From positions 10,428 through 74,427 of the forward strand of contig MFKV01000028.1 of NCBI GenBank assembly GCA_001781105.1: a stretch of DNA of 64,000 bases, given 5' to 3'. The translations under genes and the position numbers were made by a program. Within the stretch, counting starts at the first letter, position 1. Each line of letters opens with the position of its first letter. The notes beneath the pieces are model-generated. The model had not been told where the DNA came from. It did not search any database and saw only the letters and a list, made by a program, of their open reading frames with translations. This document shows, one piece after another, positions 1 to 64,000 of the stretch. This stretch comes from Candidatus Kaiserbacteria bacterium RIFCSPHIGHO2_01_FULL_54_36. Lineage in GTDB: Bacteria; Patescibacteriota; Minisyncoccia; Phycocordibacterales; UBA2100.

Positions 1-1245
1 GAGTGGATTCTGAAATACGCCGATGAGAAGTGCTCCGAGACCTACGGTAGCGGTGGCAGTAAGGAGAGAGACAAAAAATGGCACAAAAGTCCTGCCGGAT
101 GCGTAGTATCCTCGTACAAGGAGAAACGCAATGCCCTGGGCGGCAAGGGAAAGTGAAAGTAAGCCAAGTACCGCAGCAGTGAGACGCGTATCGGTCCAAT
201 CGAATGCGCCGCTCCCTAGTATCGCGCGCACGATGTACGCTCGCAGCACGATAATGAGCGCGAGCGCGGGAAGCGACCAGAAGACGACCAGTCGCGCGGC
301 GGTTGCAATGTGCTCGATAAAAAGATCGCGCTCGCCGCGGGCAAATGCTGCAGCAAGGATAGGAAAAGCAGCGACAGAATATGATGCGCCGATGATCGCA
401 AGCGGGACCGCCTGCAGGTTCGAGGCCAACATGTACACCGCGATCGAGCCAGGAGTTAGCGTTGCGGCGAGCGCGACAAGCCCGATGAACGTGATTTGGT
501 TGAGTGAGAGCGCGAGCGCCCGCGGGATCGAGATGGTGGCCGTTTCCCACAGGACCCTCGGCCGCCTCAGGCGCGGGAGCGATCGGAAAAAGCCGTCCGC
601 GAAGGCCGATGGGGCCTGGATACCCACGTGCATGAACGCGCCTAAGACAACGCCGAGCGCGAGCCCCAGCATTCCCCACATGGGATAGAAAAAGACAACG
701 CCAGAGATGATGCCAATGTTGTATAGGAGCGGCGAGAGTGCATACAGGGCATAGCGCTGCCGCACCTGGGTAATTGCCCCGAAGATATTGGATAGCCCCA
801 AAAAGATCGGCTGCAGGAGCATGATACGGGTCAAAAGGACGAGCTCCCCGAGATGCCCAGCGGCGTTCAGTTTCGGGAAAAGAGAGGCAAGGAGAGCCGG
901 CGCGAATAGCGCAGCAAGGGCGGCGACTGCGACGGTAAAGATTGAAAATCCGATGATAATGCTATCGATATACTCGCGCTGATCAGTGAATGTGCGGCGC
1001 GATAGTTCAGGGATCAGAATATACACAGATACCAAGGCGCCGGTCCCAACAAATATGAGATCCGGGATACGAAATGCCGCGTAGTAGATGTCGAGCGTCT
1101 GCGAGGCCCCGAACGTGTGTGCCAGAAGCTTGTCCCGCAGGAGTGCCAAAAGAGAGGAAAGAAACGCGGAGAGCGCGATCATATTCACCGCCGCGTGCAA
1201 GCCGCGCACCTCGTACGAAAGGAGTCGGAGAGCCCGATTCATCAT
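1..1245 (-). CDS. murJ: Lipid II flippase MurJ (MviN family), C-terminally truncated by the window edge
   Basis: Not in the ORF track. My own minus-strand translation from the ATG at 1245 gives MMNRALRLLSYEVRG...LLRDKLLAHTFGASQTLDIYYAAFRIPDLIFVGTGALVSV, a multi-TM protein matching the conserved MurJ N-terminus. Its start abuts the stop of the upstream Wzy/TPR gene. Confidence 0.7.
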   Translation of the reverse strand, partial: MMNRALRLLSYEVRGLHAAVNMIALSAFLSSLLALLRDKLLAHTFGASQTLDIYYAAFRIPDLIFVGTGALVSVYILIPELSRRTFTDQREYIDSIIIGFSIFTVAVAALAALFAPALLASLFPKLNAAGHLGELVLLTRIMLLQPIFLGLSNIFGAITQVRQRYALYALSPLLYNIGIISGVVFFYPMWGMLGLALGVVLGAFMHVGIQAPSAFADGFFRSLPRLRRPRVLWETATISIPRALALSLNQITFIGLVALAATLTPGSIAVYMLASNLQAVPLAIIGASYSVAAFPILAAAFARGERDLFIEHIATAARLVVFWSLPALALIIVLRAYIVRAILGSGAFDWTDTRLTAAVLGLLSLSLAAQGIAFLLVRGYYASGRTFVPFFVSLLTATATVGLGALLIGVFQNPL

Positions 1246-1250
1246 ACGAG

Positions 1251-3563
1251 CTATCTATTCGGCACGGGGTTTTGAGCAACGGGTAGCCGACCGGCGCGAA
1301 GATTCGCGAGTGCCTGCTGCACTACGGGCTGATTTGGATCTATGGTGTTGAGTGCCTCGAATATTTTGATGGAGTCGGCCGTACGGCCTAACTCTGCATA
1401 GGTAAGGCCCAAAACGTACGCGGCGTTGGCGTAGTTGGGCTCGAGGGTCAATGCGCGTTCAAGGGCTGCAGCCGCATTTTGGAAGTCTTTGGCAGCATAG
1501 GCAATTGAGCCTGCATTGAACCATGCGAGCGGGTCGTTCGACGCATATTGGGCGGCAAGCGCTGCGGTAGAGAGTGCGTCTTTGAGATTGTTCTGAGATG
1601 CGTATATCTGCGAGGCAACGTAGTAGGCGGCAGCAAAATCTTGCTTGAGCTGTACCGCTGCCGCCAAGTTTTGCAGCGCTAAGTCAGGATGGTTTTCTAT
1701 GATCTCAAGCTGCGCCAGTTGGAAGAGCGGCACGGGGCTTGAAGGATTCTCTTGCCGAGCACGTTCATAGGCTGCGCGGGCGTTTTCATACGCGCCTGCA
1801 ACCTTAACGCCCGCGAGCTGCTGGTAGAGCCCGGCGACTTCAAGCCAATTTTGATAGTCGTCTCCATTAATCGCAACTGCATCGAGCCCATGTTGGATCG
1901 TTTCTTGCAGTGTGGTTTGCAATTGCGCACGCACTGCTTCATCTTCCGGATCCCCTTTTGCAATAAGTTGCTGCAACTGGACGAGTCCGAGCTGCACTGC
2001 CGCACGATGCGCGCGGGTATTCGACGGATATACCTTGAGTGCCTTCTTTATGAGATCTGATGCCCTCTGAACATCTTGTGTCTGGTTGTAGACAATAATA
2101 CTCTTATTGAGAAGCATCTCCGCTGCGAGCACTCGCGATATCCCGAGAGAAGTTGCCAAAACCACAATGCCAAAAAGGATGAGGCCGATTGCTTGCGCTA
2201 TTCCTTGCCATCCCTCGCCGCGCACGCGCAAGTAGATGAGGCCCGTGATCCCCGCCCCTGCGGCTGAGGCTGTGAGCAATCCGGCGAAGATAAATACAAG
2301 TGCGCTTAGTGCTGGGCCTGGTACGTACAAGATATAGAAGACGACCAGGTACAGAGCTGCAAGGCCAAACGAAGAAGCATAGAGTACATCTGGCGCCCCG
2401 TGCGCCTTAGTATGGCGTATAAGCGAGCGACCCGCGGTGAGTAGGATCGCGCCTACAAAGAGTATCCATACAAGAATGCCAATAATGCCGGTCGTGACAA
2501 ATGAAGTAGGGATAGATCCTACGCCCGCGTTGAAATCAGTGTTCCAAAATGCTGTCTGATTGACGCTTGCCGGCTTATATAATCCCCACTCACGGCCAAA
2601 CGTGTTGGGACCCGCTCCGAAAAAGAGTGACGCGGGCTCTGTAAGAGAGAGGCTGCCTATCTCTATCGTGCCTTGCCAGGACGGCCGTACTTCGACGCTT
2701 GCCACCCGTATTTGAGAAGGCATCACGTTTGTGATAAAGCTGCCGAAGACCATCAAGAAGACCGCAAGGATAATGAGAACCCCCCATTCGCCGTGCGTCT
2801 TCCAGGAGAAAGAAACGTGGCCGCTCTTAGCGCGCTGAGCCATGAGCTCAAATGCAAGCCCAACTGCGCAAGCGACAGCGACCGCCGCCCAGACATCAAA
2901 GAAATTCGCGACAATAAGTAACAAGACCGAGGCGAGAGACACGGCCCAGATAAGGTAGCGCCAGATCCCCTCTGCAGCTTGGCTCTCTCGCAAGCTGAGC
3001 CCCAGAATAGTGAAAAGGCCCAGTATGATCGCAAATTCATGCCAGTTGCCAAACGCATTTCCTGTCTGCCCTGCGATGGCGCCGCCAAATCCGAATTGCG
3101 GCATTGCGAAGTGAAATATTTCAAGACCTACAAGTATCGCGGCTCCAATATAGAGGCCCCGTATTGCCCTCACGCGGGCTTCTGGCGCACCTGAAAAGAT
3201 AAGCGCAGAAAGCGCGAGCGCGGCATACAGAATGCATGCAAAAGCGAGCGTGTCTTGTTCAACTCCTGTTCCCACAAGCGATACTTGAGAAACGCCAGAT
3301 ACGAGGACAGAAGTCGCGTAGATGATCGGCAAAAGCAGTCCAGCAGCGAGGATCAGGCTTGCGGGAATTCTAACGCTTCCTTCTAAGAATCGGGCGGCCA
3401 CCCAACACACTGCCGTAATCGCTAATAGCACGACAATGAGCGCGGCTTTTGCTTGTACTATCGTTATCCAAAGGACGGGCACGAAAAAAATCGGCAAAAG
3501 GCCGATAAGGAGTATCATGCACCACTGCGCTACGGAGTCGAGTTTTGAAGTGCCATTCCCCAT
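1251..3563 (-). CDS. Polytopic membrane protein with O-antigen ligase (Wzy_C)-like core and C-terminal TPR repeats
   Basis: 770-aa ORF with many hydrophobic helices followed by a roughly 250-aa TPR-like repeat region (AYYVASQIY..., NYANAAYVLGLTYAELG...). Its stop lies 6 nt upstream of the murJ start. Confidence 0.7.
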   Translation of the reverse strand: MGNGTSKLDSVAQWCMILLIGLLPIFFVPVLWITIVQAKAALIVVLLAITAVCWVAARFLEGSVRIPASLILAAGLLLPIIYATSVLVSGVSQVSLVGTGVEQDTLAFACILYAALALSALIFSGAPEARVRAIRGLYIGAAILVGLEIFHFAMPQFGFGGAIAGQTGNAFGNWHEFAIILGLFTILGLSLRESQAAEGIWRYLIWAVSLASVLLLIVANFFDVWAAVAVACAVGLAFELMAQRAKSGHVSFSWKTHGEWGVLIILAVFLMVFGSFITNVMPSQIRVASVEVRPSWQGTIEIGSLSLTEPASLFFGAGPNTFGREWGLYKPASVNQTAFWNTDFNAGVGSIPTSFVTTGIIGILVWILFVGAILLTAGRSLIRHTKAHGAPDVLYASSFGLAALYLVVFYILYVPGPALSALVFIFAGLLTASAAGAGITGLIYLRVRGEGWQGIAQAIGLILFGIVVLATSLGISRVLAAEMLLNKSIIVYNQTQDVQRASDLIKKALKVYPSNTRAHRAAVQLGLVQLQQLIAKGDPEDEAVRAQLQTTLQETIQHGLDAVAINGDDYQNWLEVAGLYQQLAGVKVAGAYENARAAYERARQENPSSPVPLFQLAQLEIIENHPDLALQNLAAAVQLKQDFAAAYYVASQIYASQNNLKDALSTAALAAQYASNDPLAWFNAGSIAYAAKDFQNAAAALERALTLEPNYANAAYVLGLTYAELGRTADSIKIFEALNTIDPNQPVVQQALANLRAGRLPVAQNPVPNR

Positions 3564-3671
3564 ACGATCGTATTGACTGGTATCGCACTAGTGTAGCACA
3601 CCTGTTTTTATGCAACTTTTGTCTAAACGGTGGGGATGTTGTTTTTTGGCTAATATATGAAATACTGTCCC

Positions 3672-4042
3672 CCTGCATTAGGCAGCCGCTCGCGCGCAAG
3701 CGTTGAGAGGAAAGTCCGGACACGCACATCGATCAGATGTAGTACGGTAGCGGGTAACGCCCGCCGGGGTAATCCTAGGGATGCGAACAGAGACGTCCGA
3801 GCCGAGAGGCAAAGACACCCCTGTCTGCCGACAGGCAGGCGCAAGGGTGAGCCAGTGTGGAAACGCATTGGGTGCAACGGCAAAAATCCTACCTGCGTGC
3901 AAGGCCGTGCTTGGTCGTGCCGCTTTGAACATTCGGTGTTCAGTGCGGCATGACTGAGAGAGCCGCGCGAGGTGAGTGGCAACATTCATCCCAGATACAT
4001 GGCTGCCCCCGACAGAATCCGGCTTATTGTGCAGTGCAGGCG
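3672..4042 (+). ncRNA. rnpB: RNase P RNA (bacterial type A)
   Basis: GAGAGGAAAGTCCGGAC at 3705-3720 matches the universal P4 5' strand GAGGAAAGUCCGGGC. GGTAGCGGGTAACGCCCGCCGGGG matches the E. coli GGGUGCCAGGUAACGCCUGGG region. GACAGAATCCGGCTTAT at 4011-4027 matches the P4 3' strand ACAGAACCCGGCUUA. No ORF is compatible. Ends are approximate. Confidence 0.85.
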
Positions 4043-4080
4043 AGCAAAGCAAACGAGCTTTGCTCGTTTGCTTTTGAGCC
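4043..4080 (+). terminator. Hairpin plus T-run terminator after rnpB
   Basis: AGCAAACGAGCTTTGCTCGTTTGCTTTTG: perfect stem GCAAACGAGC/GCTCGTTTGC followed by TTTT. Confidence 0.6.
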
Positions 4081-4152
4081 AAACAAACAAAACGAACGAA
4101 GTGAGTATTGTGCAGAGGAAACGAACAAAGCGAAAGCGATGCTCGCTTTCGT

Positions 4153-4632
4153 TTATAGTTGAACCCAGTCTCCCACTTCAACTGAATGCGCCGCAGCGTA
4201 TCCCGCCGGAAGCTCGAGCACGTAGCGCGCCTGCTGCGTAGGCTCGAAGCTCTGTGGATAGGTATCGGGAGACACGTTTTCTGTGATAGAGACGATCGTG
4301 CCGTCAGCGGCGAGCCACAGAATATCGATCGAGAATCGCATATCTTTCATCCAAAATCCGTATTCCCCATCGGCGGGAAAAATAAAGAGCATGCCTTCGT
4401 CGGGAGCTAGTCCTTCGCGGCCACTCAATCCCCTTTGCCGCTCTGCGGGAGTCTCTACAACAGTGGCTTGTACGGTTTGGTCTCCCACGCCTATCGTCCG
4501 CATCGGAGATGCGAGCGAGGAAGTACTGACGGGAGCAGGCTTAACGTGCTGCTCCGTCAAGATCGTATAGAAATATGCGGCGACGAGTAGAAGTACGCCC
4601 GCAACAGCGATGTAGATTGATCCGCGCTTCAT
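4153..4632 (-). CDS. DUF192 family protein
   Basis: 159 aa with an N-terminal membrane anchor. The motif GMLFIF...FWMKDMRFSIDILWL is typical of DUF192/COG1430. Confidence 0.75.
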   Translation of the reverse strand: MKRGSIYIAVAGVLLLVAAYFYTILTEQHVKPAPVSTSSLASPMRTIGVGDQTVQATVVETPAERQRGLSGREGLAPDEGMLFIFPADGEYGFWMKDMRFSIDILWLAADGTIVSITENVSPDTYPQSFEPTQQARYVLELPAGYAAAHSVEVGDWVQL

Positions 4633-4641
4633 ATCACGAGG

Positions 4642-5115
4642 CTACTCTGCAAGATATGCGCCAGTCTGATCCGCTTCCATGTCATAGTTCGCCCCTACCG
4701 CTGCGGACCCGACGACGAGGATGATAGCCATCACAATGAATGAGACAAGCCAGTAGAGCGAGACTATCAAGTAGTAGCGGATGGGTTTTTGCTCCCAGAG
4801 CACCATTCCAAGCATCGGCGGGGCGGTAAAGCCGATCCAACACCAAAAGCCAAGCTCTATGGCACCGATCCAGTCATATACTCCCCAGGCGATGCCGAAA
4901 TAGTTCATCACATATGCGACAAGCATGCTCGCAAGGAGCGCCACGAGTGCATAGAGCGGCATCCACTTCTTGCCGCGCTCCGCCATTTCGGGAGTCATAC
5001 CTCCCATTCGCATCCAGCTGCCGCCGAAAATGCTCGGGTGGTACCATACCCACCCAATGAGAACGGATGCGACGCCTGCGGCGAGTATTGGCCAGAACGT
5101 TACTTCCATCATGTT
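4642..5115 (-). CDS. DUF1761 family membrane protein
   Basis: MMEVTFWPILAAGVASVLIGWVWYHPSIFGGSWMRMGG... is a DUF1761-like multi-TM protein. The longer ORF reaching 5343 overlaps tRNA-Ser, so the start is taken at the MMEV codon. Confidence 0.65.
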   Translation of the reverse strand, partial: NMMEVTFWPILAAGVASVLIGWVWYHPSIFGGSWMRMGGMTPEMAERGKKWMPLYALVALLASMLVAYVMNYFGIAWGVYDWIGAIELGFWCWIGFTAPPMLGMVLWEQKPIRYYLIVSLYWLVSFIVMAIILVVGSAAVGANYDMEADQTGAYLAE

Positions 5116-5169
5116 GTGGTAATGATAACGTGCACCCCACTCACGTCTAGAGGACGATGTGTACAGATT

Positions 5170-5254
5170 CGGAGGCGGAGAGATTCGAACTCTCGATGCC
5201 TTGCGGCATGCCGCCTTTCCAAGGCGGTGCACTAGACCACTATGCGACGCCTCC
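5170..5254 (-). tRNA. tRNA-Ser (anticodon GGA)
   Basis: Reverse complement is GGAGGCGTCGCATAGTGGTCTAGTGCACCGCCTTGGAAAGGCGG...GGTTCGAATCTCTCCGCCTCC. It has a cloverleaf with a 7/7 acceptor stem, anticodon loop TTGGAAA, a long variable arm, and a TΨC arm GAGAGTTCGAATCTCTC. Confidence 0.9.
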
Positions 5255-5304
5255 GTATGTTGCGAAGTATAGAATATCCCCATGCCTTGTTCAATACAAT
5301 GCAA

Positions 5305-5326
5305 TTGTATCGATATATCGATACAA
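5305..5326. promoter_or_regulatory. 22-bp perfect palindrome TTGTATCGATATATCGATACAA, a putative operator
   Basis: Perfect dyad immediately upstream of and overlapping the ATG of the TrpR-like regulator, in the divergent region shared with tRNA-Ser. A near-identical copy lies at 5738-5759. Confidence 0.6.
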
Positions 5327-5733
5327 TGTGGAATATGACTCATGTCTCTCAGCGAACGCTTGCCACAAATACTTCAAGGCGGATCAAGAAGAACCTTATC
5401 AACGCGCTCGGGGGAAATGACGGGGTTATCATCGAGTCTCTTCTTACACCGACGGAAACGACAATGCTCGCAAAGCGCTTAGCAATGATCGTCATGCTCG
5501 AACGCAAATATTCCTCATATGAAATAGGTAAGGGTCTGAACGTGAGTATTTCTACAGTCCTTCGTTTTGAGCGGATGCTTCGCGCGGGGGTATTTCGTGC
5601 AATTCAAAGAATCTTGCGCAGTAAGAAAAAAGTATCACTATTAGAGTTGTTGGAGCTGACGTTCGTGCGCCATGGAAATGCAAAACACAAAAGGCGCATG
5701 GCGGACATCAAGCGCAGGTTATGGGCCACGTAG
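5326..5733 (+). CDS. Small Trp-repressor-like (TrpR/YerC family) DNA-binding protein
   Basis: ...LLTPTETTMLAKRLAMIVMLERKYSSYEIGKGLNVSISTVLRFERML has the HTH signature of the TrpR/YerC family. Start chosen at MWNMTHV (5326); 5335 is also possible. Confidence 0.55.
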   Translation: MWNMTHVSQRTLATNTSRRIKKNLINALGGNDGVIIESLLTPTETTMLAKRLAMIVMLERKYSSYEIGKGLNVSISTVLRFERMLRAGVFRAIQRILRSKKKVSLLELLELTFVRHGNAKHKRRMADIKRRLWAT

Positions 5734-5737
5734 TCTA

Positions 5738-5759
5738 ATGTATCGATATATCGATACAT
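5738..5759. promoter_or_regulatory. Second copy of the palindrome ATGTATCGATATATCGATACAT
   Basis: The same 20-bp core TGTATCGATATATCGATACA as at 5305-5326, placed between the convergent regulator and htpX genes. Confidence 0.55.
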
Positions 5760-5801
5760 TTCATGCTGTGTGATTTGCCAACGATAGGCTGGCGGATGAC
5801 C

Positions 5802-6692
5802 TTACACGCGCATTTGAGTAAGTGCTGCTACTCTTTCTTCAACAGGTGGATGGGTCGAGAAAAGCTTAGCAATAAAGCGGCCAGCTTCGTGCGCACCGAA
5901 TGGATTTGAGATAAAAAGGTGGGCAGTGGCGTGATTTGCCTTTTGCATCGGCGCACCATAGGACGCTATCTTCTGTAAGGCGGAAGCAAGAGCATCCGGA
6001 TAGCGCGTCAGAAGCGCCCCAGACGCGTCAGCTAAGAATTCCCGCTTTCGGGAAACAGCCAACTGTATCAATTGTGCAGCGATGGGCGCAAGAATGATAG
6101 CAGCGATACCGGCAACGAGCAGCAGTGGATTTTTATTGTCGCGATTCCCTCCCCCGAAAAAGCTCATGCGCAAAAAGATATCTGAAACGATGGCGATGAA
6201 TCCAGCGAGGACTACCGCAACCGTCATCACCAGAATATCTCTGTTGCCGATATGTGAGAGCTCGTGCGCAAGGACTCCCTCTAGTTCCGAGCGATCCAGC
6301 CGCTCAAGCAGTCCGGTTGTTACGGCAACCACTGCATGTTTTGGGTCGCGTCCGGCGGCAAATGCGTTCGGAGCGGGCTCCTGCATTACGTAGACGCGTG
6401 GCTTCGGAAGCCCTGCGGTGATCGCGAGATTCTCTACAATGCGATGCAGCTCAAGGTATTCGACAGGATCAGCTTCCTTCGCGCCGGTCGCAGAGAGAGC
6501 GATCTTATCGGAGAACCAGTATGCGGTTATGTTCATTACAAGAGAAAAAGCGACCGCGGCGTAGAGAATGGCAGTATTGCCATACAGCTGCGATACGATC
6601 CATCCGAGCGCGATAACGATGACCAAGAATCCGGCCATGAGGAACCATGTCTTGCGGATGTTTTTGCCTTGTTGGGTGTAAAGAGATGCCAT
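5802..6692 (-). CDS. htpX: Zinc metalloprotease HtpX (peptidase M48)
   Basis: HELSH (HEXXH) motif, N-terminal TM helices, overall HtpX architecture. Adjacent to lemA, as in many bacteria. Confidence 0.9.
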   Translation of the reverse strand: MASLYTQQGKNIRKTWFLMAGFLVIVIALGWIVSQLYGNTAILYAAVAFSLVMNITAYWFSDKIALSATGAKEADPVEYLELHRIVENLAITAGLPKPRVYVMQEPAPNAFAAGRDPKHAVVAVTTGLLERLDRSELEGVLAHELSHIGNRDILVMTVAVVLAGFIAIVSDIFLRMSFFGGGNRDNKNPLLLVAGIAAIILAPIAAQLIQLAVSRKREFLADASGALLTRYPDALASALQKIASYGAPMQKANHATAHLFISNPFGAHEAGRFIAKLFSTHPPVEERVAALTQMRV

Positions 6693-6737
6693 AGTGAAAA
6701 GACTCCGTAACTATACCAAAACGCTACCAATATATTG

Positions 6738-7298
6738 CTAGAAGCTGACCTTGACGGGGTTCCTCGCTGCTTCTTCGCCAGCATCAAGCTGGAAGAACTC
6801 TCTTGTTTTGAATCCGAATGTACTGCCCACAATGTTCGTTGGGAATTGCTCGAGTGCGTTCTGGAGGTCTTGCACGACCGTGTTGTAGAATCGGCGAGCG
6901 GCTTGGATCTTATTCTCGGTGTCGGAGAGTTCTCGCTGGAGCTCGACGAAATTAGAGTTTGCCTTGAGATCGGGGTAGCTCTCAGAAACCGCAAAGAGCG
7001 ATTTAAGCGCGCCGGTAAGCATGTTCTCTGCTTGCGCGTGCTCAGCGACACTTTGCGCCCCCATCGCTTTTGTACGCGCATCCGTTACTTTCTGCAACGT
7101 TCCTGCTTCGTGCGCAGCGTAGCCCTTTACCGTCGCGATGAGATTTGGGATGAGGTCGTAGCGGCGCTTCAGCTGCACATCGATGTCAGACCACGCCTCT
7201 TCTGCCTGATTCGTAAGCCGGACGAATCGGTTGTACGCCCAGACAACGAACAGCACTGCCAGGACAGCGATCCCAAGAAGTATCCACGAAATGTTCAT
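6738..7298 (-). CDS. lemA: LemA family protein
   Basis: N-terminal TM helix plus a conserved LemA core (RRYDLIPNLIATVKGYAAHE...FYNTVV). Confidence 0.9.
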   Translation of the reverse strand: MNISWILLGIAVLAVLFVVWAYNRFVRLTNQAEEAWSDIDVQLKRRYDLIPNLIATVKGYAAHEAGTLQKVTDARTKAMGAQSVAEHAQAENMLTGALKSLFAVSESYPDLKANSNFVELQRELSDTENKIQAARRFYNTVVQDLQNALEQFPTNIVGSTFGFKTREFFQLDAGEEAARNPVKVSF

Positions 7299-7329
7299 GC
7301 GCTTAGTGTATCACAATCGCCTCAACTAT

Positions 7330-8256
7330 CTATATACCTAGGAAATTCTTCAGGGCTTGCGCGATTCCGTCCCAGAAACCTCTTGGCTGCGGGCTTGCGC
7401 TAGGAGTGGGGGCTGGCCCGCCGAATGTATTGAAATCCGGATTAGTATAGAACGATGCTTGGTTTGCCGTTCCACCCGCGGGCCCACTTTGGCCTGCCCC
7501 CTGTGCTTGGAGCGCGACCATTTCCTGTGTTGGATATAGTACGGGCCGCTCGGTCTCACCAGATTGCAACGTTGCACTCGAATTGCTAAAAACATTCCCC
7601 ACAGCCTCTGATGCTGATTTTGCCACATCTTGTATCACTCTCCCCACGGCAAACCAGCTGAACGGAGACTTCGGGGCTTCGGTGGTTGTTGTATCCTCAG
7701 TCGTTTCGTCGGTGATAGGCACAAGTGTGGTGTCCAGCAGATTGCTGATCAGCGTACTGCCGAGCGAGCTCGGGCAAGGCTTTCCATCGGGACCAAGGGC
7801 ATTGGGATCGCTCTCCCCGCTAAAGGCGCTAGATCTGGTAGATCCAGATGCGGGACAGGGCTCGGTTTTCGGCTGCTCTGGCGGTTTCTCGTCTTTTTTT
7901 GGCTCAGGCATTTTCGGCATCTCGGGTGGTTTGCCTCCGCCTGGCGGCTCCCCCTTGCAGATGTTTGGCCCCTTACACTTACCAGGTGTCTCATGCCCAT
8001 TGGTAAAATCCGGACACGAACAGTCGAGTCCCCCTTTCTTTTTTGTTTTGGGATTTATCTTATCGCAGGGATAAGTGTAGTCTTTGTCGGGTGTGCATTT
8101 GGCGTCCGCTTCTTTCGCAACCGCAAGCTGGCTCGAGCGAGATGCCGTAGACATGCTCAGTGAGCCAATTGTAAAGCTCACCACGAATACCGCGGCGAGC
8201 GCGATAGCGCTTGAGGATGTAAACCGGAAGGCCTTCTTCTTCCTCCGCGATGCCAT
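7330..8256 (-). CDS. Hypothetical membrane-anchored, Cys- and Pro/Lys-rich low-complexity protein
   Basis: 308-aa ORF with an N-terminal hydrophobic anchor, a Cys cluster (CTPDKDYTYPCDK...CSCPDF...CKGPNIC) and PEPKK-type repeats. No family recognised. Confidence 0.55.
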   Translation of the reverse strand: MASRRKKKAFRFTSSSAIALAAVFVVSFTIGSLSMSTASRSSQLAVAKEADAKCTPDKDYTYPCDKINPKTKKKGGLDCSCPDFTNGHETPGKCKGPNICKGEPPGGGKPPEMPKMPEPKKDEKPPEQPKTEPCPASGSTRSSAFSGESDPNALGPDGKPCPSSLGSTLISNLLDTTLVPITDETTEDTTTTEAPKSPFSWFAVGRVIQDVAKSASEAVGNVFSNSSATLQSGETERPVLYPTQEMVALQAQGAGQSGPAGGTANQASFYTNPDFNTFGGPAPTPSASPQPRGFWDGIAQALKNFLGI

Positions 8257-8430
8257 ACCGCAATTCTACCACGCAAAATTGCGCTCCTTCCGTATTTTCC
8301 CAACCCCCAAGCGAGGCGCTCAGTGGGCCTGGAGCAAGGCCCCTCGCAGCCGCGACGGCGGCGAGAGGAGCAGATCCGCCAGCAGGCGGATACGCGTGTC
8401 TTGCGAGAGGCCCACTGAGCGCCGAGCGCC

Positions 8431-10071
8431 TCACTCCATGTCCCCACCCATATTTGGGGCAGGGGCTTTCTTGTCTTCTGGGATATCCGCCACCGCAGCC
8501 TCCGTGGTAAGAAGCACTGCCGCAGCTGAGGCAGCATTTTCAACACAGCTGCGCGTTACTTTGACCGGGTCAAGGATCCCTGCTTCGTACATATCAACTA
8601 TTGAAGCGTCCTCCCTTTCGGCGGAAGCGTCAAAGCCGAAGGCTGGGCCTTTTTTCACAACTTCCTGCAAGACGACGGCTGCATCCTCGCGCCCCGCGTT
8701 GCGTGCAATCTGCAAAAGAGGAGCAGAGAGTGCGCTCACAAGAATTCGGTATCCAACCGTATATTCATCGTGTGCCTTTCCGTCGATCTTCTTTCCGAGC
8801 TTCTCGCCCACCTTTGCAAGTGCCGCGCCTCCTCCCGGGACAATGCCCTCAGCGATCGCAGCCTTCGTGGCATTGACCGCGTCTTCAATTTTATCTTTGA
8901 GATATTTCATTTCGGTCTCCGTGGCAGCGCCCACTCGTATGACCGCGACGCCTCCGGAGAGCTTCGCGACGCGCTCTTCGAGTTTTTCTTTGTCGAATTT
9001 GGAATCCGTATTTTCTATCTGCTTGCGTAGCTGTGCCACGCGCTCCGAAATATCGCCTTTCTTCCCTTTCCCACCCACAATAATGGTCGAGTCTTTCGTC
9101 GCGACCACGCGGTTCGCGCGGCCAAGCATGTTGAGCTCCGCCTTTTCTAGTGTAATACCGAGGTCATCGGAGATAACCGTGCCGCCGACGGTGATCGCGA
9201 TGTCCGCCAGCATCTCTTTCTTGCGGTCGCCGTATCCGGGCGCCTTGACGGCAAGTACGTTGAATGCGCCGCGCAGTTTATTGACCACAAACGTCGCAAG
9301 CGCCTCGCCATCTACGTCGTCAGCGATGATAACGAGGTCCTTTTTCCCGCTTTGCGCTACTTTTTCAAGGAGCGGTAAGATCTCTTTTACCGTCGAGATC
9401 TTTTTATCAGTGATGAGGATGGGTGTATCTTTCACTTCCGCTTCCATGCGCTCAGCGTTGGTGATCATATAGGCGGAGACGTACCCTTTGTCGAATTCCA
9501 TGCCTTCCACAAAATCTGACTCGATGCCGATAGATTGAGATTCTTCCACGGTGACAACGCCATCTTTCCCTACCTTCTCTACTGTATCTGCGATCGTTTT
9601 CCCGAGCTCCTCTGATTCAGCAGAGATCGTCGCGACTTGCCGGATATCATTCTTACCTTTCACCTCACGCGCCATTTTTTTCAATTCATCAACAGCATCC
9701 TTTGCTGCCGCCTCAATGCCGCGGCGCACCATCATGGCGTTCGCCCCGAGCGCGGTACGTTTCAAGCCCTCGTGAATGATCGCCTGCGTTAATACGACCG
9801 CAGTCGTGGTGCCATCTCCTGCCTTGTCGTTAGTCTTGGTCGCGACCTCTTTCACGATTGAGGCCCCCATATTTTCGAACTTATCAGCGAGCGTTATTTC
9901 TTTGGCGATAGAAACGCCGTCGTTGGTGATCGTCGGGCCGCCCCAGGATTTGTCGAGGGCAACGTTGCGCCCTTTTGGCCCAAGCGTCACTTTTACCGCA
10001 CTCGCAACGACATCAACCCCGCGCTTCAGCGCTGCCCGAACATCCTGATCGAAAAGTACCTGTTTTGCCAT
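8431..10071 (-). CDS. groL: Chaperonin GroEL (60 kDa)
   Basis: [20 protein letters not shown]...GDGTTTATVL... Full-length Cpn60 with the ATP-binding motifs. Confidence 0.97.
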
Positions 10072-10077
10072 AGAGTT

Positions 10078-10407
10078 TTATGTAATGATGGCTTTTACGT
10101 CGCTCTCGTGAATAAGATGAAGCTTTTGCTCATCGATCTCTATCTCACTCTCCCAGCCCGGATTGAAGTACACTTTCTGTCCGGGCTTTACTTGCATCGG
10201 AAGCACCTTCCCGTCGTCGTTCATTCGTCCCGGGCCGACGGCAAGTACTATTCCGCGCGTCGGCTTCTCTTGTTTTGCAGCGTCAGGGATATAGATGCCG
10301 CCAGCTGTTTTTTTCATCGCCTCTTCCGGTTTGACGAGCACGCGATCGCCGAGAAGCCGCATTTTAATATTTGGTTCTTTGGTATCTTTTTTGGTTTCCT
10401 TTTTCAT
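10078..10407 (-). CDS. groS: Co-chaperonin GroES
   Basis: ...MRLLGDRVLVKPEE...GIVLAVGPGR. AAGGAA sits 4 nt before the ATG at 10407. An internal Met at 10362 is an alternative start. Confidence 0.93.
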   Translation of the reverse strand: MKKETKKDTKEPNIKMRLLGDRVLVKPEEAMKKTAGGIYIPDAAKQEKPTRGIVLAVGPGRMNDDGKVLPMQVKPGQKVYFNPGWESEIEIDEQKLHLIHESDVKAIIT

Positions 10408-10494
10408 ATTTTTTCCTTGCTTAATTAGAATAAATGGGCTCGAAGAGAAGCAGAGCGAGGGCTCACTATAGTCAAATGGCTCCGAAGGGGCAAC

Positions 10495-10522
10495 TTGACA
10501 GCTCTAATATGAGTGATACAAT
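10495..10522 (+). promoter_or_regulatory. Sigma70-like promoter for secG
   Basis: TTGACA (10495-10500), a 16-nt spacer, then TACAAT (10517-10522). Confidence 0.45.
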
Positions 10523-10563
10523 GAATTTGATTGTTTCCTCGCGCCGTGATAGTCTCTACCTCA

Positions 10564-10797
10564 ATGGTTTTGCTCCAGCAGATGCTGCCCTACGTGCAGA
10601 TCGGCCTTTCGGTCCTTCTCATTGTTGCGGTCCTTTTGCAGCGCACGGGTGCCTCGCTGGGGGGAGCTTTTGGAGCCGACAATTTCTCGTCCGGTTTCCA
10701 TACCCGCCGCGGATTGGAGCGTACGCTCTTCCACGCGACGATCCTTCTTGGTATACTGTTTGCACTATCGGCACTGGTTAGTCTTCTTATTAGTTAA
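10564..10797 (+). CDS. secG: Preprotein translocase subunit SecG
   Basis: MLPYVQIGLSVLLIVAVLLQRTGASLGGAFGA... matches the SecG signature LLQ..G.GLGGAFG. The start is ambiguous (10564 or 10582); the track's 10531 is a TTG inside the promoter. Confidence 0.75.
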   Translation: MVLLQQMLPYVQIGLSVLLIVAVLLQRTGASLGGAFGADNFSSGFHTRRGLERTLFHATILLGILFALSALVSLLIS

Positions 10798-10863
10798 CAG
10801 CAGCGCACACCACAGGAATAGCTACGGCTATTCCTCGGCAGCCCGCGCGCGGCTAAAGCCGCT

Positions 10864-12735
10864 ATGGATCCCGATTACGACTCCAACTCCCGTACAGCTC
10901 AAAATCTGAAAGTGACGCTTACCAAAGAGCGCACGGTCGGCCACTTCTCTTCTTTAGGAGACGTGCTTCGTACATTCAGCCCCGGCGAGCGCCTTATTCT
11001 CTATGCGTTCACTATTCTTTTGGGTATCTCAGCGCTTGCGCTGCTCGCGGGCTTGAATTCGGCTGTCTCGGTCACGGTACCTACCCAAGGCGGCACGCTT
11101 GTCGAAGGCGAGGTAGGCCCTGCGCGATTTATCAACCCTATTCTTATGCTTTCGCAGCCTGACGAGGACCTGTCAATGCTTGTCTACTCGGGTCTCACTC
11201 GAGTCTTACCAGAGCCGAGCCCGTCTGGCGCGCAGAGCTCTGTGGTACCGGATCTTGCGAGCCACTATGAGGTTTCTGAAGACGGGACGACGTATACCTT
11301 TACGCTCCGGGAAGATGCAACATTCCACGATGGTTCCCCGGTTACTGCCGACGACGTTATTTTCACGGTGGAAGCAGCACAAGATCCCGCTATCAAGAGC
11401 CCGCGGCGTGCTGATTGGGAAGGCGTCCAAGTGTCGGCGACGGACGAGCATACGGTCGTATTCAAGCTAGCACATGCGTATGCGCCGTTCATCGAGAATA
11501 CGACGCTCGGCATTTTGCCCAAGCACATTTGGGGAAACGTGCCGGCGGAAGAATTCCCTTTTAGCCCTGCCAATACGCACCCAATAGGTAGCGGCCCGTA
11601 TCGAGTGCTAAGTTCTGCCACGGATGCAACCGGCTCTGCTACACGCTACGATCTTGTACCTTTCAGAAACTACACGCTCGGAGAAGCATATGTGAAGCGC
11701 ATTACGTTTGTCTTTTATCCTAACCAAGAGGCAATGCTCGAAGCATTTAACGCGCGAAAGATCGATGCGATCGCTGGCGTAACGCCCGCAGATCTTTCCA
11801 AGCTCGAGCGCACTGATTTTAATTATGTCCATGTGCCGCTGCCGAGAGTGTTCGGAGTCTTTTTTAATCAGAGCCATGCCCCAGTCCTTGCCGATACGGC
11901 AGTCCGAGTGGCGCTGGATCAGGCGCTCGACAAAGAAGAGATCGTGCGCACTGTCCTCAACGGGTACGGCAGGACGCTTGATGGGCCAATACCTCCCGGC
12001 TCAACGGGCGACATGCGCCCCGCTAGCGCGGCGACGTTTACGAAGCCAGAATCTGCGACGAGCTCTGCTGATTCAGCTTCCAACCTTGCAGACACTGCTC
12101 GCGCGACGCTGAAGCGAGCTGGTTGGACATTCCTGCCTGCCGCGACGAGCACGGCGCAAGCAGGCGACGAAGCGACGGGCGTGTGGAAAAAGAAAAATGT
12201 TGAATTAGCGTTCTCACTCGCGACAGCAGGCGAGCCCGAGCTTTTGGCAACGGCAAATAAAGTCGCAGCGTATTGGCGCGCCGCTGGGATCAAGGTAGAG
12301 GTGCAGGTATATTCCCTTTCTGAGCTCAACACGACTGTTTTGCGGCCGCGCGCCTATGACGCGATCCTCTTTGGAGAAGTCGTGGGGCGAACCGCCGATC
12401 TGTTTGCGTTCTGGCACTCAAGCCAGCGCAATGATCCCGGGCTCAATCTTGCCCTCTATGCAAATTCCCGTGTTGATTCACTCTTGAGCCAAGCGCGCGC
12501 GACTACGGATTTTAGGCAGCGTGAAAAATTGTACGAGCAATTTTCTGATGCCGTTGCAAACGACACCCCGGCTATATTCTTGTACGCGCCTGAATTTATT
12601 TACCTCGTGCCAAGCTCTGTGCATGGGATCACGCTTGGTTCGCTCACCACTCCCGCTGAGCGATACGTCAACATTAGAAATTGGTATACCGACACAGAAA
12701 AAGTCTGGAATATCTTTACTGAAAAATCAAACTAA
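10864..12735 (+). CDS. ABC transporter substrate-binding protein, family 5 (peptide/nickel type)
   Basis: 623 aa with an N-terminal membrane anchor and an SBP_bac_5-like core (...YRVLSSATDATGSATRYDLVPFRNY...). Confidence 0.8.
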   Translation: MDPDYDSNSRTAQNLKVTLTKERTVGHFSSLGDVLRTFSPGERLILYAFTILLGISALALLAGLNSAVSVTVPTQGGTLVEGEVGPARFINPILMLSQPDEDLSMLVYSGLTRVLPEPSPSGAQSSVVPDLASHYEVSEDGTTYTFTLREDATFHDGSPVTADDVIFTVEAAQDPAIKSPRRADWEGVQVSATDEHTVVFKLAHAYAPFIENTTLGILPKHIWGNVPAEEFPFSPANTHPIGSGPYRVLSSATDATGSATRYDLVPFRNYTLGEAYVKRITFVFYPNQEAMLEAFNARKIDAIAGVTPADLSKLERTDFNYVHVPLPRVFGVFFNQSHAPVLADTAVRVALDQALDKEEIVRTVLNGYGRTLDGPIPPGSTGDMRPASAATFTKPESATSSADSASNLADTARATLKRAGWTFLPAATSTAQAGDEATGVWKKKNVELAFSLATAGEPELLATANKVAAYWRAAGIKVEVQVYSLSELNTTVLRPRAYDAILFGEVVGRTADLFAFWHSSQRNDPGLNLALYANSRVDSLLSQARATTDFRQREKLYEQFSDAVANDTPAIFLYAPEFIYLVPSSVHGITLGSLTTPAERYVNIRNWYTDTEKVWNIFTEKSN

Positions 12736-12875
12736 CTATGCCCGGCAGGACAATTTCGAATTGCCTCGGCATGAACATTCACCAACCTATGACAAGAAAA
12801 ATCACTTCAGCAGTCTTACCAACCTTCCACAGGCTAACCTGCGGCAGGAATTATTCGAAATTGTACTAGCCGGGT

Positions 12876-14747
12876 ATGGGACCACAATCAACACAACGAA
12901 ACCCTTCCCCCCAGCATGGGAGGCCCCGTTCACGGCCCCCAAGTCGCGCTCCGCAAAGAAGTGGCAGAGTGCGGCATTTTGGCCGCTCCAATCACCCCCC
13001 ACGTCGCACACGCTCGCGCGTCGAACACCAGCAGTCAAAAGATCGCAAACAATTCATAGCTCCGATCGCGCCGCCCCCTGCCGATACCATCCGTATTATC
13101 CCCCTGGGTGGCGTCGAAGAAGTCGGGCGCAACATGACCGCCGTTGAGTTCGGCAACGATATTTTTATTCTGGATTGCGGATTTGCGTTCTCCGAAGGAG
13201 ATACGCCGGGAGTGGATTACATCCTACCCAACACGGGATACCTCGAAGAGCGGCGGGATAAAATACGCGGCCTCCTGATCGGCCACGGCCACCTCGACCA
13301 CATCGGCGGCATTCCCTACATCATCGATCGCATCGGCAACCCCACGATCTACACGCGGCGCCTCACCGCCAAGATGATCCAGAAGCGCCAAGAGGAATTC
13401 ACGTCCGCCGTGCCCGTCAACATCCGCGAAGTGGAGAGCGACGAGGTCATCAAGCTCGGCGCCGCAACCATCCGATTCTTCGGCGTCACGCATACGGTGC
13501 CTGATTCAATGGGCATCATTATCGGGACCCCGCATGGCGACGTCGTCTACACGGGCGATATAAAACTCAATCACTTGGACGGTGAACCATCGGATGAGGA
13601 GAAAAAAGAATTCGGCATCTTTAAGGATCGCAACGTACTTGCGCTTCTTATGGACTCGACCAACGTCTGGCAGCCCGGCTTCTCCATCCCCGAATCAGTT
13701 GTCTATAAGACCCTTGATGGGATCATCAAAGAGTCAAAGGGTCGCCTCATCATCGCGATGTTTGCCTCGCACCTCGAGCGACTCATCCGCGTCGTGCACT
13801 TTGCCGAGCAGTACGGCAAGAAGATCGTCATAGACGGACGTTCCATGCGCACCAACATCGAGATCGCGCGAGAGATCGGACTCATCAAGTACAAGGACGA
13901 CACGGTCGTTGCGGTCGAGAATATGGGGCAATATCAACCCGAGAGAATGATAATCCTTGCTACAGGAGCTCAGGGCGACGAATTCGCCTCGCTCGCGCGC
14001 ATCGGCAATAAATCACACAAGCACATCCGCCTACAGCCGACCGACACCGTCGTGCTCTCTTCTTCGGTCATTCCCGGCAACGAGCGCGCGGTCCAGAAGC
14101 TCAAAGACAATCTCTCACGCCAGGGCGCACACATCATTACCTACCACGCCTCCGACGTGCACGCTTCCGGCCACGGCAACCGCGAAGAAGCTGCGTGGAT
14201 CCACTCCCAGATCAAACCGAAATTCTTCATTCCCGTGCACGGATACCACTACATGCTACGCGTGCATGCCGATCTCGCAATCGAAATGGGCGTGAAGCCC
14301 GAGAACATCGCGATACCTGACAACAGCTCTGTCATTGATATTGTGAAAGGAGAGAAAATCATCAAGCATCCTTTCAAAGCACCTGCAGAGTTACGCGTCG
14401 TCGAAGGGCACACCGTAAGTGAGCTTTCCGATGTCTTGATGCGAGATAGAAAAGCACTGGGTCAAGAAGGATTCTGCGTAGTCGTTGCCACAGTAGATCG
14501 CCGCTCCGGCAAGCTGCACAAATCCCCCGACATCATCTCGCGCGGGTTCGTCTATCTGCGAGACAACAAGGAGCTCATGGACCAGACGCGCCTCATCATC
14601 CGCAAGTCAGTGGAAACATCGCTGCGCAATCCTCGCGCTGCTGACCTCGATGTCGCCCGCGAAGACCTCGCCGACGCAGTCTCCCAATTCCTCCTCCAAC
14701 GCACCATGAAGCGCCCGATCGTTATTCCGGTAATTGTTTCAGTGTAG
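12876..14747 (+). CDS. rnj: Ribonuclease J (metallo-beta-lactamase/beta-CASP)
   Basis: HGHLDHIGG motif, beta-CASP region and C-terminal domain. An unusual roughly 60-aa Arg/Pro/Ser-rich N-terminal extension precedes the conserved IRIIPLGGVEEVGRNM. Confidence 0.88.
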   Translation: MGPQSTQRNPSPQHGRPRSRPPSRAPQRSGRVRHFGRSNHPPRRTRSRVEHQQSKDRKQFIAPIAPPPADTIRIIPLGGVEEVGRNMTAVEFGNDIFILDCGFAFSEGDTPGVDYILPNTGYLEERRDKIRGLLIGHGHLDHIGGIPYIIDRIGNPTIYTRRLTAKMIQKRQEEFTSAVPVNIREVESDEVIKLGAATIRFFGVTHTVPDSMGIIIGTPHGDVVYTGDIKLNHLDGEPSDEEKKEFGIFKDRNVLALLMDSTNVWQPGFSIPESVVYKTLDGIIKESKGRLIIAMFASHLERLIRVVHFAEQYGKKIVIDGRSMRTNIEIAREIGLIKYKDDTVVAVENMGQYQPERMIILATGAQGDEFASLARIGNKSHKHIRLQPTDTVVLSSSVIPGNERAVQKLKDNLSRQGAHIITYHASDVHASGHGNREEAAWIHSQIKPKFFIPVHGYHYMLRVHADLAIEMGVKPENIAIPDNSSVIDIVKGEKIIKHPFKAPAELRVVEGHTVSELSDVLMRDRKALGQEGFCVVVATVDRRSGKLHKSPDIISRGFVYLRDNKELMDQTRLIIRKSVETSLRNPRAADLDVAREDLADAVSQFLLQRTMKRPIVIPVIVSV

Positions 14748-14803
14748 CGTTGTCGCACTGAGCGTGATAAGTTTGAAGCCGTTGCAACCCGGAGGACTTC
14801 TCG

Positions 14804-14989
14804 ATGACGTTCCGACATGGAAAAGATTTACCGTTTCCCAGAATGGTCCGTCTAGGTCGCCTCTTAAAGGGCGCGGGACCTGACATGGTGCAAGGTGTCG
14901 CAAAAGAATACCTCAAGGCTGAGCGGGAAATCAGCAAAAAAGTTCGAAAGGCCAACGAGGCCTTTCGCAAGAAGAAGAACTCTAAGTGA
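14804..14989 (+). CDS. Small basic hypothetical protein (61 aa)
   Basis: GGAGGA sits 8 nt upstream of the ATG, and a clean terminator hairpin follows. Lys-rich C-terminus. Confidence 0.5.
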   Translation: MTFRHGKDLPFPRMVRLGRLLKGAGPDMVQGVAKEYLKAEREISKKVRKANEAFRKKKNSK

Positions 14990-15018
14990 GTCACCGTTCG
15001 GTTTCCTTTGAGCAATTA

Positions 15019-15050
15019 AAATGGCAGGCCGGTCGGTTCTGCCATTTTGC
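15019..15050. terminator. Bidirectional rho-independent terminator
   Basis: AAAATGGCAGGCCGGTCGGTTCTGCCATTTTGCTTTT: a perfect 10-bp stem flanked by A/T runs, between convergent genes. Confidence 0.7.
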
Positions 15051-15052
15051 TT

Positions 15053-15865
15053 TTACGAGATCTGCCACTTCCCTTTTTCTTTCACGATAAGCCCGTCACG
15101 CGCAAGCGAAGCGAGCGCGTTTTGAATGTTTGAACTTTTAAACTTTAAATTCTTCAGGGAAGAAGGTCCGTTGTGCAGCTGACGCAAGATCTCTCCCCGT
15201 ACCTGCCGCAGTGATCCTTCAAACTTCGATTGTTTCGTGTAGTGCGCACTTCGGACATTGTTGCGAATCCCTGAGCGCTTCAGATGCGCGCCATAATCCA
15301 TCAGCGCCCAATGCCATGTGCACGGGTCTTGCCCCTTCGCGGCGCAGTTTGCGAACGGCATGATCTCGCTATCGGGTATGGTCGACCTCGTAGGTCGACC
15401 ATGGAAGAAGTGGTACATAAGCGATGTTCGGATGTTGGTTTCGATAAGAACGTCTGGTTCGTTGAACGCAAAAACTTTCACGGCGGCTTCCGTGTACGGT
15501 CCGACCCCTGGCAATGAATGCTCTAGTGCCTTTCTGAAGTTGCCCTTGAACTTTGAAACGACCACTTTTGCCGCATCGTGCAAGTATTTCCCCCGCCGGT
15601 TGTATCCGAGCCCGCTCCAGACCTTCAAAACGTCCGAGAGTTTTGCCTCCGCGAGCACGTGAACACTCGGGAACGCTTTCAAGAGTTCTTTGTACTTTTC
15701 TTTCACTCGCGACACTTGCGTCTGCTGCAGCATGACTTCCGAAACCAGGATTCGGTATGGGTCTTTAGTCTTTCTCCACGGAAGATCGTGTCTTCCGTGC
15801 TTTTTCCAATAGCTCCAGACAGTTCGCCGGAACGTACTGATGCGACTAGAGTTGGTAGATGACAT
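15053..15865 (-). CDS. HhH-GPD base-excision DNA glycosylase, MutY-like, short form
   Basis: WRKTKDPYRILVSEVMLQQTQV and LPGVGPYTEAAV match the MutY/Nth family. No NUDIX domain, and only 2 Cys where the 4-Cys cluster would be. Confidence 0.75.
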   Translation of the reverse strand: MSSTNSSRISTFRRTVWSYWKKHGRHDLPWRKTKDPYRILVSEVMLQQTQVSRVKEKYKELLKAFPSVHVLAEAKLSDVLKVWSGLGYNRRGKYLHDAAKVVVSKFKGNFRKALEHSLPGVGPYTEAAVKVFAFNEPDVLIETNIRTSLMYHFFHGRPTRSTIPDSEIMPFANCAAKGQDPCTWHWALMDYGAHLKRSGIRNNVRSAHYTKQSKFEGSLRQVRGEILRQLHNGPSSLKNLKFKSSNIQNALASLARDGLIVKEKGKWQIS

Positions 15866-16538
15866 CTTTACGTTCGACGACTACATTCCAGTCGAGGCGT
15901 TTCGCGTACCGATACAGCTTCGCGTTGGGATTAAAGCAGATCGGCTTTGCGACCATTTCAAGAAATGGAATGTCGCTCTCGGTATCCCCGACCCCTATCG
16001 AGTGCTGGAGTGTGAGATTTTCTTTCTCGACAGCGCGACGTACGATCGCAGACTTGTTGAGTATCAAATGCTCCTCGGTGACGTTCCCGGTAAAACACTC
16101 TTGCGGGCCTATTTCATAAATCATTCCATACGTTTTGTTGAATCCAAGGCGCGGACAGAATTTGTCGAGAACCGTTTTCGGCGAGTGCGACACGGCAAGC
16201 AGGAAGTAGCCCCGCTTTTTGAGATCCTTGATCAGATCTCGCGTGTAGCGGTATACCCGCTTCCACTGCTCTTCGACCACTTCTTCCGCAGCATCAGCAA
16301 GTTCCGAATAGTGCACGCCCTTGAGATGGCCTACGAATGCTTCGACGACCGCGCCGATGTACTCCTCATAATCCCCTTCGCGATTGAGCCAGCGCTCGTA
16401 TTCCCGCTCGTAAACTCTTTTTGTGGAAGGAGGAAAGGCTTTCTTTTCGATGAGCCGATCAACGACTTGAATCAAAAGGCTCGAGCGGAAGATCGTGCCG
16501 TCCACATCGAATATTGCTACCTTTCGCTTCTCACTCAT
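15846..16538 (-). CDS. HAD-superfamily hydrolase (subfamily IB-like)
   Basis: FDVDGT motif I and GDTESD motif IV. Confidence 0.85.
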   Translation of the reverse strand: MSEKRKVAIFDVDGTIFRSSLLIQVVDRLIEKKAFPPSTKRVYEREYERWLNREGDYEEYIGAVVEAFVGHLKGVHYSELADAAEEVVEEQWKRVYRYTRDLIKDLKKRGYFLLAVSHSPKTVLDKFCPRLGFNKTYGMIYEIGPQECFTGNVTEEHLILNKSAIVRRAVEKENLTLQHSIGVGDTESDIPFLEMVAKPICFNPNAKLYRYAKRLDWNVVVERKDVIYQL

Positions 16539-16742
16539 ACCCGGCTAGTACAATTTGGCATTGTTTCTGCCGCTGTTATCTTACCCTTAAACAACATACA
16601 TTGCTTACACATGATATATCGACTCTCGTGAGTATGGCCGCAACCAAGGCGATGCCAAATTGTCCTGCCGGGCATACGCCAATACTACTGCGCGCCGCTC
16701 ACAATGGCGAGGGTGCCAGTAATCTAGTATTCTGGGCGTACA

Positions 16743-18005
16743 ATGATCCGCAAGATAAAGAACGCCCTGTATTTCACCGTCGCGAGTTATTTCAGATTCT
16801 TTGCACGAATTCGCCTCCGGTACTGGAAACCGCGAGTAGTCCTTGTCACTGGGTCCAATGGAAAAACGGTCTGCCTGCATCTGTGCGCCGTACAATTTGG
16901 GCCGGCCGCGAAATACTCATTCAATGCAAATAGTGCGTTCGGGATACCGTTCGATATTCTTGGGCTGAAGCGCTCGAGCTTTTCACTGTCGGAATGGCCT
17001 ACCTTATTCCTTCTGGCCCCATTCTATGCCTTTACAGGTCCACATCCTGAAAAAATCTACTTTGTGGAAGTCGACGGAGACCGCCCAGGCGCTGGCGATT
17101 TTTTCGGATCATTTTTGAAGCCCGAGGTATGCGTATTGCTTAGCTCCGCACGAACGCATAGCATGCTCTTTGAAGGCACTGTCGGCCCTGGGAAATTCCA
17201 GAATGCCGACGAGGCGATCGCTTATGGGTTTGGGCGCTTCCTCGCACATACATCCAAGCTCGCGATCATAAACGCTGATAATCCGCGTATCGTCGAAAAC
17301 GCGAAGCAAACGACAGCGGACACATACGAGATCAGCGAACGAGCATTACTAGACGCGTATGCGGTCAGTACGTCCGGCACGGAGTTCACTATTGCCGAGC
17401 GTACGTACCTTGTGCCGTATATGCTCCCCAAAGAAACGTTCTACGCGATCGCGTCCTTGATCAGGCTCGCAGAGTATTTTGGTGTTGAGCCACTGAGCGA
17501 CTTCACCGATCTCGTGCTCCCGCCGGGCAGGAGTTCTGTATTTCGAGGCATCAAGAAAACGACGATCATAGACAGCAGCTACAACGCAAACACCGATTCG
17601 GTCGTAGCAATAGTCCGCATGGCAGAGGCGCTGCCCGGAGAAAAGTGGCTCATTCTGGGGGATCTGATAGAACAAGGTGTACTCGAGCAAGAAGAGCACG
17701 AGCGCCTTGGGCATATACTTGCGTTGTGTAATCTCAAACGAACGATATTGGTGGGTCCCCGCATGCGGGCTTTCGTGATGCCAATCCTCGAGAAAAGCGG
17801 CAAACTTGTGGAGTCGTTCATCGGTCCGAGAGATGCGCTCGACTATCTAGGATCAGCTATACAAGGAGGCGAAACATTGGTATTTAAAGGTGCACGATTT
17901 TTGGAAGGTATCATTGAACATCTCCTTGCTGATAACGCAGATATCGCAAAACTGTGTCGCCGCGAGAAGGTATGGCAGCAGCGCAGGGCGAAATGGGGAC
18001 TCTAA
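16743..18005 (+). CDS. Mur ligase family protein (MurF-like)
   Basis: VLVTGSNGKT P-loop, a Mur ligase middle domain and a C-terminal domain. Confidence 0.8.
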   Translation: MIRKIKNALYFTVASYFRFFARIRLRYWKPRVVLVTGSNGKTVCLHLCAVQFGPAAKYSFNANSAFGIPFDILGLKRSSFSLSEWPTLFLLAPFYAFTGPHPEKIYFVEVDGDRPGAGDFFGSFLKPEVCVLLSSARTHSMLFEGTVGPGKFQNADEAIAYGFGRFLAHTSKLAIINADNPRIVENAKQTTADTYEISERALLDAYAVSTSGTEFTIAERTYLVPYMLPKETFYAIASLIRLAEYFGVEPLSDFTDLVLPPGRSSVFRGIKKTTIIDSSYNANTDSVVAIVRMAEALPGEKWLILGDLIEQGVLEQEEHERLGHILALCNLKRTILVGPRMRAFVMPILEKSGKLVESFIGPRDALDYLGSAIQGGETLVFKGARFLEGIIEHLLADNADIAKLCRREKVWQQRRAKWGL

Positions 18006-18009
18006 CACC

Positions 18010-18708
18010 ATGAACAGACACAAACTTTTTATTCTTCACGGATGGACGTATTACGCGGCTGAGACGTGGAAGCCGCTGCTGGAGATACTTTCCGCACGAG
18101 GCATTGACTATGAATTCCTACGCATCCCCGGCCTCACCGATGGTACCAATCCTGTGTGGACGCTGGACGATTATGTGCGTTGGCTGGAGGAAAGGACCGT
18201 ACCGTTCGATAAGGTCATTCTCTATGGCCACTCCAACGGCGGTCGCATTTCCCTGGCATTTACGGCAAAGCATCCCGAAAAAGTATCGTGCCTCATTCTC
18301 GAGGATAGTGCGGGTATTCCTCCAGTAGGATTGCGGAAGTGGAAGCGCGATATCTTCAAAAAAATAGCCAATATTGGACAGATGTTCGTTCGTTCAGAGC
18401 GTTTCCGAGACCTATTTTACAAGATCATTCGTGAAAGTGATTACCGAAAGGCTACACCCGAGATGCGGAAGACTATGGCAAATCTGCTTTCGGTAGATCT
18501 CTCGCTCGTTTTGGGTCAAATCGTATGTCCGACACTCATCATTTGGGGTGCGAATGATGCCACGACGCCGATCTCCGGCGGCAAGGTGATGCATGCGGGT
18601 ATCCGGAACTCGCGAATGGTCGTCATCCCCGACGCTCGGCACGCGCCGCATATTACCCATACAAAAAAAGTCGCTGATCTCATCTCGGAAGAGTTGAAAC
18701 GAACATGA
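18010..18708 (+). CDS. Alpha/beta-fold hydrolase
   Basis: GHSNGG nucleophile elbow and a conserved His near the C-terminus. Start chosen at MNRHKLFILHGW, directly after the Mur ligase stop. Confidence 0.8.
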   Translation: MNRHKLFILHGWTYYAAETWKPLLEILSARGIDYEFLRIPGLTDGTNPVWTLDDYVRWLEERTVPFDKVILYGHSNGGRISLAFTAKHPEKVSCLILEDSAGIPPVGLRKWKRDIFKKIANIGQMFVRSERFRDLFYKIIRESDYRKATPEMRKTMANLLSVDLSLVLGQIVCPTLIIWGANDATTPISGGKVMHAGIRNSRMVVIPDARHAPHITHTKKVADLISEELKRT

Positions 18709-20921
18709 GTATCTTTAATTCCCTTGGTTCAAATCACACTTTCTTCTCCGCGATCCGGATGCTCTTTACCGCAGGCGGCGCATCAGCGCCCAATAGTTTG
18801 CGTACGTATCTCGAGAAGCGGTATGGCGGGCGCGCGATCCTCACTTACAAGGGCCGTGAAGCCCTGGGCCTCGCATTCACATCCTTGCCGGCAGTTGGGG
18901 GGTCGATCGCGATCAATGGATTTACCTGCTGGGCTGTATTCGAGGCGCTCCATGCGAGCGGCTACAAAACTCATTATTTAGATATTTCAGACCACTCGCT
19001 GCACTTCTCTGCCGATGCGCTCAACGACGCGCTTACAGAAGATCAGTCTATTCGTGCGGTCGTGATCCAGAACACGCTTGGCATTCCATGCGACATCGAG
19101 CCGATCGCCGCTCTGTGCCGAGAACACAATATTGCACTTATTGAAGACCTCGCACACTCGATCGGCACCCAATATGCTTCGGGCCAAGAAGCAGGCACTG
19201 TGGGCGATCTCGTCGTGCTCTCATTTAGCCAAGACAAGGTTATCGACGCGGTCTCAGGTGGCGCACTTATCATACGCAACGAAAAATATGCCAAGCACCC
19301 CACGCTCACCCCAAAAAGAGTTGGCCTCGTTCATCAGATCAAAGACCGATTGTACCCTCTGTTTACCTGCATCATTAGGCAAAGCTATACATTCGGGCTT
19401 GGCGGCATCATCCACCAAATACTTCGCTCGCTCAATATGCTCTCGCGTCCGCTTTCCGATACTGAAACAAGCGAGCTGCATGGGCTTCCGGGATGGTATT
19501 GCGCCGTTATTCACGAAAAATATGTGGCGCTCGAAGCTGCTGCGAAACACCGACAGAAAATTGCGCAAGTATATACCGAGATGATCGATGCGAGGGTGCA
19601 GTTTCCCCGCCACGCGGCACCCGAGCATTCCGCAAACCTGCGATTTCCGCTTGTTCTTAATGGCCGCGATCTTCTCATCCAGCACCTAAAGAATAACGAT
19701 GTACACGTGGGCGATATTTGGTACGACGCGCCGGTGGGGCCGCAGCGCTTCCTGTATCGTACTGATTACTCTGGAGAGTGTCCGCGATCCGAAGATGTTG
19801 CAAGTAAGATCGTAAACCTGCCGACTCATATCAACGTATCTCCAGCGCAAGCACACATGATCGCAAGGGCGGTCAATGAGTGGTTAGCAGAACAATCTGG
19901 CGATGGATACAGCATACGGACGATCTCGCAAGAAGTTGTGTGGGAAGACTTTATGCGTGCAATGAAGCCGCACAGCTTTTTGCACTCATGGAAATGGGGC
20001 GAGCATTTCGAAAAAACTGGATCCAAGATCTTCCGTGTTGGTATCTACCACGGACACTCGCTCGCGGGTGTAGCACTACTCATTAAGGTAGCCGCTCGCC
20101 GCGGATTGTTCTTGCTCTGTCCTCACGGCCCATTGGTGGCCGAATCCGAAAATGAGGAAGAGGTCTTGCGGATGCTCGCTGCACATTGCACGCGCATCGC
20201 CGCGGACGAGCGATGCGATTTCATCCGCTTCTGCCCTCTCTTGCAAAGGAGCGCTGAACATAGCGCGATGTACCGACGCTTGGGCTTCAGTGACGCTCCG
20301 ATCCACATGCATCCTGAGATCTCATGGATGCTCGATATTACGAAATCCGAAGACGAGCTTTTGATGGGCATGCGCAAGACGACCCGGTACTTGATCAAGA
20401 AAATGGAGAAGGAAGGTGTCGTGATAACGACAAGCAAGGATCCTGCAGATATGGAGCACTTCTCGCGTATATATGAGGCAACCGTGGAGCGCCAGCAATT
20501 CACTCCCTTTAGTAAGAGCTACCTGCGGACCGAGTTCGAATTGTATGTAAAAGATGATCAAGCTCTTTTCTTTTTCGGCAAGCAGAAAGGCGTGCTCGTT
20601 GCAGCAGCAATCATTATTTTTTATAATGGTCAGGCGTTTTATCACCATTCTGGGTCGCTCTCGTCCGGCTCCAATGTCTCATACCTCCTACAGTGGCGAG
20701 TCATTCAGGAAGCGAAGCGCCGCGGATGCACGCTCTACAACTTCTGGGGCGTAGCGCCGGAACATAACTCTCGCCATGCATGGACTGGGCTTTCGCGTTT
20801 CAAGCGCGGATTCGGGGGATTTGCCGAACACTATCTGCATGCGCAAGACAAGGCTCTCACTGCGCGATACTTGCTCAATTATGTTATAGAAACGGTCCGC
20901 CGTATTCGGCGACACCTCTAA
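18705..20921 (+). CDS. Fusion protein: N-terminal DegT/DnrJ/EryC1-type PLP-dependent aminotransferase-like domain plus C-terminal FemAB-family (peptidoglycan branch peptidyl-transferase) domain
   Basis: The N-terminal half has IEDLAHSIGTQY...VVLSFSQDKVIDAVSGGALI (DegT family, with the Lys in SQDK as the candidate PLP lysine). The C-terminal half has ...FYNGQAFYHHSGS...LLQWRVIQEAKRRGCTLYNFWGV (FemAB family). ATGA overlap with the upstream gene. Confidence 0.75.
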   Translation: MSIFNSLGSNHTFFSAIRMLFTAGGASAPNSLRTYLEKRYGGRAILTYKGREALGLAFTSLPAVGGSIAINGFTCWAVFEALHASGYKTHYLDISDHSLHFSADALNDALTEDQSIRAVVIQNTLGIPCDIEPIAALCREHNIALIEDLAHSIGTQYASGQEAGTVGDLVVLSFSQDKVIDAVSGGALIIRNEKYAKHPTLTPKRVGLVHQIKDRLYPLFTCIIRQSYTFGLGGIIHQILRSLNMLSRPLSDTETSELHGLPGWYCAVIHEKYVALEAAAKHRQKIAQVYTEMIDARVQFPRHAAPEHSANLRFPLVLNGRDLLIQHLKNNDVHVGDIWYDAPVGPQRFLYRTDYSGECPRSEDVASKIVNLPTHINVSPAQAHMIARAVNEWLAEQSGDGYSIRTISQEVVWEDFMRAMKPHSFLHSWKWGEHFEKTGSKIFRVGIYHGHSLAGVALLIKVAARRGLFLLCPHGPLVAESENEEEVLRMLAAHCTRIAADERCDFIRFCPLLQRSAEHSAMYRRLGFSDAPIHMHPEISWMLDITKSEDELLMGMRKTTRYLIKKMEKEGVVITTSKDPADMEHFSRIYEATVERQQFTPFSKSYLRTEFELYVKDDQALFFFGKQKGVLVAAAIIIFYNGQAFYHHSGSLSSGSNVSYLLQWRVIQEAKRRGCTLYNFWGVAPEHNSRHAWTGLSRFKRGFGGFAEHYLHAQDKALTARYLLNYVIETVRRIRRHL

Positions 20922-21586
20922 CGAACCTTTGGCCACCTGTTGGCGGCCTCGGGCCAAAGCTTGGTAAGCGGATGCGTGATGCAATCGGTGTGCGGGCGGG
21001 CGGGGCAAATATAGCGACCGTGGAGTACGAGGCCATTGTTGACGTATTTCCAGTCTCTTTTTGGAATCAACGATTCCAGGTCTTTCGAGATCTTCGTAAG
21101 GTCCTCATTGTCAGTAAGGTCGAAGCGCTTGGCGAAGCGCTTCACATGCGTGTCCGTCGGTATTCCCTCCCAGATATTATAGAGCTCGCCAAGGACGACG
21201 TTGGCAGTCTTGTAGCCGACACCCGGAAGCGTTTGTAATTCACTGATAGTGCACGGCACACAGCCGCCGAAATCTTGTACGACTTTTTTTGCGGCCGCAA
21301 CGATGTGCTTTGCTTTGTTGCGAAAAAACGTGATGGCCGATATTTCTTTGGTGAATGTCTCGAGGTTTGCCCGTGCAAAATCCTTCGGCGTCTTATATTT
21401 CGTGAAGAGGTGCGCGTCGGTCACGCGATTCACTACCTTGTCGGTACACTGCGCCGACATGACGACCGCAACGACGAATTGGAAGGGCGTCTTATACGTG
21501 AGCTCGCTTTTGGGTTTGGGATACTCTTTTTTGAGATAGGCAACAATTTTTAGTGCTCGAGCGCGCCTTTGTCCTTCTTTGCCCAT
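20918..21586 (-). CDS. nth: Endonuclease III (Nth) family HhH-GPD glycosylase
   Basis: LPGVGYKTANVV and catalytic-region conservation. Only two Cys (CPARPHTDC) where the 4-Cys [4Fe-4S] loop is expected. Confidence 0.85.
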   Translation of the reverse strand: MGKEGQRRARALKIVAYLKKEYPKPKSELTYKTPFQFVVAVVMSAQCTDKVVNRVTDAHLFTKYKTPKDFARANLETFTKEISAITFFRNKAKHIVAAAKKVVQDFGGCVPCTISELQTLPGVGYKTANVVLGELYNIWEGIPTDTHVKRFAKRFDLTDNEDLTKISKDLESLIPKRDWKYVNNGLVLHGRYICPARPHTDCITHPLTKLWPEAANRWPKVR

Positions 21587-21588
21587 GT

Positions 21589-21921
21589 TTATTCCTCTAT
21601 TTCGGTTTTTGCCTTCAAGTATGCCTCAAGGAGCGCAGTTCGGGTTTTAATTGCCCCTTTTAAAATGTCGTTCACTTCTTCCTGATCGGGCTTTACCTGC
21701 GCCTGCAGGCGCAATATGTCTTCGTGTACTTCACCCGCCTCTATAACGCGATGCCCTAGCTCAACAAGCGCGTCATGTACTTCCTGTATGATCGGCTCAT
21801 GCGAGGCCATCAATTCTTGCGCTTCGCTAATTGCGATCTCTAGATCGCTTCTAACCTTTTCAATACGAGGGGCGCTCCACACCTCTCGGGGTCCGGTAAA
21901 ATTATCAGGGCTATTGCCCAT
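21589..21921 (-). CDS. Hypothetical acidic protein (110 aa)
   Basis: ORF tightly packed between nth and the next gene. No family recognised. Confidence 0.5.
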   Translation of the reverse strand: MGNSPDNFTGPREVWSAPRIEKVRSDLEIAISEAQELMASHEPIIQEVHDALVELGHRVIEAGEVHEDILRLQAQVKPDQEEVNDILKGAIKTRTALLEAYLKAKTEIEE

Positions 21922-21922
21922 A

Positions 21923-22393
21923 CTATTGGATCACAATAGGAATCGAAACAGAATCGTCGTTCTCGGGCATTCCCGATGGATTGTCCCGCAAAAGCACTAC
22001 CGTCGCCGGACCGGAATAATTCTCGATAGTGATCACCGACGTAAATGTGACTTGCTCTGTGGTCATCCACTCTCCTTGCGCCTGTGCAATGCCGTTGCCG
22101 ATGAAATCATTGTCGCCATCGACGATCTTGATCGGGAACGATGCTTCAAAGAACCACGGTCCGGGTGCGCTTCCTGAAACGACTAACGTCTTCCCGACTG
22201 TTGCATTGGCCTTTGGAGAAGTGACTATGACGCGAGCAGACAGTGGCTGATCGGGATCGGGTGTAGTGGTCGGGGATGTTGATGTGGCAGTCGGTGCCTC
22301 GACTGGTGATGGTACGGCAAAGAGCACCCACGCAAGGGCAATGATTACTGCAGTGAGAAGCAGTATGATACCCCACCATCCGCGCGTGCTCAT
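21923..22393 (-). CDS. Membrane-anchored Ig-like (Gmad2/GerM-like) domain protein
   Basis: MSTRGWWGIILLLTAV anchor followed by a beta-rich domain. Start trimmed to avoid overlap with the yvcK homologue. Confidence 0.5.
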   Translation of the reverse strand: MSTRGWWGIILLLTAVIIALAWVLFAVPSPVEAPTATSTSPTTTPDPDQPLSARVIVTSPKANATVGKTLVVSGSAPGPWFFEASFPIKIVDGDNDFIGNGIAQAQGEWMTTEQVTFTSVITIENYSGPATVVLLRDNPSGMPENDDSVSIPIVIQ

Positions 22394-22403
22394 ACGGTAT
22401 AGT

Positions 22404-23360
22404 CTACAACTCTGAGATGATCTTCGCAATTTTCTCAGAATCGTGCCGAGCGATGTCGGCTTCAAAGAAAAAGTCGCCAGTAATAACGTGTTCTGCACAG
22501 TCCTTCAGCGCCGAGTCGCAGAGCATCGGATATTTCTTTTCTTTTTCGTAGGATGCAAGGAGTGCCTTGGGGATGGCTTGAGTATTGCAGATGACATGAT
22601 CAAACTTCTCAAGACCACTGTAGATTAGAAGCTCTTTCATCATGTCAGAGCACGAAAAGCCATGAGTTTCTCCCCACTTGGTCATCAAATTACACACCGC
22701 GATCTTCTTTCCTTTGCTTTCTCGCAGCGCTTCCCTCATGCCTTCGACGCACAGTGTCGGAATGAGCGAAGAGTAGAGATCGCCGGGGCCTATAACGATC
22801 AGATCGGCAGCGCGAATGGCGCTTTCAGTTTCCTCATAGATGCGCGCGGGCGGATCGAGGAAGACTTTTTTGATGCGAAGAGTCGCATCATGTTTAGGGA
22901 TATCGATATTCGTCTCTCCCACGATCTCCGTGCCATCTTCGAGGATCGCATGTACGTGCGATTTATCAAGCGACACCGGCAATACCGTGCCTTTGATGTT
23001 GAGGAGCTCCGAAGCTTTGCGTATACCTTCTATCTCGCCTCCGTAGATGGAAGAAAGTGCTGCAAGAAAGAGGTTGCCAAAACTGTGCCCGTGCAAAGTG
23101 CTTCCACCGTTGTTGAATCGGTAGTTGAAAAGTTCACGCAAGATCTCCGCTTGGCCCTCGTCTGCAAGCGCCAAGAGGCCGCGGCGCACATCTCCTGGCG
23201 GCAAAATACCGAATTCGTCACGCAGCACTCCTGCGGATCCGCCGGAATCGAATGAAGTAAAAACGGCCGTGATATCGAGGGGGAACTCTTTAAGCCCGCG
23301 CAAGAGGGTGTAGCCGCCACTTCCCCCTCCGATGCGTACGATCCTTTTCATGCGCGTCAT
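22404..23360 (-). CDS. YvcK/CofD family protein (gluconeogenesis factor / 2-phospho-L-lactate transferase-like, UPF0052)
   Basis: RIVRIGGGSGG N-terminal motif, LPPGDVRR, and overall YvcK similarity. Confidence 0.85.
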   Translation of the reverse strand: MTRMKRIVRIGGGSGGYTLLRGLKEFPLDITAVFTSFDSGGSAGVLRDEFGILPPGDVRRGLLALADEGQAEILRELFNYRFNNGGSTLHGHSFGNLFLAALSSIYGGEIEGIRKASELLNIKGTVLPVSLDKSHVHAILEDGTEIVGETNIDIPKHDATLRIKKVFLDPPARIYEETESAIRAADLIVIGPGDLYSSLIPTLCVEGMREALRESKGKKIAVCNLMTKWGETHGFSCSDMMKELLIYSGLEKFDHVICNTQAIPKALLASYEKEKKYPMLCDSALKDCAEHVITGDFFFEADIARHDSEKIAKIISEL

Positions 23361-23475
23361 TATCGAACAACTTTATACCCCGTGAGATATTCGCGCAATG
23401 TAATCGCTGTACAAGCTTTCATTTTTGAAATCCAAATGAAGTCGCATACCAATTTTGTGCTCTTATCTCATGGGG

Positions 23476-24045
23476 TTATACCCGCACACCAAATTTTGCT
23501 AGCTCCTTCTTCACCGCCGCAAGCGGCAAGCCAGCCACATTATTGGAATCCCCCACGATGCTTGCTATCAGCTTCTCGCCTTTCCCTTGGATAGCATATC
23601 CGCCAGCATTTTTCAGCGACTCTCCTGTTCTCACGTACGCTACGATCTCGGTCGGTGAGAGTTTCCGCATTTTCACGCGGGTGGCGACCGTCTTCGTGAA
23701 CGTTCGGCCCGTTTTTGAATCGACGATCGCAAATCCGGTAATGAGCGTATGAGTTTTACCACTTAATGCAGTCAACATCTGTATGGCGCGCGCTTTGCCA
23801 TGCGGCTTGCCCAGCAGTTTGCCGCGAAATACCGCAAACGTGTCTGCTCCGAGAACGACGGCGTCTTGATGCTGCTTCGCGACCATGAGTGCTTTCCCCA
23901 GCGCCAAGTGCCTTGCAAGCGCGGGAGGCGGGAGCGGCAAGCCCATGTGTTCCTCATACCCGCTTTCCTGTACCTCAAACTCGATGCCGCTCTTTGCAAG
24001 GATCTTCTTGCGCCAGGGCGAGGCAGAGGCGAGGATGAGTTTCAT
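23476..24045 (-). CDS. maf: Maf-like nucleoside triphosphate pyrophosphatase
   Basis: LILASASPWRKKIL...GADT...GKP. Classic Maf. Confidence 0.9.
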   Translation of the reverse strand: MKLILASASPWRKKILAKSGIEFEVQESGYEEHMGLPLPPPALARHLALGKALMVAKQHQDAVVLGADTFAVFRGKLLGKPHGKARAIQMLTALSGKTHTLITGFAIVDSKTGRTFTKTVATRVKMRKLSPTEIVAYVRTGESLKNAGGYAIQGKGEKLIASIVGDSNNVAGLPLAAVKKELAKFGVRV

Positions 24046-24094
24046 TTGCGCACACTATTGCACACTGCCGCTTATACTGCTAGCATTGCCCTAC

Positions 24095-24235
24095 ACACCC
24101 CATACGTATCAAGAGTGCGGTGAGAGTTCTGGCTCTACGACCCGCCGGCAACTTGCTCGAGAATGTTGAAGAAGCCCTTCGACAAGCTCAGGGTAAAGTG
24201 CCCCATCCAGCCCTCACGGGAAGATGCTTTTGTCG
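24095..24235 (+). ncRNA. SAM-I (S-box) riboswitch aptamer
   Basis: TATCAAGAGTGCGGTGAGAGTTCTGGCTC...CCCGCCGGCAAC...AGTGCCCCATCCAGC...GGAAGATG aligns with the SAM-I consensus UAUCAAGAG.GGCGGAGGGACUGGCCC...CCCGGCAACC...GGUGCCAAUUCC...GAAAGAUG. It lies directly upstream of metK. Confidence 0.75.
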
Positions 24236-24239
24236 AAAG

Positions 24240-24275
24240 AATCTCCCTACAGGGAGATGTTTCGTTAGTGGGTGT
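24240..24275 (+). terminator. Riboswitch expression-platform terminator hairpin
   Basis: ATCTCCCTACAGGGAGATGTTTCGTT: stem TCTCCCT/AGGGAGA followed by a T-rich tract. Confidence 0.5.
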
Positions 24276-24321
24276 TTGTATTTACTACTTACTACGTTCT
24301 ACTTACTACTAACTATTCTAT

Positions 24322-25374
24322 ATGTTCCACTCATTAGAGAGATACACGGTAGAGAGCGTTACTTCAGGCCACCCCGACAAAGTCTGCGATCAGATATCCG
24401 ATGCGATACTCGATGCGTGCCTTAAACAAGACAGGTACAGCCGTGTTGCCGTAGAGAGTTTCGGCAGCCACGGCACCCTCATACTCGGCGGCGAGGTGAA
24501 GACCAGGGCAAAAGTCGATTTTGAAAGAATAGCGCGCAAGGTATACCGCGACATCGGATACACAGATACTTTGAAAGTACTTAATACGATTGCAAAGCAG
24601 TCGCCGGATATTGCAATGGGCGTTGATACGGGCGGCGCTGGCGATCAGGGAATCATGTACGGATACGCGACCAACGAGACAAAGGAAATGCTTCCGCTTG
24701 GTGTCGTCCTCTGTCACGCGCTCGCGCGAAGGCTCGAGAAGCTTCGGCGAGACAAAACTCTCAAATGGCTCAAGCCCGACGGCAAGACGCAAGTGACGAT
24801 CAGCAATGGCAAGGTCATCACTGCGCTCTGCTCGACACAGCACGATAAGAAAGTTTCTCAAGAAGAAATACGAAAACAGCTCATCAAGCATCTCTTTACA
24901 CCAATCTTGGGTAATCTGAAAAACATTGAAATACTCGTCAACCCGACAGGACAATTCATACTCGGCGGTTTTACCGCCGACGCCGGCTTGACCGGCCGCA
25001 AGATAATGGTGGATACCTACGGCGGGGTCATGCCGCATGGCGGCGGTGCATTCTCGGGCAAGGATGCTACGAAGGTAGACCGCTCGGCTGCGTACATGTG
25101 CCGTTTTGTTGCGAAAAATCTGGTGGCCAATGGCTATGCGAAAAAAGCGCTCGTATCGGTTGCCTACGCGATCGGTCGCGTAGAGCCAGTCATGATCGAA
25201 GCCTTCGATGAAAAAGGCAAAAACCTCACAAAGATCGTAAACGAACATTTCGATTTTCGTCCGCGCGCGATCATCAAGCGCCTCGGGCTCAATCGTCCGA
25301 TCTTTCAGGCAACCGCAGCCTACGGCCACTTCGGCGTCGCCGGCAGGCCGTGGGAGAAGATCGTTAAGATCTAA
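24322..25374 (+). CDS. metK: S-adenosylmethionine synthetase
   Basis: GHPDKVCDQISDAILDA and GGGAFSGKD motifs. Confidence 0.95.
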   Translation: MFHSLERYTVESVTSGHPDKVCDQISDAILDACLKQDRYSRVAVESFGSHGTLILGGEVKTRAKVDFERIARKVYRDIGYTDTLKVLNTIAKQSPDIAMGVDTGGAGDQGIMYGYATNETKEMLPLGVVLCHALARRLEKLRRDKTLKWLKPDGKTQVTISNGKVITALCSTQHDKKVSQEEIRKQLIKHLFTPILGNLKNIEILVNPTGQFILGGFTADAGLTGRKIMVDTYGGVMPHGGGAFSGKDATKVDRSAAYMCRFVAKNLVANGYAKKALVSVAYAIGRVEPVMIEAFDEKGKNLTKIVNEHFDFRPRAIIKRLGLNRPIFQATAAYGHFGVAGRPWEKIVKI

Positions 25375-27216
25375 CTATTCGACAGTAACGGATTTTGCGA
25401 GGTTGCGCGGGCGATCCACGTTGAGACCCTTTTCTTTCGCGAAATAGTACGCGAAAAGCTGCAAGGGCACGATGTTGAGAATGGGAGCGAGCATTTCAAG
25501 CGTACTCGGGACAAACAACACATCATTCACAAGCTTTCCGATCTCTGTGTCTCCTTCGGTCGCAAGCGCAATGACAGGGCCTTTGCGTGCCTTTATTTCG
25601 TGAATGTTGGATACATTCTTTTCATACACGCTGTCTTGGGGCACGATCGCGAATGTTGGAAAGTGCTCGTCTATCATCGCGATGGGGCCATGCTTCATCT
25701 CCCCGGCTCCATATCCTTCCGCGTGGATATATGAAATTTCTTTCAATTTCAGTGCGCCTTCGAATGCTACGGGATAGTTGTACTTGCGCCCGATAAAAAT
25801 AAAGTCCCGCACTCCCGCGTACTTCTTCGCAATTTTCTCAATCTTCTGTTTCGTGTCGAGTATGTGCTGTACTTTATTCGGCAATTCTTTGAGCGCGAGC
25901 GCGATTTCCTTAGCGGTCTTCTCCGACATCCCGCCCTGGCCGGGCAGGCGCTGCCGCCCTAGGAATATCGTAAGGAGCACCAGCGCGGCGAGCTCTGAAA
26001 TAAGTGCTTTCGTAGAGGCGACGCTTACTTCCGGCCCTGCGTGATTGTAGACTCCGGCATCGGTCTCACGAGCAATCGTACTACCGACGGCGTTGACGAT
26101 ACCGAGCGTGAGCGCGCCTCTGCGTTTCCCTTCTCGTACCGCTTCGAGCGTATCGAGAGTCTCTCCTGATTGTGAGATAGCGATGAGGGCAGTCCTTTGA
26201 TTCAAAACGGGAGAGCGATAGCGAAATTCGCTCGCATGCTCTACCTCGACTGGAATACCTGCGAATTCCTCGAGCATGTACTCACCGATGAGACCGGCGA
26301 TATGGGCCGATCCGCACGCCACAATGATGATGCGTTCTATCTGTGCGAGTTCTGTGGCGACACTTTCAAGCCCTCCGAGTTTCACCATTCCTTTCTCGGC
26401 AATTAATCGCCCGCGAAGGGTATTTTCGATCACATCTGGACCCTCCATTATTTCCTTGAGCATGAAGTGCTCATAGCCACCCTTTTGTGCTTCCTCGGCA
26501 TTCCAATCGATCTCGGTAGCGATGCGATTCACTTTCGTCGCATCAAGCTTGGTGATGCTGTGGCCATCGGGTGTAATGATAGCGACCTCGCCATCTTCGA
26601 GAAAAACCACCTTTTTCGTATGCGGCAAGATCGGCGAAGGGTCCGACGCGATAAAATGTTCGCCATCGCCAAGACCGAGCACTATTGGGCTGCCCATACG
26701 CGCGGCGATTATTTTGTCAGGCTCGCCCTTGTACTGAAGCGCGATTCCATAGGTGCCGCGCACTTCGTTGAGCGCCATGAGCGCGGCTTTTTCAAAATCC
26801 TTGGTTTTCTTTAAGTGCTCCTCCACAAGGTGCGGGAGAACTTCTGTATCGGAGTCAGATAGAAACGTATGTCCTTGGACGACCAGCTTTGCCTTCAATT
26901 CTTTGAAATTCTCGATAATACCGTTGTGCACGACCCATATTTCGCCATCGCCGCTTGCATGCGGGTGCGCGTTCTTCTCCGTAGGCTCGCCGTGCGTTGC
27001 CCAGCGTAGATGCGCGATGCCACTTTTGCCGGTAAAGCTTGCTGGCATTTTCTTGCGCAGTTCTGCGACCGCCCCCGGAGTTTTAATACTGCCGGATTCC
27101 GGTGTATAGATGCCGGCTGAATCGTAGCCGCGATACTCGAGCGAGAGCAGTCCATCGAGAAGAACGCCCCCGGCGTCTTTCCCGTTTTTTCCTGTATAGG
27201 CAAAAATGCCACACAT
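25375..27216 (-). CDS. glmS: Glutamine--fructose-6-phosphate aminotransferase
   Basis: MCGIFAY N-terminal nucleophile and two SIS domains. 613 aa. Confidence 0.97.
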   Translation of the reverse strand: MCGIFAYTGKNGKDAGGVLLDGLLSLEYRGYDSAGIYTPESGSIKTPGAVAELRKKMPASFTGKSGIAHLRWATHGEPTEKNAHPHASGDGEIWVVHNGIIENFKELKAKLVVQGHTFLSDSDTEVLPHLVEEHLKKTKDFEKAALMALNEVRGTYGIALQYKGEPDKIIAARMGSPIVLGLGDGEHFIASDPSPILPHTKKVVFLEDGEVAIITPDGHSITKLDATKVNRIATEIDWNAEEAQKGGYEHFMLKEIMEGPDVIENTLRGRLIAEKGMVKLGGLESVATELAQIERIIIVACGSAHIAGLIGEYMLEEFAGIPVEVEHASEFRYRSPVLNQRTALIAISQSGETLDTLEAVREGKRRGALTLGIVNAVGSTIARETDAGVYNHAGPEVSVASTKALISELAALVLLTIFLGRQRLPGQGGMSEKTAKEIALALKELPNKVQHILDTKQKIEKIAKKYAGVRDFIFIGRKYNYPVAFEGALKLKEISYIHAEGYGAGEMKHGPIAMIDEHFPTFAIVPQDSVYEKNVSNIHEIKARKGPVIALATEGDTEIGKLVNDVLFVPSTLEMLAPILNIVPLQLFAYYFAKEKGLNVDRPRNLAKSVTVE

Positions 27217-27322
27217 CGGGCCACTTTATCACGCCTAGCGAGGATTCGAAATGCAAGCTTGTTTGCATTTCGTCCGAGCGACGGCGCGATACGATACCTA
27301 GTAGCACGTTTGCCCCGAAAAA

Positions 27323-28303
27323 TTAACGGAGCAAAATGTCTGCGATGTTCGCACGAAATCGATTGATCGCAGAGTTCGCCAACGCTGCGTCTGGCGGGCG
27401 CTTGGGGTACGTGCGGTTGGAAAGAATGGCAAATGCGACACCTCGCTCCACATCAACAACAACCGACGTGCCGGTGAATCCTGTTTTGCCGAATGTGTGC
27501 GGTCTATTCATGAGCTCCCAGCCCCAGCCTTTTTGTGCACCTTCCGCAATTGCTGGCAGCTCGCCTTGCAAGACGCGCTCAAGAAAATTCAGGAGGTCGG
27601 GCGCGGTAGAGAAAAGCCCGGCGTGCCCGCATGCACGATCGCTCTTTGCAAAAATGTACGCGCTCTCATCATGCGGGAATCCACACACTTCGCCGCGCCA
27701 CTCGTCGATCTCCGTAGGCGCGATCTCATCTTTCTTATCAGGAAGGTCGCGAAATGGAAAGAATGTCGTTCGCTGCATCTGAAGTGGTCCGAAAAAATAC
27801 TTTCTAGCGAGGCTCTCAAGCGGCTGATCGGCAGCCCGCTCAATGGCAAGCCCAAGGAGAAGCGCCGGGAGGTTCGTATAGTTCGATTCGCCCGAAGGCG
27901 CGTCGAACCCACGTTCAAAAATGTGCTCCAAGATCCCCTCGGCAGTTTTATCTTTCAGGGTCGAAAGTTTGGGTCCGCGGACGCGGTAGGTCAGCAGGTC
28001 TTCGATGGTCGCCTGGTGATCGTTCTTAAGTTCGGGCAGGTACTCCACTATGCGGTCTGTGGCTCGCAGCTTCCCTTCCGCGATGAGGGCGAGCGCGAGC
28101 GATGCGGTGGGAATGGATTTGGTGATAGAAGCGAGGTCGTAAATGGTGTCCTCCCTGACGGCCGCTGAATTCGGCTCATAGGTAAAATTCCCGAATGCCA
28201 AAATCTCTTTGGTCTTATTCGGGCGAATAAGTCCTATAACACACCCCGGAAACACCTTCTCCGAGATGGCTCTTTCTGTTCGGACGGTTATTTCGCTATG
28301 CAT
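27323..28303 (-). CDS. Serine hydrolase of the beta-lactamase/PBP (class C-like) family
   Basis: SITKS (SxxK) active-site motif and overall AmpC/DD-peptidase-like fold signals. Confidence 0.75.
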   Translation of the reverse strand: MHSEITVRTERAISEKVFPGCVIGLIRPNKTKEILAFGNFTYEPNSAAVREDTIYDLASITKSIPTASLALALIAEGKLRATDRIVEYLPELKNDHQATIEDLLTYRVRGPKLSTLKDKTAEGILEHIFERGFDAPSGESNYTNLPALLLGLAIERAADQPLESLARKYFFGPLQMQRTTFFPFRDLPDKKDEIAPTEIDEWRGEVCGFPHDESAYIFAKSDRACGHAGLFSTAPDLLNFLERVLQGELPAIAEGAQKGWGWELMNRPHTFGKTGFTGTSVVVDVERGVAFAILSNRTYPKRPPDAALANSAINRFRANIADILLR

Positions 28304-29366
28304 CCGGGTAGGCTTCTTTGATTTCTTTTGCGAGGTATGGGTTCCACATGGCGCCGGTAGCGGTCATGACGAGGTCGGCGCCGGCGTCGCGGTACTCTTT
28401 GAAATCTTCTGGCACCGTGACTCCTCCGCTCCCTACGATCGCGTATTGCATGCCGAATTCTTTGCGCAGTGCGCTGAGGCGGCGTGTCATGTCGAGCCCT
28501 GCCCACTTCACCGCATGTCCGCAGATGCCGCTCTTTACGCGGTGTGCACCGGGAAGCGCTTGCGAGCCATCAGGGTTCACGACAGGCGCGGGGATGGTGT
28601 TGATGGCAGCAAACCCGTCCACGACGGTGCCGACTTCTTTTACTAATTCGCGCAATTCATTTTCTCCAAAATACGCGATTTTGATAAGAAGCTTGGTGTC
28701 GCCGATCTGATCTTTTATCGCGCTCGTGATGAGCCTTATTTTCGGCACATCGAAGCAAAGGAGCGATGCGGCGCCTTCGTTGGGGCAAGAAAAATTCGTC
28801 TCGACTATTTTGACGCCTGTGTCCTTGATCATTCTAGCGCCCTGTACCCAATCATTGACGTAGTCATCGTGTGAAAATCCTTCCCACTTGGTGCCTTCGA
28901 AGCTGCAAACGACGAGCTGCCCTGGCTTTGCGTAGGCGACGCAATCGCGCAGATCTTTCATCCAGATCTCTGGATCATACGATGGATTGCCGAATGAATT
29001 GGTTATCGAAAGTGGCTCTTTGTATTCGTTGCGCACCACGATCGGCTCGTTTGCCTTTTCGAGCGTGAGATCGCCTTCGATATCGGCGCCCAAGACGTTG
29101 GGCCATTCGTTGCTCGCGCGCACACGGCTGCGCACTGTCTTGTGTATCGGCACATTGAAACTCTTATCGAGCGCCGCTTTGACGAACTTTGCATTGAGAA
29201 GCGGCCCTGCGGGAATGCCGATCGGATACTCGAGTTTCTCACCCAAGAATTCAAACCGCGGTTCGCCGAGGGGCACGACGACGCCATCCTCAAAGCCATT
29301 GAAAGGGCCTTCCTCCCAATTTTCCGAGTAGGTCTTATTGGGGTCGAAAAAAGGCGCCTGGAGCAT
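28296..29366 (-). CDS. Dihydroorotate dehydrogenase-like (DHOD family, PF01180-like) TIM-barrel protein
   Basis: IGIPAGPL, NFSCPN and SGGV motifs. Start set at MLQAPFFDP (29366), which is preceded by GGGGTATACT-N6-ATG. Confidence 0.7.
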   Translation of the reverse strand: MLQAPFFDPNKTYSENWEEGPFNGFEDGVVVPLGEPRFEFLGEKLEYPIGIPAGPLLNAKFVKAALDKSFNVPIHKTVRSRVRASNEWPNVLGADIEGDLTLEKANEPIVVRNEYKEPLSITNSFGNPSYDPEIWMKDLRDCVAYAKPGQLVVCSFEGTKWEGFSHDDYVNDWVQGARMIKDTGVKIVETNFSCPNEGAASLLCFDVPKIRLITSAIKDQIGDTKLLIKIAYFGENELRELVKEVGTVVDGFAAINTIPAPVVNPDGSQALPGAHRVKSGICGHAVKWAGLDMTRRLSALRKEFGMQYAIVGSGGVTVPEDFKEYRDAGADLVMTATGAMWNPYLAKEIKEAYPDA

Positions 29367-29373
29367 GCGCACA

Positions 29374-29415
29374 GTATACCCCATGAGATATATTCCTATC
29401 TCATGGGGTATACCC
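29374..29415. promoter_or_regulatory. Perfect 17-bp inverted repeat GTATACCCCATGAGATA-N6-TATCTCATGGGGTATAC
   Basis: Seen directly, between the GGDEF gene stop and the DHOD-like gene start. Its right arm provides the TATACT element 6 nt before the DHOD-like ATG. Confidence 0.6.
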
Positions 29416-29421
29416 CCGTGC

Positions 29422-30033
29422 CTACAAAAATTCGACTCTATTGCGACCTTTCGCCTTTGCCGAATGCATGAGAGCATCGTCCGCGCGTTTAATGGCGCTC
29501 TCGAAGGTGTCCTCCTCATTGACCAACGTCACGCCAAAACTCATGGTGAGTGAGGTATTTTCAATTGCAATGCCGAGTTCTTCGATGTCCTTCCGCAGAC
29601 TTTCTGCTATTCTCACAATTTGATCCTTGTCGCCGTCGATGATGCAGATGGCGAATTCTTCTCCTCCCCATCTCCCAACCAAGTCTTGAGGTCGTAGGTT
29701 CGTGCGTAGCGTCGAAGCAACCTTTTGCAGAGCTTTATCGCCCGCCGTATGGCCCTGAGTATCATTGAGCACCTTGAAGTGATCGATATCGCACATCATG
29801 ATCCCGATCTGCTTTTCTGGATCGCTAGCACGTCCACCTATTCGCATGCCTTCAATAATGTCGCTGGCTCGCTTCTCGAACTCGCGGCGGTTTGAGAGGC
29901 CAGTCAGCGCATCGCTGGTTGCCAGCTGTTCAAACTCTTTTGCCTTGCGGTACGTCGCCTCACGCGCATCAAGCTTTTGCTTTTTTGCCTCCTGCGCATC
30001 AAGCGATGCAGGACGATGGGATCCTTCTACCAT
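29422..30033 (-). CDS. GGDEF-domain diguanylate cyclase (stand-alone, coiled-coil N-terminus)
   Basis: RWGGEEF active-site motif, DHFK and the conserved GGDEF core. Confidence 0.85.
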   Translation of the reverse strand: MVEGSHRPASLDAQEAKKQKLDAREATYRKAKEFEQLATSDALTGLSNRREFEKRASDIIEGMRIGGRASDPEKQIGIMMCDIDHFKVLNDTQGHTAGDKALQKVASTLRTNLRPQDLVGRWGGEEFAICIIDGDKDQIVRIAESLRKDIEELGIAIENTSLTMSFGVTLVNEEDTFESAIKRADDALMHSAKAKGRNRVEFL

Positions 30034-30092
30034 CTTGCAAGTATACCCCTTACCGCCGTTAGCAAAGGCGGCAAGGGGTATCGCCTTACGCG

Positions 30093-30236
30093 TTATTGAT
30101 CCTTGTTCTTATCGAAGTCCGATTGCTCTTTCTCCTTCGTCCGATCCGCCTGAGCGTTGGTGTCTTTGCTCTTCATGTCCTTGTCCTGCTCAGTGTCCTT
30201 CGTAGCGGTGCTGCTTGAGTCATGTTCTTGGTTCAT
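30093..30236 (-). CDS. Possible small acidic/Lys-rich protein (47 aa)
   Basis: Own translation: MNQEHDSSSTATKDTEQDKDMKSKDTNAQADRTKEKEQSDFDKNKDQ. No clear SD. Low confidence. Confidence 0.3.
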   Translation of the reverse strand: MNQEHDSSSTATKDTEQDKDMKSKDTNAQADRTKEKEQSDFDKNKDQ

Positions 30237-30335
30237 ATTAGTTTGTGTGAGTTGAGTTTTGTAATAGGCCTCTATCGACCGATAGTGGTATGTATACCGA
30301 AGGACTCATGAAGAACCCCTGAAATTGTCTCCCGC

Positions 30336-30605
30336 TTATTTTTTTGCCTTGAATCGCCTACCGATATTCTTGAAAAAACGGCCGATGAATTTGAGGCCGA
30401 AGCCCTCGCGGCGCACATTTGCTCGCAGCTCTGAAATATCTTTGCGCACGAGCGTTCCCTCTTCGGAGACCATATCGGAGATCTCCTCGACTTTCCCCAA
30501 GATGCGCCATACGCGTACAAGAACGAACGTAACGCCAATACCGAGCAAGACAACTGCAATAGTTGTAACTAAAAAAAAGATGTCCATCTTCGCAAAATCA
30601 TTCAT
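30336..30605 (-). CDS. DUF948-like small membrane protein
   Basis: N-terminal TM helix plus a coiled-coil region. 89 aa. Confidence 0.55.
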   Translation of the reverse strand: MNDFAKMDIFFLVTTIAVVLLGIGVTFVLVRVWRILGKVEEISDMVSEEGTLVRKDISELRANVRREGFGLKFIGRFFKNIGRRFKAKK

Positions 30606-30656
30606 ACGCGCAGCCTCTGTATATGTCGTTACAGAATAGCAATACTTTCACAAGCA

Positions 30657-30827
30657 TTATTTCATCTTGACCCCCTTGAAGGCTCGGCCACGCTTTGCCA
30701 TCTGGTCCATAAAGCGTCCGGTCTTCTTGTTGACCTTCGTCCAGCGCTTATTGCGGCCGGAGAGGACTTGCGTGCGACTCTTTACCTCGCCCTTTCGCCC
30801 ATGCCCTTTTCGTGCGTTCTTTGCCAT
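30657..30827 (-). CDS. Small basic protein (56 aa), possibly ribosomal protein bL33-like
   Basis: Own translation: MAKNARKGHGRKGEVKSRTQVLSGRNKRWTKVNKKTGRFMDQMAKRGRAFKGVKMK. Weak resemblance to bL33 (MAK..R..S....T..KNKR...K.K). Not in the ORF track. Confidence 0.35.
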   Translation of the reverse strand: MAKNARKGHGRKGEVKSRTQVLSGRNKRWTKVNKKTGRFMDQMAKRGRAFKGVKMK

Positions 30828-30864
30828 ACATCAATTGTACCGCGTGCCCAAAAAAAGCAACTGA

Positions 30865-31425
30865 CTATCCTCCGATCTGCCACTTCGAGATGAATTCGAG
30901 TGGATAGATAAGATTGATGACATTGAGCGCCAGGTTGTCGCGGATCATATAGAGTACAAAGAGCTCGAGGCCTACTCCCAGCGCGATCGTGCTCCACAGA
31001 GGCGCTCTCCACGCGAGCACGAAGCCCAATAGCATCGCAAACGTGTCGGAGAGCGAATTGAGGATGCTATCGCCTATGTAGCCCTGCGCGAGCGCTTGCT
31101 GCCTGTAGTGATCAATAACGACCGGCGTATTCTCGACTATCTCCCACGCGATCTCAATACCTAGGGCAAGCAAGAGCCGCATCCCCACAGAGAGGCGCGG
31201 GAAGAAGTACCACAAGCCCAGGTAAAAGAGGAGACCATGGATAATGTGCGAGAAGGTATACCAGTCCATCAAGTGCTGTGAATTGCCGCTGCTCAGTACG
31301 ACTCCTTCCCAGAGCTTCACATATCCACACGTGCATATCGTCGGCTGGCCCATCAAGTAGAGCACCAGCGCTTGTGCGGCTATGAGCAGCGCCCCGACCC
31401 ACATATCCCGTCTGGATAATTGCAT
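30865..31425 (-). CDS. DUF2585-like multi-pass membrane protein
   Basis: 186 aa with 5-6 TM helices. Family call is tentative. Confidence 0.55.
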   Translation of the reverse strand: MQLSRRDMWVGALLIAAQALVLYLMGQPTICTCGYVKLWEGVVLSSGNSQHLMDWYTFSHIIHGLLFYLGLWYFFPRLSVGMRLLLALGIEIAWEIVENTPVVIDHYRQQALAQGYIGDSILNSLSDTFAMLLGFVLAWRAPLWSTIALGVGLELFVLYMIRDNLALNVINLIYPLEFISKWQIGG

Positions 31426-31475
31426 GCAACGTATTCTATCTTATAATTTAAAGACTATTCGCTAACAATCTTCTC

Positions 31476-31808
31476 ATGGATCAACCATCAGGCATTCCGA
31501 GCCCTCATAAGAATACGCTCATGGCGGTGCTCGCGTACTTAGGGATTCTCGTCGTTATCCCGCTTATCGTCGCCAAAGGCGATCCGTTCGTGAAATTCCA
31601 CATCAAGCAGGGGCTCGTGCTTGTGATCATCGAGCTCGCGATGTGGGCACTCGCAATGACGATGCTTGGCTGGCAGCTGATGCCGCTCGTCCAGATCGTC
31701 AATCTCGGGGTCTTGATCTTGGCTGTTATCGGCATCGTGAACGCTGTACAGGGCAAGGAGAAAGAGCTGCCATTGGTCGGGTCATTCGCCAGGAATTTCA
31801 ACTTTTAA
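31476..31808 (+). CDS. DUF4870 family small membrane protein
   Basis: LAYLGILVVIPLIVAKGDPFVKFHIKQGLVL motif. 110 aa. Confidence 0.65.
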   Translation: MDQPSGIPSPHKNTLMAVLAYLGILVVIPLIVAKGDPFVKFHIKQGLVLVIIELAMWALAMTMLGWQLMPLVQIVNLGVLILAVIGIVNAVQGKEKELPLVGSFARNFNF

Positions 31809-32335
31809 TCGAAGAATATTGCGACCGACCGCAATTCGGTTCTCGCTTTCTGATAGGCTGGTATCGTACGCGCAACCAAGTCCCAGAATCGCTGCGAGTG
31901 GTTCATTTCGCGCAAGTGACACAATTCATGGACGATGATGTATTCGGCAAGAGGCTGAGAAAGTGCCGCGATTTTGTAATTGAAGCTCAGATCGCCATTG
32001 CGCGAGCATGATCCCCAGCGCGTCTTTTGCGCGCGGATGGTTATCTTGTTGTACGAGAGGCCGTATATTCTCGAGAAATGCTCGCAGCGGGCGCTCGCGA
32101 GCGCGAGCGCCCGCTGCTTAAGCCTCGGTATGCTCCCCCGAGGCACCCTGAGCGCAGTTCGCGTGTGCGCCTTCTCGACGTGCCTTTGGATCCAGGAAGA
32201 ATGCTTGGCGACGAAGCGCTCTATTGCGCCTTGCCCAAAGAGTCTTGGCGTCGTGACCACCACACGCGCATCAGGGTACACTGCGAGCCGCATCGTGCGC
32301 GCTCGTGCACTCACTCGGAGCGTGTAGCCGCCCAT
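31805..32335 (-). CDS. YgjP/DUF45 (SprT-like) metal-dependent hydrolase
   Basis: HELCHL (HEXXH) and WGSCS...L.FN motifs. Start at MGGYTLRVS. Confidence 0.75.
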   Translation of the reverse strand: MGGYTLRVSARARTMRLAVYPDARVVVTTPRLFGQGAIERFVAKHSSWIQRHVEKAHTRTALRVPRGSIPRLKQRALALASARCEHFSRIYGLSYNKITIRAQKTRWGSCSRNGDLSFNYKIAALSQPLAEYIIVHELCHLREMNHSQRFWDLVARTIPAYQKARTELRSVAIFFD

Positions 32336-32343
32336 GATCTTCT

Positions 32344-32607
32344 CTAGCGCGCGTGCACTCTGTTCCACACTTCTGCGATGATATAGCCGACGCAATACCC
32401 CACGAGCGTCGCGATGATAATGACAGTCGCTGCCGCCCCTGCATCAAACGGCCCGACGACCACAGCAAAGTGAGCCATGTGCGCCCACATAGAGAAATCG
32501 ATCAGTGGCTGGGCCCATCCCAAGAGTATGAGCAGCGACCACAGAACGTGCCATCCCCCGAGTACTACCGCGCCAACGGTTCCTACTTTTTTTGCGTTTA
32601 CATGCAT
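32344..32607 (-). CDS. Small hypothetical membrane protein
   Basis: 88 aa with 2-3 hydrophobic helices. Start at MHVNAKK. Confidence 0.45.
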   Translation of the reverse strand: MHVNAKKVGTVGAVVLGGWHVLWSLLILLGWAQPLIDFSMWAHMAHFAVVVGPFDAGAAATVIIIATLVGYCVGYIIAEVWNRVHAR

Positions 32608-32688
32608 ACGAATTGTGTGAGCTTCTAATGGGATAAGTATATCCCCAAAAGACGGCACGGCTACGAGCGATTTGCGTGATGCCCGACT

Positions 32689-33648
32689 TTACAGCCACTG
32701 CCCGATGCCCGCAGAGCAAGCAGCATCGAGTGCCGCCGTGTCGTCGGCGCTCAAGACAAGCGTGTCGCTTCGGTTGATCTCATACATGATCGCTTCCGGA
32801 TCTGCCACATGCCCGATGCCGAATGCATGGCCGAACTCGTGCGCGAGTACGCGTACGAGCTCGGTGCGACTCGAATACTCATAGATATCGATCCGCTGCT
32901 CCCCTGCACGGCTTTCGTACGTCCCTTCTTCAAATTCCTTCCCCGCTGACGCTCCGGCCTGATTGTATTTCTCGACGTTGAGATTGAGCTCTGCAATGAG
33001 CTTATTGAGCGACGCTCCGAGCGCGTTTAGGGTATCGATATCGGCATTCACTTTCGCCTGCGCCGCTTTGATCGCTTGTACCTGTCCTTGGAGCGCGGCT
33101 TTCTCTTCCTGCAGACGATCATAGGTCGCAGGTGGCGCACCACCTTTGCGATTCCATTTCTCCACCTCCGCATTGTATGCAGCTTCGCGCGCTTCATAGG
33201 TAGCAATGTTTTTCTGGAGCGCCGCTTTCTCCGCACTGATGCTTCTTTCCATTCTCTCGTATTGCGCCTTGAGGGATTCGTACGACGAGAGGCTCCTTGT
33301 GATCTGTATGCCAGAGGCTTTCATCTTGTCGGTCGCTTGCTGGCGATAGTCATAGACAAGGTTGACGGTAACGGCTCCGCCCGAGGCTGCGTATGCAAAG
33401 AGGTCTCTGCCGGATGGCTGCTCCCAAATAGTTTCCGCTTCTTTGAGGCGCGCGATGAGCGTGCTCGTCCCCATGCCGAATTGTGGATCTATCGCGCCGA
33501 GGCTATAGGTAATGGGGCTGCGGCACGGCAAGAATTTCGCTTCGATCTGCCGCGCCGCGACCATCACCTCTGTTTGGTGCAAGTAGCCAAAATATGCCGC
33601 CCCTCCGAGCAGCAACGCCCAAATGAGAAAATCTATCGCTCGCCGCAT
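32689..33648 (-). CDS. Membrane-anchored zinc metalloprotease (matrixin/M10-like HEXXHXXGXXH) with coiled-coil region
   Basis: HEFGHAFGIGHV zinc-binding motif near the C-terminus, an N-terminal TM helix and a long coiled coil. Confidence 0.7.
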   Translation of the reverse strand: MRRAIDFLIWALLLGGAAYFGYLHQTEVMVAARQIEAKFLPCRSPITYSLGAIDPQFGMGTSTLIARLKEAETIWEQPSGRDLFAYAASGGAVTVNLVYDYRQQATDKMKASGIQITRSLSSYESLKAQYERMERSISAEKAALQKNIATYEAREAAYNAEVEKWNRKGGAPPATYDRLQEEKAALQGQVQAIKAAQAKVNADIDTLNALGASLNKLIAELNLNVEKYNQAGASAGKEFEEGTYESRAGEQRIDIYEYSSRTELVRVLAHEFGHAFGIGHVADPEAIMYEINRSDTLVLSADDTAALDAACSAGIGQWL

Positions 33649-33840
33649 CCGATATAGTGTATCAAACTTACTTTCTCACCTGTTGCTTTTGCTTCTCGAT
33701 CTTTTTGATCCCGCGGTTTTTGTGCACCGGCTGCAGCCGTGCGGCCTGCCAGCGCATTGTCCCCGTACCTTTTTTGATGGGGTTTTTCATGCCGTATCAG
33801 TCTATAGACTGTGCATGTATCGGCCATGAACTCTGAAATC

Positions 33841-34278
33841 CTACGCCAATATTTTTTCAAGTTTGGTGAAGCTCGAAGACCAGCCCTGCTCGTGCATCTG
33901 CTTAGACTTTTCACCGGCAAGGCGCTCATGGGTCATCGTCATCTCGGTCTTACTGCCCATAGCCTTGAATTCTACCGTTACCACCGTCTCTGCGTTCATC
34001 TCCGCGCCACCGTCGCCTTCCCACTGCCAGGTAAAGACTAACTTTTTCGGGCGTTCTACCGTAATGAATTTGCCTTTGAGCGGATGCATTTCCCCGTCGG
34101 GAGAATGCATCGTCAGGCGGTAGACACCTCCCGGTGTGGCACAGTATTCGTGAATATCGTTGGTAAATCCTTCGGGCCCGTACCATTTCGCTACCTGTAC
34201 CGGATCAATCCACGCATCGAACACATTCTCAGGCGTGGCATCAAACGTGCGCTCTATAACCAATGTTGCGTCTGCCAT
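33841..34278 (-). CDS. SRPBCC family protein (AHSA1/START-like)
   Basis: TLVIERTFDATPENVFDAWIDPVQVAKWYGP... Start at MADATLV, giving a 2-nt gap to the upstream ArsR gene. Confidence 0.75.
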   Translation of the reverse strand: MADATLVIERTFDATPENVFDAWIDPVQVAKWYGPEGFTNDIHEYCATPGGVYRLTMHSPDGEMHPLKGKFITVERPKKLVFTWQWEGDGGAEMNAETVVTVEFKAMGSKTEMTMTHERLAGEKSKQMHEQGWSSSFTKLEKILA

Positions 34279-34279
34279 A

Positions 34280-34615
34280 CTATTGTTTCTTTTTACTCTT
34301 TGTAATGTGTCTCCCCAGGCGATCAAAGCTCCCCTGCCAAAAGGCTGCCTGTGATGTGAGCCAGGTGCTGTATTCCCTGAACGCCTTTTGGTTGAGTACA
34401 CAGATGCGCACGCGTCCGCGCTTGTGCGAGGAAATGATGCCCACATCCTCAAGAATGCGCGCGTGCTTCAGCGCTGCCGGAAGCGAGATTGCAAACGGTT
34501 CGGCCATTTTCGAAAGCGACATAGCGCCGCCATGGTGCAGCCGCTCGACCATGCGCCGCCTCACCGACTGGCACACCTCCTCCCATCCGCGCTCCACATC
34601 CCTATACTTAACCAT
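34280..34615 (-). CDS. ArsR/SmtB family transcriptional regulator
   Basis: HTH region LSKMAEPFAISLPAALKHARILEDVGII. Forms a classic ArsR-SRPBCC pair. Confidence 0.8.
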   Translation of the reverse strand: MVKYRDVERGWEEVCQSVRRRMVERLHHGGAMSLSKMAEPFAISLPAALKHARILEDVGIISSHKRGRVRICVLNQKAFREYSTWLTSQAAFWQGSFDRLGRHITKSKKKQ

Positions 34616-34630
34616 GGGTTAAGTATAGGG
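34600..34630. promoter_or_regulatory. 30-bp perfect palindrome CCCTATACTTAACCATGGGTTAAGTATAGGG overlapping the ArsR start codon
   Basis: Seen directly. Centred on CCATGG, which contains the ATG. Candidate autoregulatory operator. Confidence 0.6.
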
Positions 34631-34689
34631 ATACAGGGATGAACGTCAAGTGAAGATTCGGGAATAGAGTTATCCCGACCACGTATTTT

Positions 34690-35160
34690 CTATCGGATAC
34701 TGAGGATCACTACTGGCTCTACCGGGCGATCGGAGCCAGTGGTCTCCACGTCTTGAATAGCGTTCACGACGTCCATGCCTTGTATAACTTTGCCGAAGAC
34801 CGTGTGCTTGGCATCGAGGAAATTGTTGGGGGCGGTGTTGATGAAAAATTGGCTTCCATTGGTATTGGGCCCGGAATTCGCCATCGCTATCGTGCCGACG
34901 TCATTTCTGTTCTGCCCATGTATCTCGTCTTCAAATTTATACCCAGGGCCACCTGTCCCCCACCTGGCCATAAGTGCATCGTCTTTGGTCTGCGGATCGC
35001 CGCCCTGGATCATAAAGCCCTTGATGACGCGGTGGAATTTGGTGCCGTCATAAAATCCCTCTTTCGCGAGCTTCACAAAGTTCTCGGTAGTCTTCGGCGC
35101 ATCAGCAACCATCAGCTCCAGCTCAATATCTCCCTTATTTGTTTTCAAAGTAATTTGCAT
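34690..35160 (-). CDS. ppiB: Peptidyl-prolyl cis-trans isomerase, cyclophilin type
   Basis: FHRVIKGFMIQGGDP and FFI motifs. Confidence 0.93.
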   Translation of the reverse strand: MQITLKTNKGDIELELMVADAPKTTENFVKLAKEGFYDGTKFHRVIKGFMIQGGDPQTKDDALMARWGTGGPGYKFEDEIHGQNRNDVGTIAMANSGPNTNGSQFFINTAPNNFLDAKHTVFGKVIQGMDVVNAIQDVETTGSDRPVEPVVILSIR

Positions 35161-35177
35161 CGGGGCAGTATATCAAA

Positions 35178-35212
35178 CCGAAACCCCCGCGAGCGGGGGT
35201 TTGCCTGGACTA
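35178..35212 (-). terminator. Rho-independent terminator (minus strand)
   Basis: Minus-strand reading CAAACCCCCGCTCGCGGGGGTTTCGGTTTGATAT: stem CCCCCGC/GCGGGGG plus a T-rich tail. Confidence 0.55.
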
Positions 35213-35537
35213 TTTGTTGAACTATTCGGCTTTCGGTGTGGCCGCTGGGGCTGCCGCAGGTGTTTCCACCTTTGGCTCGACCACTGGCGTTACGGGTGTC
35301 GTAGCGACAGGAGCAGCCGGAGTTGTGTCGTTTGTCATATTCGTAGTGAGAAATTAGGCTTACAATAGGATAGAGCGGCTTGTAACCTCGACGCGTGCCT
35401 AAGCACAGCTAATTACCGATCCCACACACTCTACCACGAATTTCGCATTTTCTCAAGAGAATCACGTGCTACTCTCTACGTCTCTACGTATTTTTTGAAA
35501 TTGTCTGCAATTGCTTACCAGCCACTGCCAGTTGCTT

Positions 35538-35966
35538 CTATCGCATCAAGTCGCCGCAGGCGACGTACACGCTCACCTCTTCGGCAGATTTGTGGACGTT
35601 CAGCGCAAGCGGCAGCTGCGCGAGGATAGCATCGAGCGAGACATTGAGCGTCGTTGCAGACACGCCATTGACCGGAAACTCAAGCGGATAGACGACTCCT
35701 CCGATAGTCGCGCACGACCCCGTGTGAATGTGCGCCGGCTGCACGATACCTGCCGGGGCACCCGTGAGCGCAAGCTCGACGAGTGTGCTTCCGCCCATCG
35801 AGGTCAAAGTGGCTGTGCCGTTCATGCCCGAATCGTTCTGCGCGCTCAAAGCTACGACGACGGGCTCCGAAGCCTCCGAAGCGGGCTCGGCCCCTTGATT
35901 CATGTACCAATAAATTCCTCCGACCACGAGAATTGCAACAACGATCCACATTAGCTTATTTTGCAT
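35538..35966 (-). CDS. CHRD-domain protein with N-terminal signal anchor
   Basis: AHIHTGSC...GGVVYPL motif typical of CHRD domains. 142 aa. Confidence 0.6.
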   Translation of the reverse strand: MQNKLMWIVVAILVVGGIYWYMNQGAEPASEASEPVVVALSAQNDSGMNGTATLTSMGGSTLVELALTGAPAGIVQPAHIHTGSCATIGGVVYPLEFPVNGVSATTLNVSLDAILAQLPLALNVHKSAEEVSVYVACGDLMR

Positions 35967-36117
35967 ACTATGCGTGTATAAATCGTACTAATTATTTTAT
36001 TCGACGCGTTCACTGTAGCACGCACCTCCCCTAGAGAGCGAGCCGATCCGCCCCCGCAACCCATACAATGAATTCCGCTCCATTCTGGTCCCTGACCCAA
36101 TTCTCTTTGAGCGCAGA

Positions 36118-36147
36118 TAGAAAGACCGCCTCTGCGGCGGTCTTTCT
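36118..36147. terminator. Perfect hairpin AGAAAGACCGCC-TCTGC-GGCGGTCTTTCT
   Basis: 12-bp perfect stem immediately downstream of the 36168 gene stop. No strong U-tract. Confidence 0.45.
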
Positions 36148-36167
36148 TCAAACAGCAGTCGGGAGAT

Positions 36168-36653
36168 TTAGTTCCCGTATCCGTTGGGTGTCGCACGCGC
36201 AAACCAATAGTGCGAACCCGCGTCAGTGCCCTGATCCATGAGGACCTCGAACTGGCCCCAGATGCAGTAGCCGCCGTCGGGAAGCGTTGCAAAGTCGGTG
36301 CACGCGCCGATCCACTTGATCTTGTAGTGCCATACCGAGCCCGAACCGCCCTTCTTGCCGTTCCACTCGTTGTCTATCCACGCGTCATAGGGTGGATTCA
36401 ACCAGCCTTCATCGTTGCCGCGATCCCACTCCGCATTCCACTTCATCACGATCTTATCGTTCGCATAGGTCGTGTCGCCGAAGTATGTGCCGTCTAGATT
36501 GCGGTCGATGCCGTCGGCAAGGCCGTTGAAAATACGCGCCGTCTCGTTGTATCCATACTGGTCGAAGCCGGCGGCAGAAACGGCCGTGGCGCCGAGCAAT
36601 GTCATCCCAAGGACCGCCGCGGCGAGCCAGGAATTTTTTATAGTTAGATTCAT
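36168..36653 (-). CDS. Secreted hypothetical protein (Trp/Asp/Gly-rich)
   Basis: Signal peptide MNLTIKNSWLAAAVLGMTLLGATAVSAAG. No family recognised. Confidence 0.6.
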   Translation of the reverse strand: MNLTIKNSWLAAAVLGMTLLGATAVSAAGFDQYGYNETARIFNGLADGIDRNLDGTYFGDTTYANDKIVMKWNAEWDRGNDEGWLNPPYDAWIDNEWNGKKGGSGSVWHYKIKWIGACTDFATLPDGGYCIWGQFEVLMDQGTDAGSHYWFARATPNGYGN

Positions 36654-36740
36654 AGATTTTAAAGATTACTACTAATGAACAGATTGTACTCCGCCATACT
36701 ACAAGTTCAAGAATGTCGGGCAGTATATCAAATTCCGTTT

Positions 36741-37415
36741 CTATTGCCGCAAAACGAAGTTAATTATTTGCCATATCGGGCGAGCAATTTTTTCGATTGT
36801 AAGCGCAAAAGTCTCTGCAAAGTTAGGAACATTTGAGCTTGATTCTTCGACTTTTTCGCCTGTGGCTACAATAGCCTCTTGAATGAGAATACTGGTATTT
36901 GCCAGATTGTGAATTGTGGCATCGGGTATCGCATTTAATACGTCCGTTATGGGTACGATTCGTCCGACAGTAATATAAAAACTTCCCGTCCCGGTGAGGG
37001 TTGAAGTCTTTCTCAGTGGGTATTTATCGATATTTTCGATAAACCACGCTCGAGTTTGCCGCAAAGGCAAAATATACAACCTTTTTGTAGTTACAAAATA
37101 ATAATATAAATCATCTGCTTCACTATAGAGGAAACATCCGGGCGTTTGATGTTCTTCGTTACTAATCGTTTCAAAAAAGAAGTTTCCGGTCCGGTCATAT
37201 GTATCTCCTTTTACCTCGATAAGCCGTTCCATTCTTAATCCGTTGAGTTTGAATTTCCAAATCAGGTCTATATCTCTTTTTTGATATTCTATATTTTTCT
37301 CGACATTAAATATTTCTACCGTTTCAGCCATCGCTCTCATGTAACGGGTTACGGCAAAGACTGCATCATCAGCGATTGTAAACGAGTCAGCAATCTTATA
37401 CGTTCTAAGATCCAT
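36741..37415 (-). CDS. Hypothetical protein with PD-(D/E)XK nuclease-like motif, a candidate restriction endonuclease
   Basis: 224 aa in the low-GC island. RDIDLIWKF...ERLIEVKGD fits D-x(n)-E-x-K. Immediately downstream of the MTase and the 140-aa gene. Confidence 0.5.
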   Translation of the reverse strand: MDLRTYKIADSFTIADDAVFAVTRYMRAMAETVEIFNVEKNIEYQKRDIDLIWKFKLNGLRMERLIEVKGDTYDRTGNFFFETISNEEHQTPGCFLYSEADDLYYYFVTTKRLYILPLRQTRAWFIENIDKYPLRKTSTLTGTGSFYITVGRIVPITDVLNAIPDATIHNLANTSILIQEAIVATGEKVEESSSNVPNFAETFALTIEKIARPIWQIINFVLRQ

Positions 37416-37418
37416 GGA

Positions 37419-37841
37419 CTACAGTTCACCTTTATTTGCCAAGGCAACAAATCTTTCCAAAGTTACTATCTTTACTTTATCTGTATCTTTAAAAAATTTA
37501 TTCAGTCCACCAGCTATATAAAAATCTCTGAGCTTCCATCCATCACCGCCTAAAATGACATATGCCTTTGAATACACACCTTTGTTATCAATGAGTGCTT
37601 CGGCAAGACACATGACCTCAAAAGGAACTTTTTGTTCTGCCGTACCACTCGTTTGTTGCCATTTGGATGAGATGAGTATTTTTTCTCCGCCTTTTTCTGC
37701 AATAGCATCGACCATATGGCGGCCTTTTCCGCCAAGTCGTATGCCGATATGCATTTGCTTTGTGTAGTCATAGCCGCCTCTTTTTAAAGCAGGTAGCACC
37801 ATATTTTCCAAAACTCCTCCGGTATTAGTATTTCGCGACAT
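37419..37841 (-). CDS. Hypothetical 140-aa protein in the R-M-like island (possible second nuclease or accessory subunit)
   Basis: Overlaps the MTase stop by 17 nt. Contains VDAIAEKGGEKILISSKWQQTSGTAEQK (a D...E-Q-K arrangement). No family recognised. Confidence 0.5.
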   Translation of the reverse strand: MSRNTNTGGVLENMVLPALKRGGYDYTKQMHIGIRLGGKGRHMVDAIAEKGGEKILISSKWQQTSGTAEQKVPFEVMCLAEALIDNKGVYSKAYVILGGDGWKLRDFYIAGGLNKFFKDTDKVKIVTLERFVALANKGEL

Positions 37842-38673
37842 TAACCAGATCCTTATACCTTTTCACAGAAAGATCAAGGTAGTTCTTTTCAAGGTCGATT
37901 CCGATAAACTTCCTACCGTGCGCTGCAGCTGCTAACCCCGTTGTTGAGCTGCCGGCAAACGGGTCGAGAACAATATCGTCTTTTCTTGTACTAGCGAGGA
38001 CAATTCGTCTTAAAAGCTCCAGGGGTTTCTGGGTCGGATGTTTTCCAAATTTCTTCTCTCCAGGTTTAGGGGTTCCAATGGACCACACGGAGCGCATTTG
38101 CAGACCTGGTTTCTTTAGAAAATCTCTGCCCCAATCTCCCGCTTTCATCAGATCATAATCGAAATGATGCTTTGCTTTCTTTTCCTTTCTCGCCCAAATC
38201 AGAGTCTCATGACTCGCCGTAAAGAATCGGCAGCTCAAATTTGGCGACGCATTCGGCTTGAACCACGAGATGTCATTAAGGATGTGGTAGTTGAGCGATT
38301 GCAGGGCGTGTCCGCATTGGTAAATGGAATGATACGTTCCGCTTACCCAGAGCGTTCCGTGCGGTTTGAGGACTCGTCTGCAGGCTTCGAGCCATCGGTA
38401 GTGAAAGTCATAATCGTCCTCAAACCCCTTACTCTTGTCCCAATCTCCCTTATTCACACTTACCATCTTTCCTGCGTGTACCGAGAAGCCACCATTCGAA
38501 AGATTGTACGGCGGATCCGCAAAAATCATGTCGATAGAATTTTCAGGAAGCGAACTGAGCAAATCTATCGAGTCGGCATTGTAGAGAACAAAGTTGTCCT
38601 GTTTGAAATAGGGCTTGAACTCGACAGACGCGAGGATTTTCTGTCTTGGTTTCTGAAAGGTTACGAGCGCCAT
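37825..38673 (-). CDS. Beta-class amino DNA methyltransferase (N6-adenine or N4-cytosine; DPPY motif IV precedes motif I FAGSSTTG)
   Basis: IFADPPYN and LDPFAGSSTTGLAA. Start set at MALVTF (38673), which is preceded by TATAAT-N7-ATG. The track start at 38706 lies inside that promoter. Confidence 0.85.
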   Translation of the reverse strand: MALVTFQKPRQKILASVEFKPYFKQDNFVLYNADSIDLLSSLPENSIDMIFADPPYNLSNGGFSVHAGKMVSVNKGDWDKSKGFEDDYDFHYRWLEACRRVLKPHGTLWVSGTYHSIYQCGHALQSLNYHILNDISWFKPNASPNLSCRFFTASHETLIWARKEKKAKHHFDYDLMKAGDWGRDFLKKPGLQMRSVWSIGTPKPGEKKFGKHPTQKPLELLRRIVLASTRKDDIVLDPFAGSSTTGLAAAAHGRKFIGIDLEKNYLDLSVKRYKDLVNVAKY

Positions 38674-38813
38674 GTGGATTATTATACCCCACGCGCGGTT
38701 GCTCATTTTGGGGAATCGGGGCCGTATTGCGGGGGTGGAGTGCGGGTGCCATAGTTGGGGTCGAAACTTAACCCAGCTCTTTGAGGTGGAAAGAGCTCTA
38801 CTTGGAGGCTACA

Positions 38814-39530
38814 ATGCGCACTTTGCTTGGCGCAGCCCTCTGCGCCTTTATCCTCGCCTTCTCTACGGTCGCCGCCTCGGCGCAGCGCAAGGAGGAGGTC
38901 GACCTTCTCCTCGTCCTCGCGGCCGATGTGTCGGGCAGCGTCGATCCGGATGAATTCGCGCTCCAGCGCCGCGGACACGCGGAGGCACTGCTTCACCCGC
39001 GCGTTCAGAAAGCGATTACCTCGGGCATGCTCGGAAAGATCGCCGTCACCTACATCGAGTGGTCCGGCGATTACCAGCAGACGGTCATCGTCGACTGGAC
39101 GATCATCGATGGCCTCGCTTCAGCGCAACACTTCGGCGCTCAGATGGTGGAAGTTGAGCGACCGCGCGGCAGGAGCACCGCCATCGGCGCAGCTATCGAC
39201 TTTTCTGTCAAACGACTCGAGGCGGCGCCGTATCACGCACACCGCCGGACAATCGACATCTCCGCCGACGGCACGAACACATCTTCGAATCTCGAGAAGG
39301 CGCGGAGTGAGGCGGTTGCGAAAGGGATCACGATCAACGTCCTCGCGATCCTCAGCGTGCTTCCTTCGCCGAGCTTCCCCTGGCACACGCATCCTGTTGG
39401 CGGACTCGAGAATTACTTCCGCAGTCATGTGATCGGCGGGCCGGGGTCGTTCGTCGTCGTCGCCGAAGAACACAGAAGCTTCGGCGAAGCGATCGTCAAG
39501 AAACTCATCGCCGAGATCGCGATGCGGTGA
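38814..39530 (+). CDS. Secreted DUF1194-like von Willebrand factor A-fold protein
   Basis: Signal peptide MRTLLGAALCAFILAFSTVAASA, then LLLVLAADVSGSVD (DxSxS MIDAS-like). Locally higher GC. Confidence 0.7.
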   Translation: MRTLLGAALCAFILAFSTVAASAQRKEEVDLLLVLAADVSGSVDPDEFALQRRGHAEALLHPRVQKAITSGMLGKIAVTYIEWSGDYQQTVIVDWTIIDGLASAQHFGAQMVEVERPRGRSTAIGAAIDFSVKRLEAAPYHAHRRTIDISADGTNTSSNLEKARSEAVAKGITINVLAILSVLPSPSFPWHTHPVGGLENYFRSHVIGGPGSFVVVAEEHRSFGEAIVKKLIAEIAMR

Positions 39531-39558
39531 GCACCGTATCGAAAATGCGAGAAGGCCC

Positions 39559-39595
39559 GGCGCAATGCGCACGGGCCTTCTATCTTTTCTGCTCT
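39559..39595 (+). terminator. Rho-independent terminator
   Basis: GAGAAGGCCCGGCGCAATGCGCACGGGCCTTCTATCTTTTCTG. Confidence 0.65.
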
Positions 39596-39774
39596 ATGAG
39601 GTGGAGCTGTTTTCGGAAGGTTTTGTGATGGGGAGTAGCGCGCTCCACATACCTATTCAAGTATTTTGCAAAACACTAGAATAGATCTCATCCCACAAAT
39701 CTTCATTTTGAACGAATTGACCTACGTACGATGCCGTGGCATTATATCGGCCGGCCCAAACCAGGAGGTACCCC

Positions 39775-40338
39775 ATGGACCGCATTAAAGATAGGCGTGG
39801 TGATCGGTGCAGTGGACTCGGACTTTTGCTCGACTCGAAAGGCGGCCGTTGGCCCGATTTCGACGCGCTCGGCCCTCGCCTCAAGAAAGTGACTGAACAC
39901 CCGTTTGGCTTCAGTCTGCCTGAACACATCGGCCACGGGGCAGCCTACATCCTTCCCTGTCGCGGTTCTGACGATTCCGTCAAAGACATGGCAACGTGTA
40001 TTCGCTGCTATGCAGCTGGACACGGAAAATCATCCGGCGTTCAGCGCCTTCGGATATTCACGGTCCGGCAGGTGAGCGATATGGCGGAGCGGCGCTATCT
40101 CTTCGAGGTTCAGTTCACCAACATGATGTTCATCGGCGGTGACTGCACCTACTTCAGTGGAGGTGGTGGTAGCGCGACGCAGCAGTTGCGCGGCATCTTC
40201 CTCGCACTGTCGAGCATCTACGACATCGACGTCGAAGAAGAGGTTGTCATGATGGAGAGCCTCGTCAACCTCAGCGATTCCGTCCTTGAAGATCTCGGGC
40301 TGCGAATGGAGATGCGACAGCTCAAGAAGGCATCGTGA
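39775..40338 (+). CDS. Hypothetical protein
   Basis: About 187 aa with Cys/His pairs (CRGSDD...CIRCYAAGHG). Start chosen at MDRIKD. Followed by a strong terminator. Confidence 0.5.
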   Translation: MDRIKDRRGDRCSGLGLLLDSKGGRWPDFDALGPRLKKVTEHPFGFSLPEHIGHGAAYILPCRGSDDSVKDMATCIRCYAAGHGKSSGVQRLRIFTVRQVSDMAERRYLFEVQFTNMMFIGGDCTYFSGGGGSATQQLRGIFLALSSIYDIDVEEEVVMMESLVNLSDSVLEDLGLRMEMRQLKKAS

Positions 40339-40357
40339 TGGTGCCTACACGCTTCCA

Positions 40358-40390
40358 TGCGACGAAAAGCCCCGGGCATGCCCGGGGCTT
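40358..40390. terminator. Bidirectional terminator AAAAGCCCCGGGCATGCCCGGGGCTTTT
   Basis: Perfect 10-bp GC stem flanked by A and T runs, between convergent genes. Confidence 0.8.
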
Positions 40391-40428
40391 TTATACATTT
40401 CAACCTTATTTTAGAGGATTGATTCGAG

Positions 40429-41007
40429 TTAGCCTTGGGATTCGGTGGCGGGGTTGAGGGAATGGCGCTTGCCGGCAAGCGCGGAGGCCAGGATCTGCTT
40501 TACTCGCTTCTCCCGGGTTGCGGGTTGTTTTCCGCGAAGGATCCATCGATAAAGCATCCGTTTTTGCGAGGGTGGGTGGGATTCAAATGCTTGCTTTGCC
40601 TTCGCGCTCTTTGCGAGCGCCTTTTCGAGCTCGATTGGCATGTCGGGATTCTTCGGGATTCCGTGATCGTGTATGGGCTTTGCCTTACCGAGTTTGTAAA
40701 ATCGCATCCCCTCAGGGCTCATCCTCCCCTCTTTGATAAGCTTCTTTGCATAAGAAATAGTATTGTCGCTCCACTTGCTCTTCTCATTGCGCCGCGAGAA
40801 ATGCCGCAAGAAAGTATCTTCGTCAAGGCGTTTGATGATCGTGTCTATCCAGCCATAGCAGATCGCCTCTTCGATAAGCTCGCGATGCGTGGGGAAAGGC
40901 TTCCCCGTGTGTTTCTTGTGCACAACGACAGACATCTTTGTTTCCTTCTTATGATTCCTCTTCAGCCACTTCCTAAAGTCCTTCGCGCTGAATACAACAA
41001 TCTGCAT
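40429..41007 (-). CDS. YdeI/OmpD-associated (PF13376-like) family protein
   Basis: ...FRKWLKRNHKKE...ELIEEAICYGWIDTIIKRLDEDTF... Confidence 0.65.
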   Translation of the reverse strand: MQIVVFSAKDFRKWLKRNHKKETKMSVVVHKKHTGKPFPTHRELIEEAICYGWIDTIIKRLDEDTFLRHFSRRNEKSKWSDNTISYAKKLIKEGRMSPEGMRFYKLGKAKPIHDHGIPKNPDMPIELEKALAKSAKAKQAFESHPPSQKRMLYRWILRGKQPATREKRVKQILASALAGKRHSLNPATESQG

Positions 41008-41024
41008 AATCAATTTACATCCCG

Positions 41025-41297
41025 CTATTGCAGTCTTTTGCAAAACACTAGTATAGATTCTGCGCGCGGTGTCAGTTTGTGACGGACAGCGCTTCCCTGG
41101 TTCCGTTTAAAAACGAGGCCGGCGATTGCCAGTTTGCGTACGTGATCCGAAGCATTTTCATATCCTATTTTTAGACGCTGTGAAATATCTTCGACCGACA
41201 GTTCAGGTTCTCGTTTTAACAAATCGAGGATTTGCAGACGCCGATGATTCGCAAATCCTTTGACTATTCGTTCCAGCTGTCTGTATGTAGCTGCCAT
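41025..41297 (-). CDS. ArsR-family HTH transcriptional regulator (about 90 aa)
   Basis: FANHRRLQILDLL...SVEDISQRLKIGYENASDHVRKLAIAGLV. Start at MAATYRQ; the track start is a TTG inside a repeated motif. Confidence 0.7.
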   Translation of the reverse strand: MAATYRQLERIVKGFANHRRLQILDLLKREPELSVEDISQRLKIGYENASDHVRKLAIAGLVFKRNQGSAVRHKLTPRAESILVFCKRLQ

Positions 41298-41353
41298 AGA
41301 TCGATTGTACTCTATTGCAGTCTTTTGCAAAACACTAGCATAGGAATAAAGAT

Positions 41354-41650
41354 CTAGATGGTGAGTGTGAAAGCAATCGTATCGCCTTCGGCGAGGCCTT
41401 CCGCGCGGCGCGCGGCTGCTTTGAGCGGGAGGAGGTAGGTGCCCGAGCGTTTGTCGGGAAAGATAGATGTCTTCCAGCTTGTTTTACCGATAGTCACCTT
41501 CACACGAACCGAGCCGAATCCCCTGCGCACTCTCGTATGCTTTTCCTTTATCTCTTCCGAAAGCTTCTTATCGACATGGGCGAAATGCCAGACACCTTGC
41601 TCGCCCGGCCAGAGCCACACCTTTCCTTTCGCCTTGTACACCTGCGCCAT
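41354..41650 (-). CDS. DUF1905 domain protein
   Basis: ...VRRGFGSVRVKVTIGKTSWKTSIFPDKR... DUF1905 frequently partners with the YdeI-family domain. Confidence 0.7.
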   Translation of the reverse strand: MAQVYKAKGKVWLWPGEQGVWHFAHVDKKLSEEIKEKHTRVRRGFGSVRVKVTIGKTSWKTSIFPDKRSGTYLLPLKAAARRAEGLAEGDTIAFTLTI

Positions 41651-41660
41651 GCGCCAGGGT

Positions 41661-42737
41661 TTAGGCTGTCCCGAAGCGGCGGCGGTCGTAGAGTAGCGAG
41701 AGAAATGCGAGTACTGCGAATATGGTGGGGATCCAGTAGCCAGGCAGGTAGAGCTGCGCCATTTCCCACAGGCTGATCCACTGTATCGAGACAGAGCCCG
41801 TCACGGTCGCGACGTTATCCAGAAGCGCCTGATCCTGCGTCTTCACCGCCTTCTGCCAATCTTCGGCGTACTTGATATTGGCATCCGCGTTCTTTAGCTG
41901 TGCCGAATACGATGCGTTCTCGTTGCTGAGACGCGCTCTTAGTGTGATCACCTCATTGGTGAGCGCCTGGATCTGTGCTTGCACCTCTACAGTCTGGGGC
42001 TGTGCGCGAAGTGAAGTGAGCTGCTGCTCGTCGGCGTTGATCTGGGATTGGAGCGACTGCGCGGCACTCGTGTGCGCACTGACTATTTTTTGGCGTGCCG
42101 CTTTGTAATCCGCGAGTGTCGAGTCTGCTTGCTTCTGCTGCTCCTCGATGCTCTGCTTTTGCGGCAAGAGATTCTGCGAAGAAATGTTGAGCGTAAGAAA
42201 GCGGCTATCTACCAGGCCCTCGAGCTCAGTGCGGAAGGCATCGTATTTGCTCATAGGGACCGCGAAATTGACGTAGCCGTATTTCGGCGAGCTCGATTCC
42301 TGATCGATGCGGCCGTCGTATCCGCGCACGGTCGTCTCGACACGACGCACTAATCCCCCCACATCGCGGGTGCGCATTTCGGCGTTGTAATTAACTTTCA
42401 AGAATTCTCGCGTGTCGGTGATGGGTACGTCTTGGCCCGGGTACGGGTAGGGATAATATGCTTCTCTCCCCGGCATGCCTTGCGGCGCCATGCTTGCTCC
42501 ATTGGTAGCACCCATGTCGTACATGGGTTTAGAAGGCATGGAGGGTGGCGAATAGCTGACGGAATCCTCCACTACGCCTCGTGAGCCACCGCCTTCCCCG
42601 TAACCCATAGGCATCGGGTAATACGAAGAAGGGCGCGCGATCGCTACAAAGGAGCCGAGGGCAAGGAGCACAAGGACGATCGTCAGCCATGAGATACGGC
42701 GCGGCCAAAAGCGAGCGCGGACTATTTCATCGGTCAT
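41661..42737 (-). CDS. DUF4349-like membrane protein (N- and C-terminal TM helices, Gln-rich coiled coil)
   Basis: 358-aa ORF. Family call is tentative. Confidence 0.55.
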   Translation of the reverse strand: MTDEIVRARFWPRRISWLTIVLVLLALGSFVAIARPSSYYPMPMGYGEGGGSRGVVEDSVSYSPPSMPSKPMYDMGATNGASMAPQGMPGREAYYPYPYPGQDVPITDTREFLKVNYNAEMRTRDVGGLVRRVETTVRGYDGRIDQESSSPKYGYVNFAVPMSKYDAFRTELEGLVDSRFLTLNISSQNLLPQKQSIEEQQKQADSTLADYKAARQKIVSAHTSAAQSLQSQINADEQQLTSLRAQPQTVEVQAQIQALTNEVITLRARLSNENASYSAQLKNADANIKYAEDWQKAVKTQDQALLDNVATVTGSVSIQWISLWEMAQLYLPGYWIPTIFAVLAFLSLLYDRRRFGTA

Positions 42738-42770
42738 ACCAAGATGCTATCACGGAAACAGAGACAAGGC

Positions 42771-42884
42771 CTACCATTTGTAGCCCTTCTTTTCGAGCAT
42801 CACGCGCTTCGCCTCCAGCCGCTTTTTCGTCTTTCTTGAGCGTGTCTTTTTTCTCCTGATGTCCTGATCCGGTCTTTTTCCCAT
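42771..42884 (-). CDS. Possible 37-aa highly basic peptide
   Basis: Own translation: MGKRPDQDIRRKKTRSRKTKKRLEAKRVMLEKKGYKW. The ATG is preceded by GGGGTATACT-N6. Confidence 0.3.
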   Translation of the reverse strand: MGKRPDQDIRRKKTRSRKTKKRLEAKRVMLEKKGYKW

Positions 42885-42953
42885 CGGGGTAGTATACCCC
42901 ATGAGATGAAGCAAGCTATTCCCAGGGGTATACCCTATTACTTCGCTGCATCC

Positions 42954-43208
42954 TCACATGATGTCTTTGGTTTGTATTGGGCTCTGGATCCCGGGCTTCC
43001 ACTCCGCTTTGATCTCTCCGAATTGTTTCTCGTACTCCCCGATCTGGTGCACGAGGTACTGCGAGAGGCGCTTCATGTGCTGCGGCGTGAGCGCGTAGGC
43101 AATGCCACTCTCGCCCGTGATCATGCCGAGGACAAAAAACTCCTGTGAAAAGGCGGCGGAAATGTTCTCGCAAAATTGCTTCGGTACTTTGTTGATATCC
43201 ATTGGCAT
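42954..43208 (-). CDS. DUF3467 family protein
   Basis: ...EFFVLGMITGESGIAYALTPQHMKRLSQYLVHQIGEYEKQFGEI. Confidence 0.65.
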   Translation of the reverse strand: MPMDINKVPKQFCENISAAFSQEFFVLGMITGESGIAYALTPQHMKRLSQYLVHQIGEYEKQFGEIKAEWKPGIQSPIQTKDIM

Positions 43209-43290
43209 AGGCTTGATGATGCTATCTACTAATGCGGAGATGCATTATAGGCTCGCGTGCGCTCTTTTCCTAAGCGCGGCGTTTATTGAG

Positions 43291-43476
43291 TCATTTGCGC
43301 TTTTTCGCTCGTGGGACCTTGCCACCGGCTTTGCGCGCCTCTGAGAGTCCGATCGCTATGGCCTGCTTGCGGCTCGTCACTTTTTTCCCGCTTCTGCCGC
43401 TCTTTAATTTGCCGCGCTTCATTTCGTGCATCGCGCGCTTCACTTTTTCCTGTGCTTTTTTCCCGTACCTGGCCAT
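43291..43476 (-). CDS. Small basic protein (61 aa), conserved hypothetical
   Basis: MARYGKKAQEKVKRAMHEMKRGKLKSGRSGKKVTSRKQAIAIGLSEARKAGGKVP. Confidence 0.5.
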   Translation of the reverse strand: MARYGKKAQEKVKRAMHEMKRGKLKSGRSGKKVTSRKQAIAIGLSEARKAGGKVPRAKKRK

Positions 43477-43516
43477 TCCTCAGTCTCCTACTGTGGGAAT
43501 GAAGGTTGCGTTAATT

Positions 43517-43699
43517 TTACTTCCTCCACTCCTGCACGAGGATGTAGACGAGGAGAGCGAGAATGGTGAGCGGTGAAATCACCGTTCCGATCCCACCCAA
43601 TATGAGGCCGAGGCCTCCGAGCTGCATCGATGGGTTGTAGATAAGAAGATAGATCGGGAGAGAAAGTAGTACCAAGACCGTGACAATAAGTTTCCGCAT
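43517..43699 (-). CDS. Small membrane protein
   Basis: MRKLIVTVLVLLSLPIYLLIY... Two TM helices. Confidence 0.45.
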   Translation of the reverse strand: MRKLIVTVLVLLSLPIYLLIYNPSMQLGGLGLILGGIGTVISPLTILALLVYILVQEWRK

Positions 43700-43703
43700 A
43701 TGG

Positions 43704-44168
43704 CTATTGCATCCTGGCAAACGTCAGGACGTTGCCGCGACCGCTCAAGTTGACGAGGACCAGCCTGTCGTCAGTTGTGTCTGCGGCGATCGCAAAATAC
43801 ATCGGCTCACCATCGCTAAAGACAAGCTTGAGGAACGTTGCATTATCGACTGCTGGGAATTCGAATTGCTCCGCGGAAATATCAATGACCTGGCTCCAGG
43901 TGCCGTTTGCAGTTGCAGCGGCATCGCCTTCGTACATATCGGTAACGGTGCCATCGATACGGAATTCGCGCGTGAATTTCGGATCCTCTGTGCTTTGCCA
44001 CGTACCTACCGCCCTGCTTGCCTCCGGTGTCCAGCTTATCTCTGTCGTCGTGCTTACCACTTCCGGCTGTGTATCTGCCGGCGCTGGATTATTCTGTGTA
44101 GCAACGAGATACGCCCCGACGACGAGGATGATAATGATGATGCCGCCTACCAGTACTTTCATATTCAT
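43704..44168 (-). CDS. Hypothetical membrane-anchored protein
   Basis: MNMKVLVGGIIIIILVVGAYL anchor. 154 aa. Confidence 0.55.
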   Translation of the reverse strand: MNMKVLVGGIIIIILVVGAYLVATQNNPAPADTQPEVVSTTTEISWTPEASRAVGTWQSTEDPKFTREFRIDGTVTDMYEGDAAATANGTWSQVIDISAEQFEFPAVDNATFLKLVFSDGEPMYFAIAADTTDDRLVLVNLSGRGNVLTFARMQ

Positions 44169-44395
44169 ATCGTTTCGTTATGTTTCTAAATGTCGGCTCA
44201 TTCTACCGCTCTTCCAAATCTAGGCAAACCGAGTTAATCGCCGACGCGAGCTCGCTTACGGCACGTCCTCGCACCACAAGAGTACTTCCAAATTTCTAAC
44301 TCGCTACCGCTCCTAAGAAATTTTGGTCGCTCAACGTTCGGTCGGCTTCGCCCTACTGGCCTCAGCACTTCCTCGCTCAACGCTCGGTCGCAGTA

Positions 44396-44791
44396 TCACT
44401 TTTGTTCAAGGTCCAGACAAACGGAATTGATGCAGTAGCGCTTGCCTGTGGATGTCGGGCCGTCGTCGAACACGTGGCCCAAGTGCCCGCCACAACGCGC
44501 GCACGTGATCTCTGTGCGCACCATTCCGCGATCCGTGTCGCGATGCTGCTCTATGGCGCCGGGAAGTGCTGTATCAAAAGAGGGCCAGCCGGTACCAGAA
44601 TCGAATTTTGCCTCCGACGAGAAAAGCGGATTGCCGCACGCCTTACACTCATAGGTGCCATCGGCTTTTTCGTGTACGTACTCGCCCGTGAACGGTGCTT
44701 CCGTTCCCTTCTCCCGAAGCACGGCGTATTCTTCGGGCGTAAGCGCTTGCTTCCACCCTTCCTCATTCTCGGGCATAGGACGTTTCGTCAT
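44396..44791 (-). CDS. msrB: Peptide-methionine (R)-S-oxide reductase
   Basis: CxxC...CxxC zinc site and the RYCINS catalytic motif. Confidence 0.92.
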
Positions 44792-44814
44792 GCCGCGATT
44801 GTAGCACGGGCGAT

Positions 44815-46617
44815 TTATTGCCGTCTGGCCCGAGAGCGATCGATGTCGGTCAGCTGCTGCTTGCGCAATCGAACGCTTGTAGGAGTTATTTCCAAATACT
44901 CATCTTCTGCCATCACTTCAAGCCCGCGCTCGATCGTGAGCGTAAAGGGTGGGATGAGATTGATCGCTTCGTCGGCGCCACTCGAGCGCATGTTGGTGAG
45001 CTGCTTGCCTTTGGTCGGGTTCACGGTCATCTCTTCACCTTTCGAGGTGTTGCCGATGACCTGGCCTTCATACACATCAACGGCAGGGCCGATATATATG
45101 ACACCGCGCTCCTGCAAATTCCAGAGCGAGAATCCGAGCGCCTTTCCGCTTGCCATCGAGATCATGGAGCCCACGTTCTTGCGGCGTATCTCGCCGACGT
45201 GCGGCTTGAAGCCCACAAAGCGCGAAGAAAGGATCCCCTCGCCCGAGGTGTCGAGCACGAATTGGCTGCGGTAACCGAGAAGCCCGCGTGTTGGCCCTTC
45301 GAAGATGAGCCTCACTTGGTTCTCATGGACTTTCAGATCTTTCATTATGAATTTGCGTGTGCCGAGACGCTCGATGATGGCACCTTGGTACACTTGTGGC
45401 GTGTCCACGATCACCTCTTCAAAGGGCTCCTGCATTTCCCCATTCTCCTCGTGGAAGATGACCTGTGGCTGCGAGACCTGCATTTCATATCCTTCACGGC
45501 GCATGTTCTCGAGGAGTATCGCAATGTGGAGCTCGCCGCGGCCTGAGACCTTGAAGGTATCGCCGCCGGAGAAATCCACGCGCAATCCGACGTTGACCTC
45601 GAGCTCACGCTCGAGCCTGTCGCGGATCTGCCGCGACGTCACGAATTTGCCTTCGCGGCCGGCGAAGGGAGAATTGTTGACGAGGAAGTTGAGCGTGATG
45701 GTGGGCTCATCGATCGCTATCGCGGGAAGCGCTTCGGTACTTTCATCGGTCGTAATAGTCTCGCCGATATAGATCTCCGGAATGCCCGCGATCATCGCGA
45801 TATCGCCAGCGGAGACTTCACTCGATTCGATCTTCTTGAGTCCTCTGAACGTGAACATCTTCGTGATCTTTCCAGTATGCGTCTCGACCTGGCCGGTCAG
45901 GCCGTCTACCTTTTTGACGAATACCGCATCTCCCGTCTTGAGAGTGCCTTCGTAGCAGCGCACGATCGCAAGGCGCCCGAGAAAGTTGTCGTAGCCGAGG
46001 TTAAAGGGCTGGAGCCGCGCAGGCTTCGTGAGCGCCTCCGGGCTTGAGGCGGGTGGGACGTGGCTCAGTATCGTCTCCAACAGCGGCGTGAGATCTGCCG
46101 ATTCGTCGGTGAGTTTGAGCTTCGCTATCCCCTGCCTGCCGATAGAGTAGACAATAGGAAAATCGGCCTGCTCATCAGAAGCGCCCAATTCCAAGAAAAG
46201 TTCGAGTACCTGTTCTTCCGTGCGCGCAGGATCTGCCGCAGGCTTATCGATCTTGTTGATGACAACTATTGGCTTTATGCCCAACTCCAGTGATTTTTTT
46301 AGCACGAAGCGTGTCTGCGGCATGGGGCCTTCTTGGGCGTCGACGACAAGCAATACCGAATCGATCGAGCGCAGTACTCGCTCCACTTCGCTCCCGAAGT
46401 CGGCGTGGCCGGGAGTGTCGACGATGTTGATCTTGGTATCCTGATAGAAAATCGCTGCGTTCTTGGAGTAAATGGTGATGCCCCGCTCAAGTTCGAGCGC
46501 ATTACTATCCATGGATACACCCTCTTCGGCTACTCCCGTTTGTCGTAAAAGCGCGTCTGTCAGCGTCGTCTTCCCATGATCAACATGGGCAATAATAGCT
46601 ATGTTCCTGATTTCCAT
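44815..46617 (-). CDS. typA: Translational GTPase TypA/BipA
   Basis: [18 protein letters not shown] and NKID G-motifs. 600 aa with the BipA C-terminal domain. Confidence 0.95.
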
Positions 46618-46620
46618 ATG

Positions 46621-46713
46621 TTAAAAAGTACCACCTACAGAGTGGGCGACCTGCCCCGTTAGAACGCGTATTCGCGTTTCTAATGGGGTGATCGCAATGT
46701 TCCGTATCTCCAT
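46621..46713 (-). CDS. 30-codon upstream ORF (leader-peptide candidate) mimicking the typA N-terminus
   Basis: Own translation: [30 protein letters not shown]. Its first 8 residues are identical to the typA start, and its stop lies 3 nt before the typA ATG. Confidence 0.4.
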   Translation of the reverse strand: MEIRNIAITPLETRIRVLTGQVAHSVGGTF

Positions 46714-46736
46714 GGTCTTTAATGCAAAATGCCCCC

Positions 46737-46775
46737 GTCGGGGCACCCCGTAGCTCAATTGTGCCTTATTTTAGG
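46737..46775 (-). terminator. Rho-independent terminator after the dsbA-like gene
   Basis: Minus strand reads GGTGCCCCGACGGGGGCATTTTGCATT. Confidence 0.6.
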
Positions 46776-46786
46776 CTTCGCGTCAA

Positions 46787-47509
46787 TTACAACTGCGGAT
46801 CGATCGCGCTCTTAAAGCTCGAAACCTCTGCGGCTCCTCCGATCAAGACCTTACCCGTGATAAAGCCAGGAGTGCCGTTGATGCCGAATTTCGTGCCCTC
46901 TTCGCGATCGGCATCGAGTAGCGCTTGATACTGTGCTCTGTTCCCTGCAACATCCGCTTTCACTCGGTCGGCGTCTATGCCACTGATACCGCGCATGAGC
47001 GTAACTATGGTCGCCTCGTTGCCAAAGCCTGCGTGCTCTTCGTCTTGTGCCTTGTACATCGCTTCGCGCCACTCCCAATACTTTTGTGGATACAGTGCCC
47101 AGACAGCGCGGCCGTAGAGAGCCGCCGTAGTAGAGTCCTCGCTCAAAAATGGGTAATCCTTGAATACGATCTTAAGCTTGCCTGTGTCAACGTAGTCTTT
47201 GATCAATATAGGAAGCGCCGGCTCGATCGGGATCTGCGCATGCCCCATCTCGACTGCTTTGCAGTACGGGCACTGATAATCCGACCAATATGCGAGAACG
47301 ACTTTGGCGTTCGCATCACCAATATACGGACTCCCCTCGACACTCACGTCCTTAATATCGACATTTGCCTGAGGCTGACCACCTGGCGCAGGTGCGGCGC
47401 TCTGTGAGGAGAGGCCGAGGTAGAGGCCGCCGGCAATAAGCGCGCCCGCCGCGACGATCGCTACGGGGAGATATAGCTTGCTGGTATCGCGTGCGGATTC
47501 AGTCGGCAT
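46787..47509 (-). CDS. DsbA-family thiol:disulfide oxidoreductase (membrane-anchored)
   Basis: CPYC active site in a thioredoxin fold. Start at MPTESARD. Confidence 0.8.
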   Translation of the reverse strand: MPTESARDTSKLYLPVAIVAAGALIAGGLYLGLSSQSAAPAPGGQPQANVDIKDVSVEGSPYIGDANAKVVLAYWSDYQCPYCKAVEMGHAQIPIEPALPILIKDYVDTGKLKIVFKDYPFLSEDSTTAALYGRAVWALYPQKYWEWREAMYKAQDEEHAGFGNEATIVTLMRGISGIDADRVKADVAGNRAQYQALLDADREEGTKFGINGTPGFITGKVLIGGAAEVSSFKSAIDPQL

Positions 47510-47558
47510 AATCGTTCTATTGTACATGATTCTAGAAAACTGCAACTAGCGAAGCGCC

Positions 47559-48986
47559 CTACTTTTTGACACCCTGCAAGACGCTCCAGATATTCGGGTC
47601 TTGTCCGCCATCAAATTTGAATATAGAGATACCGCGCACGCCAAGGCGCTTTGCAAGATCGATCTTCTGTTGGATCGATTGCGCATCCGGCCAATCGAGC
47701 AGGCGGTACGTTAGATTGGAATTCTGCTGCGTCGCGATCTGGCTTGCAGCGGCAGCGGCAAGATTCCCCGATACGAGCGAGACAGGAGTCGAGGTCGGCA
47801 GATCCGAGAAGTACGTGAAGTACATCTCGCCCGCAGAGTTGCGCACCGGCGTGATGCCCCGCACTTCAGCGATCGGGAGCGCGTATCCGGGATTGAAGGG
47901 CCAGAGAATGGTGTACACATGCTCGTTGTTGGCGTAGGTAGTAACGGAGTATTCGTATCCGTATGTCGGCACCCCGATCAATATCTTGCTCTTATCAATA
48001 TCTTTTGACATGAGATTCACTACCTTTTCTACCCAACGCGGGTCAGCAACTGGCGCGTGAAGTTCCCCGGTCGCTTCGACCTCGGCTTTGAGCTTCCTAT
48101 CTATTCCCTGCTGATCATACGCCATGATACGCACGCGATCGCAGTACTTGTTGATCTCGGGGAGATCATTGGAGAAGATGCCAGCGTCTTGTGGGACGGA
48201 AGTACCGTAGTATCGGTCCTCGTTGGGTATGCGCGATTCGATGGTACACATGAGCAGCTTGGTACCGAGGCGCTGCTTGAGTTCCTTGAGGAACAGCGAG
48301 AAATAATCTTTTGTCTTGGCGTGCTTGAACTCGAAATCGATGTCGATGCCGTCGTAACCCTTCTCGTTTACGAGCGTGGAAATTTGGTCTATGAGCGTGG
48401 TCCGTAGTATCTGGTCGCTGAGGACATTGTGCATCACCTCGCGATCCCCCGACATAAGGGTCGGTATCACGCGAACGCCTTTTGCCTTTGCCTGTGCGTT
48501 GAAGCTAAGCCAGATGGCTGCATCCGTTGTCGAACCATTGAAGAGAAGTGTTGCGTCTCCTCGCAGCGTGTAGATGAACGGATTGACCTCTGTGAGCAAG
48601 TCGAGATGCGGCAAAGTATCTGCTGTGCCGGTCGCGACGCGCCAGTACGGGATCCATCCGGTTACTTCAAAGCTCTCGGCTGCCGGGTTGCAAGTGAGGA
48701 TTGCGATCTTTGCGCGCGTAATGGGCCCGACAGTCCCGACCGCTGAAATTCCATTGGCGCGTTGGAAATTGCGGACCGCTGTACGTGTGGCAGGTCCAAA
48801 GCGAGGAACCGACGCCGCCGTGAAGTAGCCCTGCGCCCTCAAAAAGGTTTGGAGTTTGGTGACTTCGCTCCCTGTTGCGCCAAATGAGAGGTTACGAGTG
48901 AACGTGACACAGCTCGATGTTTGCGCAAATGAAAGAGTCGGCACGAGGAACGCCGCTGTAACCAGCAAAAGTCGGACATATTTCAT
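47559..48986 (-). CDS. Secreted glycoside hydrolase family 18 (chitinase-like) with N-terminal peptidoglycan-binding domain
   Basis: Signal peptide. PG_binding_1-like LSFGATGSEVTKLQTFLRAQGY. GH18 DGIDIDFE catalytic motif. Confidence 0.8.
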   Translation of the reverse strand: MKYVRLLLVTAAFLVPTLSFAQTSSCVTFTRNLSFGATGSEVTKLQTFLRAQGYFTAASVPRFGPATRTAVRNFQRANGISAVGTVGPITRAKIAILTCNPAAESFEVTGWIPYWRVATGTADTLPHLDLLTEVNPFIYTLRGDATLLFNGSTTDAAIWLSFNAQAKAKGVRVIPTLMSGDREVMHNVLSDQILRTTLIDQISTLVNEKGYDGIDIDFEFKHAKTKDYFSLFLKELKQRLGTKLLMCTIESRIPNEDRYYGTSVPQDAGIFSNDLPEINKYCDRVRIMAYDQQGIDRKLKAEVEATGELHAPVADPRWVEKVVNLMSKDIDKSKILIGVPTYGYEYSVTTYANNEHVYTILWPFNPGYALPIAEVRGITPVRNSAGEMYFTYFSDLPTSTPVSLVSGNLAAAAASQIATQQNSNLTYRLLDWPDAQSIQQKIDLAKRLGVRGISIFKFDGGQDPNIWSVLQGVKK

Positions 48987-49203
48987 ACCCAGTCAGTAGA
49001 ATGTGCCTTTGCGGCAGACGCCTGCCGGCTGCCGCGGCTCGGTACACAAGCTCTCGACTAGAGCACTTTGCATGCGTTTATGGTTAGTTTTCATGGGTTG
49101 TTTATGCCTAAGGCACATTTCACTGCTGGGCATACTTCTCAACTTCAGACGCACCAGTATACCTATCACTTACCGGTATGCATAGGTGTGGGCGGGCTTT
49201 GGT

Positions 49204-49569
49204 TCACTGGATCAGGATCGTTGCCGAGAAATTATCGCCGGTAAGGGCGCAGGTGCCGTGAGCTACGCCTTGAAACACAGCAGTGTAGGTAGAATCCGAG
49301 GCGGCAGCATCCTCCATTCGCGCGATCACTCCTTCGGGAATACAACGCAAGCTTCTTGATGGATTGTTGCTCTCCGTCATCACAATGCTGAATTGCACTC
49401 CCTCGTGATATGCGAAGGTCTTTCTTGCATCGGTTTCGTGAAGCACACGCGGGCATGCCCCTATCGCGCACGGGGGCGCCTCGGGGGAAAATCCATACAG
49501 CCCATATACAATTACAATGAACCCCACGAGAAGAAGCCAGGGCACTGCGATATGAAGTGCGGTCCGCAT
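49204..49569 (-). CDS. Hypothetical membrane-anchored protein
   Basis: MRTALHIAVPWLLLVGFIVIVYG anchor. Start trimmed from the track ORF, whose N-terminus runs through repeat element A. Confidence 0.5.
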   Translation of the reverse strand: MRTALHIAVPWLLLVGFIVIVYGLYGFSPEAPPCAIGACPRVLHETDARKTFAYHEGVQFSIVMTESNNPSRSLRCIPEGVIARMEDAAASDSTYTAVFQGVAHGTCALTGDNFSATILIQ

Positions 49570-49572
49570 CTC

Positions 49573-49740
49573 TCGTATTTTACCCCGCAGTGAATGGTGG
49601 CGAAAGTCTTTTCTTGCGCCAGCACATTCATTTGGACCGCAGTGTCGATGACTGGAACGCTGAATTTCCCTAGCAACTGCGCTTTGCGCATCGCCACCAT
49701 CTACTGACGGGGTTTTACCACCCCGCATCAAACGTCTCAC
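49573..49740. repeat. Repeat element copy A (about 165 nt, inverted-repeat termini)
   Basis: Shares 33-nt 5' and about 60-nt 3' conserved ends with 55868-56030 (TACCCCGCAGTGAATGGTGGCGA...TCGCCACCATCTACTGACGGGGT). Confidence 0.6.
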
Positions 49741-49795
49741 TACATTCGGTACTTAGGACCAGCTCGCGAACGGATGGCGTTGATGCGGGACAGGT

Positions 49796-50446
49796 TCAAT
49801 ACCAGGTGATTTCTCCATCCCCCGAAAGTGGAATGGTGGGGCCGAGGTATTTGGGCTGTCGGCGCAGTACTACGTCGACGAACGCTTTTGCAGACGCAGG
49901 TATCTCGCGAAAATAATCGCGCATCGAACCGCTCCCGGGCGCAACTATCCCGTAGGCTTCCAATCCGAGCTGCCGCGCGATCCAGAGGGCGCGAGGCAAG
50001 TGAAATTCTTGGGTCACGATAATAAGCGAGCGAGCCTGAAAGACTTCGCGCGCACGATAAAAACTGCTGTAGGTATCAAAACCCGCGTGATCAAGGAAGA
50101 TATCGGGCGCGGGAATGCCTGCATCGAGGAGGTATTTGCGCACTGGGGTTACTTCATCATGCGTCAGTGCACCATTATCACCCGTAACCAATATCTTCGA
50201 CACTTTGGCATCTTTGTAGAGCGCGATCGCCATGTCCGCGCGTCTGGCAAGGACAGGAGATGGAGCCCGGCGTATTACTGATGCACCGAGTACGAGCGCG
50301 GCTTCCGTTTGCGGCACATCTTGGATCGAGGCGTGGACGTACGGCTCTACCGCCAAACGCATGAGGATGGGGATCATCATCGCAAGCGCAAGAAGCGCCA
50401 ACAGTCCTACGATAGCGAGCCAATAGTACCTGCGAACAATGTACAT
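49796..50446 (-). CDS. SanA/YdcF (DUF218) family protein
   Basis: ALVLGASV...KILVTGDNG...VTQEFHLPRA. Confidence 0.8.
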   Translation of the reverse strand: MYIVRRYYWLAIVGLLALLALAMMIPILMRLAVEPYVHASIQDVPQTEAALVLGASVIRRAPSPVLARRADMAIALYKDAKVSKILVTGDNGALTHDEVTPVRKYLLDAGIPAPDIFLDHAGFDTYSSFYRAREVFQARSLIIVTQEFHLPRALWIARQLGLEAYGIVAPGSGSMRDYFREIPASAKAFVDVVLRRQPKYLGPTIPLSGDGEITWY

Positions 50447-50489
50447 GGCTGCATTATGCACCACGCACCTCCTTCTTTCACCAGAAAGG

Positions 50490-52193
50490 TTAGTTGACCT
50501 GGAACATCAGTGTCTGCGAGGTGCCGCTGCTGTTGGTGACGTAGATCGGGTAGGAGCCTCCTGTCACTTGCTGGCTGTACGGCGAACATGCATTGCCTGA
50601 AGATACGACATCGCACGGAGAAACGTATGAAGGGATCGTAAAGTAGAGCGTTGTGTTGTTGGAGCTTGGGATATGCTTCGTGCCTCCGATGCCGAAGTGC
50701 ACGGTGTTGTCGAGCGCGCTGAATCCAGTTCCTTGCAGGATCACTTGCGTACCCACCGCTCCTGTGGTTGGGTTGAGAGAAGAGAGCGTTACCGAACCCG
50801 AACTTGTGCTCCCGACAACAACGGTGATCGTAGAGGTGTTGCTGAGGCCATCGACGCCAGTAACGGTGAAGGTGATCGTATAGGTGCCGCTTTGCGAGTA
50901 GCTGTGAGTGAAGGTAAGCGTCTGATTCCCCTGTGCGTACGTGGTCTGATTAGCCGAGAGCTGCGCACCGGAAATATATTGATCGCCCCAATTAACCGAT
51001 GTCGTTGTGTACGAATTCGTTTGATTGTTGTTGATCTGGATCGTCCAGGTACCCTGCGTGTTCAGCGCCAACGAAGTTGGGCCGTTCACGCTTGTAATGG
51101 TCGGTGCTCCAGATGAATTGGATGACGTAACGTTGAACGTGAGCGCGTTACTCGTCTGTCCCGAGAAGTTCGATACGGATACATTGTATGTGCCCTGAGT
51201 GACGAATTGCGATGTGCCACCGAGCTGCGAAGGGATCACGAATGAGAGCGTGTTGCCATTCGGAGAATTCACTCCTGTGATAACGCCGGCGCCAAAGCGT
51301 ACGGTATTGCCCGTGGTGCTGAACCCGTTGCCGGTCACAGTAACGGTAGTGCCTACGCTACCAGAGCTTGGGGAGAGGTATTGGATGTTGACTGAGCCGT
51401 AGCAGTTCGTGTACGGGTACTGGCAGATATTTCCTGTGATGTTGAAGGTGAGCGTGTTGCTTGTGCCACGTGTGTTCGTGACGTAGACGTTGACTGCGTT
51501 TTGGGACACTGTGCTAGGGACGGTGACGGTGAGCGATGTCCCGTTGTACGACGAGACATTCGCGATCGGCATGGTGCCGAAGTAGACGGTATTGTTGGCG
51601 TAATCGAAATTGGATCCATAGATCGTGACGCTGCTCCCCGGCTGGCCTGATGTGACCGAGAGCGAGGTAAGCGTGACGTTCTGGTAGTTGTTGAATGGTG
51701 GGCAAATGTACGGGTAGGTGTAGTAGCAAGTCGTGTTATTCGGCGGCGTGGTAGGTGGATAGGTGTATGTGGGAGGCGTCGGGTAGGGATACGGATTATA
51801 GCCAGTACCGCCACAGCTCACACGCGCGATCGCCGCACGTGTCATAGGACCAACGATCCCGACTGGCGAGAGCCCTTGCTCCATCTGGAAATTCCGCACA
51901 GCGGCCTGTGTCGCCCGTCCGAAGTAACCGGTGATCATCCAGCTGCCACCTCCCGGATAATTGCGGCTTACAAGAAATGTCTGGAGCTTCCGCACCTCGG
52001 TGCCGCGGGAGCCGAACGAAAGATTCCACATCAAATTGATGCAGCCGCCAATGTAGGGTTGCTGATACTGAGTTTGCGTCTGTGTCTGATATGTCGGGGT
52101 GTAGGAGTAGGTAGGATAATAGCTTTGAGCAGCGGCCACATTGGCACTCAGCGCGACGACTGCTACGAGCGAGGAAACGAGTATCTTTTTCAT
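50490..52193 (-). CDS. Secreted cell-surface protein: peptidoglycan-binding domain plus multiple IPT/TIG-like Ig repeats (Ser/Thr/Asn-rich)
   Basis: Signal peptide, LSFGSRGTEVRKLQTFL PG-binding motif, then at least 4 repeats of the ...TVTGNGFS..NTV.FG... type. Confidence 0.7.
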   Translation of the reverse strand: MKKILVSSLVAVVALSANVAAAQSYYPTYSYTPTYQTQTQTQYQQPYIGGCINLMWNLSFGSRGTEVRKLQTFLVSRNYPGGGSWMITGYFGRATQAAVRNFQMEQGLSPVGIVGPMTRAAIARVSCGGTGYNPYPYPTPPTYTYPPTTPPNNTTCYYTYPYICPPFNNYQNVTLTSLSVTSGQPGSSVTIYGSNFDYANNTVYFGTMPIANVSSYNGTSLTVTVPSTVSQNAVNVYVTNTRGTSNTLTFNITGNICQYPYTNCYGSVNIQYLSPSSGSVGTTVTVTGNGFSTTGNTVRFGAGVITGVNSPNGNTLSFVIPSQLGGTSQFVTQGTYNVSVSNFSGQTSNALTFNVTSSNSSGAPTITSVNGPTSLALNTQGTWTIQINNNQTNSYTTTSVNWGDQYISGAQLSANQTTYAQGNQTLTFTHSYSQSGTYTITFTVTGVDGLSNTSTITVVVGSTSSGSVTLSSLNPTTGAVGTQVILQGTGFSALDNTVHFGIGGTKHIPSSNNTTLYFTIPSYVSPCDVVSSGNACSPYSQQVTGGSYPIYVTNSSGTSQTLMFQVN

Positions 52194-52305
52194 ACAGATA
52201 TCTAAAATATGGCTCTCTGTCAGGCTTTTTGCTTGACCTATTACTAATATTGAGTGCTAATACCCAAAATATGCACCCTGGTGGTTTTTTATGCAAGCAG
52301 TTGGA

Positions 52306-53214
52306 TCACCTGTACCGACTCAACTTCAAATGGTCGGTCAAAAAAAGCACGCCGAGGATGAGGGGCACGACAGAGGCAAGTTGCCAAATGTTGGGCGCTT
52401 GATGGAGAATGAGCCACGCAAAGAATAGCGTCGCGAGCGGACCGAAGCTCTGCAGCGCCATAGCTTTGGTGACCGAGATGCGGTGGATCGCCTCGATCCA
52501 GAGCACTTTGGATATACCGAGAATGATGACGCCGTTGATAACAAGGAACAGTGCCGCTTCTTGTATATTGCCCAGTGATGCGTGTTGGCCAAAAACAAAG
52601 GCGAAAAAGAATATGGCAGGGACCGCGAGCATACCCCGCAAGAAAAGGATAGTTTCGCTCGATGCGATGTTGCGCGCTTTCTGCTGGAAAAGATTGCCGA
52701 TCGGTGCCGACACAGTGGCAGCGAGAATGAGGAGGTCTCCAACATTGATGTGCGAGAAGTCCTTCCCCAGAACGATGAGCGCGCCGATGACCATGAGAAG
52801 CGCCCCAATTTTATAGTCCCATGAGATGCGCTCTCCTCGAAATACATTGAAAAATAAAAACGAGGTAAAAACCTCAAATAGCGCAATGATGGCCGCGTTG
52901 CCGGGAAGCGTGTACGTGAGGCCGATGTAATAGAAACCGTAATAGAGAATACTGATGAAAAGTGTCACAAGAGCGACGTATTTCCACAAAAGCGGCTGCG
53001 CGAGTTCTTTCCACTTTTTCCGGTACGCCACGACAGCCCCAAAGAATAGCGCGGCAATAAGAGTGCTCCAGCCTAATGATATGAGGCTTGGCACGGCTGC
53101 GTATGAGAGCACCGTCACTATCGGGAAAAAAGAGCCGATTGCCATTGCAGAGAGCACGGAGAGCTCCCCTTTTTTTCTTTCGGGCAGCGGCATCGGTACA
53201 GTATACACAGGCAA
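52306..53214 (-). CDS. EamA-family (DMT superfamily) transporter
   Basis: 10-TM profile with a duplicated EamA domain. 302 aa. Confidence 0.75.
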   Translation of the reverse strand: MPVYTVPMPLPERKKGELSVLSAMAIGSFFPIVTVLSYAAVPSLISLGWSTLIAALFFGAVVAYRKKWKELAQPLLWKYVALVTLFISILYYGFYYIGLTYTLPGNAAIIALFEVFTSFLFFNVFRGERISWDYKIGALLMVIGALIVLGKDFSHINVGDLLILAATVSAPIGNLFQQKARNIASSETILFLRGMLAVPAIFFFAFVFGQHASLGNIQEAALFLVINGVIILGISKVLWIEAIHRISVTKAMALQSFGPLATLFFAWLILHQAPNIWQLASVVPLILGVLFLTDHLKLSRYR

Positions 53215-53282
53215 CTACAGGCGTGGTTTGGACACTATGTACTTATGAACTTCGGTCGGTGTTTATAAGTACATGGATTTTT

Positions 53283-54578
53283 CTAACGGGAGAAGCGGCG
53301 AGGGCCGCGTGAGGGCGACTGTCTGCGCGGACGACTTCCAAAACTAGACCTGCCTCTCGGAGTGAAGCCTCTCTGTTGTGGTCGGGAAAATCTTCGAGGG
53401 CGATCATCATTATATGTAGAGGTGGGGGTCGCGCGTGCGGGCGGAAGCGCAGGCAAAGTGGAGATAGGGACCGTCTTCCTGATGAGGCGTTCGATGTCGC
53501 GGATGTCGCGCTTCTGATGAGGCTCAGCGAATGAAATAGCGTGGCCTTTAGCGCCTGCACGCGCCGTGCGGCCGATGCGGTGCACGTAATCCGAGCTATC
53601 CATCGGTAAGTCGTAATTGACGACAAGCTCGATGCCTTTGACGTCGATCCCCCGCGAAGCGATGTCGGTGGCTACAAGCACGCGATAGCGGCCATTCTTG
53701 AATCCTTCGAGCGCTTCCTTGCGCTGCGAGAGCGAGCGATTGCCGTGGATCTCGGCTGCGGTGTGACCCATTGCCGCGACCGTCCGCATGACCTTTTTCG
53801 CACCATGCTTGGTGCGAGAAAAGACGAGTGTCGAGCCGGCATAGTCGCTGAGGATCTTTTCCAAAAGCCGTGTTTTTTCTTCCTTGCGCACGACGAAAAA
53901 TTCTTGGCTTACTTTCTCGACGGTGGTACCTGCGGGCGCAACCTCAATGCGCAGGGGCAGCTTCATGTGCGCCGTTGCAAGTTGCATGATATCGGGTGAA
54001 AGCGTCGCGGAGAAAAGCATCGTCTGCCGCTCTTTGGGTGCTGCAGCGATTATCTTTTTCACTTGCGGCCAGAAACCCATATCGAGCATGCGATCGGCCT
54101 CGTCAAGGACGAGGACCTCAACCTTGTCGAGTCGGATCGTTTTTTGTGCAAGGTGGTCCAAAAGGCGGCCGGGTGTCGCGATCACAACGTGCGGATCCCG
54201 CCGAAGTGCGGAGATCTGTGCTCCCATAGAAGCTCCGCCGATAAAAACAGCGCTTCTTATTCCAAGTGGGCGTGCGATCTTTGCAAGCGTCTCATCTACT
54301 TGAAGTGCGAGCTCGCGCGTCGGGACAAGTATTAGCCCGCGACCTCCTGCCCCTGCAAGACGCTGGAGCAGTGGGATGCCGAAGGCCAATGTCTTCCCCG
54401 TGCCCGTTTGGGCGACGCCAACGACGTCTTTGCCGGCAACTCCCGGCGGAATTGCCCGATGCTGAATGGGAGTAGGGACGACAAAATTAAGCTTGCCAAG
54501 TATGTCGAGAATATTCGGTGCGATACCGAGGCCATTGAATGTGGGCTCCAGAGTATGCGGAGCAACGGTAGGCGTCAT
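53283..54578 (-). CDS. DEAD-box ATP-dependent RNA helicase with Arg-rich C-terminal tail
   Basis: AQTGTGKT, DEAD (VLDEADRM), SAT and HRIGRTARAG motifs. Confidence 0.93.
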   Translation of the reverse strand: MTPTVAPHTLEPTFNGLGIAPNILDILGKLNFVVPTPIQHRAIPPGVAGKDVVGVAQTGTGKTLAFGIPLLQRLAGAGGRGLILVPTRELALQVDETLAKIARPLGIRSAVFIGGASMGAQISALRRDPHVVIATPGRLLDHLAQKTIRLDKVEVLVLDEADRMLDMGFWPQVKKIIAAAPKERQTMLFSATLSPDIMQLATAHMKLPLRIEVAPAGTTVEKVSQEFFVVRKEEKTRLLEKILSDYAGSTLVFSRTKHGAKKVMRTVAAMGHTAAEIHGNRSLSQRKEALEGFKNGRYRVLVATDIASRGIDVKGIELVVNYDLPMDSSDYVHRIGRTARAGAKGHAISFAEPHQKRDIRDIERLIRKTVPISTLPALPPARATPTSTYNDDRPRRFSRPQQRGFTPRGRSSFGSRPRRQSPSRGPRRFSR

Positions 54579-54647
54579 TGAAGTAAAGCTCGAGAGAGCA
54601 ATACTTCGAGAGTACCACGAGAATTGATTGAGCGCAACTTTTTGGGG

Positions 54648-54986
54648 CTATGCCGTGTGCACTGTTTCTGTCTTTTCGATGACCGTCGTATGCGGCGCAT
54701 GCGCCGTCGTATCGGCAAGCGCACGGCGCGTGCTCGCAAGCTCATCTTCCAGCTGTTTCTTTTGCTTCTTTATAGATGAGAGATAAAAGTCGCCGCGAAT
54801 GAGGCTCGGCAAAAGTACGAGCAGTGTCATGACGATACCGAGAATAATGGTAAAAAGCAGCACGAGCGCGAGAGAGCTCGTAAGTTGCCAATCGAAGAAC
54901 GCGACGGTAACCGTGCCAATATTTTGGAGCACGAAGATCATCGAAAGCGCTCCGAGGACAACGCCGAGTATAAGTGAAAATATCAT
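54648..54986 (-). CDS. LapA/DUF1049-family small membrane protein
   Basis: Two TM helices (FVLQNIGTVTVAFFDWQ) plus a coiled-coil tail. Confidence 0.6.
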   Translation of the reverse strand: MIFSLILGVVLGALSMIFVLQNIGTVTVAFFDWQLTSSLALVLLFTIILGIVMTLLVLLPSLIRGDFYLSSIKKQKKQLEDELASTRRALADTTAHAPHTTVIEKTETVHTA

Positions 54987-55211
54987 AGCGATAGTAAGAG
55001 GCTGCTAATGGGTATATTCATGAAGACGTATTGTATTCTAACACCTTACGTTGACACTTCGGTGCCTCTGTATCGAACAAAATGACTGCTGCGAGACAAG
55101 GACCCTTGGGAAACCCACGGTTTTCCCATTCCTTCCTCCACGGGAAAACAGGTGTTTTCCCGACCCCTTTCCTAATCCAAGCCCTTCGCAAAATGCGTGA
55201 CACTTATTTTG

Positions 55212-55282
55212 CTGCGGGACTTGGATTCGAACCAAGATACACTGCTCCAGAGGCAGTAGTCCTACCATTAGACGATCCCGCA
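55212..55282 (-). tRNA. tRNA-Gln (anticodon CTG)
   Basis: Reverse complement is TGCGGGATCGTCTAATGGTAGGACTACTGCCTCTGGAGCAGTGTATCTTGGTTCGAATCCAAGTCCCGCAG. It has a 7-bp acceptor stem, anticodon loop CTCTGGA, and a T-arm CTTGG-TTCGAAT-CCAAG. Confidence 0.88.
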
Positions 55283-55337
55283 ATGATCGAACGCGGGTTA
55301 ACAATACCCGAAAAAGAAGCCTTCTTCAATTACGATT

Positions 55338-55817
55338 TTATTTGGTACCGCCTCCAGCATTGGCATCAACAGATGCATTCGCAGAATCAGCGATGCTTGA
55401 AGCGTTTGAGCCGCATGCTTTGAGTGCGGTCTTGAAGCCCGACCATGCACTTTGCTGTGTTTTCTGCCAACTCTTGTGCGCGAGCCGCATCGCGCCGTTG
55501 AAGCTATTCCATGCGCTCTTTACTGCCTTCCTGATAGCATCGTTCCCTGTCTGAGTGTAGGCGGAAGCAAGCGCGGAAGCGCGAGTGGTATATGCTGCGG
55601 TAACGTCCTGCATGTTGGTCGAGATACCGGCCTGGAGCGAAGCTTCGCGCGCGGCGACAGCCGCTGCAACGCATGCGATGTTCACGCCGGAGGCAGTGGA
55701 TGACGCATGTATCTTTATCTGATTCCTATCCTGTAGCGGCGCTTTGTGGTCTCCGCCACCGAGCCCCCCAAAGATCGCTGCAATGCTTGCGGCCGCTGCT
55801 ACAAATATACTTTCCAT
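55338..55817 (-). CDS. Secreted Ala/Ser-rich hypothetical protein
   Basis: Signal-like N-terminus MESIFVAAAASIAAIFG. 159 aa. Confidence 0.5.
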   Translation of the reverse strand: MESIFVAAAASIAAIFGGLGGGDHKAPLQDRNQIKIHASSTASGVNIACVAAAVAAREASLQAGISTNMQDVTAAYTTRASALASAYTQTGNDAIRKAVKSAWNSFNGAMRLAHKSWQKTQQSAWSGFKTALKACGSNASSIADSANASVDANAGGGTK

Positions 55818-55867
55818 AGTTGTCGAAAATTAAAGTAATGCGTAAGCTCCACTCACGCACTCATTGT

Positions 55868-56030
55868 ACCCCGCAGTGAATGTCGGCGATAGTCTTTTCG
55901 ATATTGAGAGTTGTTTATATCGCACAAGAGACACTAATTTTCAAGATTGAGTTCCCTGGCGACTGCGCTTCGCGCCTCGCTGACATCTACTGTCGGGGTG
56001 TACTGCCCGCGCAGCTGCGTGGGCGCTCTC
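55868..56030. repeat. Repeat element copy B
   Basis: TACCCCGCAGTGAATGTCGGCGA...TCGCTGACATCTACTGTCGGGGT. Same architecture as copy A, with compensatory changes in the terminal stem. Confidence 0.6.
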
Positions 56031-56044
56031 GTGTGTATATCCCT

Positions 56045-57118
56045 CTATTCCTGGGTGATGCCTGCAAGCGAATGCGGCTTGCCTTCGGCTATCGCCGCGT
56101 GGGTGATGCGAATGAATTGCGCTTTCTTTTCAAATTCTGAAATAGTGCGAGCGCCCACGTAGCCCATGCCGACTTGGACGCCAGAGACAAGAGTCGCGAT
56201 GATCTCAGCAACGGGGCCTTTGTAGGGCACCAGGGCCTCTACCCCTTCGGGCACGGCTTTGCGCCCATGGGTGAAGTAGCGCTCGGATCCTGATGCGCTT
56301 TTGATGACCGCTTCTGAGCCCATGCCGCGATATTCTTTGAACTTGACTCCCCCCTTCTCGACGATCTTTCCTGGCGCTTCATCGGTGCCCGCGAAAAGAT
56401 TACCGAGCATGACCGCTGAAGCTCCTGCCGCAAGTGCTTTTGCGATATCTCCTGATGTGCGGATGCCTCCGTCGGCGATAACAGGCACTTTGTACTTCTT
56501 TGCAACGGCAGCAACCTCAAGTATTGCCGATAGCTGTGGCACGCCTACACCGGAAATGAGTCGCGTCGTGCAGATAGAGCCGGGGCCTACTCCCACTTTC
56601 ACCGCATCAGCAAATTGACATGCCGCTTTTGCCGCCTCAGCGGTCGCGATGTTGCCAAATATCATTTTTGCGTGTTTGAGACTTTTCTTTATTTTCTTTG
56701 CGCTTTCAACGACATTCAAATTATGCCCGTGCGCGCAATCGATGACGACCGCGTCTACTCCCGCTTCGTCGAGCGCTTTCGCTCGGTCGGCGGCAAAAGG
56801 TCCGCATGCGGCAGCGACTTTGACGCCCGCCTTTTTCACGTGCGTGACTATCTTGACTTGCACTTCTATGGAGCAGTTACGATGAATGACACCTAAGCCC
56901 CCGAGCTTACCCAATGCAATCGCCATTTCCTCTTCTGTCACACGATCCATCGCGGCACTCAAAAAAGGCACCGCAAGAGTGATGCCGGCAATATTGGTTT
57001 TGAGAGATGCTTCTGCCGGCTCCATCGAGCTTGCCGCAGGCCGGATCAAAACATCGTCGAAGGTGAATCCTTCTTGGAGAATTTTCACACCCACTTGTGG
57101 TGAGCTGCGTCGAACCAT
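56045..57118 (-). CDS. IMP dehydrogenase/GMP reductase family protein (CBS-less)
   Basis: GPGSICTTR catalytic loop in a TIM barrel. 357 aa without a CBS subdomain, so IMPDH and GuaC cannot be separated from sequence alone. Confidence 0.8.
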
Positions 57119-57147
57119 GAGCCATTATACTCTCACGAGCGAAAAAG

Positions 57148-57666
57148 TCAATGGGCTGAAATATTTTCTGCGGCTTTTTGCAATTCCGGGATACGGACAG
57201 GAGGCAGGGACTCCATGACTTCTTCACTTGGAATATGGATGCCGCCATTTCTCTGGAGTGTATAGAGTGTCACATGCGCGGGCTGCAACGGTAGGTCGAT
57301 GTTGAATTTCCGGCGTATCTCCCTGAACAACTCTTCAAGATTTGATACGCGACAACGGATTACGACAGATGCTCTCTCCCCTTCCCGCACGAAGCGGAAA
57401 TCATCCAAGAAAGCGGTGGGTTCGAACCGGTGTTGCTTCGCGAACTCGTCAAGAAAAGACATGACTGTCTCGTCGGATATGCCCGCACCATTGCGCAGAG
57501 AGGTGATGTTGAGAAGCGTGACGTGGAACTCATCTTTCTTGAGGAGCGTCAGGCCTTCCCATACGACTGTCTTCGGGAACTCTTCGAACAGTCCGGGTTC
57601 GACCGGCAGGCATATAGAATCTCCGCTCCTACCACCCCGATGAACGAAGGGCAACAGAGCGCTCAT
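57148..57666 (-). CDS. 2H phosphoesterase superfamily (LigT/ThpR-like) protein
   Basis: Two H-x-T-x motifs (FHVTLL and AHVTLY) at the expected spacing. Confidence 0.6.
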   Translation of the reverse strand: MSALLPFVHRGGRSGDSICLPVEPGLFEEFPKTVVWEGLTLLKKDEFHVTLLNITSLRNGAGISDETVMSFLDEFAKQHRFEPTAFLDDFRFVREGERASVVIRCRVSNLEELFREIRRKFNIDLPLQPAHVTLYTLQRNGGIHIPSEEVMESLPPVRIPELQKAAENISAH

Positions 57667-57669
57667 ACG

Positions 57670-59322
57670 CTATTTCTTACTCTCTATCGCCGCTTTGATG
57701 AACGCGTTGAAAAGCGGGTGCGGGGAGAGCGGGCGGGCCTTGAGTTCGGGATGGAATTGGGTGCCGAGCATAAAAGGATGCACGTTTTTGGGAAGTTCCG
57801 CGATCTCCATCAGTCGGCTGTCAGGCGAGCGGCCAGAAAATACGAGGCCTGCAGCTTCGAGCTTCTCGATGTAATCCGGATTCACTTCGTATCGATGCCG
57901 GTGCCTCTCTGAGATCGCTTTTTTCTCATATGCGTCGCTTGCAATCGTGCCTTGGACAAGATCGCACGGGTACGCACCAAGGCGCATGGTGCCGCCATAT
58001 GCCTTGCGCGCGAGCTTTGCTTTCTGCTCCGGCAGGATGGCGATGATCGGGTGCGGTGTGTTTGGATCAATCTCGGTCGTATGCGCACCTTTCAATCCCG
58101 CGACATTGCGCGCGAATTCGATGGTCATCAATTGCATGCCGTAGCAGAGGCCGAAGTATGGGATCTTGTGCTCGCGCGCGTATTTGATGGCTGCGATCTT
58201 CCCTTCAATTCCCGTTTCTCCAAATCCTCCTGGCACGATGATGCCGTCGTATTCTTTTAGCTCCGCGATAGATGCGGGTGTGCTCTCATAATTCTTGGCA
58301 TTGAGCCAGCTGATCTCTGGCTTCACCCCGTGCGCATATGCCGAGAACTTGATGGCTTCGATGACCGAAAGGTACGCGTCGGAGAGAACGAAGTCACCCG
58401 TGTCGAAATATTTGCCGACGATCCCGATCTTCACTGTGCTACGTCCGTTGTGCGCGTGATCTGCAAAATGTTTCCACTCGGAGAAATCCGGCGTCTGCTT
58501 CGGCTTCTTCCCCAAAAGATCCATGAGGAGCTCCGAGAGTTTGTCGCGTTCGAAGTTGAGCGGCACGTCGTATATCGAATCCACGTCGGGCGCGGAAATA
58601 ATTCGATCTGGCTGCACATTGCATGAAATTGATAACTTTTCCTTACGCTTTTTGTCCAAAGTATGCGTGGAACGCGCGATGATGATGTCGGGCTGTACGC
58701 CGTATGAATTGAGTTCTCGTACTGCCGTCTGTGTCGGCTTGGTTTTCATTTCCCCTATCGTGCCCGGGACTGGCAGGTAGGAAACCATCACGAAAAGAAT
58801 GTCCGATGGATGTTCGAGGTGCATCACGCGCGCGGCATCGATGAAAAGCGCATTTTGGAAATCCCCTACCGTGCCGCCGACTTCGACGACTGAAACGTCG
58901 GAGCCGGCGCGTTTCGCGGCGTGTTTAAGCCGATTAACGATCTCGTCACGTACGTGTGGGATCGCTTCAACGCATTTGCCGCCATAGCCCAAATTGCGCT
59001 CACGCGCGATGACCGACTGATAGACCATACCACTCGTCATGTAATCATCTGGCCCGAGATCGCGCCCCAAAAAACGCTCGTAGTTGCCCATGTCTTGATC
59101 GGTCTCTAATCCAGAGTCGAGGACAAACACTTCGCCATGCTCTATCGGATTCATCGTACCTGCGTCCACATTGAGATATGGATCGATCTTCACGAGATTC
59201 ACCGAGAGTCCGCGCGCCGTGAGTAGCTTGCCGATCGAGGCAGTCGCGATGCCTTTGCCGACGGCCGACATAACACCGCCCACAACAAAAACATACTTGT
59301 GTCCCGCACGCACGCGCTTCAT
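57670..59322 (-). CDS. pyrG: CTP synthase
   Basis: N-terminal synthetase domain (KYVFVVGGVMS..GKG) plus a C-terminal glutamine amidotransferase domain (GLCYGMQ). Confidence 0.97.
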   Translation of the reverse strand: MKRVRAGHKYVFVVGGVMSAVGKGIATASIGKLLTARGLSVNLVKIDPYLNVDAGTMNPIEHGEVFVLDSGLETDQDMGNYERFLGRDLGPDDYMTSGMVYQSVIARERNLGYGGKCVEAIPHVRDEIVNRLKHAAKRAGSDVSVVEVGGTVGDFQNALFIDAARVMHLEHPSDILFVMVSYLPVPGTIGEMKTKPTQTAVRELNSYGVQPDIIIARSTHTLDKKRKEKLSISCNVQPDRIISAPDVDSIYDVPLNFERDKLSELLMDLLGKKPKQTPDFSEWKHFADHAHNGRSTVKIGIVGKYFDTGDFVLSDAYLSVIEAIKFSAYAHGVKPEISWLNAKNYESTPASIAELKEYDGIIVPGGFGETGIEGKIAAIKYAREHKIPYFGLCYGMQLMTIEFARNVAGLKGAHTTEIDPNTPHPIIAILPEQKAKLARKAYGGTMRLGAYPCDLVQGTIASDAYEKKAISERHRHRYEVNPDYIEKLEAAGLVFSGRSPDSRLMEIAELPKNVHPFMLGTQFHPELKARPLSPHPLFNAFIKAAIESKK

Positions 59323-59458
59323 ACGAACTACTTTACCATGCCGCGTGAAATCGAATGCAATTCAAGGCGTGGGGAAAGCGGCGCACGAGCCGTACGAAAG
59401 TACGGTGAGTGCGCCGCGGGGGCCCCACAACGACGAAGTGCGTCGATTTCACGCGGCG

Positions 59459-60400
59459 TTACGCTCGTAAGTAGCGGCGAACGGCTAGATAACTGGACAA
59501 AGCACCAAGACCAGTACCAGTGCCCATTAGCACCAGAAAGAAGAGCGGGAAATACGCCAGGAAATAGTCGAACGAGTTGAAAGAGCCAAAGAGCAGCTCT
59601 GTCGTTGGGTCGAGCCCTATAAGGACGGGGTAATAGAGAAGGATCGGGTATAAGACCAGGAGTACAAGCGCTGCTGACACTGCGCCATACAGAACTCCCG
59701 CAACCATAAATGGGCCTCGCACGTACCAGCGGCCTGCGCCTACCAGGTTCATAACTCCGATCTCATCGCGCGAGGTATAGATCGCAAGGCGGATTGTATT
59801 GAGAACGATGAGTAGGGCGCAGATCCCTAGAAACACCGTCTTTGCGATCCCGTTCCTCTGAGACGTGGCAATGATCGTAGTGAGCCGATCGATTGCCGTC
59901 TTGTTCTGATAGAAATTCACTTTATCGATGATAGCGCCTGCTTCTGATTGGGATGCTTGTTGCGCTTCCAGATATTTTGCTATTGCTTCATATTGGCTCG
60001 TCTGCTTTGCGCGGATCTCGAGAGATGCGCCAAAAGGGTTGCTGCCGAGCTCATCAAGAGCTTGCATGGTGAGTTGGTCGCCTTTGTGTCGCGCGCGGAA
60101 GTCTTCGAGCGCCTGCTCTTTGCTCACATACGTGATCGAAGCGACTTCGGGGAGCGCCTGAATCGTTCTTTGTACCTCCTGTATTTGCAACACCGAGGCT
60201 GATGTCTTGAAGTACACACTTACGTCTACCTTGTTGGTGAGGTCATTGAGCGTTGAGCGCATGGCAGCGTTGGAGATCATGATGTTGGCGAGCATGAAGA
60301 GCATGATCGTCATCATAAGAATGGCCGACAGCGAGATGAACCCGTTGCGCACGAACCCGACGAGTCCGTATCGTGCAATCCTTTTGATAGTGGTCCACAT
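59459..60400 (-). CDS. ftsX: Cell-division ABC transporter permease FtsX
   Basis: 4-TM FtsX topology with a periplasmic loop. Sits downstream of ftsE. Confidence 0.88.
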   Translation of the reverse strand: MWTTIKRIARYGLVGFVRNGFISLSAILMMTIMLFMLANIMISNAAMRSTLNDLTNKVDVSVYFKTSASVLQIQEVQRTIQALPEVASITYVSKEQALEDFRARHKGDQLTMQALDELGSNPFGASLEIRAKQTSQYEAIAKYLEAQQASQSEAGAIIDKVNFYQNKTAIDRLTTIIATSQRNGIAKTVFLGICALLIVLNTIRLAIYTSRDEIGVMNLVGAGRWYVRGPFMVAGVLYGAVSAALVLLVLYPILLYYPVLIGLDPTTELLFGSFNSFDYFLAYFPLFFLVLMGTGTGLGALSSYLAVRRYLRA

Positions 60401-60415
60401 AGGTATATAGATATC

Positions 60416-61099
60416 TTACAACGAGTATTTCCCTTCTTTATCGTCACGTACGATCCTTCCCTGATCCATGGTGACCACGCGCCTGCCTACAGAATCCACG
60501 ACTGATTTGTTGTGCGTCGTGAGCAGGACCGTCGTACCGAGGTCGTTGATCTTCTTTAAAATACCCACGATGTCGTGCGTGTTGATCGGATCGAGGTTGC
60601 CTGTCGGCTCATCTGCGATAAGCACATCTGGCTGGTTCACGATCGCGCGCGCGATCGCCACACGTTGCTGTTCTCCGCCTGAGAGCTCATGCGGGAAGCT
60701 CCAAATTTTGTCCGAAAGGCCGACGAGGTCTAGAACATGCGGCACGTCCCCCGCGATATCCTCATCGCTTCTTCCCGCGACTTCGAGGGCAAATGCGATA
60801 TTTTCATACACATTCTTGGTGGGAAGGAGGCGGTAATCCTGGAAAATAGTGCCGATATTGCGCCTAAGCCTCAGTAGATCGTTGTCCGAGAGCTTGCTCA
60901 CGTCGCGAGTACCGAAAAAAACCGCTCCCTCGGTCGGTAAGACTTCGGCAAAGAGCATCTTGAGGAGCGTCGTCTTGCCAGCCCCCGAGTGGCCTACGAT
61001 GGAGACAAACTCGCCCGGGTCTACTCCCAGAGTAATCTCAGCGACCGCAGGTGGCGCTCCATCGGCATATATCTTCGTTACTTTGTCGAAATAAATCAT
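60416..61099 (-). CDS. ftsE: Cell-division ATP-binding protein FtsE
   Basis: Walker [13 protein letters not shown] signature LSGGEQQR, and Walker B. Confidence 0.93.
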
Positions 61100-61157
61100 A
61101 ACAAATGGCTTCCAGCTGTCAGATTACAGCTTCTAGGAAAATGCATACAAGTAAACA

Positions 61158-62057
61158 TTATACCGCAGTCGGAGCTCCTTCCAAATTCTTTCCCGCATCT
61201 ATGAAGCCCTGGATATCGCCATTGAGTACTTTTTCGACATTTCTTTCTTCATGATCAGTGCGATGATCCTTAACCATCTGGTACGGATGAATGACATAGG
61301 AGCGGATCTGGCTGCCCCACTCAATTTTGGTTGAGGCACCCGCAGAGAGCCCACGTGATTCACGCAACTGCGCTGCTTCTTGCATGGTGTAAAGCTTGCC
61401 GCGCAACATCTCGAGCGCCTTCTCCCTATTTTGCAATTGGCTGCGCTCGCTCGTTACGTGCACGGTAAGGCCCGTCGGTTTATGCGTCATGCGCACCGCG
61501 GTATCACGCTTATTCACATTTTGACCACCCGGCCCACCTGAGCGAGCGATAGATGTTTCAAGGTCTTTTTCGGGAATATGCGTTTCCGGCAGATCCGGCA
61601 GCTTGGGCAGGACTTCGACGAGCGAAAAGCTCGTCTGGCGCTTCCCCGCGGCATTAAAAGGCGACATGCGCACTAGGCGGTGCACTCCCGCTTCGTGCTT
61701 GAGCGCGCCGTATGCGCCCTTTCCGTTTACCTCAAATGAGATACTTCGGTATCCTCCCATCGGATTTTGGTTGGAAGAAAGGAGCACTGTCTTCCATCCT
61801 TTACTCGCGCCGTACTTACCGTACATCTCAAAGAGAATGCGAGAGAAATCTTCTGCGTCGTCGCCCCCTGCGCCCGAGACTATTGTGACGAGCGCGTCGG
61901 AGCTTTCGTACCCTCCGCCGCCTACGAGCTTTGCTTTAAGGTCTTGGTACTCTTTCAGTACCATTTGGGCCTTTTCCTTATCTGCCCAAAAGTCCGCCGC
62001 GCCCATTTGGGCCTCGATCTCTGTAATGCGCGCTTCTATGGCGCCTTTTTGTTGCAT
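61158..62057 (-). CDS. prfB: Peptide chain release factor 2 (N-terminally short ORF)
   Basis: SPF tripeptide (RF2-specific) and GGQ motif. 299 aa, lacking about 65 residues relative to E. coli RF2. Confidence 0.85.
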   Translation of the reverse strand: MQQKGAIEARITEIEAQMGAADFWADKEKAQMVLKEYQDLKAKLVGGGGYESSDALVTIVSGAGGDDAEDFSRILFEMYGKYGASKGWKTVLLSSNQNPMGGYRSISFEVNGKGAYGALKHEAGVHRLVRMSPFNAAGKRQTSFSLVEVLPKLPDLPETHIPEKDLETSIARSGGPGGQNVNKRDTAVRMTHKPTGLTVHVTSERSQLQNREKALEMLRGKLYTMQEAAQLRESRGLSAGASTKIEWGSQIRSYVIHPYQMVKDHRTDHEERNVEKVLNGDIQGFIDAGKNLEGAPTAV

Positions 62058-62104
62058 TCAAAGAGTATAGCAAAGGGGAGCACGTGCGTGCTCCCGCTCG
62101 CCAT

Positions 62105-62329
62105 CTAATGATAGCGGTCCACCATCTTGAGCCCGTGGACAACCCAGTACGAGTGCCCGTCGTTTTGCGGCTCCACTTCAGCCCGACGAATGACACGGAA
62201 ACGGTTCCCAAAGATCTGATCAACGTGCCCGACCGCCGGGTCATAGTCCTCATCATGCAACGAGAAAACGACGCTGATCTTCCCATCTTCGGCATGAAGG
62301 CAGAGCAATCTCTCGCTTGGCTTGAACAT
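62105..62329 (-). CDS. Small hypothetical protein (74 aa)
   Basis: MFKPSERLLCLHAEDGKISVVFSLHDEDYDP... GGAGGT sits 7 nt upstream of the ATG. A terminator hairpin follows. Confidence 0.55.
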   Translation of the reverse strand: MFKPSERLLCLHAEDGKISVVFSLHDEDYDPAVGHVDQIFGNRFRVIRRAEVEPQNDGHSYWVVHGLKMVDRYH

Positions 62330-62401
62330 CAAGTACCTCCATGGTTGACCCTTCATCAGGAAACCATAGACAAGCCGATACTCCTAATCACTTTGCTATT
62401 G

Positions 62402-62474
62402 AGCCACCTCGCGGAATCGAACCGCGGACATCGTCTTTACGAAAGACGTGCTCTACCAACTGAGCTAAGGTGGC
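62402..62474 (-). tRNA. tRNA-Thr (anticodon CGT)
   Basis: Reverse complement is GCCACCTTAGCTCAGTTGGTAGAGCACGTCTTTCGTAAAGACGATGTCCGCGGTTCGATTCCGCGAGGTGGCT. All four stems are canonical. Confidence 0.9.
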
Positions 62475-62559
62475 AAACATCAATATCCTACGCTAAGAAA
62501 CTAGCTTTTTCAATCATTCGTTTGATTCTGGAGTCCCTATTAAAGCACGCTCGAACCTA

Positions 62560-63480
62560 TTTTGCTGAACACTCCTGATGTTCGCGCGCTCCGCGCGCGT
62601 GGTGGCTTTGTACCGGATTGTACGATTCGATTCCGTGCCTGCTCTCTCGGGCGCGCGAGTACGCCGCGCCCTCGGCCCCCGCCCCGCCGCCAATCCTCTC
62701 CGCCAAAGGCGGACAGGCATGCACATCTATTTCGCGGGGGTTTTTTGAAAATTGAATGGGCGGCGGGGTTGCGAATCGAATGCATGAAGATTCGCAAGAC
62801 CTTGCGAGCTGTTTTGGAGCGAAGCGAACAAAAGAGCCGCAAGGTGTACTGCTCCTGTAAGGAGGCGGCAAACGGCTCACATACCCGTTATGTGAGCCGT
62901 TTGGATGCGAGAATCCAAAATGCAAATCCACTGCGGATGCCACGGGTTGCGAACAGTGCCTTCGTATAGATGTTGAATTACTGCCCGCCATCCGGCGGGC
63001 AGGGTATCTCGCTAGGGCTCGTCCGGCAGTATCGGTGCGCCTACGGCGCTCCACCTTGTGGGGTGGGCACACCCACCCCCCGCTCCATCGCGCTAGTGCT
63101 CCAAAAACCCTCGTTTATACTTAGTGCCTCGCGGTGCGTCCGTTCGCTTCGTCTTTTATCGCTCATCAGTTTGATATCTTGCTACGGGTCTCATATTGCT
63201 GCCACTCCGTTTGCGTTTGTGCCTCGGCTTTTGGAGCCTCCTAGCGCGCTGCAGCTCCCCCCACCCGCGGTCAGTATTTCACTTCCACTTATTCGTACAT
63301 AGTTGCAAATCCGCTTGTGCGGGCCGGCCTCGTTACAGTCCCCCCTAGCGAGATACCTGCCCGCCAGATGGCATCCATTTTATGCACGCGCCTGCTTCGG
63401 GCAGGCGCATGACACTCGCCGCGCTTCTCGCGGCTGCGCGTCGTTTGTATATCGCATTTCACATCTGATTTTCTGCCTCC
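62560..63480. other. ORF-free, hairpin-dense GC-rich region of about 0.9 kb (candidate structured ncRNA or degenerate element)
   Basis: Numerous perfect 7-12-bp GC hairpins, plus a long-range 23-nt inverted repeat (62988-63012 against 63343-63366). Only implausible low-complexity ORFs on either strand. Confidence 0.5.
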
Positions 63481-63510
63481 TTGCAAGCAAAAGCCAAATT
63501 CAAAAATGTC

Positions 63511-63951
63511 TCAAGGTTTTGTGTAAGTTACCGCTTTTCCAGTTTTGCCAACCTGTTTTATTTTTCCTTCCTTTTCCAATGCAGAGAGATACCGTGTTGC
63601 TGTTGCGTCAGAAACGTGCAGCAACTTCTCAACTTCGTCGTTGGTGATTTTGCCTGCCCTTCGTAGCTTTAGCGTAGTAGGGCCTTTCCCATCAAGAGCT
63701 TCCAGGATCTTTTCGAGTTTCTTCTGTTTTCGGGTTTGGATCGTTGCTCGTGCTTTCACCAAGAGATCGCGCGAGGCGTGCGTGGCTTGCGGTGAGCTTG
63801 TCGAAGCCGGTGCGGGTGCCACTGACGCACTCGCCGCCTGCGGCGGCTCTGGTTCCGGAGGCAACGGCTCATTTACTGGTATTTGAGCCGATTGCGTCGG
63901 CTCGCCGGAGCCTTGCGTGGAGGGGGCGGTTTCAGGGGGAGTGGTTTGCAC
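63511..63951 (-). CDS. Winged-helix DNA-binding protein with Pro/Ala/Ser-rich N-terminal region (N-terminus may extend beyond the window)
   Basis: C-terminal ITNDEVEKLLHVSDATATRYLSALEKEGKIKQVGKTGKAVTYT is a wHTH. The frame stays open toward the window end. Confidence 0.55.
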   Translation of the reverse strand: MQTTPPETAPSTQGSGEPTQSAQIPVNEPLPPEPEPPQAASASVAPAPASTSSPQATHASRDLLVKARATIQTRKQKKLEKILEALDGKGPTTLKLRRAGKITNDEVEKLLHVSDATATRYLSALEKEGKIKQVGKTGKAVTYTKP

Positions 63952-64000
63952 AGGCTCGCTCGGCGCGACTTCGGGCGCTGGAGCAAGTTCTGCCGGTGCT

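What the first reader, a model, noticed from the sequence alone, without database searches (positions are those of the whole stretch)
36660..38780. Low-GC island with a DPPY amino-methyltransferase and two small PD-(D/E)XK-like proteins, a candidate horizontally acquired variant R-M or defence module
This roughly 2.1-kb stretch is visibly AT-richer than its flanks (about 58% GC either side, with long A/T runs inside). It has three overlapping minus-strand genes: a beta-class N6A/N4C MTase (282 aa), a 140-aa protein overlapping its stop by 17 nt, and a 224-aa protein with a clear D-x(n)-E-V-K nuclease motif. A classical type II system needs only one endonuclease gene. The extra 140-aa partner (with its own D...EQK arrangement) suggests a heteromeric nuclease, a specificity or control subunit, or a fused defence add-on. 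No recognisable C-protein, integrase or flanking direct repeats were seen.
Basis: partly seen in the sequence, partly recalled or inferred. Interest (0 to 1): 0.7.

Follow-up and report, generated by a model that had tools for sequence, protein, structure and literature searches.

The report
One methylase, two unrelated restriction nucleases
A foreign, AT-rich 2.1-kb island in a Candidatus Kaiserbacteria genome carries a DNA adenine methylase and two unrelated miniature cutting enzymes, each of which pairs on its own with the same kinds of methylase in other bacteria, so it looks like a restriction-modification system with two nucleases sharing one methylase rather than a two-subunit nuclease.

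Summary
The island is 43.2% GC against 53.4±1.3% elsewhere (z −7.8). It has three intact minus-strand genes: a β-class DPPY methyltransferase, a 140-aa protein overlapping its stop by 17 nt, and a 224-aa protein.

The heteromeric or specificity-subunit interpretation is not supported. The 140-aa protein (PF20472) is the cognate nuclease. In 68 of 74 related loci with enough flank, a methyltransferase sits directly upstream, either Dam-like (D12 class) or β-class.

The 224-aa protein belongs to a separate PD-(D/E)XK family with no Pfam model. None of about 100 loci of that family holds a 140-aa homolog, and none of 68 loci of the 140-aa family holds a 224-aa homolog. Its two closest relatives and 13 of 40 non-cyanobacterial genomes link it to Dam-like or β-class methyltransferases, including one fusion. 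Some of those methyltransferases are 67–68% identical to partners of the 140-aa family.

Best reading: one methyltransferase protects the host from two unrelated endonucleases. The site is probably GATC. The Dam-like partners keep EcoDam's GATC-contact residues. The β-class methyltransferase is closer to one in a DpnII cassette (51%) than to CcrM (43%).

Specificity and activity are untested. This is a new variant of a known kind, of moderate interest.

The parts
37825..38706 (-). Beta-class N6-adenine DNA methyltransferase (M). The ORF is 293 aa from the first ATG at 38706. The likely start is Met12 at 38673 (282 aa). The site is probably GATC, as for DpnA-like enzymes; GANTC is the alternative.
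   Evidence: PF01555 1.4e-58; PADLOC MTase_II 3e-98. It is 77-81% identical to the MTases that precede the closest 140-aa homologs. It is 50.8% identical to a beta MTase sitting next to a DpnII-family REase in Aeribacillus (L071) and 42.6% identical to CcrM. It scores far below the CcrM equivalog cut-off (244 vs 830 bits) and lacks CcrM's C-terminal domain.
37419..37841 (-). R140: a 140-aa minimal PD-(D/E)XK endonuclease of the PF20472 family. It is the cognate restriction endonuclease of this MTase lineage.
37825..37841 (-). 17-nt overlap between the 3' end of M and the 5' end of R140, suggesting translational coupling.
   Evidence: Read directly from the sequence. The same 14-17-nt overlap is seen in L006, L008 and L103. 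The genes abut without overlap in L011.
36741..37415 (-). R224: a 224-aa PD-(D/E)XK endonuclease of an unnamed family, acting as a second, add-on restriction-type nuclease. The core is residues 1-165. Residues 166-224 form a helical tail specific to this copy.
37413..37421 (-). R140/R224 junction: TAG stop, one codon (TCC), then ATG, all in the same frame. A GGTGA Shine-Dalgarno-like motif lies 10 nt upstream of the ATG.
   Evidence: Read directly from the sequence. Homologs of both proteins are free-standing, so this is read as a coupled gene pair, not a broken fusion.
38707..38767 (-). Upstream edge of the island on the MTase side. It includes a TATAAT hexamer (38686-38681, inside the long ORF) 7 nt before the Met12 ATG.
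   Evidence: GC rises from 0.48 to 0.59-0.63 here. One independent contig (L093) carries unrelated sequence beyond window position 38767.
36654..36740 (-). Downstream edge of the island: an AT-rich 87-nt spacer between R224 and the 161-aa host gene.
   Evidence: No terminator above chance expectation.

Best explanation
The island is a horizontally acquired Type II restriction-modification (R-M) module with one methyltransferase and two unrelated, independently sufficient restriction endonucleases.

Shown:
- A beta-class N6-adenine MTase gene overlaps by 17 nt a 140-aa PD-(D/E)XK gene (R140).
- That two-gene arrangement is conserved across many lineages.
- R140 homologs are almost always preceded by an MTase, which is either Dam-like (D12 class) or beta-class.
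- R140 sequences do not separate by partner type.
- The 224-aa protein (R224) belongs to a different PD-(D/E)XK family.
- R224's closest relatives, and a third of the non-cyanobacterial genome loci examined, are linked in classical R-M arrangements (tandem, convergent, divergent or fused) to the same D12 and beta-class MTase lineages.

Inferred:
- The MTase methylates adenine in a short palindrome. This is most likely GATC (about 0.65), otherwise GANTC.
- R140, as a homodimer, cuts the unmethylated site in incoming DNA.
- R224 is co-transcribed, has its own ribosome-binding site, and is a second nuclease blocked by the same methylation. One MTase therefore licenses two nucleases.
- The likely benefit is redundancy against anti-restriction or loss of one nuclease, and stronger addiction to the MTase.
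- R224 probably joined a pre-existing M-R140 cassette. The 3' end of such cassettes is a recurrent landing site for other nuclease genes.
For: 1. Foreign origin. GC is 43.2% against 53.4±1.3% (z -7.8). GC3 is 0.33-0.54 against 0.74-0.76 in the flanking genes.

2. The M-R140 cassette.
- The closest relatives (R140 65-71% identical, M 77-81%) have M then R140 overlapping by 14-17 nt or abutting. What follows differs in each.
- Across 84 R140 sequences, 54 have a D12 MTase and 14 a beta MTase directly upstream, 10 lack flank and 6 are unclear.

3. Partner swapping without change in R140.
- Identity within and between partner groups is 0.66, 0.64 and 0.63.
- No alignment column discriminates the two groups.
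- The beta-linked R140s are polyphyletic.

4. R224 is MTase-linked.
- L199 and L200, the closest homologs, have a D12 MTase adjacent.
- Six Pontibacter and two Adhaeribacter species keep a convergent D12 MTase.
- In L057 the MTase stop overlaps the R224 start by 4 nt.
- L062 is a single 478-aa D12-MTase-R224 fusion.
- In Pontibacter mucosus, tandem D12 and beta MTases face R224, as in DpnII-type cassettes.

5. Same MTase lineage for both nucleases. The L003 and L024 D12 MTases next to R224 are 67-68% identical to R140 partners, whose own median pairwise identity is 62%.

6. Specificity.
- All 44 R140-partner and all 12 R224-partner D12 MTases keep EcoDam N120, L122, R124 and P134. K9 is kept wherever that N-terminal region is present; one partner sequence, L199, is cut off by the contig end.
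- Position 119 is Y or F, and Y138 is kept in most of them. The residue roles come from PMC4417163.
- The D12 MTase of a true DpnII-family cassette (L071) has the same pattern.
- The window's M is 50.8% identical to the beta MTase beside that DpnII-family REase. This lies inside the 51-81% range of R140's beta partners. CcrM, at 42.6%, lies outside it.

7. Solitary R224 genes. None of 40 cyanobacterial loci has a linked MTase, against 13 of 40 non-cyanobacterial loci. Almost all cyanobacteria carry the orphan GATC MTase DmtA (PMC4390886).

8. All three genes are intact. They retain every family-invariant residue and are 100% identical across strain contigs.
Against: - No biochemical or methylome data exist. 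Specificity rests on MTase similarity and on conserved contact residues.
- The contact-residue test had no negative control, because no D12 MTase of a different specificity was available.
- The MTase's best named matches are CcrM-type (NCBIfam 244 bits, PDB 6PBD 199 bits), so GANTC is not excluded.
- About 85% of R224-family loci have no linked MTase. These include megaplasmid copies.
- A phage subfamily (about 37% identical) sits after the DNA polymerase gene in a replication and recombination module. This fits a structure-specific or homing-type nuclease.
- R224's nearest solved folds are a homing endonuclease, methyl-dependent BisI-family enzymes and Holliday-junction resolvases. No orthodox enzyme of known matching specificity is among them.
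- The window shows no avoidance of GATC (observed/expected 1.09) or GANTC (0.92).
- The trio was found only in this one population, so joint selection on the three genes cannot be shown.
Confidence: 0.6

Rival explanations
1. M plus R140 is a complete two-gene R-M system. R224 is a functionally unrelated passenger that landed next to it or was co-transferred. It could be a phage-derived structure-specific nuclease (resolvase-like), a free-standing homing-type nuclease, or a modification-dependent (Type IV) nuclease. Its activity would not depend on the island's methylase.
For: - Most R224 homologs are solitary, with no conserved neighbours.
- Phage homologs lie between the DNA polymerase gene and nucleotide kinase, UvsX-like recombinase and Cas4-like exonuclease genes.
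- NERD-R224 fusions exist.
- The 3' flank of M-R140 cassettes holds many different genes, including GmrSD_N and VRR-NUC-like nucleases.
Against: - R224 recurs with D12 and beta MTases in every classical R-M arrangement, including an M-R224 fusion and a 4-nt overlap.
- Some of those MTases belong to the same lineage as R140's partners.
- Solitary copies are enriched in a phylum that already methylates GATC.
- An enzyme dependent on m6A at the MTase's own site could not coexist with that MTase.
- R224 and R140 have almost the same GC and GC3 (0.39/0.37 and 0.40/0.33), with a 3-nt spacing.
Confidence: 0.25
2. R140 and R224 are two subunits of one heteromeric nuclease (Type IIT-like, as in Bpu10I, BbvCI or BslI), or one acts as a specificity or control subunit for the other.
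For: - The spacing is tight (3 nt), the junction is in frame and the codon composition is shared.
- R140 is only a bare catalytic core with no extra recognition domain.
- One natural fusion joins a distant PF20472 domain to an R224 domain (P0463).
- Pontibacter mucosus has a PD..EKK protein with a weak PF20472 match directly upstream of its R224 homolog.
Against: - There is no co-occurrence in 68 R140 loci or in about 100 R224 loci.
- Each family forms two-gene pairs with an MTase on its own.
- The N-terminal part of P0463 does not match the R140-subfamily profile and lacks its catalytic block.
- A tandem-R224 protein (P0406) points to homodimeric R224.
Confidence: 0.07
3. The architecture is as in the best explanation, but the recognition site is GANTC (CcrM/HinfI-type) or another site, not GATC.
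For: The best named matches of the MTase are CcrM: NCBIfam NF050803 at 243.7 bits and PDB 6PBD at 199 bits, 42.6% identity. From memory, both alpha- and beta-class MTases exist for GANTC as well as for GATC.
Against: - The MTase is closer to the beta MTase of a DpnII-family cassette (50.8%) than to CcrM.
- It lacks CcrM's C-terminal domain and scores far below the equivalog cut-off.
- The alternative D12 partners keep EcoDam's GATC-contact residues.
Confidence: 0.2
4. R140 is not a restriction enzyme. It is a repair-type nickase coupled to the methylase, by analogy with the overlapping Dcm-Vsr genes or with Dam-MutH.
For: The small size and the gene overlap with an MTase resemble dcm-vsr (from memory). 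The predicted chemistry, cutting at unmethylated Dam-type sites, is also what MutH does.
Against: - The cassette has a patchy, horizontally transferred, low-GC distribution.
- MTase class is swapped polyphyletically, as is typical of mobile R-M cassettes.
- There is no sequence match to the Vsr or MutH families.
Confidence: 0.06

Closest known systems
Orthodox Type II restriction-modification systems with a beta-class m6A methyltransferase, with the DpnII/LlaDCHI-type GATC cassettes as the nearest example
   Same: - Separate MTase and PD-(D/E)XK nuclease genes are tightly linked.
- The MTase is a DPPY beta-class enzyme, 51% identical to one that sits beside a DpnII-family REase.
- The nuclease families also pair with Dam-like alpha-class MTases, as DpnM does in DpnII cassettes.
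   Different: - No DpnII/MboI-family (PF04556) or Sau3AI/MutH-family nuclease is present.
- The nucleases are two unrelated, much smaller proteins (140 and 224 aa).
- The stoichiometry is inverted. DpnII cassettes have two MTases and one nuclease; this island has one MTase and two nucleases.
CcrM / M.HinfI family (GANTC) methyltransferases
   Same: This is the best named sequence match of the MTase: 42.6% identity over about 250 residues, with the same motif order.
   Different: - It lacks the C-terminal domain, matching profile positions 7-253 of 350.
- It scores 244 bits against the 830-bit equivalog cut-off.
- It is linked to nucleases, whereas CcrM is an orphan cell-cycle MTase (from memory).
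Pfam PF20472 (PDDEXK_11), an uncharacterised PD-(D/E)XK domain family
   Same: R140 matches the whole model above the gathering score.
   Different: In the data searched here the family carries only generic labels ('PD-(D/E)XK nuclease superfamily', 'hypothetical protein'), and no paper in the searched library mentions it. The evidence here assigns this subfamily a role as the nuclease of Dam-type R-M pairs.
Heterodimeric Type IIT enzymes (Bpu10I, BbvCI, BslI; R.BspD6I large and small subunits)
   Different: Subunits of such enzymes are co-inherited. R140 and R224 are not.
Small PD-(D/E)XK nucleases I-Ssp6803I (homing), BisI-family NhoI/Eco15I (methyl-dependent), PvuII and Hjc
   Different: - There is no detectable sequence similarity, even with a family profile.
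- R224 is not intron-encoded.
- It coexists with, and is linked to, m6A MTases.

Membership tests
Type II restriction-modification system | Adjacent, separate genes for a DNA methyltransferase and an endonuclease | tested here: met
   M overlaps R140 by 17 nt, and R224 follows 3 nt later. The M-R140 arrangement is conserved in relatives.
Type II restriction-modification system | Methyltransferase with a catalytic (D/N/S)PP(Y/F) motif and an AdoMet-binding FxGxG motif | tested here: met
   ADPPY at residues 63-67 and DPFAGSSTTG near the C-terminus; PF01555 1.4e-58.
Type II restriction-modification system | Endonuclease with a nuclease catalytic core | tested here: met
   R140: E12, D45, S58-x-K60, E69/E75 and a PD-(D/E)XK fold. 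R224: D50, E67-x-K69 and a PD-(D/E)XK fold.
Type II restriction-modification system | Sequence-specific cleavage that is blocked by the cognate methylation | not testable with these tools
   This needs enzyme assays or a methylome. Only gene linkage to MTases supports it.
Beta-class N6A/N4C DNA methyltransferases (PF01555) | Pfam gathering score reached, with motif IV before motif I | tested here: met
   198.9 bits against a 26.7 cut-off; DPPY lies N-terminal of FxGxG.
CcrM (NCBIfam NF050803 equivalog, GANTC) | Equivalog score cut-off reached and full-length architecture including the C-terminal domain | tested here: not met
   243.7 bits against the 830 cut-off; matches profile positions 7-253 of 350 only.
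DpnII-type GATC cassette | A DpnII/MboI-family endonuclease (PF04556) together with GATC methyltransferase(s) | tested here: not met
   Neither nuclease matches PF04556. Only the MTase resembles the beta MTase of such a cassette (L071: 50.8% identity).
GATC (Dam-type) specificity | Methylation of adenine in GATC | tested here: inconclusive
   This evidence is indirect. The D12 partners of both nuclease families keep the EcoDam contact residues. The window's own MTase is beta-class and is similarly related to GATC-linked enzymes (51%) and to the GANTC enzyme CcrM (43%).
PF20472 PDDEXK_11 | Pfam gathering score over the full domain | tested here: met
   R140: 53.6 bits against 23.7, matching profile positions 3-144 of 145.
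Heteromeric (Type IIT) restriction endonuclease | Two different subunit genes co-conserved across systems | tested here: not met
   0 of 68 R140 loci contain R224. 0 of about 100 R224 loci contain R140.
Heteromeric (Type IIT) restriction endonuclease | Physical complex of the two subunits needed for cleavage | not testable with these tools
BisI-family / Type IV modification-dependent endonucleases | Sequence membership of the family | tested here: not met
PD-(D/E)XK homing endonuclease (I-Ssp6803I type) | Encoded within an intron or intein, or sporadically inserted between conserved genes | tested here: inconclusive
   R224 is not in an intron. The family is syntenic and apparently vertically inherited in Hymenobacteraceae and sits at a fixed position in related phage contigs. 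Across phyla its context is variable.

The most novel reading that the evidence does not exclude
R140 and R224 would be two previously unrecognised families of very small, methylation-sensitive GATC endonucleases that exchange freely between Dam-like and DpnA-like methylases.

R140, at 140 aa, would be shorter than PvuII (157 aa).

R224 occurs without a linked methylase in many cyanobacteria. There it would be an unlinked nuclease partner, either restriction-type or MutH-like, of the near-universal and supposedly orphan GATC methylase DmtA.

The Kaiserbacteria island would then be a natural example of stacking two non-homologous isoschizomers on one methylase.
Probability: 0.3. Interest if true: 0.7.

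Novelty: new variant of a known kind. Interest (0 to 1): 0.5.

Why it matters
If confirmed, it would add two compact nuclease families to the Type II repertoire. One has only a function-less Pfam entry and the other has none.

It would show that unrelated nucleases and unrelated methylase classes are interchangeable parts around one methylation mark. It would also document a one-methylase, two-nuclease architecture in a reduced CPR genome. That architecture bears on how defence islands grow and how restriction systems resist anti-restriction.

The link between R224 and Dam-type methylases suggests a direct test: do the "orphan" GATC methylases of cyanobacteria have an unlinked nuclease partner?

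The enzymes themselves could be useful small reagents.

Tried and rejected
1. Broken fusion or stop-codon readthrough. The TAG-TCC-ATG junction is in frame, but homologs of both proteins are free-standing (138-141 aa and 160-190 aa). R224 also has its own SD-like motif. Rejected.

2. Palindrome avoidance as a proxy for specificity. No 4-, 5- or 6-bp palindrome, including GATC (observed/expected 1.09) and GANTC (0.92), is clearly depleted in the 64 kb. Uninformative.

3. Island-less close relatives.
- Every long contig carrying the flanking 161-aa gene has the trio with zero differences.
- Homologs of the other flank (DUF1194) drop from 96% to 59% identity, so no near relative is available.
- The test could not be done. 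One contig (L093) does diverge exactly at 38767.

4. Sequence searches of R140 and R224, and of their family profiles, against PDB sequences gave nothing significant.

5. PADLOC, NCBIfam and PHROGs gave no informative hit for R140 or R224. R140 matches phrog_6124, which has unknown function.

6. Plasmid and viral collections.
- R140 is absent from both.
- R224 homologs on plasmids are annotated only as hypothetical proteins.

7. Literature searches for PF20472/PDDEXK_11 and for CPR methylation motifs found nothing useful.

8. Flanking direct or inverted repeats, tRNA targets, promoters and terminators: nothing above chance.

9. Profile-profile comparison found no relationship among R140, R224 and the recurrent third-gene family X218.

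10. My first neighbour clustering of R224 loci missed the D12 MTases. This was corrected by directed searches.

11. The afdb50 fold library was unavailable.
Full report
**Observation**

The stretch 36660-38780 is 43.2% GC. Non-overlapping 2.1-kb windows of the same 64 kb average 53.4% (sd 1.3, minimum 50.5), so z is -7.8 and this is the lowest stretch in the window. It holds three minus-strand ORFs:
- 37825..38706: a methyltransferase, 293 aa from the first ATG or 282 aa from Met12, where homologs begin to align.
- 37419..37841: 140 aa, called R140 here.
- 36741..37415: 224 aa, called R224 here.

The MTase stop and the R140 start overlap by 17 nt. The TAG stop of R140, one codon and the ATG of R224 are in one frame. 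An exact match to R224 identifies the source as Candidatus Kaiserbacteria bacterium RIFCSPHIGHO2_01_FULL_54_3x, where it is annotated as a hypothetical protein. No repeats, tRNA, integrase or controller gene mark the edges.

**The three proteins**

The MTase is a beta-class DPPY enzyme: PF01555 at 1.4e-58 and PADLOC Type II MTase at 3e-98. Its best named relative is CcrM. However, it scores 244 bits against an 830-bit equivalog cut-off and lacks CcrM's C-terminal domain.

R140 matches Pfam PF20472 (PDDEXK_11) over its full length.
- The 32-sequence family alignment is very conserved (69% mean column identity). Invariant residues there are E12, D45, S58-x-K60, Q62, Q63, E69, K71 and E75.
- Across 84 sequences, all of these except E75 remain invariant.
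- The AF2 model (pLDDT 90.5) is a bare alpha-beta-beta-beta-alpha-beta nuclease core.
- S-x-K occupies the strand where (D/E)xK normally sits, and conserved glutamates lie in the next helix. From memory, this recalls the Cfr10I/NgoMIV active-site variant.

R224 matches no Pfam, NCBIfam, PADLOC or PHROG family.
- It has an invariant D50...E67-x-K69 motif, plus D71 and E82, in 41 homologs.
- Its AF2 model has pLDDT 90.1.
- Homologs are 160-190 aa. The last 60 residues, predicted as two helices, are specific to this copy.

The two small proteins are not detectably related to each other.

**Which nuclease belongs to the methylase**

The closest R140 relatives (65-71% identical) sit directly after an MTase that is 77-81% identical to the one here. 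The two genes overlap by 14-17 nt or abut. What follows differs in each case: an M23 peptidase, a 123-aa ORF, or a 178-aa protein with a PD...EVK motif.

I fetched 80 further metagenome loci with R140 at 59-70% identity. Together with the window and three relatives found earlier (L006, L008, L011), that makes 84 R140 sequences. In these:
- 54 have a D12-class (Dam-like, PF02086) MTase directly upstream.
- 14 have a beta-class MTase directly upstream.
- 10 lack enough flank and 6 are unclear.
- So 68 of the 74 loci with enough flank have an MTase directly upstream.

R140 sequences do not sort by partner class. Mean identity is 0.66 and 0.64 within the two groups and 0.63 between them. No alignment column discriminates the groups, and the beta-linked R140s fall in several separate clades. 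R140 is therefore one nuclease family served by two unrelated MTase classes. The simplest reading is that both classes make the same protective mark. None of the 68 loci with downstream sequence contains an R224 homolog.

**What R224 is**

The family is large: 2859 cluster representatives at E up to 0.001, and 309 GTDB species. The species are mostly cyanobacteria, Chloroflexota and Hymenobacteraceae.

My first neighbour clustering found nothing conserved. Directed searches changed that picture:
- The two closest homologs (50% and 46% identical) each have a D12 MTase next to them.
- Six Pontibacter and two Adhaeribacter species keep a convergent D12 MTase at a syntenic locus.
- In L057 the MTase and R224 genes overlap by 4 nt.
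- L062 encodes a single 478-aa D12-MTase-R224 fusion.
- In L003 and L024 the adjacent D12 MTase is 67-68% identical to R140 partners, whose own median pairwise identity is 62%.
- In Aeribacillus (L071) the R224 homolog abuts a DpnII-family cassette. The cassette comprises a PF04556 REase (3e-88), a beta MTase 50.8% identical to the one here, and a D12 MTase 2 kb away.
- In Pontibacter mucosus, tandem D12 and beta MTases face R224. A further small protein with a PD..EKK motif lies upstream. The sister species lacks that protein and most of the beta MTase.

In the genome set, 13 of 40 non-cyanobacterial loci have a linked MTase, against none of 40 cyanobacterial loci. Almost all cyanobacteria carry the orphan GATC MTase DmtA (PMC4390886). 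That would let a GATC-type, methylation-sensitive nuclease exist without a linked MTase.

No R224 locus contains an R140 homolog.

**Specificity**

All 44 R140-partner and all 12 R224-partner D12 MTases keep EcoDam N120, L122, R124 and P134.
- K9 is kept wherever that N-terminal region is present; one partner sequence (L199) is cut off by the contig end.
- Position 119 is Y or F, and Y138 is kept in most.
- These residues contact GATC in EcoDam (PMC4417163).
- The D12 MTase of the DpnII-family cassette in L071 shows the same pattern.

Beta-class partners of R140 range from 81% down to 51% identity to the window's MTase. The DpnII-linked beta MTase (50.8%, 286 bits) falls inside that range and CcrM (42.6%, 197 bits) falls outside it.

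I therefore favour GATC at about 0.65, with GANTC as the alternative. No D12 MTase of a different specificity was available as a negative control. The window shows no site avoidance.

**Mechanism proposed**

Shown:
- The gene order and the gene overlaps.
- Catalytic motifs intact in all three genes, and zero sequence differences across strain contigs.
- The linkage statistics above.

Inferred:
- The MTase methylates host sites.
- R140, translationally coupled to the MTase, cuts unmethylated incoming DNA.
- R224 is co-transcribed, with a GGTGA motif 10 nt upstream of its ATG. It is a second nuclease held in check by the same methylation.

R140 and R224 have almost the same composition (GC 0.40 and 0.39; GC3 0.33 and 0.37), while the MTase is at 0.47 and 0.54.

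The 3' end of M-R140 cassettes often carries a tightly coupled third gene from varied families:
- X218, a family of unknown function, in 11 loci.
- A GmrSD_N protein.
- A VRR-NUC-like protein.
- A 395-aa protein with a C-terminal D...EVK motif.

R224 is best seen as one such accretion, and one that happens to fit the same methylation.

**Rivals**

- R224 as an unrelated passenger, either phage-derived resolvase-like or homing-type, or Type IV. About 85% of homologs are solitary. A phage subfamily sits after the DNA polymerase gene in a replication and recombination module. The nearest folds are of these kinds. I give this 0.25.
- A heteromeric R140/R224 enzyme. The only support is the tight spacing and one fusion of a distant PF20472 domain to R224. 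That domain does not match the R140 subfamily. I give this 0.07.
- R140 as a Vsr/MutH-like repair nickase. I give this about 0.06.

**Comparison and novelty**

The island works like an orthodox Type II R-M system of the Dam/DpnII kind. It is not a member of the DpnII, CcrM or Type IIT families, because defining features of each were tested and not met. The one-MTase, two-nuclease layout was found only in this population.

Both nuclease families are uncharacterised. Neither received a functional annotation in any library or collection searched, and no paper in the searched library mentions PF20472. At 140 aa, R140 would be shorter than PvuII, whose PDB chain has 157 residues.

I rate this a new variant of a known kind, with interest 0.5. 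The more novel reading is that these are two new GATC endonuclease families and that R224 is an unlinked partner of cyanobacterial DmtA. I give that reading a probability of about 0.3.

Noticed in passing
window 39269-39604 (DUF1194 gene 38781..39530 and just beyond): All differences between this window and two strain contigs fall in one stretch of about 340 nt at the 3' end of the DUF1194 gene and just after it. There are 23 mismatches over 12.5 kb (L092) and 31 over 5.6 kb (L094), and none in the island or other genes. This looks like a recombination tract or a hypervariable segment. The gene is also unusually GC-rich (61.6%), and its next-best homologs are only 57-59% identical.
   Followed up: partly
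window 38767/38768; L093:1-139: An independent assembly (ERZ27254767, a 30.8-kb contig) is identical to the window up to 38767. It then continues for 139 nt with sequence not found anywhere in the 64-kb window. This is either a strain-level structural variant at the methylase-side edge of the island or an assembly chimera.
   Followed up: partly
window 38681-38686 (minus strand): A perfect TATAAT hexamer lies 7 nt upstream of the Met12 ATG of the methyltransferase, with no good -35 element. This would fit a leaderless transcript starting at the likely true start codon. The promoter scan did not report it.
   Followed up: no
window 37803-37841: Public gene calls include a 127-aa version of R140 that starts at Met14 (P0121). 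Residues R3, T5, T7 and G8 are invariant across the family, so the 140-aa start is the real one.
   Followed up: yes
L122, L127, L134, L138, L142, L144, L170, L178 and others (downstream of R140): A protein family of about 220 aa with no Pfam match ('X218') directly follows D12-MTase-R140 pairs in 11 metagenome loci. The gap ranges from -4 to +115 nt. Conserved motifs include GYSIxHVxGRFR and DETTAVTRFIFP. Profile comparison shows no relationship to R140 or R224.
   Followed up: partly
L100:631-1383; L011:4430-4966; L108:860-2047: Other M-R140 cassettes carry different nuclease-type genes 3-16 nt downstream. These are a GmrSD_N (Type IV-like) protein, a 178-aa VRR-NUC-like protein with a PD...EVK motif, and a 395-aa protein with a C-terminal D...EVK motif. 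The 3' end of the cassette looks like an accretion site for nucleases.
   Followed up: partly
L183-L194 (IMG/VR contigs), e.g. L186:3459-3971: A subfamily about 37% identical to R224 is encoded at a fixed position in related viral contigs. It overlaps the end of a DNA polymerase gene. Nucleotide kinase, UvsX-like recombinase and Cas4-like exonuclease genes follow it.
   Followed up: partly
L034, L036, L046, L049, L065 (Oscillatoria/Laspinema); P0367; P0406; P0463 (L197:5001-6059): Domain fusions of the R224 family: NERD-R224 (427-431 aa), a tandem double R224 (349 aa), and a distant PF20472-like domain fused to R224 (352 aa) next to a Macro-domain gene.
   Followed up: partly
L023:3457-6274 vs L022: Pontibacter mucosus has a four-gene cluster: a protein of about 173 aa with a PD..EKK motif, an R224 homolog, a beta MTase and a D12 MTase. 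The closely related P. chinhatensis (flanks about 93% identical in DNA) lacks the first gene and most of the beta MTase. Its R224 gene is only 81% identical in DNA, which suggests recent remodelling of the locus.
   Followed up: partly
window 40600-41400: This is a second, milder GC dip (44.5-49.5%). It covers a 204-aa gene (DUF8412/OmdA family in the strain contig's annotation) and a small HTH (ArsR-like) gene. It may be another acquired segment.
   Followed up: no

Follow-up and report, generated by a model that had tools for sequence, protein, structure and literature searches.

A stretch of 64 kb from a member of Candidatus Kaiserbacteria (Patescibacteria/CPR; hereafter, the window) contains three copies of a 32-nt palindrome, two of which bracket a gene for a 90-aa protein with an ArsR/SmtB-type winged helix (hereafter, the regulator). 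We consider it probable, at roughly 70%, that the palindrome is the operator of this protein and that the two form an autorepressor-operator system conserved across the lineage. The demonstrated part of this model comprises the universality of the bracket among relatives of the regulator gene, selection at the level of the DNA, the overlap of the upstream site with the regulator promoter and the covariation of regulator and site. From these sequence features, we infer binding and repression as well as the roles of the downstream and intragenic copies.

Three palindromes and the regulator gene in the window

The palindromes map to 39653-39684 (copy 1), 41025-41056 (copy 2; hereafter, O2) and 41312-41343 (copy 3; hereafter, O1). 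They are imperfect, have the consensus CTATTCTAGTGTTTTGCAAAACACTAGAATAG and are 88-100% identical in pairwise comparisons, with exact 21-nt matches at 39664-39684, 41036-41056 and 41323-41343. The bare core TTTTGCAAAA, for which a core-mutated form would be TTTTCGAAAA, occurs exactly three times in the window, each time within one of the palindromes, and no fourth palindrome was found in the 64 kb with up to three mismatches tolerated. A chance origin of the three copies is excluded, as 100 dinucleotide-preserving shuffles gave 0 matches. An earlier note on this DNA had described a motif shared by these three sites. All three exist and were found where expected, except that its coordinates for copies 2 and 3 were about 4 nt too low, and the repeat is longer than it had described. 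The stems are A+T-rich and followed by A/G-rich sequence, unlike the G+C-rich stem and T run of an intrinsic terminator, and a terminator scan reported none at the three palindromes. Scanned against Rfam with a permissive threshold, positions 39000-42000 gave a sub-threshold isrJ match over the terminator and nothing else.

The regulator gene (41025-41297, minus strand) lies between O1 and O2. Its product matches Pfam HTH_5 (PF01022; 28.2 bits, cut-off 22), also passes the cut-offs of HTH_20 (27.8, cut-off 27) and MarR_2 (29.6, cut-off 27) and scores marginally under that of NCBIfam NF033788 (metalloregulator ArsR/SmtB; 51.6 bits, E 6e-14, cut-off 55), the last of which counts against the autorepressor model. 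An AF2 model (mean pLDDT 77) has the order a1-a2-a3-a4-b1-b2-a5 with helices at residues 2-15, 18-29, 35-42 and 46-58, strands at 62-67 and 70-75 and a last helix at 77-89. The top Foldseek matches of this model are SqrR, CadC, HlyU, PagR, CzrA and SmtB (TM 0.72-0.79), and the predicted fold is that of the ArsR/SmtB family. Most likely, the protein binds DNA as a dimer. Sensor motifs known in this family are a CXC in a3, an Asp/His/Glu set in a5 and the Cys pair of SqrR/BigR. No metal or thiol sensor motif was found in the regulator: in a 29-sequence alignment, ELSVEDI occupies the a3 position where sensors have ELCVCDL, the His/Asp/Glu set of a5 is missing, and there is one Cys instead of a pair. 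With these residues lacking, no signal that the regulator might sense is evident. The single Cys (Cys86) is invariant and is encoded by a TGC at the center of O2.

O1 is located 5' of the regulator gene, reads CTATGCTAGTGTTTTGCAAAAGACTGCAATAG on the minus strand and ends 14 nt from the regulator ATG (41297). The predicted regulator promoter (41304-41331, minus strand) consists of the −35 element TTTGCA (41331-41326), which sits inside the palindrome core, a 16-nt spacer and the −10 element TACAAT (41309-41304). Only 6 nt separate TACAAT from the ATG, which implies a leaderless mRNA. Because O1 overlaps the −35 element and spacer, we propose that the regulator represses its own synthesis.

O2 covers the last nine codons of the regulator gene (ILVFCKRLQ), its TAG stop codon (41025-41027) and 2 nt of the preceding Ser codon. 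It ends 17 nt from the ATG (41007) of a co-oriented downstream gene for a 192-aa YdeI/OmdA-domain protein (40429-41007, minus strand; Pfam OmdA, 60 bits). The description of O1 and O2 in the earlier note as abutting start codons was thus roughly right. Its assignment of O2 to the YdeI promoter does not hold, because O2 lies in the regulator's own coding end whatever gene follows and is, therefore, part of the regulator gene. The 71 proteins encoded in the slot after O2 among relatives represent 94 Pfam families, on the basis of which we rejected a dedicated pathway regulator. This slot also holds housekeeping genes (SHMT, a YchF-type GTPase, ABC-F and a DEAD helicase). That the gene after O2 is not conserved also speaks against the autorepressor model.

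A gene for a 98-aa DUF1905 protein (41354-41650, minus strand; Pfam DUF1905, 89.6 bits) is located directly upstream of O1, its stop codon 10 nt before the palindrome. The earlier note took DUF1905 and YdeI to be a known pairing that is apparently co-regulated here. DUF1905 and YdeI recur beside the regulator although the downstream gene varies: YdeI comes after the regulator and O2 in L027 and is provided with a palindrome of its own in L162, while DUF1905 adjoins the regulator, upstream or downstream, in at least nine distinct loci (L120, L148, L149, L164, L175/176, L198, L217/220 and L224 among the DUF1905-adjacent loci). DUF1905 comes after O2 in L120, L175/176 and L224, and a site belonging to it is present in L217/L220. 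In L148, L149, L164, L198 and the window, it precedes O1 and lacks such a site. Co-regulation of DUF1905 in the window is not supported, since DUF1905 is upstream of the operator and no copy lies ahead of it. Most regulator loci have neither gene. The literature on DUF1905/YdeI added nothing useful.

Copy 1 (CTATTCAAGTATTTTGCAAAACACTAGAATAG) is intergenic. It lies 1372 nt from O2 and ends 90 nt from the ATG (39775) of a gene for a 187-aa hypothetical protein (39775-40338, plus strand) that has the Shine-Dalgarno sequence AGGAGG and belongs to a small family of unknown function. This copy had been placed in the promoter of the hypothetical gene. It is upstream of the gene, but the best sigma-70-like promoter (TTGACC-17-CATTAT at 39717-39745, plus strand) begins about 33 nt downstream of copy 1, which, therefore, does not overlap it. 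The hypothetical gene is a possible target of copy 1. For its product, a word-indexed search returned only the protein itself, while an exhaustive search returned ~50 distant relatives; in one of the contexts retrieved for these, just 17 nt precede the gene. The convergent hypothetical and YdeI genes are separated by a G+C-rich palindrome (40365-40392; 28 nt, perfect) with A and T runs on its sides, which resembles a bidirectional terminator that would end both transcription units.

The two-site bracket in relatives

Using the peptide patterns [VI]KGFANHR and SDH[VIL]RKLA[IV], which are independent of the palindrome, we identified 67 distinct complete regulator genes. All 67 have a palindrome upstream and a palindrome over the stop codon, the latter covering the last nine codons and the stop codon, and the same bracket is present in 5/5 lineages retrieved by exact protein look-up. 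In L064, the second site is shifted 80 nt beyond the stop codon, and the bracket is still kept. The spacing between O1 and O2 is 285-340 nt with a mode of 293 nt; no helical (10.5-nt) periodicity is evident in it, and so it gives no support for DNA looping.

The promoter arrangement of O1, which is compatible with repression, recurs as well. In the relatives, a TAnnnT hexamer is located 5-8 nt before an in-frame start codon in 57 of the 67 genes and at exactly 6 nt in 45. The upstream palindrome mostly ends 2-7 nt before this −10 element, and overall the distance ranges from −8 to +29 nt, the −10 element being a hexamer separate from the palindrome. In silico, an inverted repeat over the regulator's own promoter, as in autoregulation, is predicted in the window, and 67/67 relatives have an upstream palindrome.

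Selection on the tail of the gene acts on the DNA and not on the peptide alone. In the part of the gene covered by O2, Leu is encoded by CTA in 66 of 68 cases, whereas outside this part CTA makes up 4.7% of the Leu codons. Similarly, Phe is always encoded by TTT (68/68; 53% elsewhere in the gene), Lys by AAA (68/68; 49% elsewhere) and Cys by TGC (68/68).

Diverged paralogues with changes in predicted wing or recognition-helix residues carry matching altered palindromes at both ends of the gene. The paralogues in L076 and L143 (70-72% identity; wing residues KRNDAK/R) have TCATTCTAACGTTTTGCAAAACGTTAGAATGA at both ends, while those with a GYIN helix (L083 and L133) have half-sites of the GGAATTTTGCAAAATTCC type. 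In the L130 paralogue (62%), the recognition helix INFKT replaces IGYEN and a new core, TTCTTGAGAA, is present at O1 and O2; alongside this core, FCK in the C-terminus has become FLR. Within the palindrome, arm positions 6/27 and 7/26 vary independently (52 symmetric sites compared to 51.9 expected), which argues for two protein half-sites and against a base-paired stem. The earlier suggestion that the ArsR-like protein acts through the motif is therefore strengthened: based on the joint occurrence of gene and site in 67/67 cases, the promoter overlap and the paralogue covariation, the palindrome is very probably its operator.

In the mechanism that we propose, a regulator dimer on O1 would block the leaderless promoter and cause autorepression. 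For O2, one or both of two roles are most likely: its occupancy might hide the promoter of the next gene downstream (here, YdeI), or O2 with its bound protein might act as a roadblock to transcription reading through from the regulator promoter. Copy 1 could be an auxiliary or target operator for the neighboring hypothetical gene. Because copy 1 and many distal sites lie upstream of promoters, simple steric repression cannot explain every site.

Sites elsewhere and alternative readings

The small local regulon proposed earlier gives way to a much wider system. The protein-operator pair is present across Kaiserbacteria, Adlerbacteria, Taylorbacteria, Nomurabacteria and other Paceibacteria-type Patescibacteria, with sites also away from the regulator. 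Among the matches listed, two-armed sites occur only in Patescibacteria-group lineages or in records titled just 'bacterium', while records named as other taxa show a single arm, in line with chance matches to the half-site pattern. Per genome, there are a handful to about a dozen further copies as rough bounds, with at least 120 stretches in the genome-collection scan, and 27 of ~31 extra sites are within 1.1 kb of the regulator gene. Further copies sit before, or in frame within, housekeeping genes including TatD, PurN-like and MiaA. Many distal intergenic copies are 40-130 nt upstream of a separate TAnnnT-N6-ATG promoter and not over it.

According to the earlier note, an abundance of the motif in coding regions would speak against a regulon. 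About 17 of 56 (~30%) distal sites among the matches listed do lie in genes, and a classical promoter-level repressor needs none of these. Yet these copies use one reading frame (in-frame peptide, YSSVLQNTxI) and conserved codon positions. They appear to be selected, and they widen the operator interpretation instead of refuting it. A protein search found 48 TatD homologues with the motif. In TatD, 24-27 residues separate the anchors when the motif is present and 24-29 when it is absent, and there are decayed intermediates. Similarly, the HhH-GPD glycosylase of the window has the same length across the site as the L078 protein. Equal-length replacement together with intermediate or decayed forms supports an origin in place and not by insertion. 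The copy in Tgt (L134) sits within a stretch that interrupts the Pfam match, and an insertion is possible there.

The coding sites are at the heart of a second reading, which we consider unlikely: the pair could be more than an autorepressor at a promoter, namely a lineage-wide system of DNA landmarks in which the palindrome has been selected into coding DNA, both around the stop codon of the regulator gene itself and within essential genes such as tatD, purN, miaA, tgt, truB and nifS, and the bound protein would serve as an elongation roadblock or as an AspA/ParB-like nucleation point. In its specific form, in which the palindrome, instead of or besides being an operator, would organize, segregate or silence DNA as a chromosome landmark like those of AspA or ParB/parS, we find it improbable. 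AspA of pNOB8 is among the significant sequence and structure matches of the regulator, the conservation of protein and site across a wide lineage is unusual, the extra sites cluster around the regulator gene, and sites occupy conserved positions inside conserved housekeeping genes, with one inside the regulator's own gene; B. subtilis parS likewise lies within spo0J. However, the best matches are ordinary ArsR/SmtB repressors and not AspA, and no gene for a ParA-like or partner NTPase or an adaptor was found near the regulator in the window, L004, L008, L012 and L013. Moreover, the geometry of O1 is that of a promoter operator in nearly all relatives, and sites per genome appear few and scattered.

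RNA polymerase rather than the ArsR-like protein could be the reader of the palindrome if this were a bidirectional promoter module with an outward TAGAAT-like −10 element in each arm. TAGAAT is present within the consensus arms, promoters in these genomes are as a rule of the leaderless TAnnnT-N6-ATG type, and several genes begin 3-10 nt after a copy, e.g., a class II aaRS gene in L041, an ORF in L132 judged PurC-like by eye and a flavoprotein-like ORF in L079. We nevertheless regard this explanation as quite improbable. The regulator's own −10 element is outside the palindrome, a −35-like element with proper spacing is missing from the latter, and the changes in paralogues hit the core and positions 8-11 while TAGAAT is kept. 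Strict two-fold symmetry with an invariant 10-bp core is not a promoter trait, and mid-gene copies would fire within essential genes.

It is very improbable that the palindrome is a selfish or structural hairpin element of the REP/RPE kind that spread into genes, with the flanked gene encoding its factor as in a REPtron. As a perfect palindrome, the consensus is predicted to fold at −16.2 kcal/mol, copies are dispersed and in frame inside genes, the copy in Tgt may be an insertion, and the gene between two copies recalls RAYT genes, which are flanked by REPs. However, O1 and O2 RNAs fold no better than shuffled sequences (z −0.70 and −0.13, respectively), and positions 6/27 and 7/26 show no stem covariation; based on the folding z-scores and the arm-covariation count, an RNA hairpin was rejected. 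In addition, TatD and the HhH-GPD glycosylase show equal-length replacement, and profile matches of the 90-aa product of the flanked gene are to the winged helix only, with no nuclease or transposase domain. A scan of viral contigs gave 10 single one-arm matches and no regulator gene, consistent with chance half-matches, and we set aside a phage or mobile origin on this basis.

Barely credible is an explanation of the repeats as attC-like recombination or cassette-boundary sites for swapping the downstream accessory gene: although the gene after O2 differs even between close relatives (TspO is downstream in L012 and upstream in L013 with an identical regulator protein), the slot is rich in cassette-like functions (GNAT, NUDIX, MazG, NYN and DUFs), and restriction-modification islands often lie close by, the annotated loci show no associated integrase or recombinase, housekeeping genes also fill the slot, and intragenic copies in essential genes cannot be cassette ends.

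Relation to known systems and implications

An autorepressor-operator system of this kind is closest to the ArsR/SmtB autorepressors without a metal site (HlyU, PagR, NolR and SdpR) and the sensors SmtB, CzrA, CadC and SqrR, which have the same fold and a similar size (~90-120 aa) and likewise use an inverted-repeat operator over their own promoter. The operators of SmtB and CzrA are typically 12-2-12 inverted repeats. In contrast, the candidate operator described here extends over a 32-bp palindrome whose 10-bp core is invariant, every member has a second operator in the last codons of the gene, and the pair is kept across a class-level lineage.

Operators in coding DNA are known from E. coli, where lacO2 is in lacZ, galOI in galE and PurR boxes in purB and purR. 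The layout is the same in that one operator is at the promoter and one in coding or transcribed DNA, acting by looping or as an elongation roadblock, and as with PurR, purine and one-carbon genes (PurN-like, the PurC-like ORF and SHMT) are among those with sites. The system in Patescibacteria differs in the protein family, in the absence of visible helical phasing and in the position of the internal operator, which lies at the very 3' end, takes in the stop codon and determines the sequence of the C-terminal peptide. AspA, like the regulator, is an ArsR-like winged-helix protein of ~90 aa with a palindrome beside its own gene, and parS sites are found within coding genes, parB/spo0J among them, and are conserved between phylogenetically very distant organisms. 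Unlike in these systems, no partner ATPase or adaptor gene is adjacent and the site overlaps a promoter; the similarity to AspA is also lower than that to ordinary ArsR repressors. Rickettsia palindromic elements and REP/RAYT are dispersed palindromes, some of them in frame in housekeeping genes, and a gene may have two flanking copies. By comparison, we observed no length change in TatD and the HhH-GPD glycosylase, no stem covariation and no transposase, and about ten copies per genome instead of hundreds. In full-text searches of the literature, we found no description of the motif or of a conserved Patescibacteria regulator.

Gene regulation in Patescibacteria (CPR) is almost unexplored; these ultra-small bacteria are largely uncultivated and have few transcription factors. 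A regulator-operator pair kept over many candidate phyla of the Parcubacteria/Paceibacteria group is a rare testable handle on it. With a 32-bp consensus, natural specificity variants and a leaderless promoter context, the system is approachable with synthetic DNA and recombinant protein in a culture-free manner. It is also a case of dual coding, in which the operator dictates the C-terminal residues and stop codon of its presumed binder, and the same operator is built codon by codon into housekeeping genes. If the landmark reading were true, the bound protein could be a programmable roadblock that globally brakes nucleotide, tRNA and DNA-repair functions, or else it would serve chromosome organization in bacteria with very few regulators. 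If the intragenic copies are functional, they would suggest that roadblock-type or architectural control is a main mode of regulation in reduced genomes.

Palindrome copies and promoter geometry in the window

The window contains three copies of a 32-nt imperfect palindrome that are 88 to 100% identical to one another. Copy 1 (39653-39684) is intergenic and lies 5' of a plus-strand gene for a 187-aa hypothetical protein (39775-40338). Copy 2, here O2 (41025-41056), lies between the genes for a 90-aa winged-helix regulator and a YdeI/OmdA protein and overlaps the 3' end of the former, while copy 3, here O1 (41312-41343), lies between the DUF1905 and regulator genes. The three repeats described in the earlier note are, therefore, real, but its coordinates for copies 2 and 3 were approximately 4 nt too low; because it had picked up only the right-hand 25 nt of the unit, it missed the full 32 nt and the palindromy. 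In the window, the 10-nt core TTTTGCAAAA is present at the three palindrome sites only. We found no fourth copy in the 64 kb at ≤3 mismatches and no matches in shuffled sequence.

In minus-strand order, the genes are DUF4349 (41661-42737), DUF1905 (41354-41650, on the upstream side of O1), the regulator gene (41025-41297, flanked by O1 and O2), and the YdeI/OmdA gene (40429-41007, after O2). A G+C-rich perfect 28-nt palindrome between the convergent hypothetical and YdeI genes (40365-40392; AAAAGCCCCGGGCA/TGCCCGGGGCTTTT) looks like a bidirectional intrinsic terminator. A TACAAT hexamer begins 2 nt past O1 and is followed, after 6 nt, by the regulator ATG; in a consensus promoter scan, it pairs at 16 nt with a TTTGCA located in the O1 palindrome core. 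This is the predicted geometry of a leaderless promoter under an operator. O2 is more than an intergenic element: it reads ..S I L V F C K R L Q stop on the minus strand and holds the last nine codons and the TAG stop of the regulator gene, 17 nt from the YdeI ATG. In the consensus scan, copy 1 lies 33 nt 5' of the best sigma-70-like promoter of the hypothetical gene.

Just beyond DUF1194 and copy 1, an N6_N4_Mtase DNA methyltransferase and a PDDEXK_11 nuclease are encoded as a pair (37419-38706, minus strand) in a 1-kb stretch at 40% G+C versus ~53% elsewhere. Another assembly of the same species has an IS1595 transposase at this position (L002, 12641-13516), which marks the stretch as a variable island. 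At ~33841-34615 (minus strand), an AHSA1/SRPBCC gene comes after another gene of the ArsR type (HTH_20, 111 aa). This is a common pairing, and no palindromes were found at it.

The bracketed regulator gene in related genomes

We fetched 80 metagenome loci using two peptide patterns, one near the N-terminus of the regulator and one in its recognition helix; thus, the sampling was independent of the DNA motif. All 67 distinct complete regulator genes with sufficient flank are bracketed by a palindrome upstream and a palindrome over the stop codon, with a center-to-center spacing of 285 to 340 nt (mode 293). The bracket is also present in 5/5 lineages from an exact-protein look-up, irrespective of the neighboring genes. 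Codon choice in the regulator tail differs from that in the rest of the gene: Leu is encoded by CTA in 66/68 cases (4.7% in the rest of the gene), Phe by TTT in 68/68 (53%), and Lys by AAA in 68/68 (49%). These codon data show that the constraint on the tail is at the level of the DNA sequence and not merely of the peptide.

A TAnnnT hexamer lies 5 to 8 nt before the in-frame start codon in 57 of the 67 regulator genes (exactly 6 nt in 45), and the upstream palindrome usually ends 2 to 7 nt from this hexamer. The arrangement TAnnnT-~6 nt-ATG is also found at regulator genes in loci L147-L226 and at many unrelated genes (L039, L043, L059, L084, L103, L104, and L123), so leaderless mRNAs seem to be common in these genomes. 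At many palindrome copies in related loci, a 20- to 50-nt purine-rich tract comes next in the 3' direction on the sense strand (GAAAAAGGTGGGG and similar; e.g., L004 10309-10360, L008 10288-10340, L193 ~6362-6400, and L219 ~6550-6590); no such tract follows any of the window's three copies.

In 77/90 loci, O2 is followed within 250 nt by a co-oriented gene, which in some relatives overlaps or abuts the regulator's stop. The identity of the gene in this slot is almost never repeated, with 94 Pfam families among 71 non-redundant proteins; DUF1905 and GNAT are found three times each and NYN, MazG, NUDIX, and RNase_T two times each. DUF1905 is the most recurrent regulator neighbor: it adjoins O1 on the upstream side in the window plus four further lineages and lies immediately downstream of O2 in three lineages, in one of which it overlaps the regulator stop in an ATGA, and it has a palindrome of its own in L217/L220. 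YdeI is the gene after O2 in L027, and in L162 it comes with a separate palindrome of its own. Of the putatively co-regulated set, DUF1905 and YdeI recur beside the regulator; the slot after O2 is mostly taken by other genes. The 187-aa hypothetical protein belongs to a small family and has a confidently predicted fold; a structure search with its model gave no informative match, and one homolog has a DUF1905 gene nearby. TspO is a further recurrent neighbor. For the same regulator protein (P0022), it is downstream in L012 (10001-10770) and upstream in L013 (4848-5616), and this placement on opposite sides documents rearrangement around the regulator; in L170/L171, TspO is 2.1 kb away with its own palindrome.

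In diverged paralogs, regulator and sites change together. L076 and L143 have altered wing residues and ..CTAACGTTTTGCAAAACGTTAG.. at both gene ends; in L083 and L133, GYIN replaces GYEN and half-sites are of the GGAATTTTGCAAAATTCC type. In L130, the recognition helix contains INFKT, O1 and O2 alike have the novel core TTCTTGAGAA, and the C-terminal FCK has become FLR in step with this core. L209 has a second regulator gene flanked by AGCT-variant palindromes, and in L064, the coding palindrome has decayed and a perfect copy lies 80 nt beyond the stop. Because both flanks keep a site when site sequence or position is altered, the bracket itself is maintained, which suggests that flanking the gene on both sides is important. 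Together, covariation and the kept bracket are strong indirect evidence that the regulator binds the palindrome. As a separate observation, the standard ..AGTG..CACT.. system and a paralogous regulator/operator system of the ..AACG..CGTT.. or ..AGCT.. type can be neighbors in a single genome (L209, with two regulator genes; L143; L076; L004 7912-7943; and L161 ~7048-7079). L083 and L133 also have hybrid sites with one half-site of each type.

Palindrome copies across genomes and inside housekeeping genes

A pattern scan of one genome per species returned at least 120 stretches, of which at least 74, with at least 111 sites, have full two-armed sites. By record label, the 74 listed stretches are from Kaiser-, Adler-, Taylor-, Nomura-, or Moranbacteria, Parcubacteria, Paceibacterota, the Patescibacteria group, "Candidatus Saccharibacteria" (co-assembly MAG labels), or plain "bacterium." Among the matches listed, records named as other taxa have no two-armed sites; they match in one arm only, as expected by chance. 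The 111 listed sites have the perfect palindrome CTATTCTAGTGTTTTGCAAAACACTAGAATAG as their consensus. Half of them (55) lie ≤1.2 kb from a regulator gene and 56 elsewhere. Extra sites in the loci found through the protein cluster within ~1.1 kb of the regulator, and the density at >2 kb is ~1 site per 100 kb; one MAG has at least nine standard and two variant sites over five contigs. From this density and count, each genome would have, by a rough estimate, somewhere between a handful and about a dozen sites.

Genes in the fetched loci were called crudely as ORFs save where Pfam was run, and families at intergenic sites were read from translations except for tRNA-synt_2, SHMT, and the YchF-type GTPase (Pfam). 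Some distal intergenic sites lie 3 to 20 nt ahead of the start codon (class II aaRS, PurC-like, flavoprotein-like, and PPDK/PEP-synthase-like ORFs), and others lie 40 to 130 nt 5' of a separate leaderless promoter (YchF-type GTPase, SHMT, a GatB-like ORF, and others).

Approximately 17 of the 56 listed distal sites are intragenic, always in the single frame open through the palindrome, which yields the peptide [Y/C]-S-S-[V/I]-L-Q-[N/K]-T-x-I. They are in genes for a PurN-like formyltransferase (four loci), TatD (three), IPP transferase (MiaA), HhH-GPD glycosylase, and a class-V aminotransferase (NifS-like) (two each), and TruB, TGT, ArgRS, and an ORF of no assigned family (one each); in orthologs, the site is at the same codon position. 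Among the 108 of the best 120 TatD homologs listed that have both anchor motifs, 48 have the motif peptide, 13 decayed versions, and 47 none, and the anchor spacing is equal or shorter in motif-bearing homologs. At the position where L067 and L078 carry the motif, the HhH-GPD gene of the window (15053-15865) has none and matches L078 in length. The lack of added length with the motif, together with the decayed forms, indicates that the TatD and HhH-GPD copies arose in place by substitution and not by insertion. An exception may be the TGT gene (queuine tRNA-ribosyltransferase; L134 1-1043, minus strand), in which the palindrome is in a segment at ~residues 105-135 that splits the Pfam match in two and may have been inserted.

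The regulator and models for its action

Among the matches listed in a protein search (>2,000 clusters), the nearest proteins belong to Candidatus Kaiserbacteria and further Patescibacteria of the Parcubacteria/Paceibacteria type; the best 120 clusters are 78 to 93% identical and named Kaiserbacteria, Adlerbacteria, Taylorbacteria, or "Paceibacterota." The regulator passes the Pfam HTH_5 threshold and scores slightly under the NCBIfam ArsR/SmtB cut-off. Its predicted fold is a1-a2-a3-a4-b1-b2-a5, and the top structural matches of the model are SqrR, CadC, HlyU, PagR, CzrA, and SmtB; the archaeal centromere protein AspA is also among the sequence/structure matches. In an alignment, the metal or thiol sensor residues of the ArsR/SmtB family are absent, and the sole cysteine is encoded by TGC at the O2 center. 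By predicted fold and Pfam model, it is a member of this family, albeit a sensor-less one.

In the reading that we favor, with a probability of roughly 0.7, an ArsR/SmtB-type dimer of the regulator would bind the palindrome. At O1, the bound dimer would occlude the leaderless promoter, so that autoregulation would be negative; at O2, it would occlude the promoter of the next gene or block read-through from the regulator's promoter; and copy 1 and the distal promoter-proximal copies would be further targets. The existence and universality of the sites, DNA-level selection, promoter overlap, and regulator/site covariation are observations; binding, the sign of regulation, and the roles of O2 and the intragenic copies are computational proposals. 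The closest analogs in working principle are the ArsR-type autorepressors that act at inverted-repeat operators, repressors with an additional operator within coding DNA (lacO2, galOI, and PurR on purB and purR), and, for the intragenic copies, parS-type sites.

Among the alternatives, an AspA/ParB-like centromere or nucleoid-landmark role is much less probable than the favored reading; it would explain the intragenic copies, but a partner gene is lacking at the loci examined. A cassette-boundary role lacks a recombinase at the annotated loci. A pure promoter module is disfavored because the regulator −10 is separate from the palindrome and variably spaced, and the core changes are specific to paralogs. 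An RNA/DNA hairpin or REP/RPE-like element is also disfavored, as the palindrome arms vary independently, O1 and O2 of the window fold no better than shuffles, and the tested intragenic copies are not insertions.

In a full-text literature search, we found no description of lineage-wide conservation of the regulator-palindrome pair, of an obligatory bracket with an operator in the regulator's own terminal codons, or of in-frame operators built into housekeeping genes.

Follow-up and report, generated by a model that had tools for sequence, protein, structure and literature searches.

The window, by which we mean the whole 64,000-nt stretch of DNA analysed here, comes from an ultra-small (CPR) bacterium and carries on its minus strand typA, the gene of a ribosome-associated GTPase. 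The typA product was a 100% match to 'GTP-binding protein TypA [Candidatus Kaiserbacteria bacterium RIFCSPHIGHO2_01_FULL_54_36]' and contained the Pfam domains GTP_EFTU, EFG_C and BipA_C. Upstream of the gene, an earlier note on this DNA had described a 30-codon open reading frame (uORF) that opens with MEIRNIAI, as typA does, and that ends in the order TAA, CAT, typA ATG. Both descriptions agree with the coordinates on the minus strand (46713..46621): CAT (46620-46618) lies between the uORF TAA and the typA ATG, and the stop thus ends 3 nt before the start. Codons 1–8 of the uORF (ATGGAGATACGGAACATTGCGATC) and of typA (ATGGAAATCAGGAACATAGCTATT) encode one peptide and differ at six nucleotides, all of which are synonymous (6/6). 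A match of eight residues with the typA N-terminus at such a position cannot be chance.

The hairpin that had been noticed within the uORF is present and is larger than first described: CCCCAUUAGAAACGCG-AAUA-CGCGUUCUAACGGGG folds at −18.8 kcal/mol (z = −5.5 against shuffles). Excising the 39 nt at 46688..46650 gives ATC A/TC GCC CAC (the slash marks the junction), which is typA codons 8–11 (I I A H). Since the excision re-forms these codons, the similarity to typA covers 11 codons, and the hairpin, termed E in the following, is an insertion into a spare copy of the gene start (Table 1). Over the 11 codons, the spare copy and the typA start of the window show eight synonymous differences and no non-synonymous ones. 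The two copies are separated by 71 nt in the window and by as little as about 50 nt in relatives.

Table 1. Features of the typA leader and of the spare msrB end; positions are those of the window
Feature	Position	Strand	Remarks
Promoter-like site for the typA leader (putative), TTGACG-17 nt-CACAAT	46758..46786	(-)	consensus scan
5'-UTR hairpin CGGGGUGCCCC-GACG-GGGGGCA, then U-rich tract	46722..46750	(-)	fold −16.9 kcal/mol, z = −3.5
uORF, 30 sense codons + TAA	46621..46713	(-)	ATG 46713-46711, TAA 46623-46621; ORF calling
Spare copy part 1, typA codons 1-8 + base 1 of codon 9, ATGGAGATACGGAACATTGCGATCA	46689..46713	(-)	MEIRNIAI(I); only synonymous differences from real start
Element E, 39-nt palindromic insert, CCCCATTAGAAACGCGAATACGCGTTCTAACGGGGCAGG	46650..46688	(-)	excision re-forms typA codons 8-11
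Spare copy part 2, remainder of codon 9 + codons 10-11 (I-A-H), TCGCCCAC	46642..46649	(-)	comparison with typA start
Spacer with uORF stop TAA, weak hairpin and U-run, TCTGTAGGTGGTACTTTTTAACAT	46618..46641	(-)	
typA, functional, 600 aa, translational GTPase TypA/BipA	44815..46617	(-)	ATG 46617-46615; ORF
Spare msrB 3' end	44203..44395	(-)	directly after functional msrB stop, 44398-44396

The sequence ahead of the spare start resembles that of related typA loci, most of which have TTGAC..17..(C/T)A(C/T)AAT preceding the 5' hairpin. In relatives without the insert, an equivalent hairpin and a T-run lie immediately 5' of the typA ATG. Judged by this comparison, the 5' hairpin and U-rich tract of the window are the normal typA leader, which now precedes the spare start. 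The whole leader folds at −58.8 kcal/mol (z = −4.8 against shuffles). A scan of the leader against Rfam 15 returned no family, the one sub-threshold match (to a snoRNA) being located elsewhere.

A mirror image of the arrangement was found at the 3' end of msrB, the neighbouring gene of typA. The spare msrB end consists of TACTGC (44395-44390), a 151-nt insert (44389-44239) and ATTAAC...CGGTAG (44238-44203), and encodes 11 residues. The same 3'-end arrangement occurs in the related loci L024 and L027, and in L012 it is an E-type hairpin that divides the spare msrB 3' end.

Recurrence of the split spare start

Comparison of related loci shows that an insert together with a duplicated gene end recurs in many Paceibacteria/Kaiserbacteria lineages, with E at varied codons. 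The earlier note had proposed a search for the uORF in related genomes. The layout of spare start and E was present in 4 of 80 species-level genomes and on about 50 distinct metagenome contigs (83 stretches, yielding 56 parsed unique leaders, which are not phylogenetically independent). It was absent from the nearest species-level relative, L002. None of the 76 insert-free genomes had a spare copy without E. The leader of the window was unchanged across five independent assemblies, which rules out an assembly artefact; together with the recurring architecture, this also excludes chance.

Depending on the carrier, E lies between codon 1 and codon 14 of the spare copy. It was joined after nt 1, 5, 7, 14, 16, 25, 32 or 41, giving at least eight junction positions, and its length ranged from 20 to about 70 nt. 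The spare copy resumes after E in every carrier, mostly for 6–13 nt (median 9), by which a simple target-site duplication around E is generally excluded. The distance from E to the typA ATG is 8 to 35 nt; in many relatives it is 11–18 nt, without a U-run. Two strains, L133 and L141, align closely over typA and its upstream region, yet differ in the presence of a spare copy. The repeats of L141, 22 nt long, are identical and could fit a target-site duplication.

Carriers were dispersed over the typA tree, and sister lineages had E at different codons. Identical or near-identical copies of E were found in hosts whose synonymous sites are saturated. The window and L135 were identical at 118 of 120 positions from E to typA +54 (100% over part 2 and the spacer), with diverged sequence on both flanks and the identity breaking off sharply where E begins on its 5' side. 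A near-identical tract within diverged flanks indicates that the pattern is partly due to recombination or horizontal spread and not to long-term selection. The species-level relatives are all about 75% identical at the nucleotide level, at which sliding identity is powerless for detecting mosaics. A few leaders have decayed: codon 2 of L110 is a stop, ATA takes the place of the start codon in L094, and the start of L098 is gone. Hence, the uORF is not indispensable everywhere.

Codon comparison and probable coupling of the uORF to typA

Across carriers, spare and real copies differed at 61% of third codon positions (295/484) and at 2.5% of second positions (12/485), and the codon differences comprised 289 synonymous and 20 non-synonymous ones. 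For pairs with a homologous upstream UTR, substitutions in the spare copy were likewise mainly synonymous (28, against 2 non-synonymous). A neutral fossil of an in-situ duplication is excluded by these values, as third positions are saturated while second positions differ at just 2.5%. The earlier idea of a fossil tandem duplication thus holds for the origin as a second copy of codons 1–11, but not for simple decay, given the palindrome that splits the copy, the recurrence and the 289:20 codon ratio. Codon usage of the spare copies was indistinguishable from that of ordinary typA starts. Mutagenesis of the DGR type was discarded on inspection, the differences in the window not being adenine-specific. 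Amino-acid conservation reaches codons 11–14, which exceeds what an initiation region should need and counts against the reading of a coupled uORF.

Several features of the leaders point to translation of the uORF. Its ATG was retained in 50 of 52 unique leaders, behind the native hairpin and U-rich leader, and its stop lay at most about 25 nt from the typA ATG in the majority of them, the window included. The frame used through E was open in 46/50 cases, as compared with 70/100 for the other frames (P about 0.002). Where the uORF reads into typA, 19 stopped at +7 or +8. The single early out-of-frame stop of typA lay in the uORF's own frame in 20 of 21 such read-in uORFs, as compared with 6 of 14 uORFs that stop already upstream of typA and that served as the internal control. 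The frame-matched stops come from synonymous typA codons 3–4, ATA-AGR providing TAA and ATT-AGR providing TAG. The use of AGR at codon 4 was biased: the ratio with and without AGR was 41:6 in the real start of carriers, 18:27 in the spare copy and 27:49 in insert-free typA. The real start of carriers differed from both other groups (Fisher tests, 3e-6 against the spare copy and 1e-8 against insert-free typA), while these two did not differ from each other (p = 0.70). The real typA start has no obvious Shine-Dalgarno sequence and a stable hairpin lies 8–35 nt upstream of it; the hairpin position and the missing Shine-Dalgarno sequence suggest that typA translation depends on translation of the uORF. 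Translational coupling, one of the two leader types to which the earlier note had likened the layout, has comparative support from the retained ATG, the open frame through E, the position of the stop and the frame-matched stops.

Termination-reinitiation at overlapping or adjacent stop and start codons is known between many bacterial operon genes and at some leader ORFs. The present layout shares with translationally coupled ORFs a short frame with its own initiation region and a stop near or overlapping the downstream AUG; where the window has TAA-CAT-ATG, relatives have ATGGAGATTAG or ATGGAGATAAG. The lack of an obvious Shine-Dalgarno sequence at the downstream start and the stable hairpin before it are further points in common. 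It differs from them in that the uORF is a recoded duplicate of the first 2–14 codons of the downstream gene, split by a palindrome. We know of no described leader built in this way, and literature searches found no description of such a leader or element.

The palindromic insert and known elements

E has the plan CCCC-stem-loop-stem-GGGGCAGG and, in the window, splits the spare copy inside codon 9. By ends and fold, the comparison shows E to be a member of a family of palindromic inserts that is found at other sites too. The ends of the family, CCCC and GGGGCA[AG]G, were invariant in 22 elements of 39 nt, and six of ten consensus pairs showed double (compensatory) changes. The antisense strand of the window E folds at −23.1 kcal/mol, as compared with −18.8 kcal/mol for the sense strand, and among 48 unique elements folded, the antisense strand was the more stable in 34 and the sense strand in 3. 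A palindrome at the DNA level accounts for this bias no worse than a selected mRNA hairpin does. One variant, CCCCAGTACCACAACGC..GCGTTGGCTACGGGGCAGG, is shared by inserts at codons 5, 9 and 11 and by the insert in the msrB 3' end of L012. E-type hairpins also lie in frame within typA of L095 and L121, in the variable loop of typA, and in phage contigs, both in genes and in intergenic regions; one phage ORF (L171, 6958..7224) reads through such a hairpin as TPVPSHGATGQ. A viral scan with the E variant of the window gave one doubtful match, adjoining a tRNA gene.

E was present once in the 64-kb window. In 1.17 Mb of related loci, nine candidates were found away from the typA start, of which those at msrB and inside typA are clear and that of L130 is one further possible E; the remainder look like chance. 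Many dispersed copies per genome were thus not found in the window or in the 1.17 Mb of related loci. The strict motif is needed for such searches: a generic hairpin scan with relaxed ends returned no more matches than were obtained in shuffles. An origin of E from the P-loop coding sequence of typA was discarded, as by our own estimate its 3' arm CGTTGGCTACGGG is only marginally similar to CGTTGACCACGGG. Integron attC, dif and lox-like sites seem not to fit E in core motifs and spacing.

E resembles Rickettsia palindromic elements (RPEs) and the extragenic palindromes of the REP/RAYT type in being short and imperfectly palindromic, with ends that are conserved and stems that vary in a compensating manner, and it shares their intergenic occurrence. 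The hallmark of RPEs, in-frame insertion within protein-coding genes, is also seen for E (L095, L121 and the phage gene in L171). However, E measures 20–70 nt, as compared with 100–150 nt for RPEs, is rare per genome rather than dispersed in many copies, and is strongly clustered within codons 1–14 of a single gene, together with a duplication of the gene start. Translational bypassing, as in T4 gene 60 and the 'byp' elements of Magnusiomyces mitochondria, likewise involves a short GC-rich hairpin insert whose precise removal restores the frame. Here, however, the interrupted copy ends about three codons past E and a complete start with its own ATG follows; the presence of this full second typA start excludes bypassing.

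Explanations for the leader and their meaning

We consider it likely that a palindromic insertion and a duplication of the gene start have since been retained as a translated uORF with coupling to typA. The spare typA start (codons 1–11) occupies the usual place of the gene start, behind the conserved promoter-like site, the 5' hairpin and the U-rich leader; E divides it in codon 9, the copy ends about 9 nt later, and a short spacer leads to the complete typA start. In the proposed reading, ribosomes would load at the spare AUG, which has the native initiation region, read through E while melting its hairpin, and terminate at, or a few nucleotides past, the real typA AUG. typA would then be translated by termination-reinitiation. 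In a minimal version, the uORF would simply have to stop there so as not to overrun typA. If the uORF is translated and terminated at the typA start, selection is expected to preserve the start codon of the spare copy, to keep the frame open across E and to maintain a stop at that place. The arrangement may be regulatory, tying the synthesis of a ribosome-assembly GTPase to elongating ribosomes that can open a stable hairpin; alternatively, it may be a mere dependency that was locked in after a selfish insertion.

The leader could instead be a functionless scar, in which a mobile palindrome, or foreign-lineage DNA carrying one, entered the typA start and an adjacent intact start saved the gene. 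The spare copy would then look like coding sequence since it is recent, or since it has been overwritten repeatedly by recombination with real starts, and translation of the uORF would be incidental. Much of the comparative record agrees with this: the E-type hairpins at unrelated sites (the msrB 3' end, inside typA, phage contigs), the scatter of carriers and the different codons hit in sister lineages, near-identical E in hosts with saturated synonymous sites, the sharp edge shared with L135, the ordinary codon usage of the spare copies, the L133/L141 difference with the identical repeats of L141, and the decay of some copies. Yet a scar leaves unexplained the frame-matched stops in the real start (20/21 versus 6/14), the confinement of the AGR bias to the real start of carriers and the excess of open frames through E; the ratios of 289:20 and 28:2 would require very frequent re-creation at the same site or recombinational refreshing, and no spare copy without E was seen among the 76 insert-free genomes. 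We therefore regard a scar as unlikely. We think it improbable that E and a conserved spacer form a cis-regulatory RNA (sensing temperature, or bound by TypA or by some other factor associated with ribosomes) to which the spare codons merely deliver ribosomes. TypA/BipA does act on ribosomes, and its loss in E. coli is reported to cause cold-sensitive growth and ribosome-assembly defects. In close pairs, E and the spacer are much more constant than synonymous sites: between L100 and L129, identity is 97% in E and 94% in spacer and part 2, with 11 synonymous changes across the first 20 typA codons, and the window and L100 differ at 2 of 32 nt in part 2 and spacer (read by eye), with synonymous sites saturated. 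The leader also folds well beyond shuffles, and compensatory changes maintain the hairpin. Against such a role stand the variable position, length and ATG distance of E, the usually greater stability of the antisense hairpin, the occurrence of E in phage genes and intergenic regions, the lack of an Rfam match and, by eye and with one fold, of a conserved alternative pairing. The spacer sequence GTGGTACT can pair with AGTACCAC of the common E variant in L100 and L129; this pairing is missing from the window, and there is thus no conserved switch.

Two further explanations fare worse. Attenuation of transcription, in which the position of a ribosome on the uORF would select a terminator or an antiterminator, was the other leader type named in the earlier note, and comparative anatomy already largely speaks against it; we give it very little credence. 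A short hairpin-bearing ORF does lie upstream, and between E and typA the window has a weak site resembling a terminator (CCACTCTGTAGGTGG plus TACTTTTTAA). However, its 5-pair stem is not formed in the minimum-energy fold of the window leader, many carriers leave 11–18 nt and no U-run at that place, and no pair of alternative hairpins is conserved; both the terminator/antiterminator pair and the codon-enriched leader ORF of the trp, his and leu attenuators are missing, as no amino acid is represented by a run of codons in the uORF, whose conserved part across 50 leaders is the N-terminus of typA. Equally hard to believe is the scar of an attachment site, left by an integrative element that targeted the typA 5' end with a replacement gene start and has since been mostly deleted. 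Phages 21 and e14 duplicate the 3' end of E. coli icd, and tRNA-gene 3' ends are duplicated likewise; as at such phage and ICE sites, a disrupted gene end is replaced by a copy that differs synonymously while the displaced end stays adjacent. Here, the typA-msrB pair has a duplicated gene end on either side, the copies differing almost exclusively at synonymous sites, and E-type hairpins occur in phage contigs. The copies are only tens of nucleotides apart, though, which leaves no room for a recombinase gene, and no integrase-bearing element lies between them; E lies inside the displaced copy and not between the copies, the junction falls at many positions, and inspection of the parsed leaders revealed no identical crossover core common to both copies.

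Upstream reading frames, translational coupling and small palindromic inserts are each known; it is their combination here that is unusual. A gene has its first codons duplicated, with almost all synonymous sites recoded; the hairpin-split spare copy is predicted to be kept as a translated uORF; dozens of uncultured CPR lineages show the layout in one gene, with at least eight junction positions among them; and the 3' end of the next gene offers a mirror image. The layout raises the question of how insert and duplication are produced jointly. On a bolder and rather doubtful proposal, either the insertion of E is mechanistically tied to the making of a recoded spare gene end, or the leader of spare start and hairpin is a true sensor for TypA synthesis. 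If the first were true, E could settle in the opening codons of a highly conserved and near-essential gene while the gene stays functional, by a 'target-restoring' mode of insertion that is undescribed for any transposon. If the second were true, TypA synthesis would be set by how well ribosomes can initiate on the typA initiation region and unwind the stable hairpin. Both alternatives would make this architecture, which recurs at multiple sites in CPR bacteria, a novel type of gene-start organisation.

For annotation, the layout is a warning that typA starts and 'N-terminal extensions' in such genomes may be miscalled. Comparison of such leaders is, moreover, a rare way of approaching uORF translation in unculturable organisms, and the layout provides a concrete, testable example of how genome-reduced bacteria tolerate, and maybe exploit, insertions in core translation genes.

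A second typA start split by a palindromic insert

In Candidatus Kaiserbacteria bacterium RIFCSPHIGHO2_01_FULL_54_36 (CPR/Patescibacteria), typA is preceded by a 30-codon uORF, which an earlier note had described together with its MEIRNIAI duplicate of the TypA N-terminus, its internal hairpin and its TAA-CAT-ATG layout. All of these were borne out, and the leader (the stretch 5' of typA) is identical base for base in five independent assemblies. Codons 1-8 of the uORF and of typA encode the same residues, with six nucleotide differences, all synonymous. Excision of a palindromic insert, hereafter E, joins ATC A|TC GCC CAC, namely typA codons 8-11 (I-I-A-H). Since removal of E restores these codons, the uORF is a second copy of typA codons 1-11 (the spare copy), split inside codon 9. 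Across codons 1-11, the spare copy and the real start differ by eight synonymous and no non-synonymous changes; similarity to typA ends after codon 11, and a 24-nt spacer then leads to the real ATG. Folding assigned -18.8 kcal/mol (z = -5.5) to the E hairpin, including its CCCC/GGGG clamp, and -58.8 kcal/mol (z = -4.8) to the entire leader. The leader matched no Rfam family, and searches of the literature turned up no description of the leader or of E.

Insert-free relatives carry, immediately 5' of the typA ATG, a promoter-like TTGAC..-17-..AAT followed by a GC hairpin and a T-run. By this comparison, the spare ATG of the window occupies the normal typA start position. Nearly all related typA loci (L002-L080) share the order TTGAC-17-..AAT, GC hairpin ending GGCA, T-run, ATG, with no Shine-Dalgarno; this shared 5'-UTR design may serve mRNA stability or S1-dependent loading. 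The typA leader seems prone to small insertions: two related loci (L018 and L022) have in common a different insert, CCGAGCTGTATGA..ATACAGTGAGGGAG, and four others (L007, L025, L028, L030) have still other inserts. At the protein level, the related TypA P0109 has an in-frame E-I-R repeat at its N-terminus, and in several TypA database entries the N-terminus is spuriously extended by reading through the 5' hairpin or leader inserts.

Features of the window and of related loci or phage contigs (L handles)
Feature	Location	Strand	Remarks
typA	44815..46617	minus	ORF of 600 aa
uORF	ATG at 46713; TAA 46623-46621	minus	30 codons, then CAT, then typA ATG
E	46688..46650	minus	39 nt, CCCCATTAGAAACGCGAATACGCGTTCTAACGGGGCAGG
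Promoter-like TTGAC-17-..AAT, GC hairpin, T-run	46786..46722	minus	precede spare ATG
Duplicated msrB 3' end	44203-44398	minus	spare copy of last 14 codons, directly after functional stop
E-type hairpin CCCCGCCTGAAATAAGCGGGGCAAG	L095, ~5678-5698 of reverse complement	minus	in frame, typA variable loop
E-type hairpin CCCCGAACGAAGCTCCGCTTCTAACGGGGCAAG	L121, ~4753-4781		in frame, typA variable loop
E-type hairpin	L169/L173		after 1775-aa ORF, then second hairpin CCCGCC..GGCGGGCAGG
E-type hairpin	L170		3' of capsid-like gene
E-type hairpin	L171/L172		in frame in 88-aa ORF

Recurrence and age of the spare copy

The arrangement recurs in part of the group. Among 80 species-level genomes (Kaiserbacteria/Paceibacterota) whose TypA proteins are the nearest matches, at 74-89% identity, the same architecture was found in four (L001, L034, L035, L063), and a metagenome scan keyed to the 3' end of E together with an intact typA start returned 83 stretches, parsed into 56 unique leaders. 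Loci with the spare copy and E (carriers) are scattered on the typA tree: in L001, the sister of the window, E sits at codon 5 (codon 9 in the window), and L002 has no E. In the 56 leaders, E interrupts the spare copy after nt 1, 5, 7, 14, 16, 25, 32 or 41; the preceding base is always A, and the junction never falls between codons. The length of E ranges from 20 to about 70 nt and is often exactly 39 nt. In every junction class the spare copy resumes after E, mostly for 6-13 nt (median 9), and a spacer follows, the end of E lying 8-35 nt from the typA ATG. None of the 76 insert-free genomes showed a spare copy lacking E.

The earlier note had offered, as an alternative, the fossil of a short tandem duplication. 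Its duplication origin stood, and its decay did not. Over all unique leaders, 12/485 second positions and 295/484 third positions differ between the spare and real copies; first positions differ at 41/502, by inspection largely through the CGN/AGR choice at codon 4. Since these codon differences comprise 289 synonymous and 20 non-synonymous changes, synonymous sites are essentially saturated while the peptide was kept; a neutral in-situ duplicate would at that age be unrecognisable. Between leaders with homologous upstream UTRs, the spare copy accumulated 28 synonymous and two non-synonymous substitutions. These patterns show coding-like conservation of the spare copy across leaders, which would reflect either purifying selection on its codons or the joining of copies from diverged sources, repeatedly refreshed. 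The spare copy is clearly decayed in a few leaders (L110, L094, L098).

Two comparisons bear on recent exchange. Between the window (46713-44815) and the related locus L135 (602-2454), the upstream region is unalignable and the spare copy differs at 4/24 positions, all synonymous. Identity is 118/120 between the start of E and +54 of typA, falling to about 83% over the next 360 nt and about 70% in the rest of typA; at a distance of 10 kb, genes are 89-90% identical. This mosaic indicates a recent recombination tract beginning at E. In L141, identical 22-nt repeats surround E, while in the closely aligned strain L133 E lies in the UTR and there is no spare copy; a fresh event is visible in this difference.

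Probable translation of the uORF and a specialised typA start

The spare ATG is retained in 50/52 leaders, and in most the uORF stops no more than about 25 nt from the typA ATG; of the uORFs that run into typA, 19 stop at +7 or +8. Through E, the uORF's own frame is open in 46/50 cases, compared with 70/100 for the other frames (P about 0.002). At Arg codon 4, the AGR:CGN ratio is 41:6 in the real typA start of carriers, 18:27 in the spare copy of the same genomes and 27:49 in insert-free typA. The real start thus differs from both (Fisher 3e-6 and 1e-8, respectively), whereas the spare copy is indistinguishable from ordinary insert-free starts (p = 0.70). Out-of-frame stops in the first 15 nt occur in 36/47 real starts, 13/47 spare copies and 24/76 insert-free genes. 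To judge from its codons, it is the real typA start that is specialised in carriers.

The frame of these stops depends on the codon before Arg: ATA-AGR yields a TAA in frame +1, ATT-AGR a TAG in frame +2. Exactly one such early out-of-frame stop was present in 21 of the 22 uORFs reading into typA, and in 20 of these 21 it lies in the uORF's own frame (binomial about 1e-5). As an internal control, uORFs already stopping upstream matched in 6/14 cases, as expected by chance. This contrast is hard to explain unless ribosomes do translate the uORF and it matters that the uORF terminates at the typA start. The window has an alternative solution, a TAA 3 nt before the typA ATG.

Of the two leader types that the earlier note had suggested, translational coupling is upheld by this comparison, and the spare-start uORF would work like known translationally coupled uORFs. 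Attenuation is not upheld: the uORF has no regulatory codons, and no conserved terminator/antiterminator was seen. The recoded, duplicated gene end resembles that of icd at the phage 21/e14 integration site; an integrative element does not fit, since the gap between the copies is too short to hold a recombinase gene and a shared core was not evident. Translational bypassing is countered by the presence of a full second typA start.

Palindromic inserts beyond typA and a possible dependency

E resembles REP/RPE-type palindromic elements. Its termini (CCCC and GGGGCA[AG]G) are invariant and its stems variable, with compensatory changes at 6/10 consensus pairs. The variant CCCCAGTACCACAACGC-TYC-GCGTTGGCTACGGGGCAGG is found in different spare copies at codons 5, 9 and 11 and, inverted, just 3' of msrB in the related locus L012, where it splits a spare msrB 3' end. 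E-type hairpins were also found in IMG/VR phage contigs (L169-L173), either in a small ORF adjoining a capsid-like gene or after large ORFs. By these sequence matches, E belongs to a family of palindromic inserts occurring beyond typA; the 64-kb window holds one copy. Of 48 elements, 34 fold more stably on the antisense strand and three on the sense strand (window E: -23.1 antisense vs -18.8 kcal/mol sense). Since stability usually favours the complementary strand, what keeps the hairpin paired may be the DNA level or palindrome self-correction and not mRNA selection. Separately, L133 typA has an extra 21-nt insertion, hairpin-forming by appearance and absent from its close relative L141.

The msrB locus presents a mirror image. 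In the window, the spare msrB end consists of TACTGC, a 151-nt insert and ATTAAC...CGGTAG encoding 11 residues; it differs from the functional end by seven synonymous and two conservative changes and retains the stop codon. The same arrangement is found in L024, L027 and L012. Apart from the typA and msrB cases, the whole window has no local duplication at the peptide level whose nucleotides have diverged. In L012, whose insert is E-type, a short spare-copy piece and intact msrB lie 3' of the insert in the insert's orientation, as at typA, and the E after the msrB stop has a second element nested in its loop. L012 msrB also has an in-frame insertion (PALRSLGEGGER) built of a related palindrome; the two features map to 5100-5160 and 5269-5333 of L012. 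Related sequence is also present in the typA leader of L025. In the window, a close copy of the msrB-insert motif, GAGCGAGGAAGTACTGA..AGCAGGC, at ~4500-4545 (+) lies inside ORF 4153..4632 (-) and encodes ..KPAPVSTSSLASP.., which suggests that genes tolerate a second family of small inserts. Elsewhere in the window, a direct repeat of roughly 27-30 nt (CTATTGCAGTCTTTTGCAAAACACTAG.ATAG) with a short inverted repeat occurs at 41025-41052 and 41312-41339 (+), 287 nt apart; the pair might be operator sites.

Candidate origins of the insert with its duplication are a break about 9 nt 3' of the hairpin, mended with an intact homologue as template; recombination with foreign DNA, either Campbell-type or illegitimate and homology-facilitated; and template switching induced by the hairpin. 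In the mechanism we propose, ribosomes would use the native leader to load at the spare AUG, unwind E during translation of the uORF, terminate at the typA AUG and then reinitiate. Direct loading at the typA AUG, which has no Shine-Dalgarno, would be hindered by E 8-35 nt before it, so that typA expression would have come to depend on the uORF. The arrangement may be either regulation or only a locked-in dependency.
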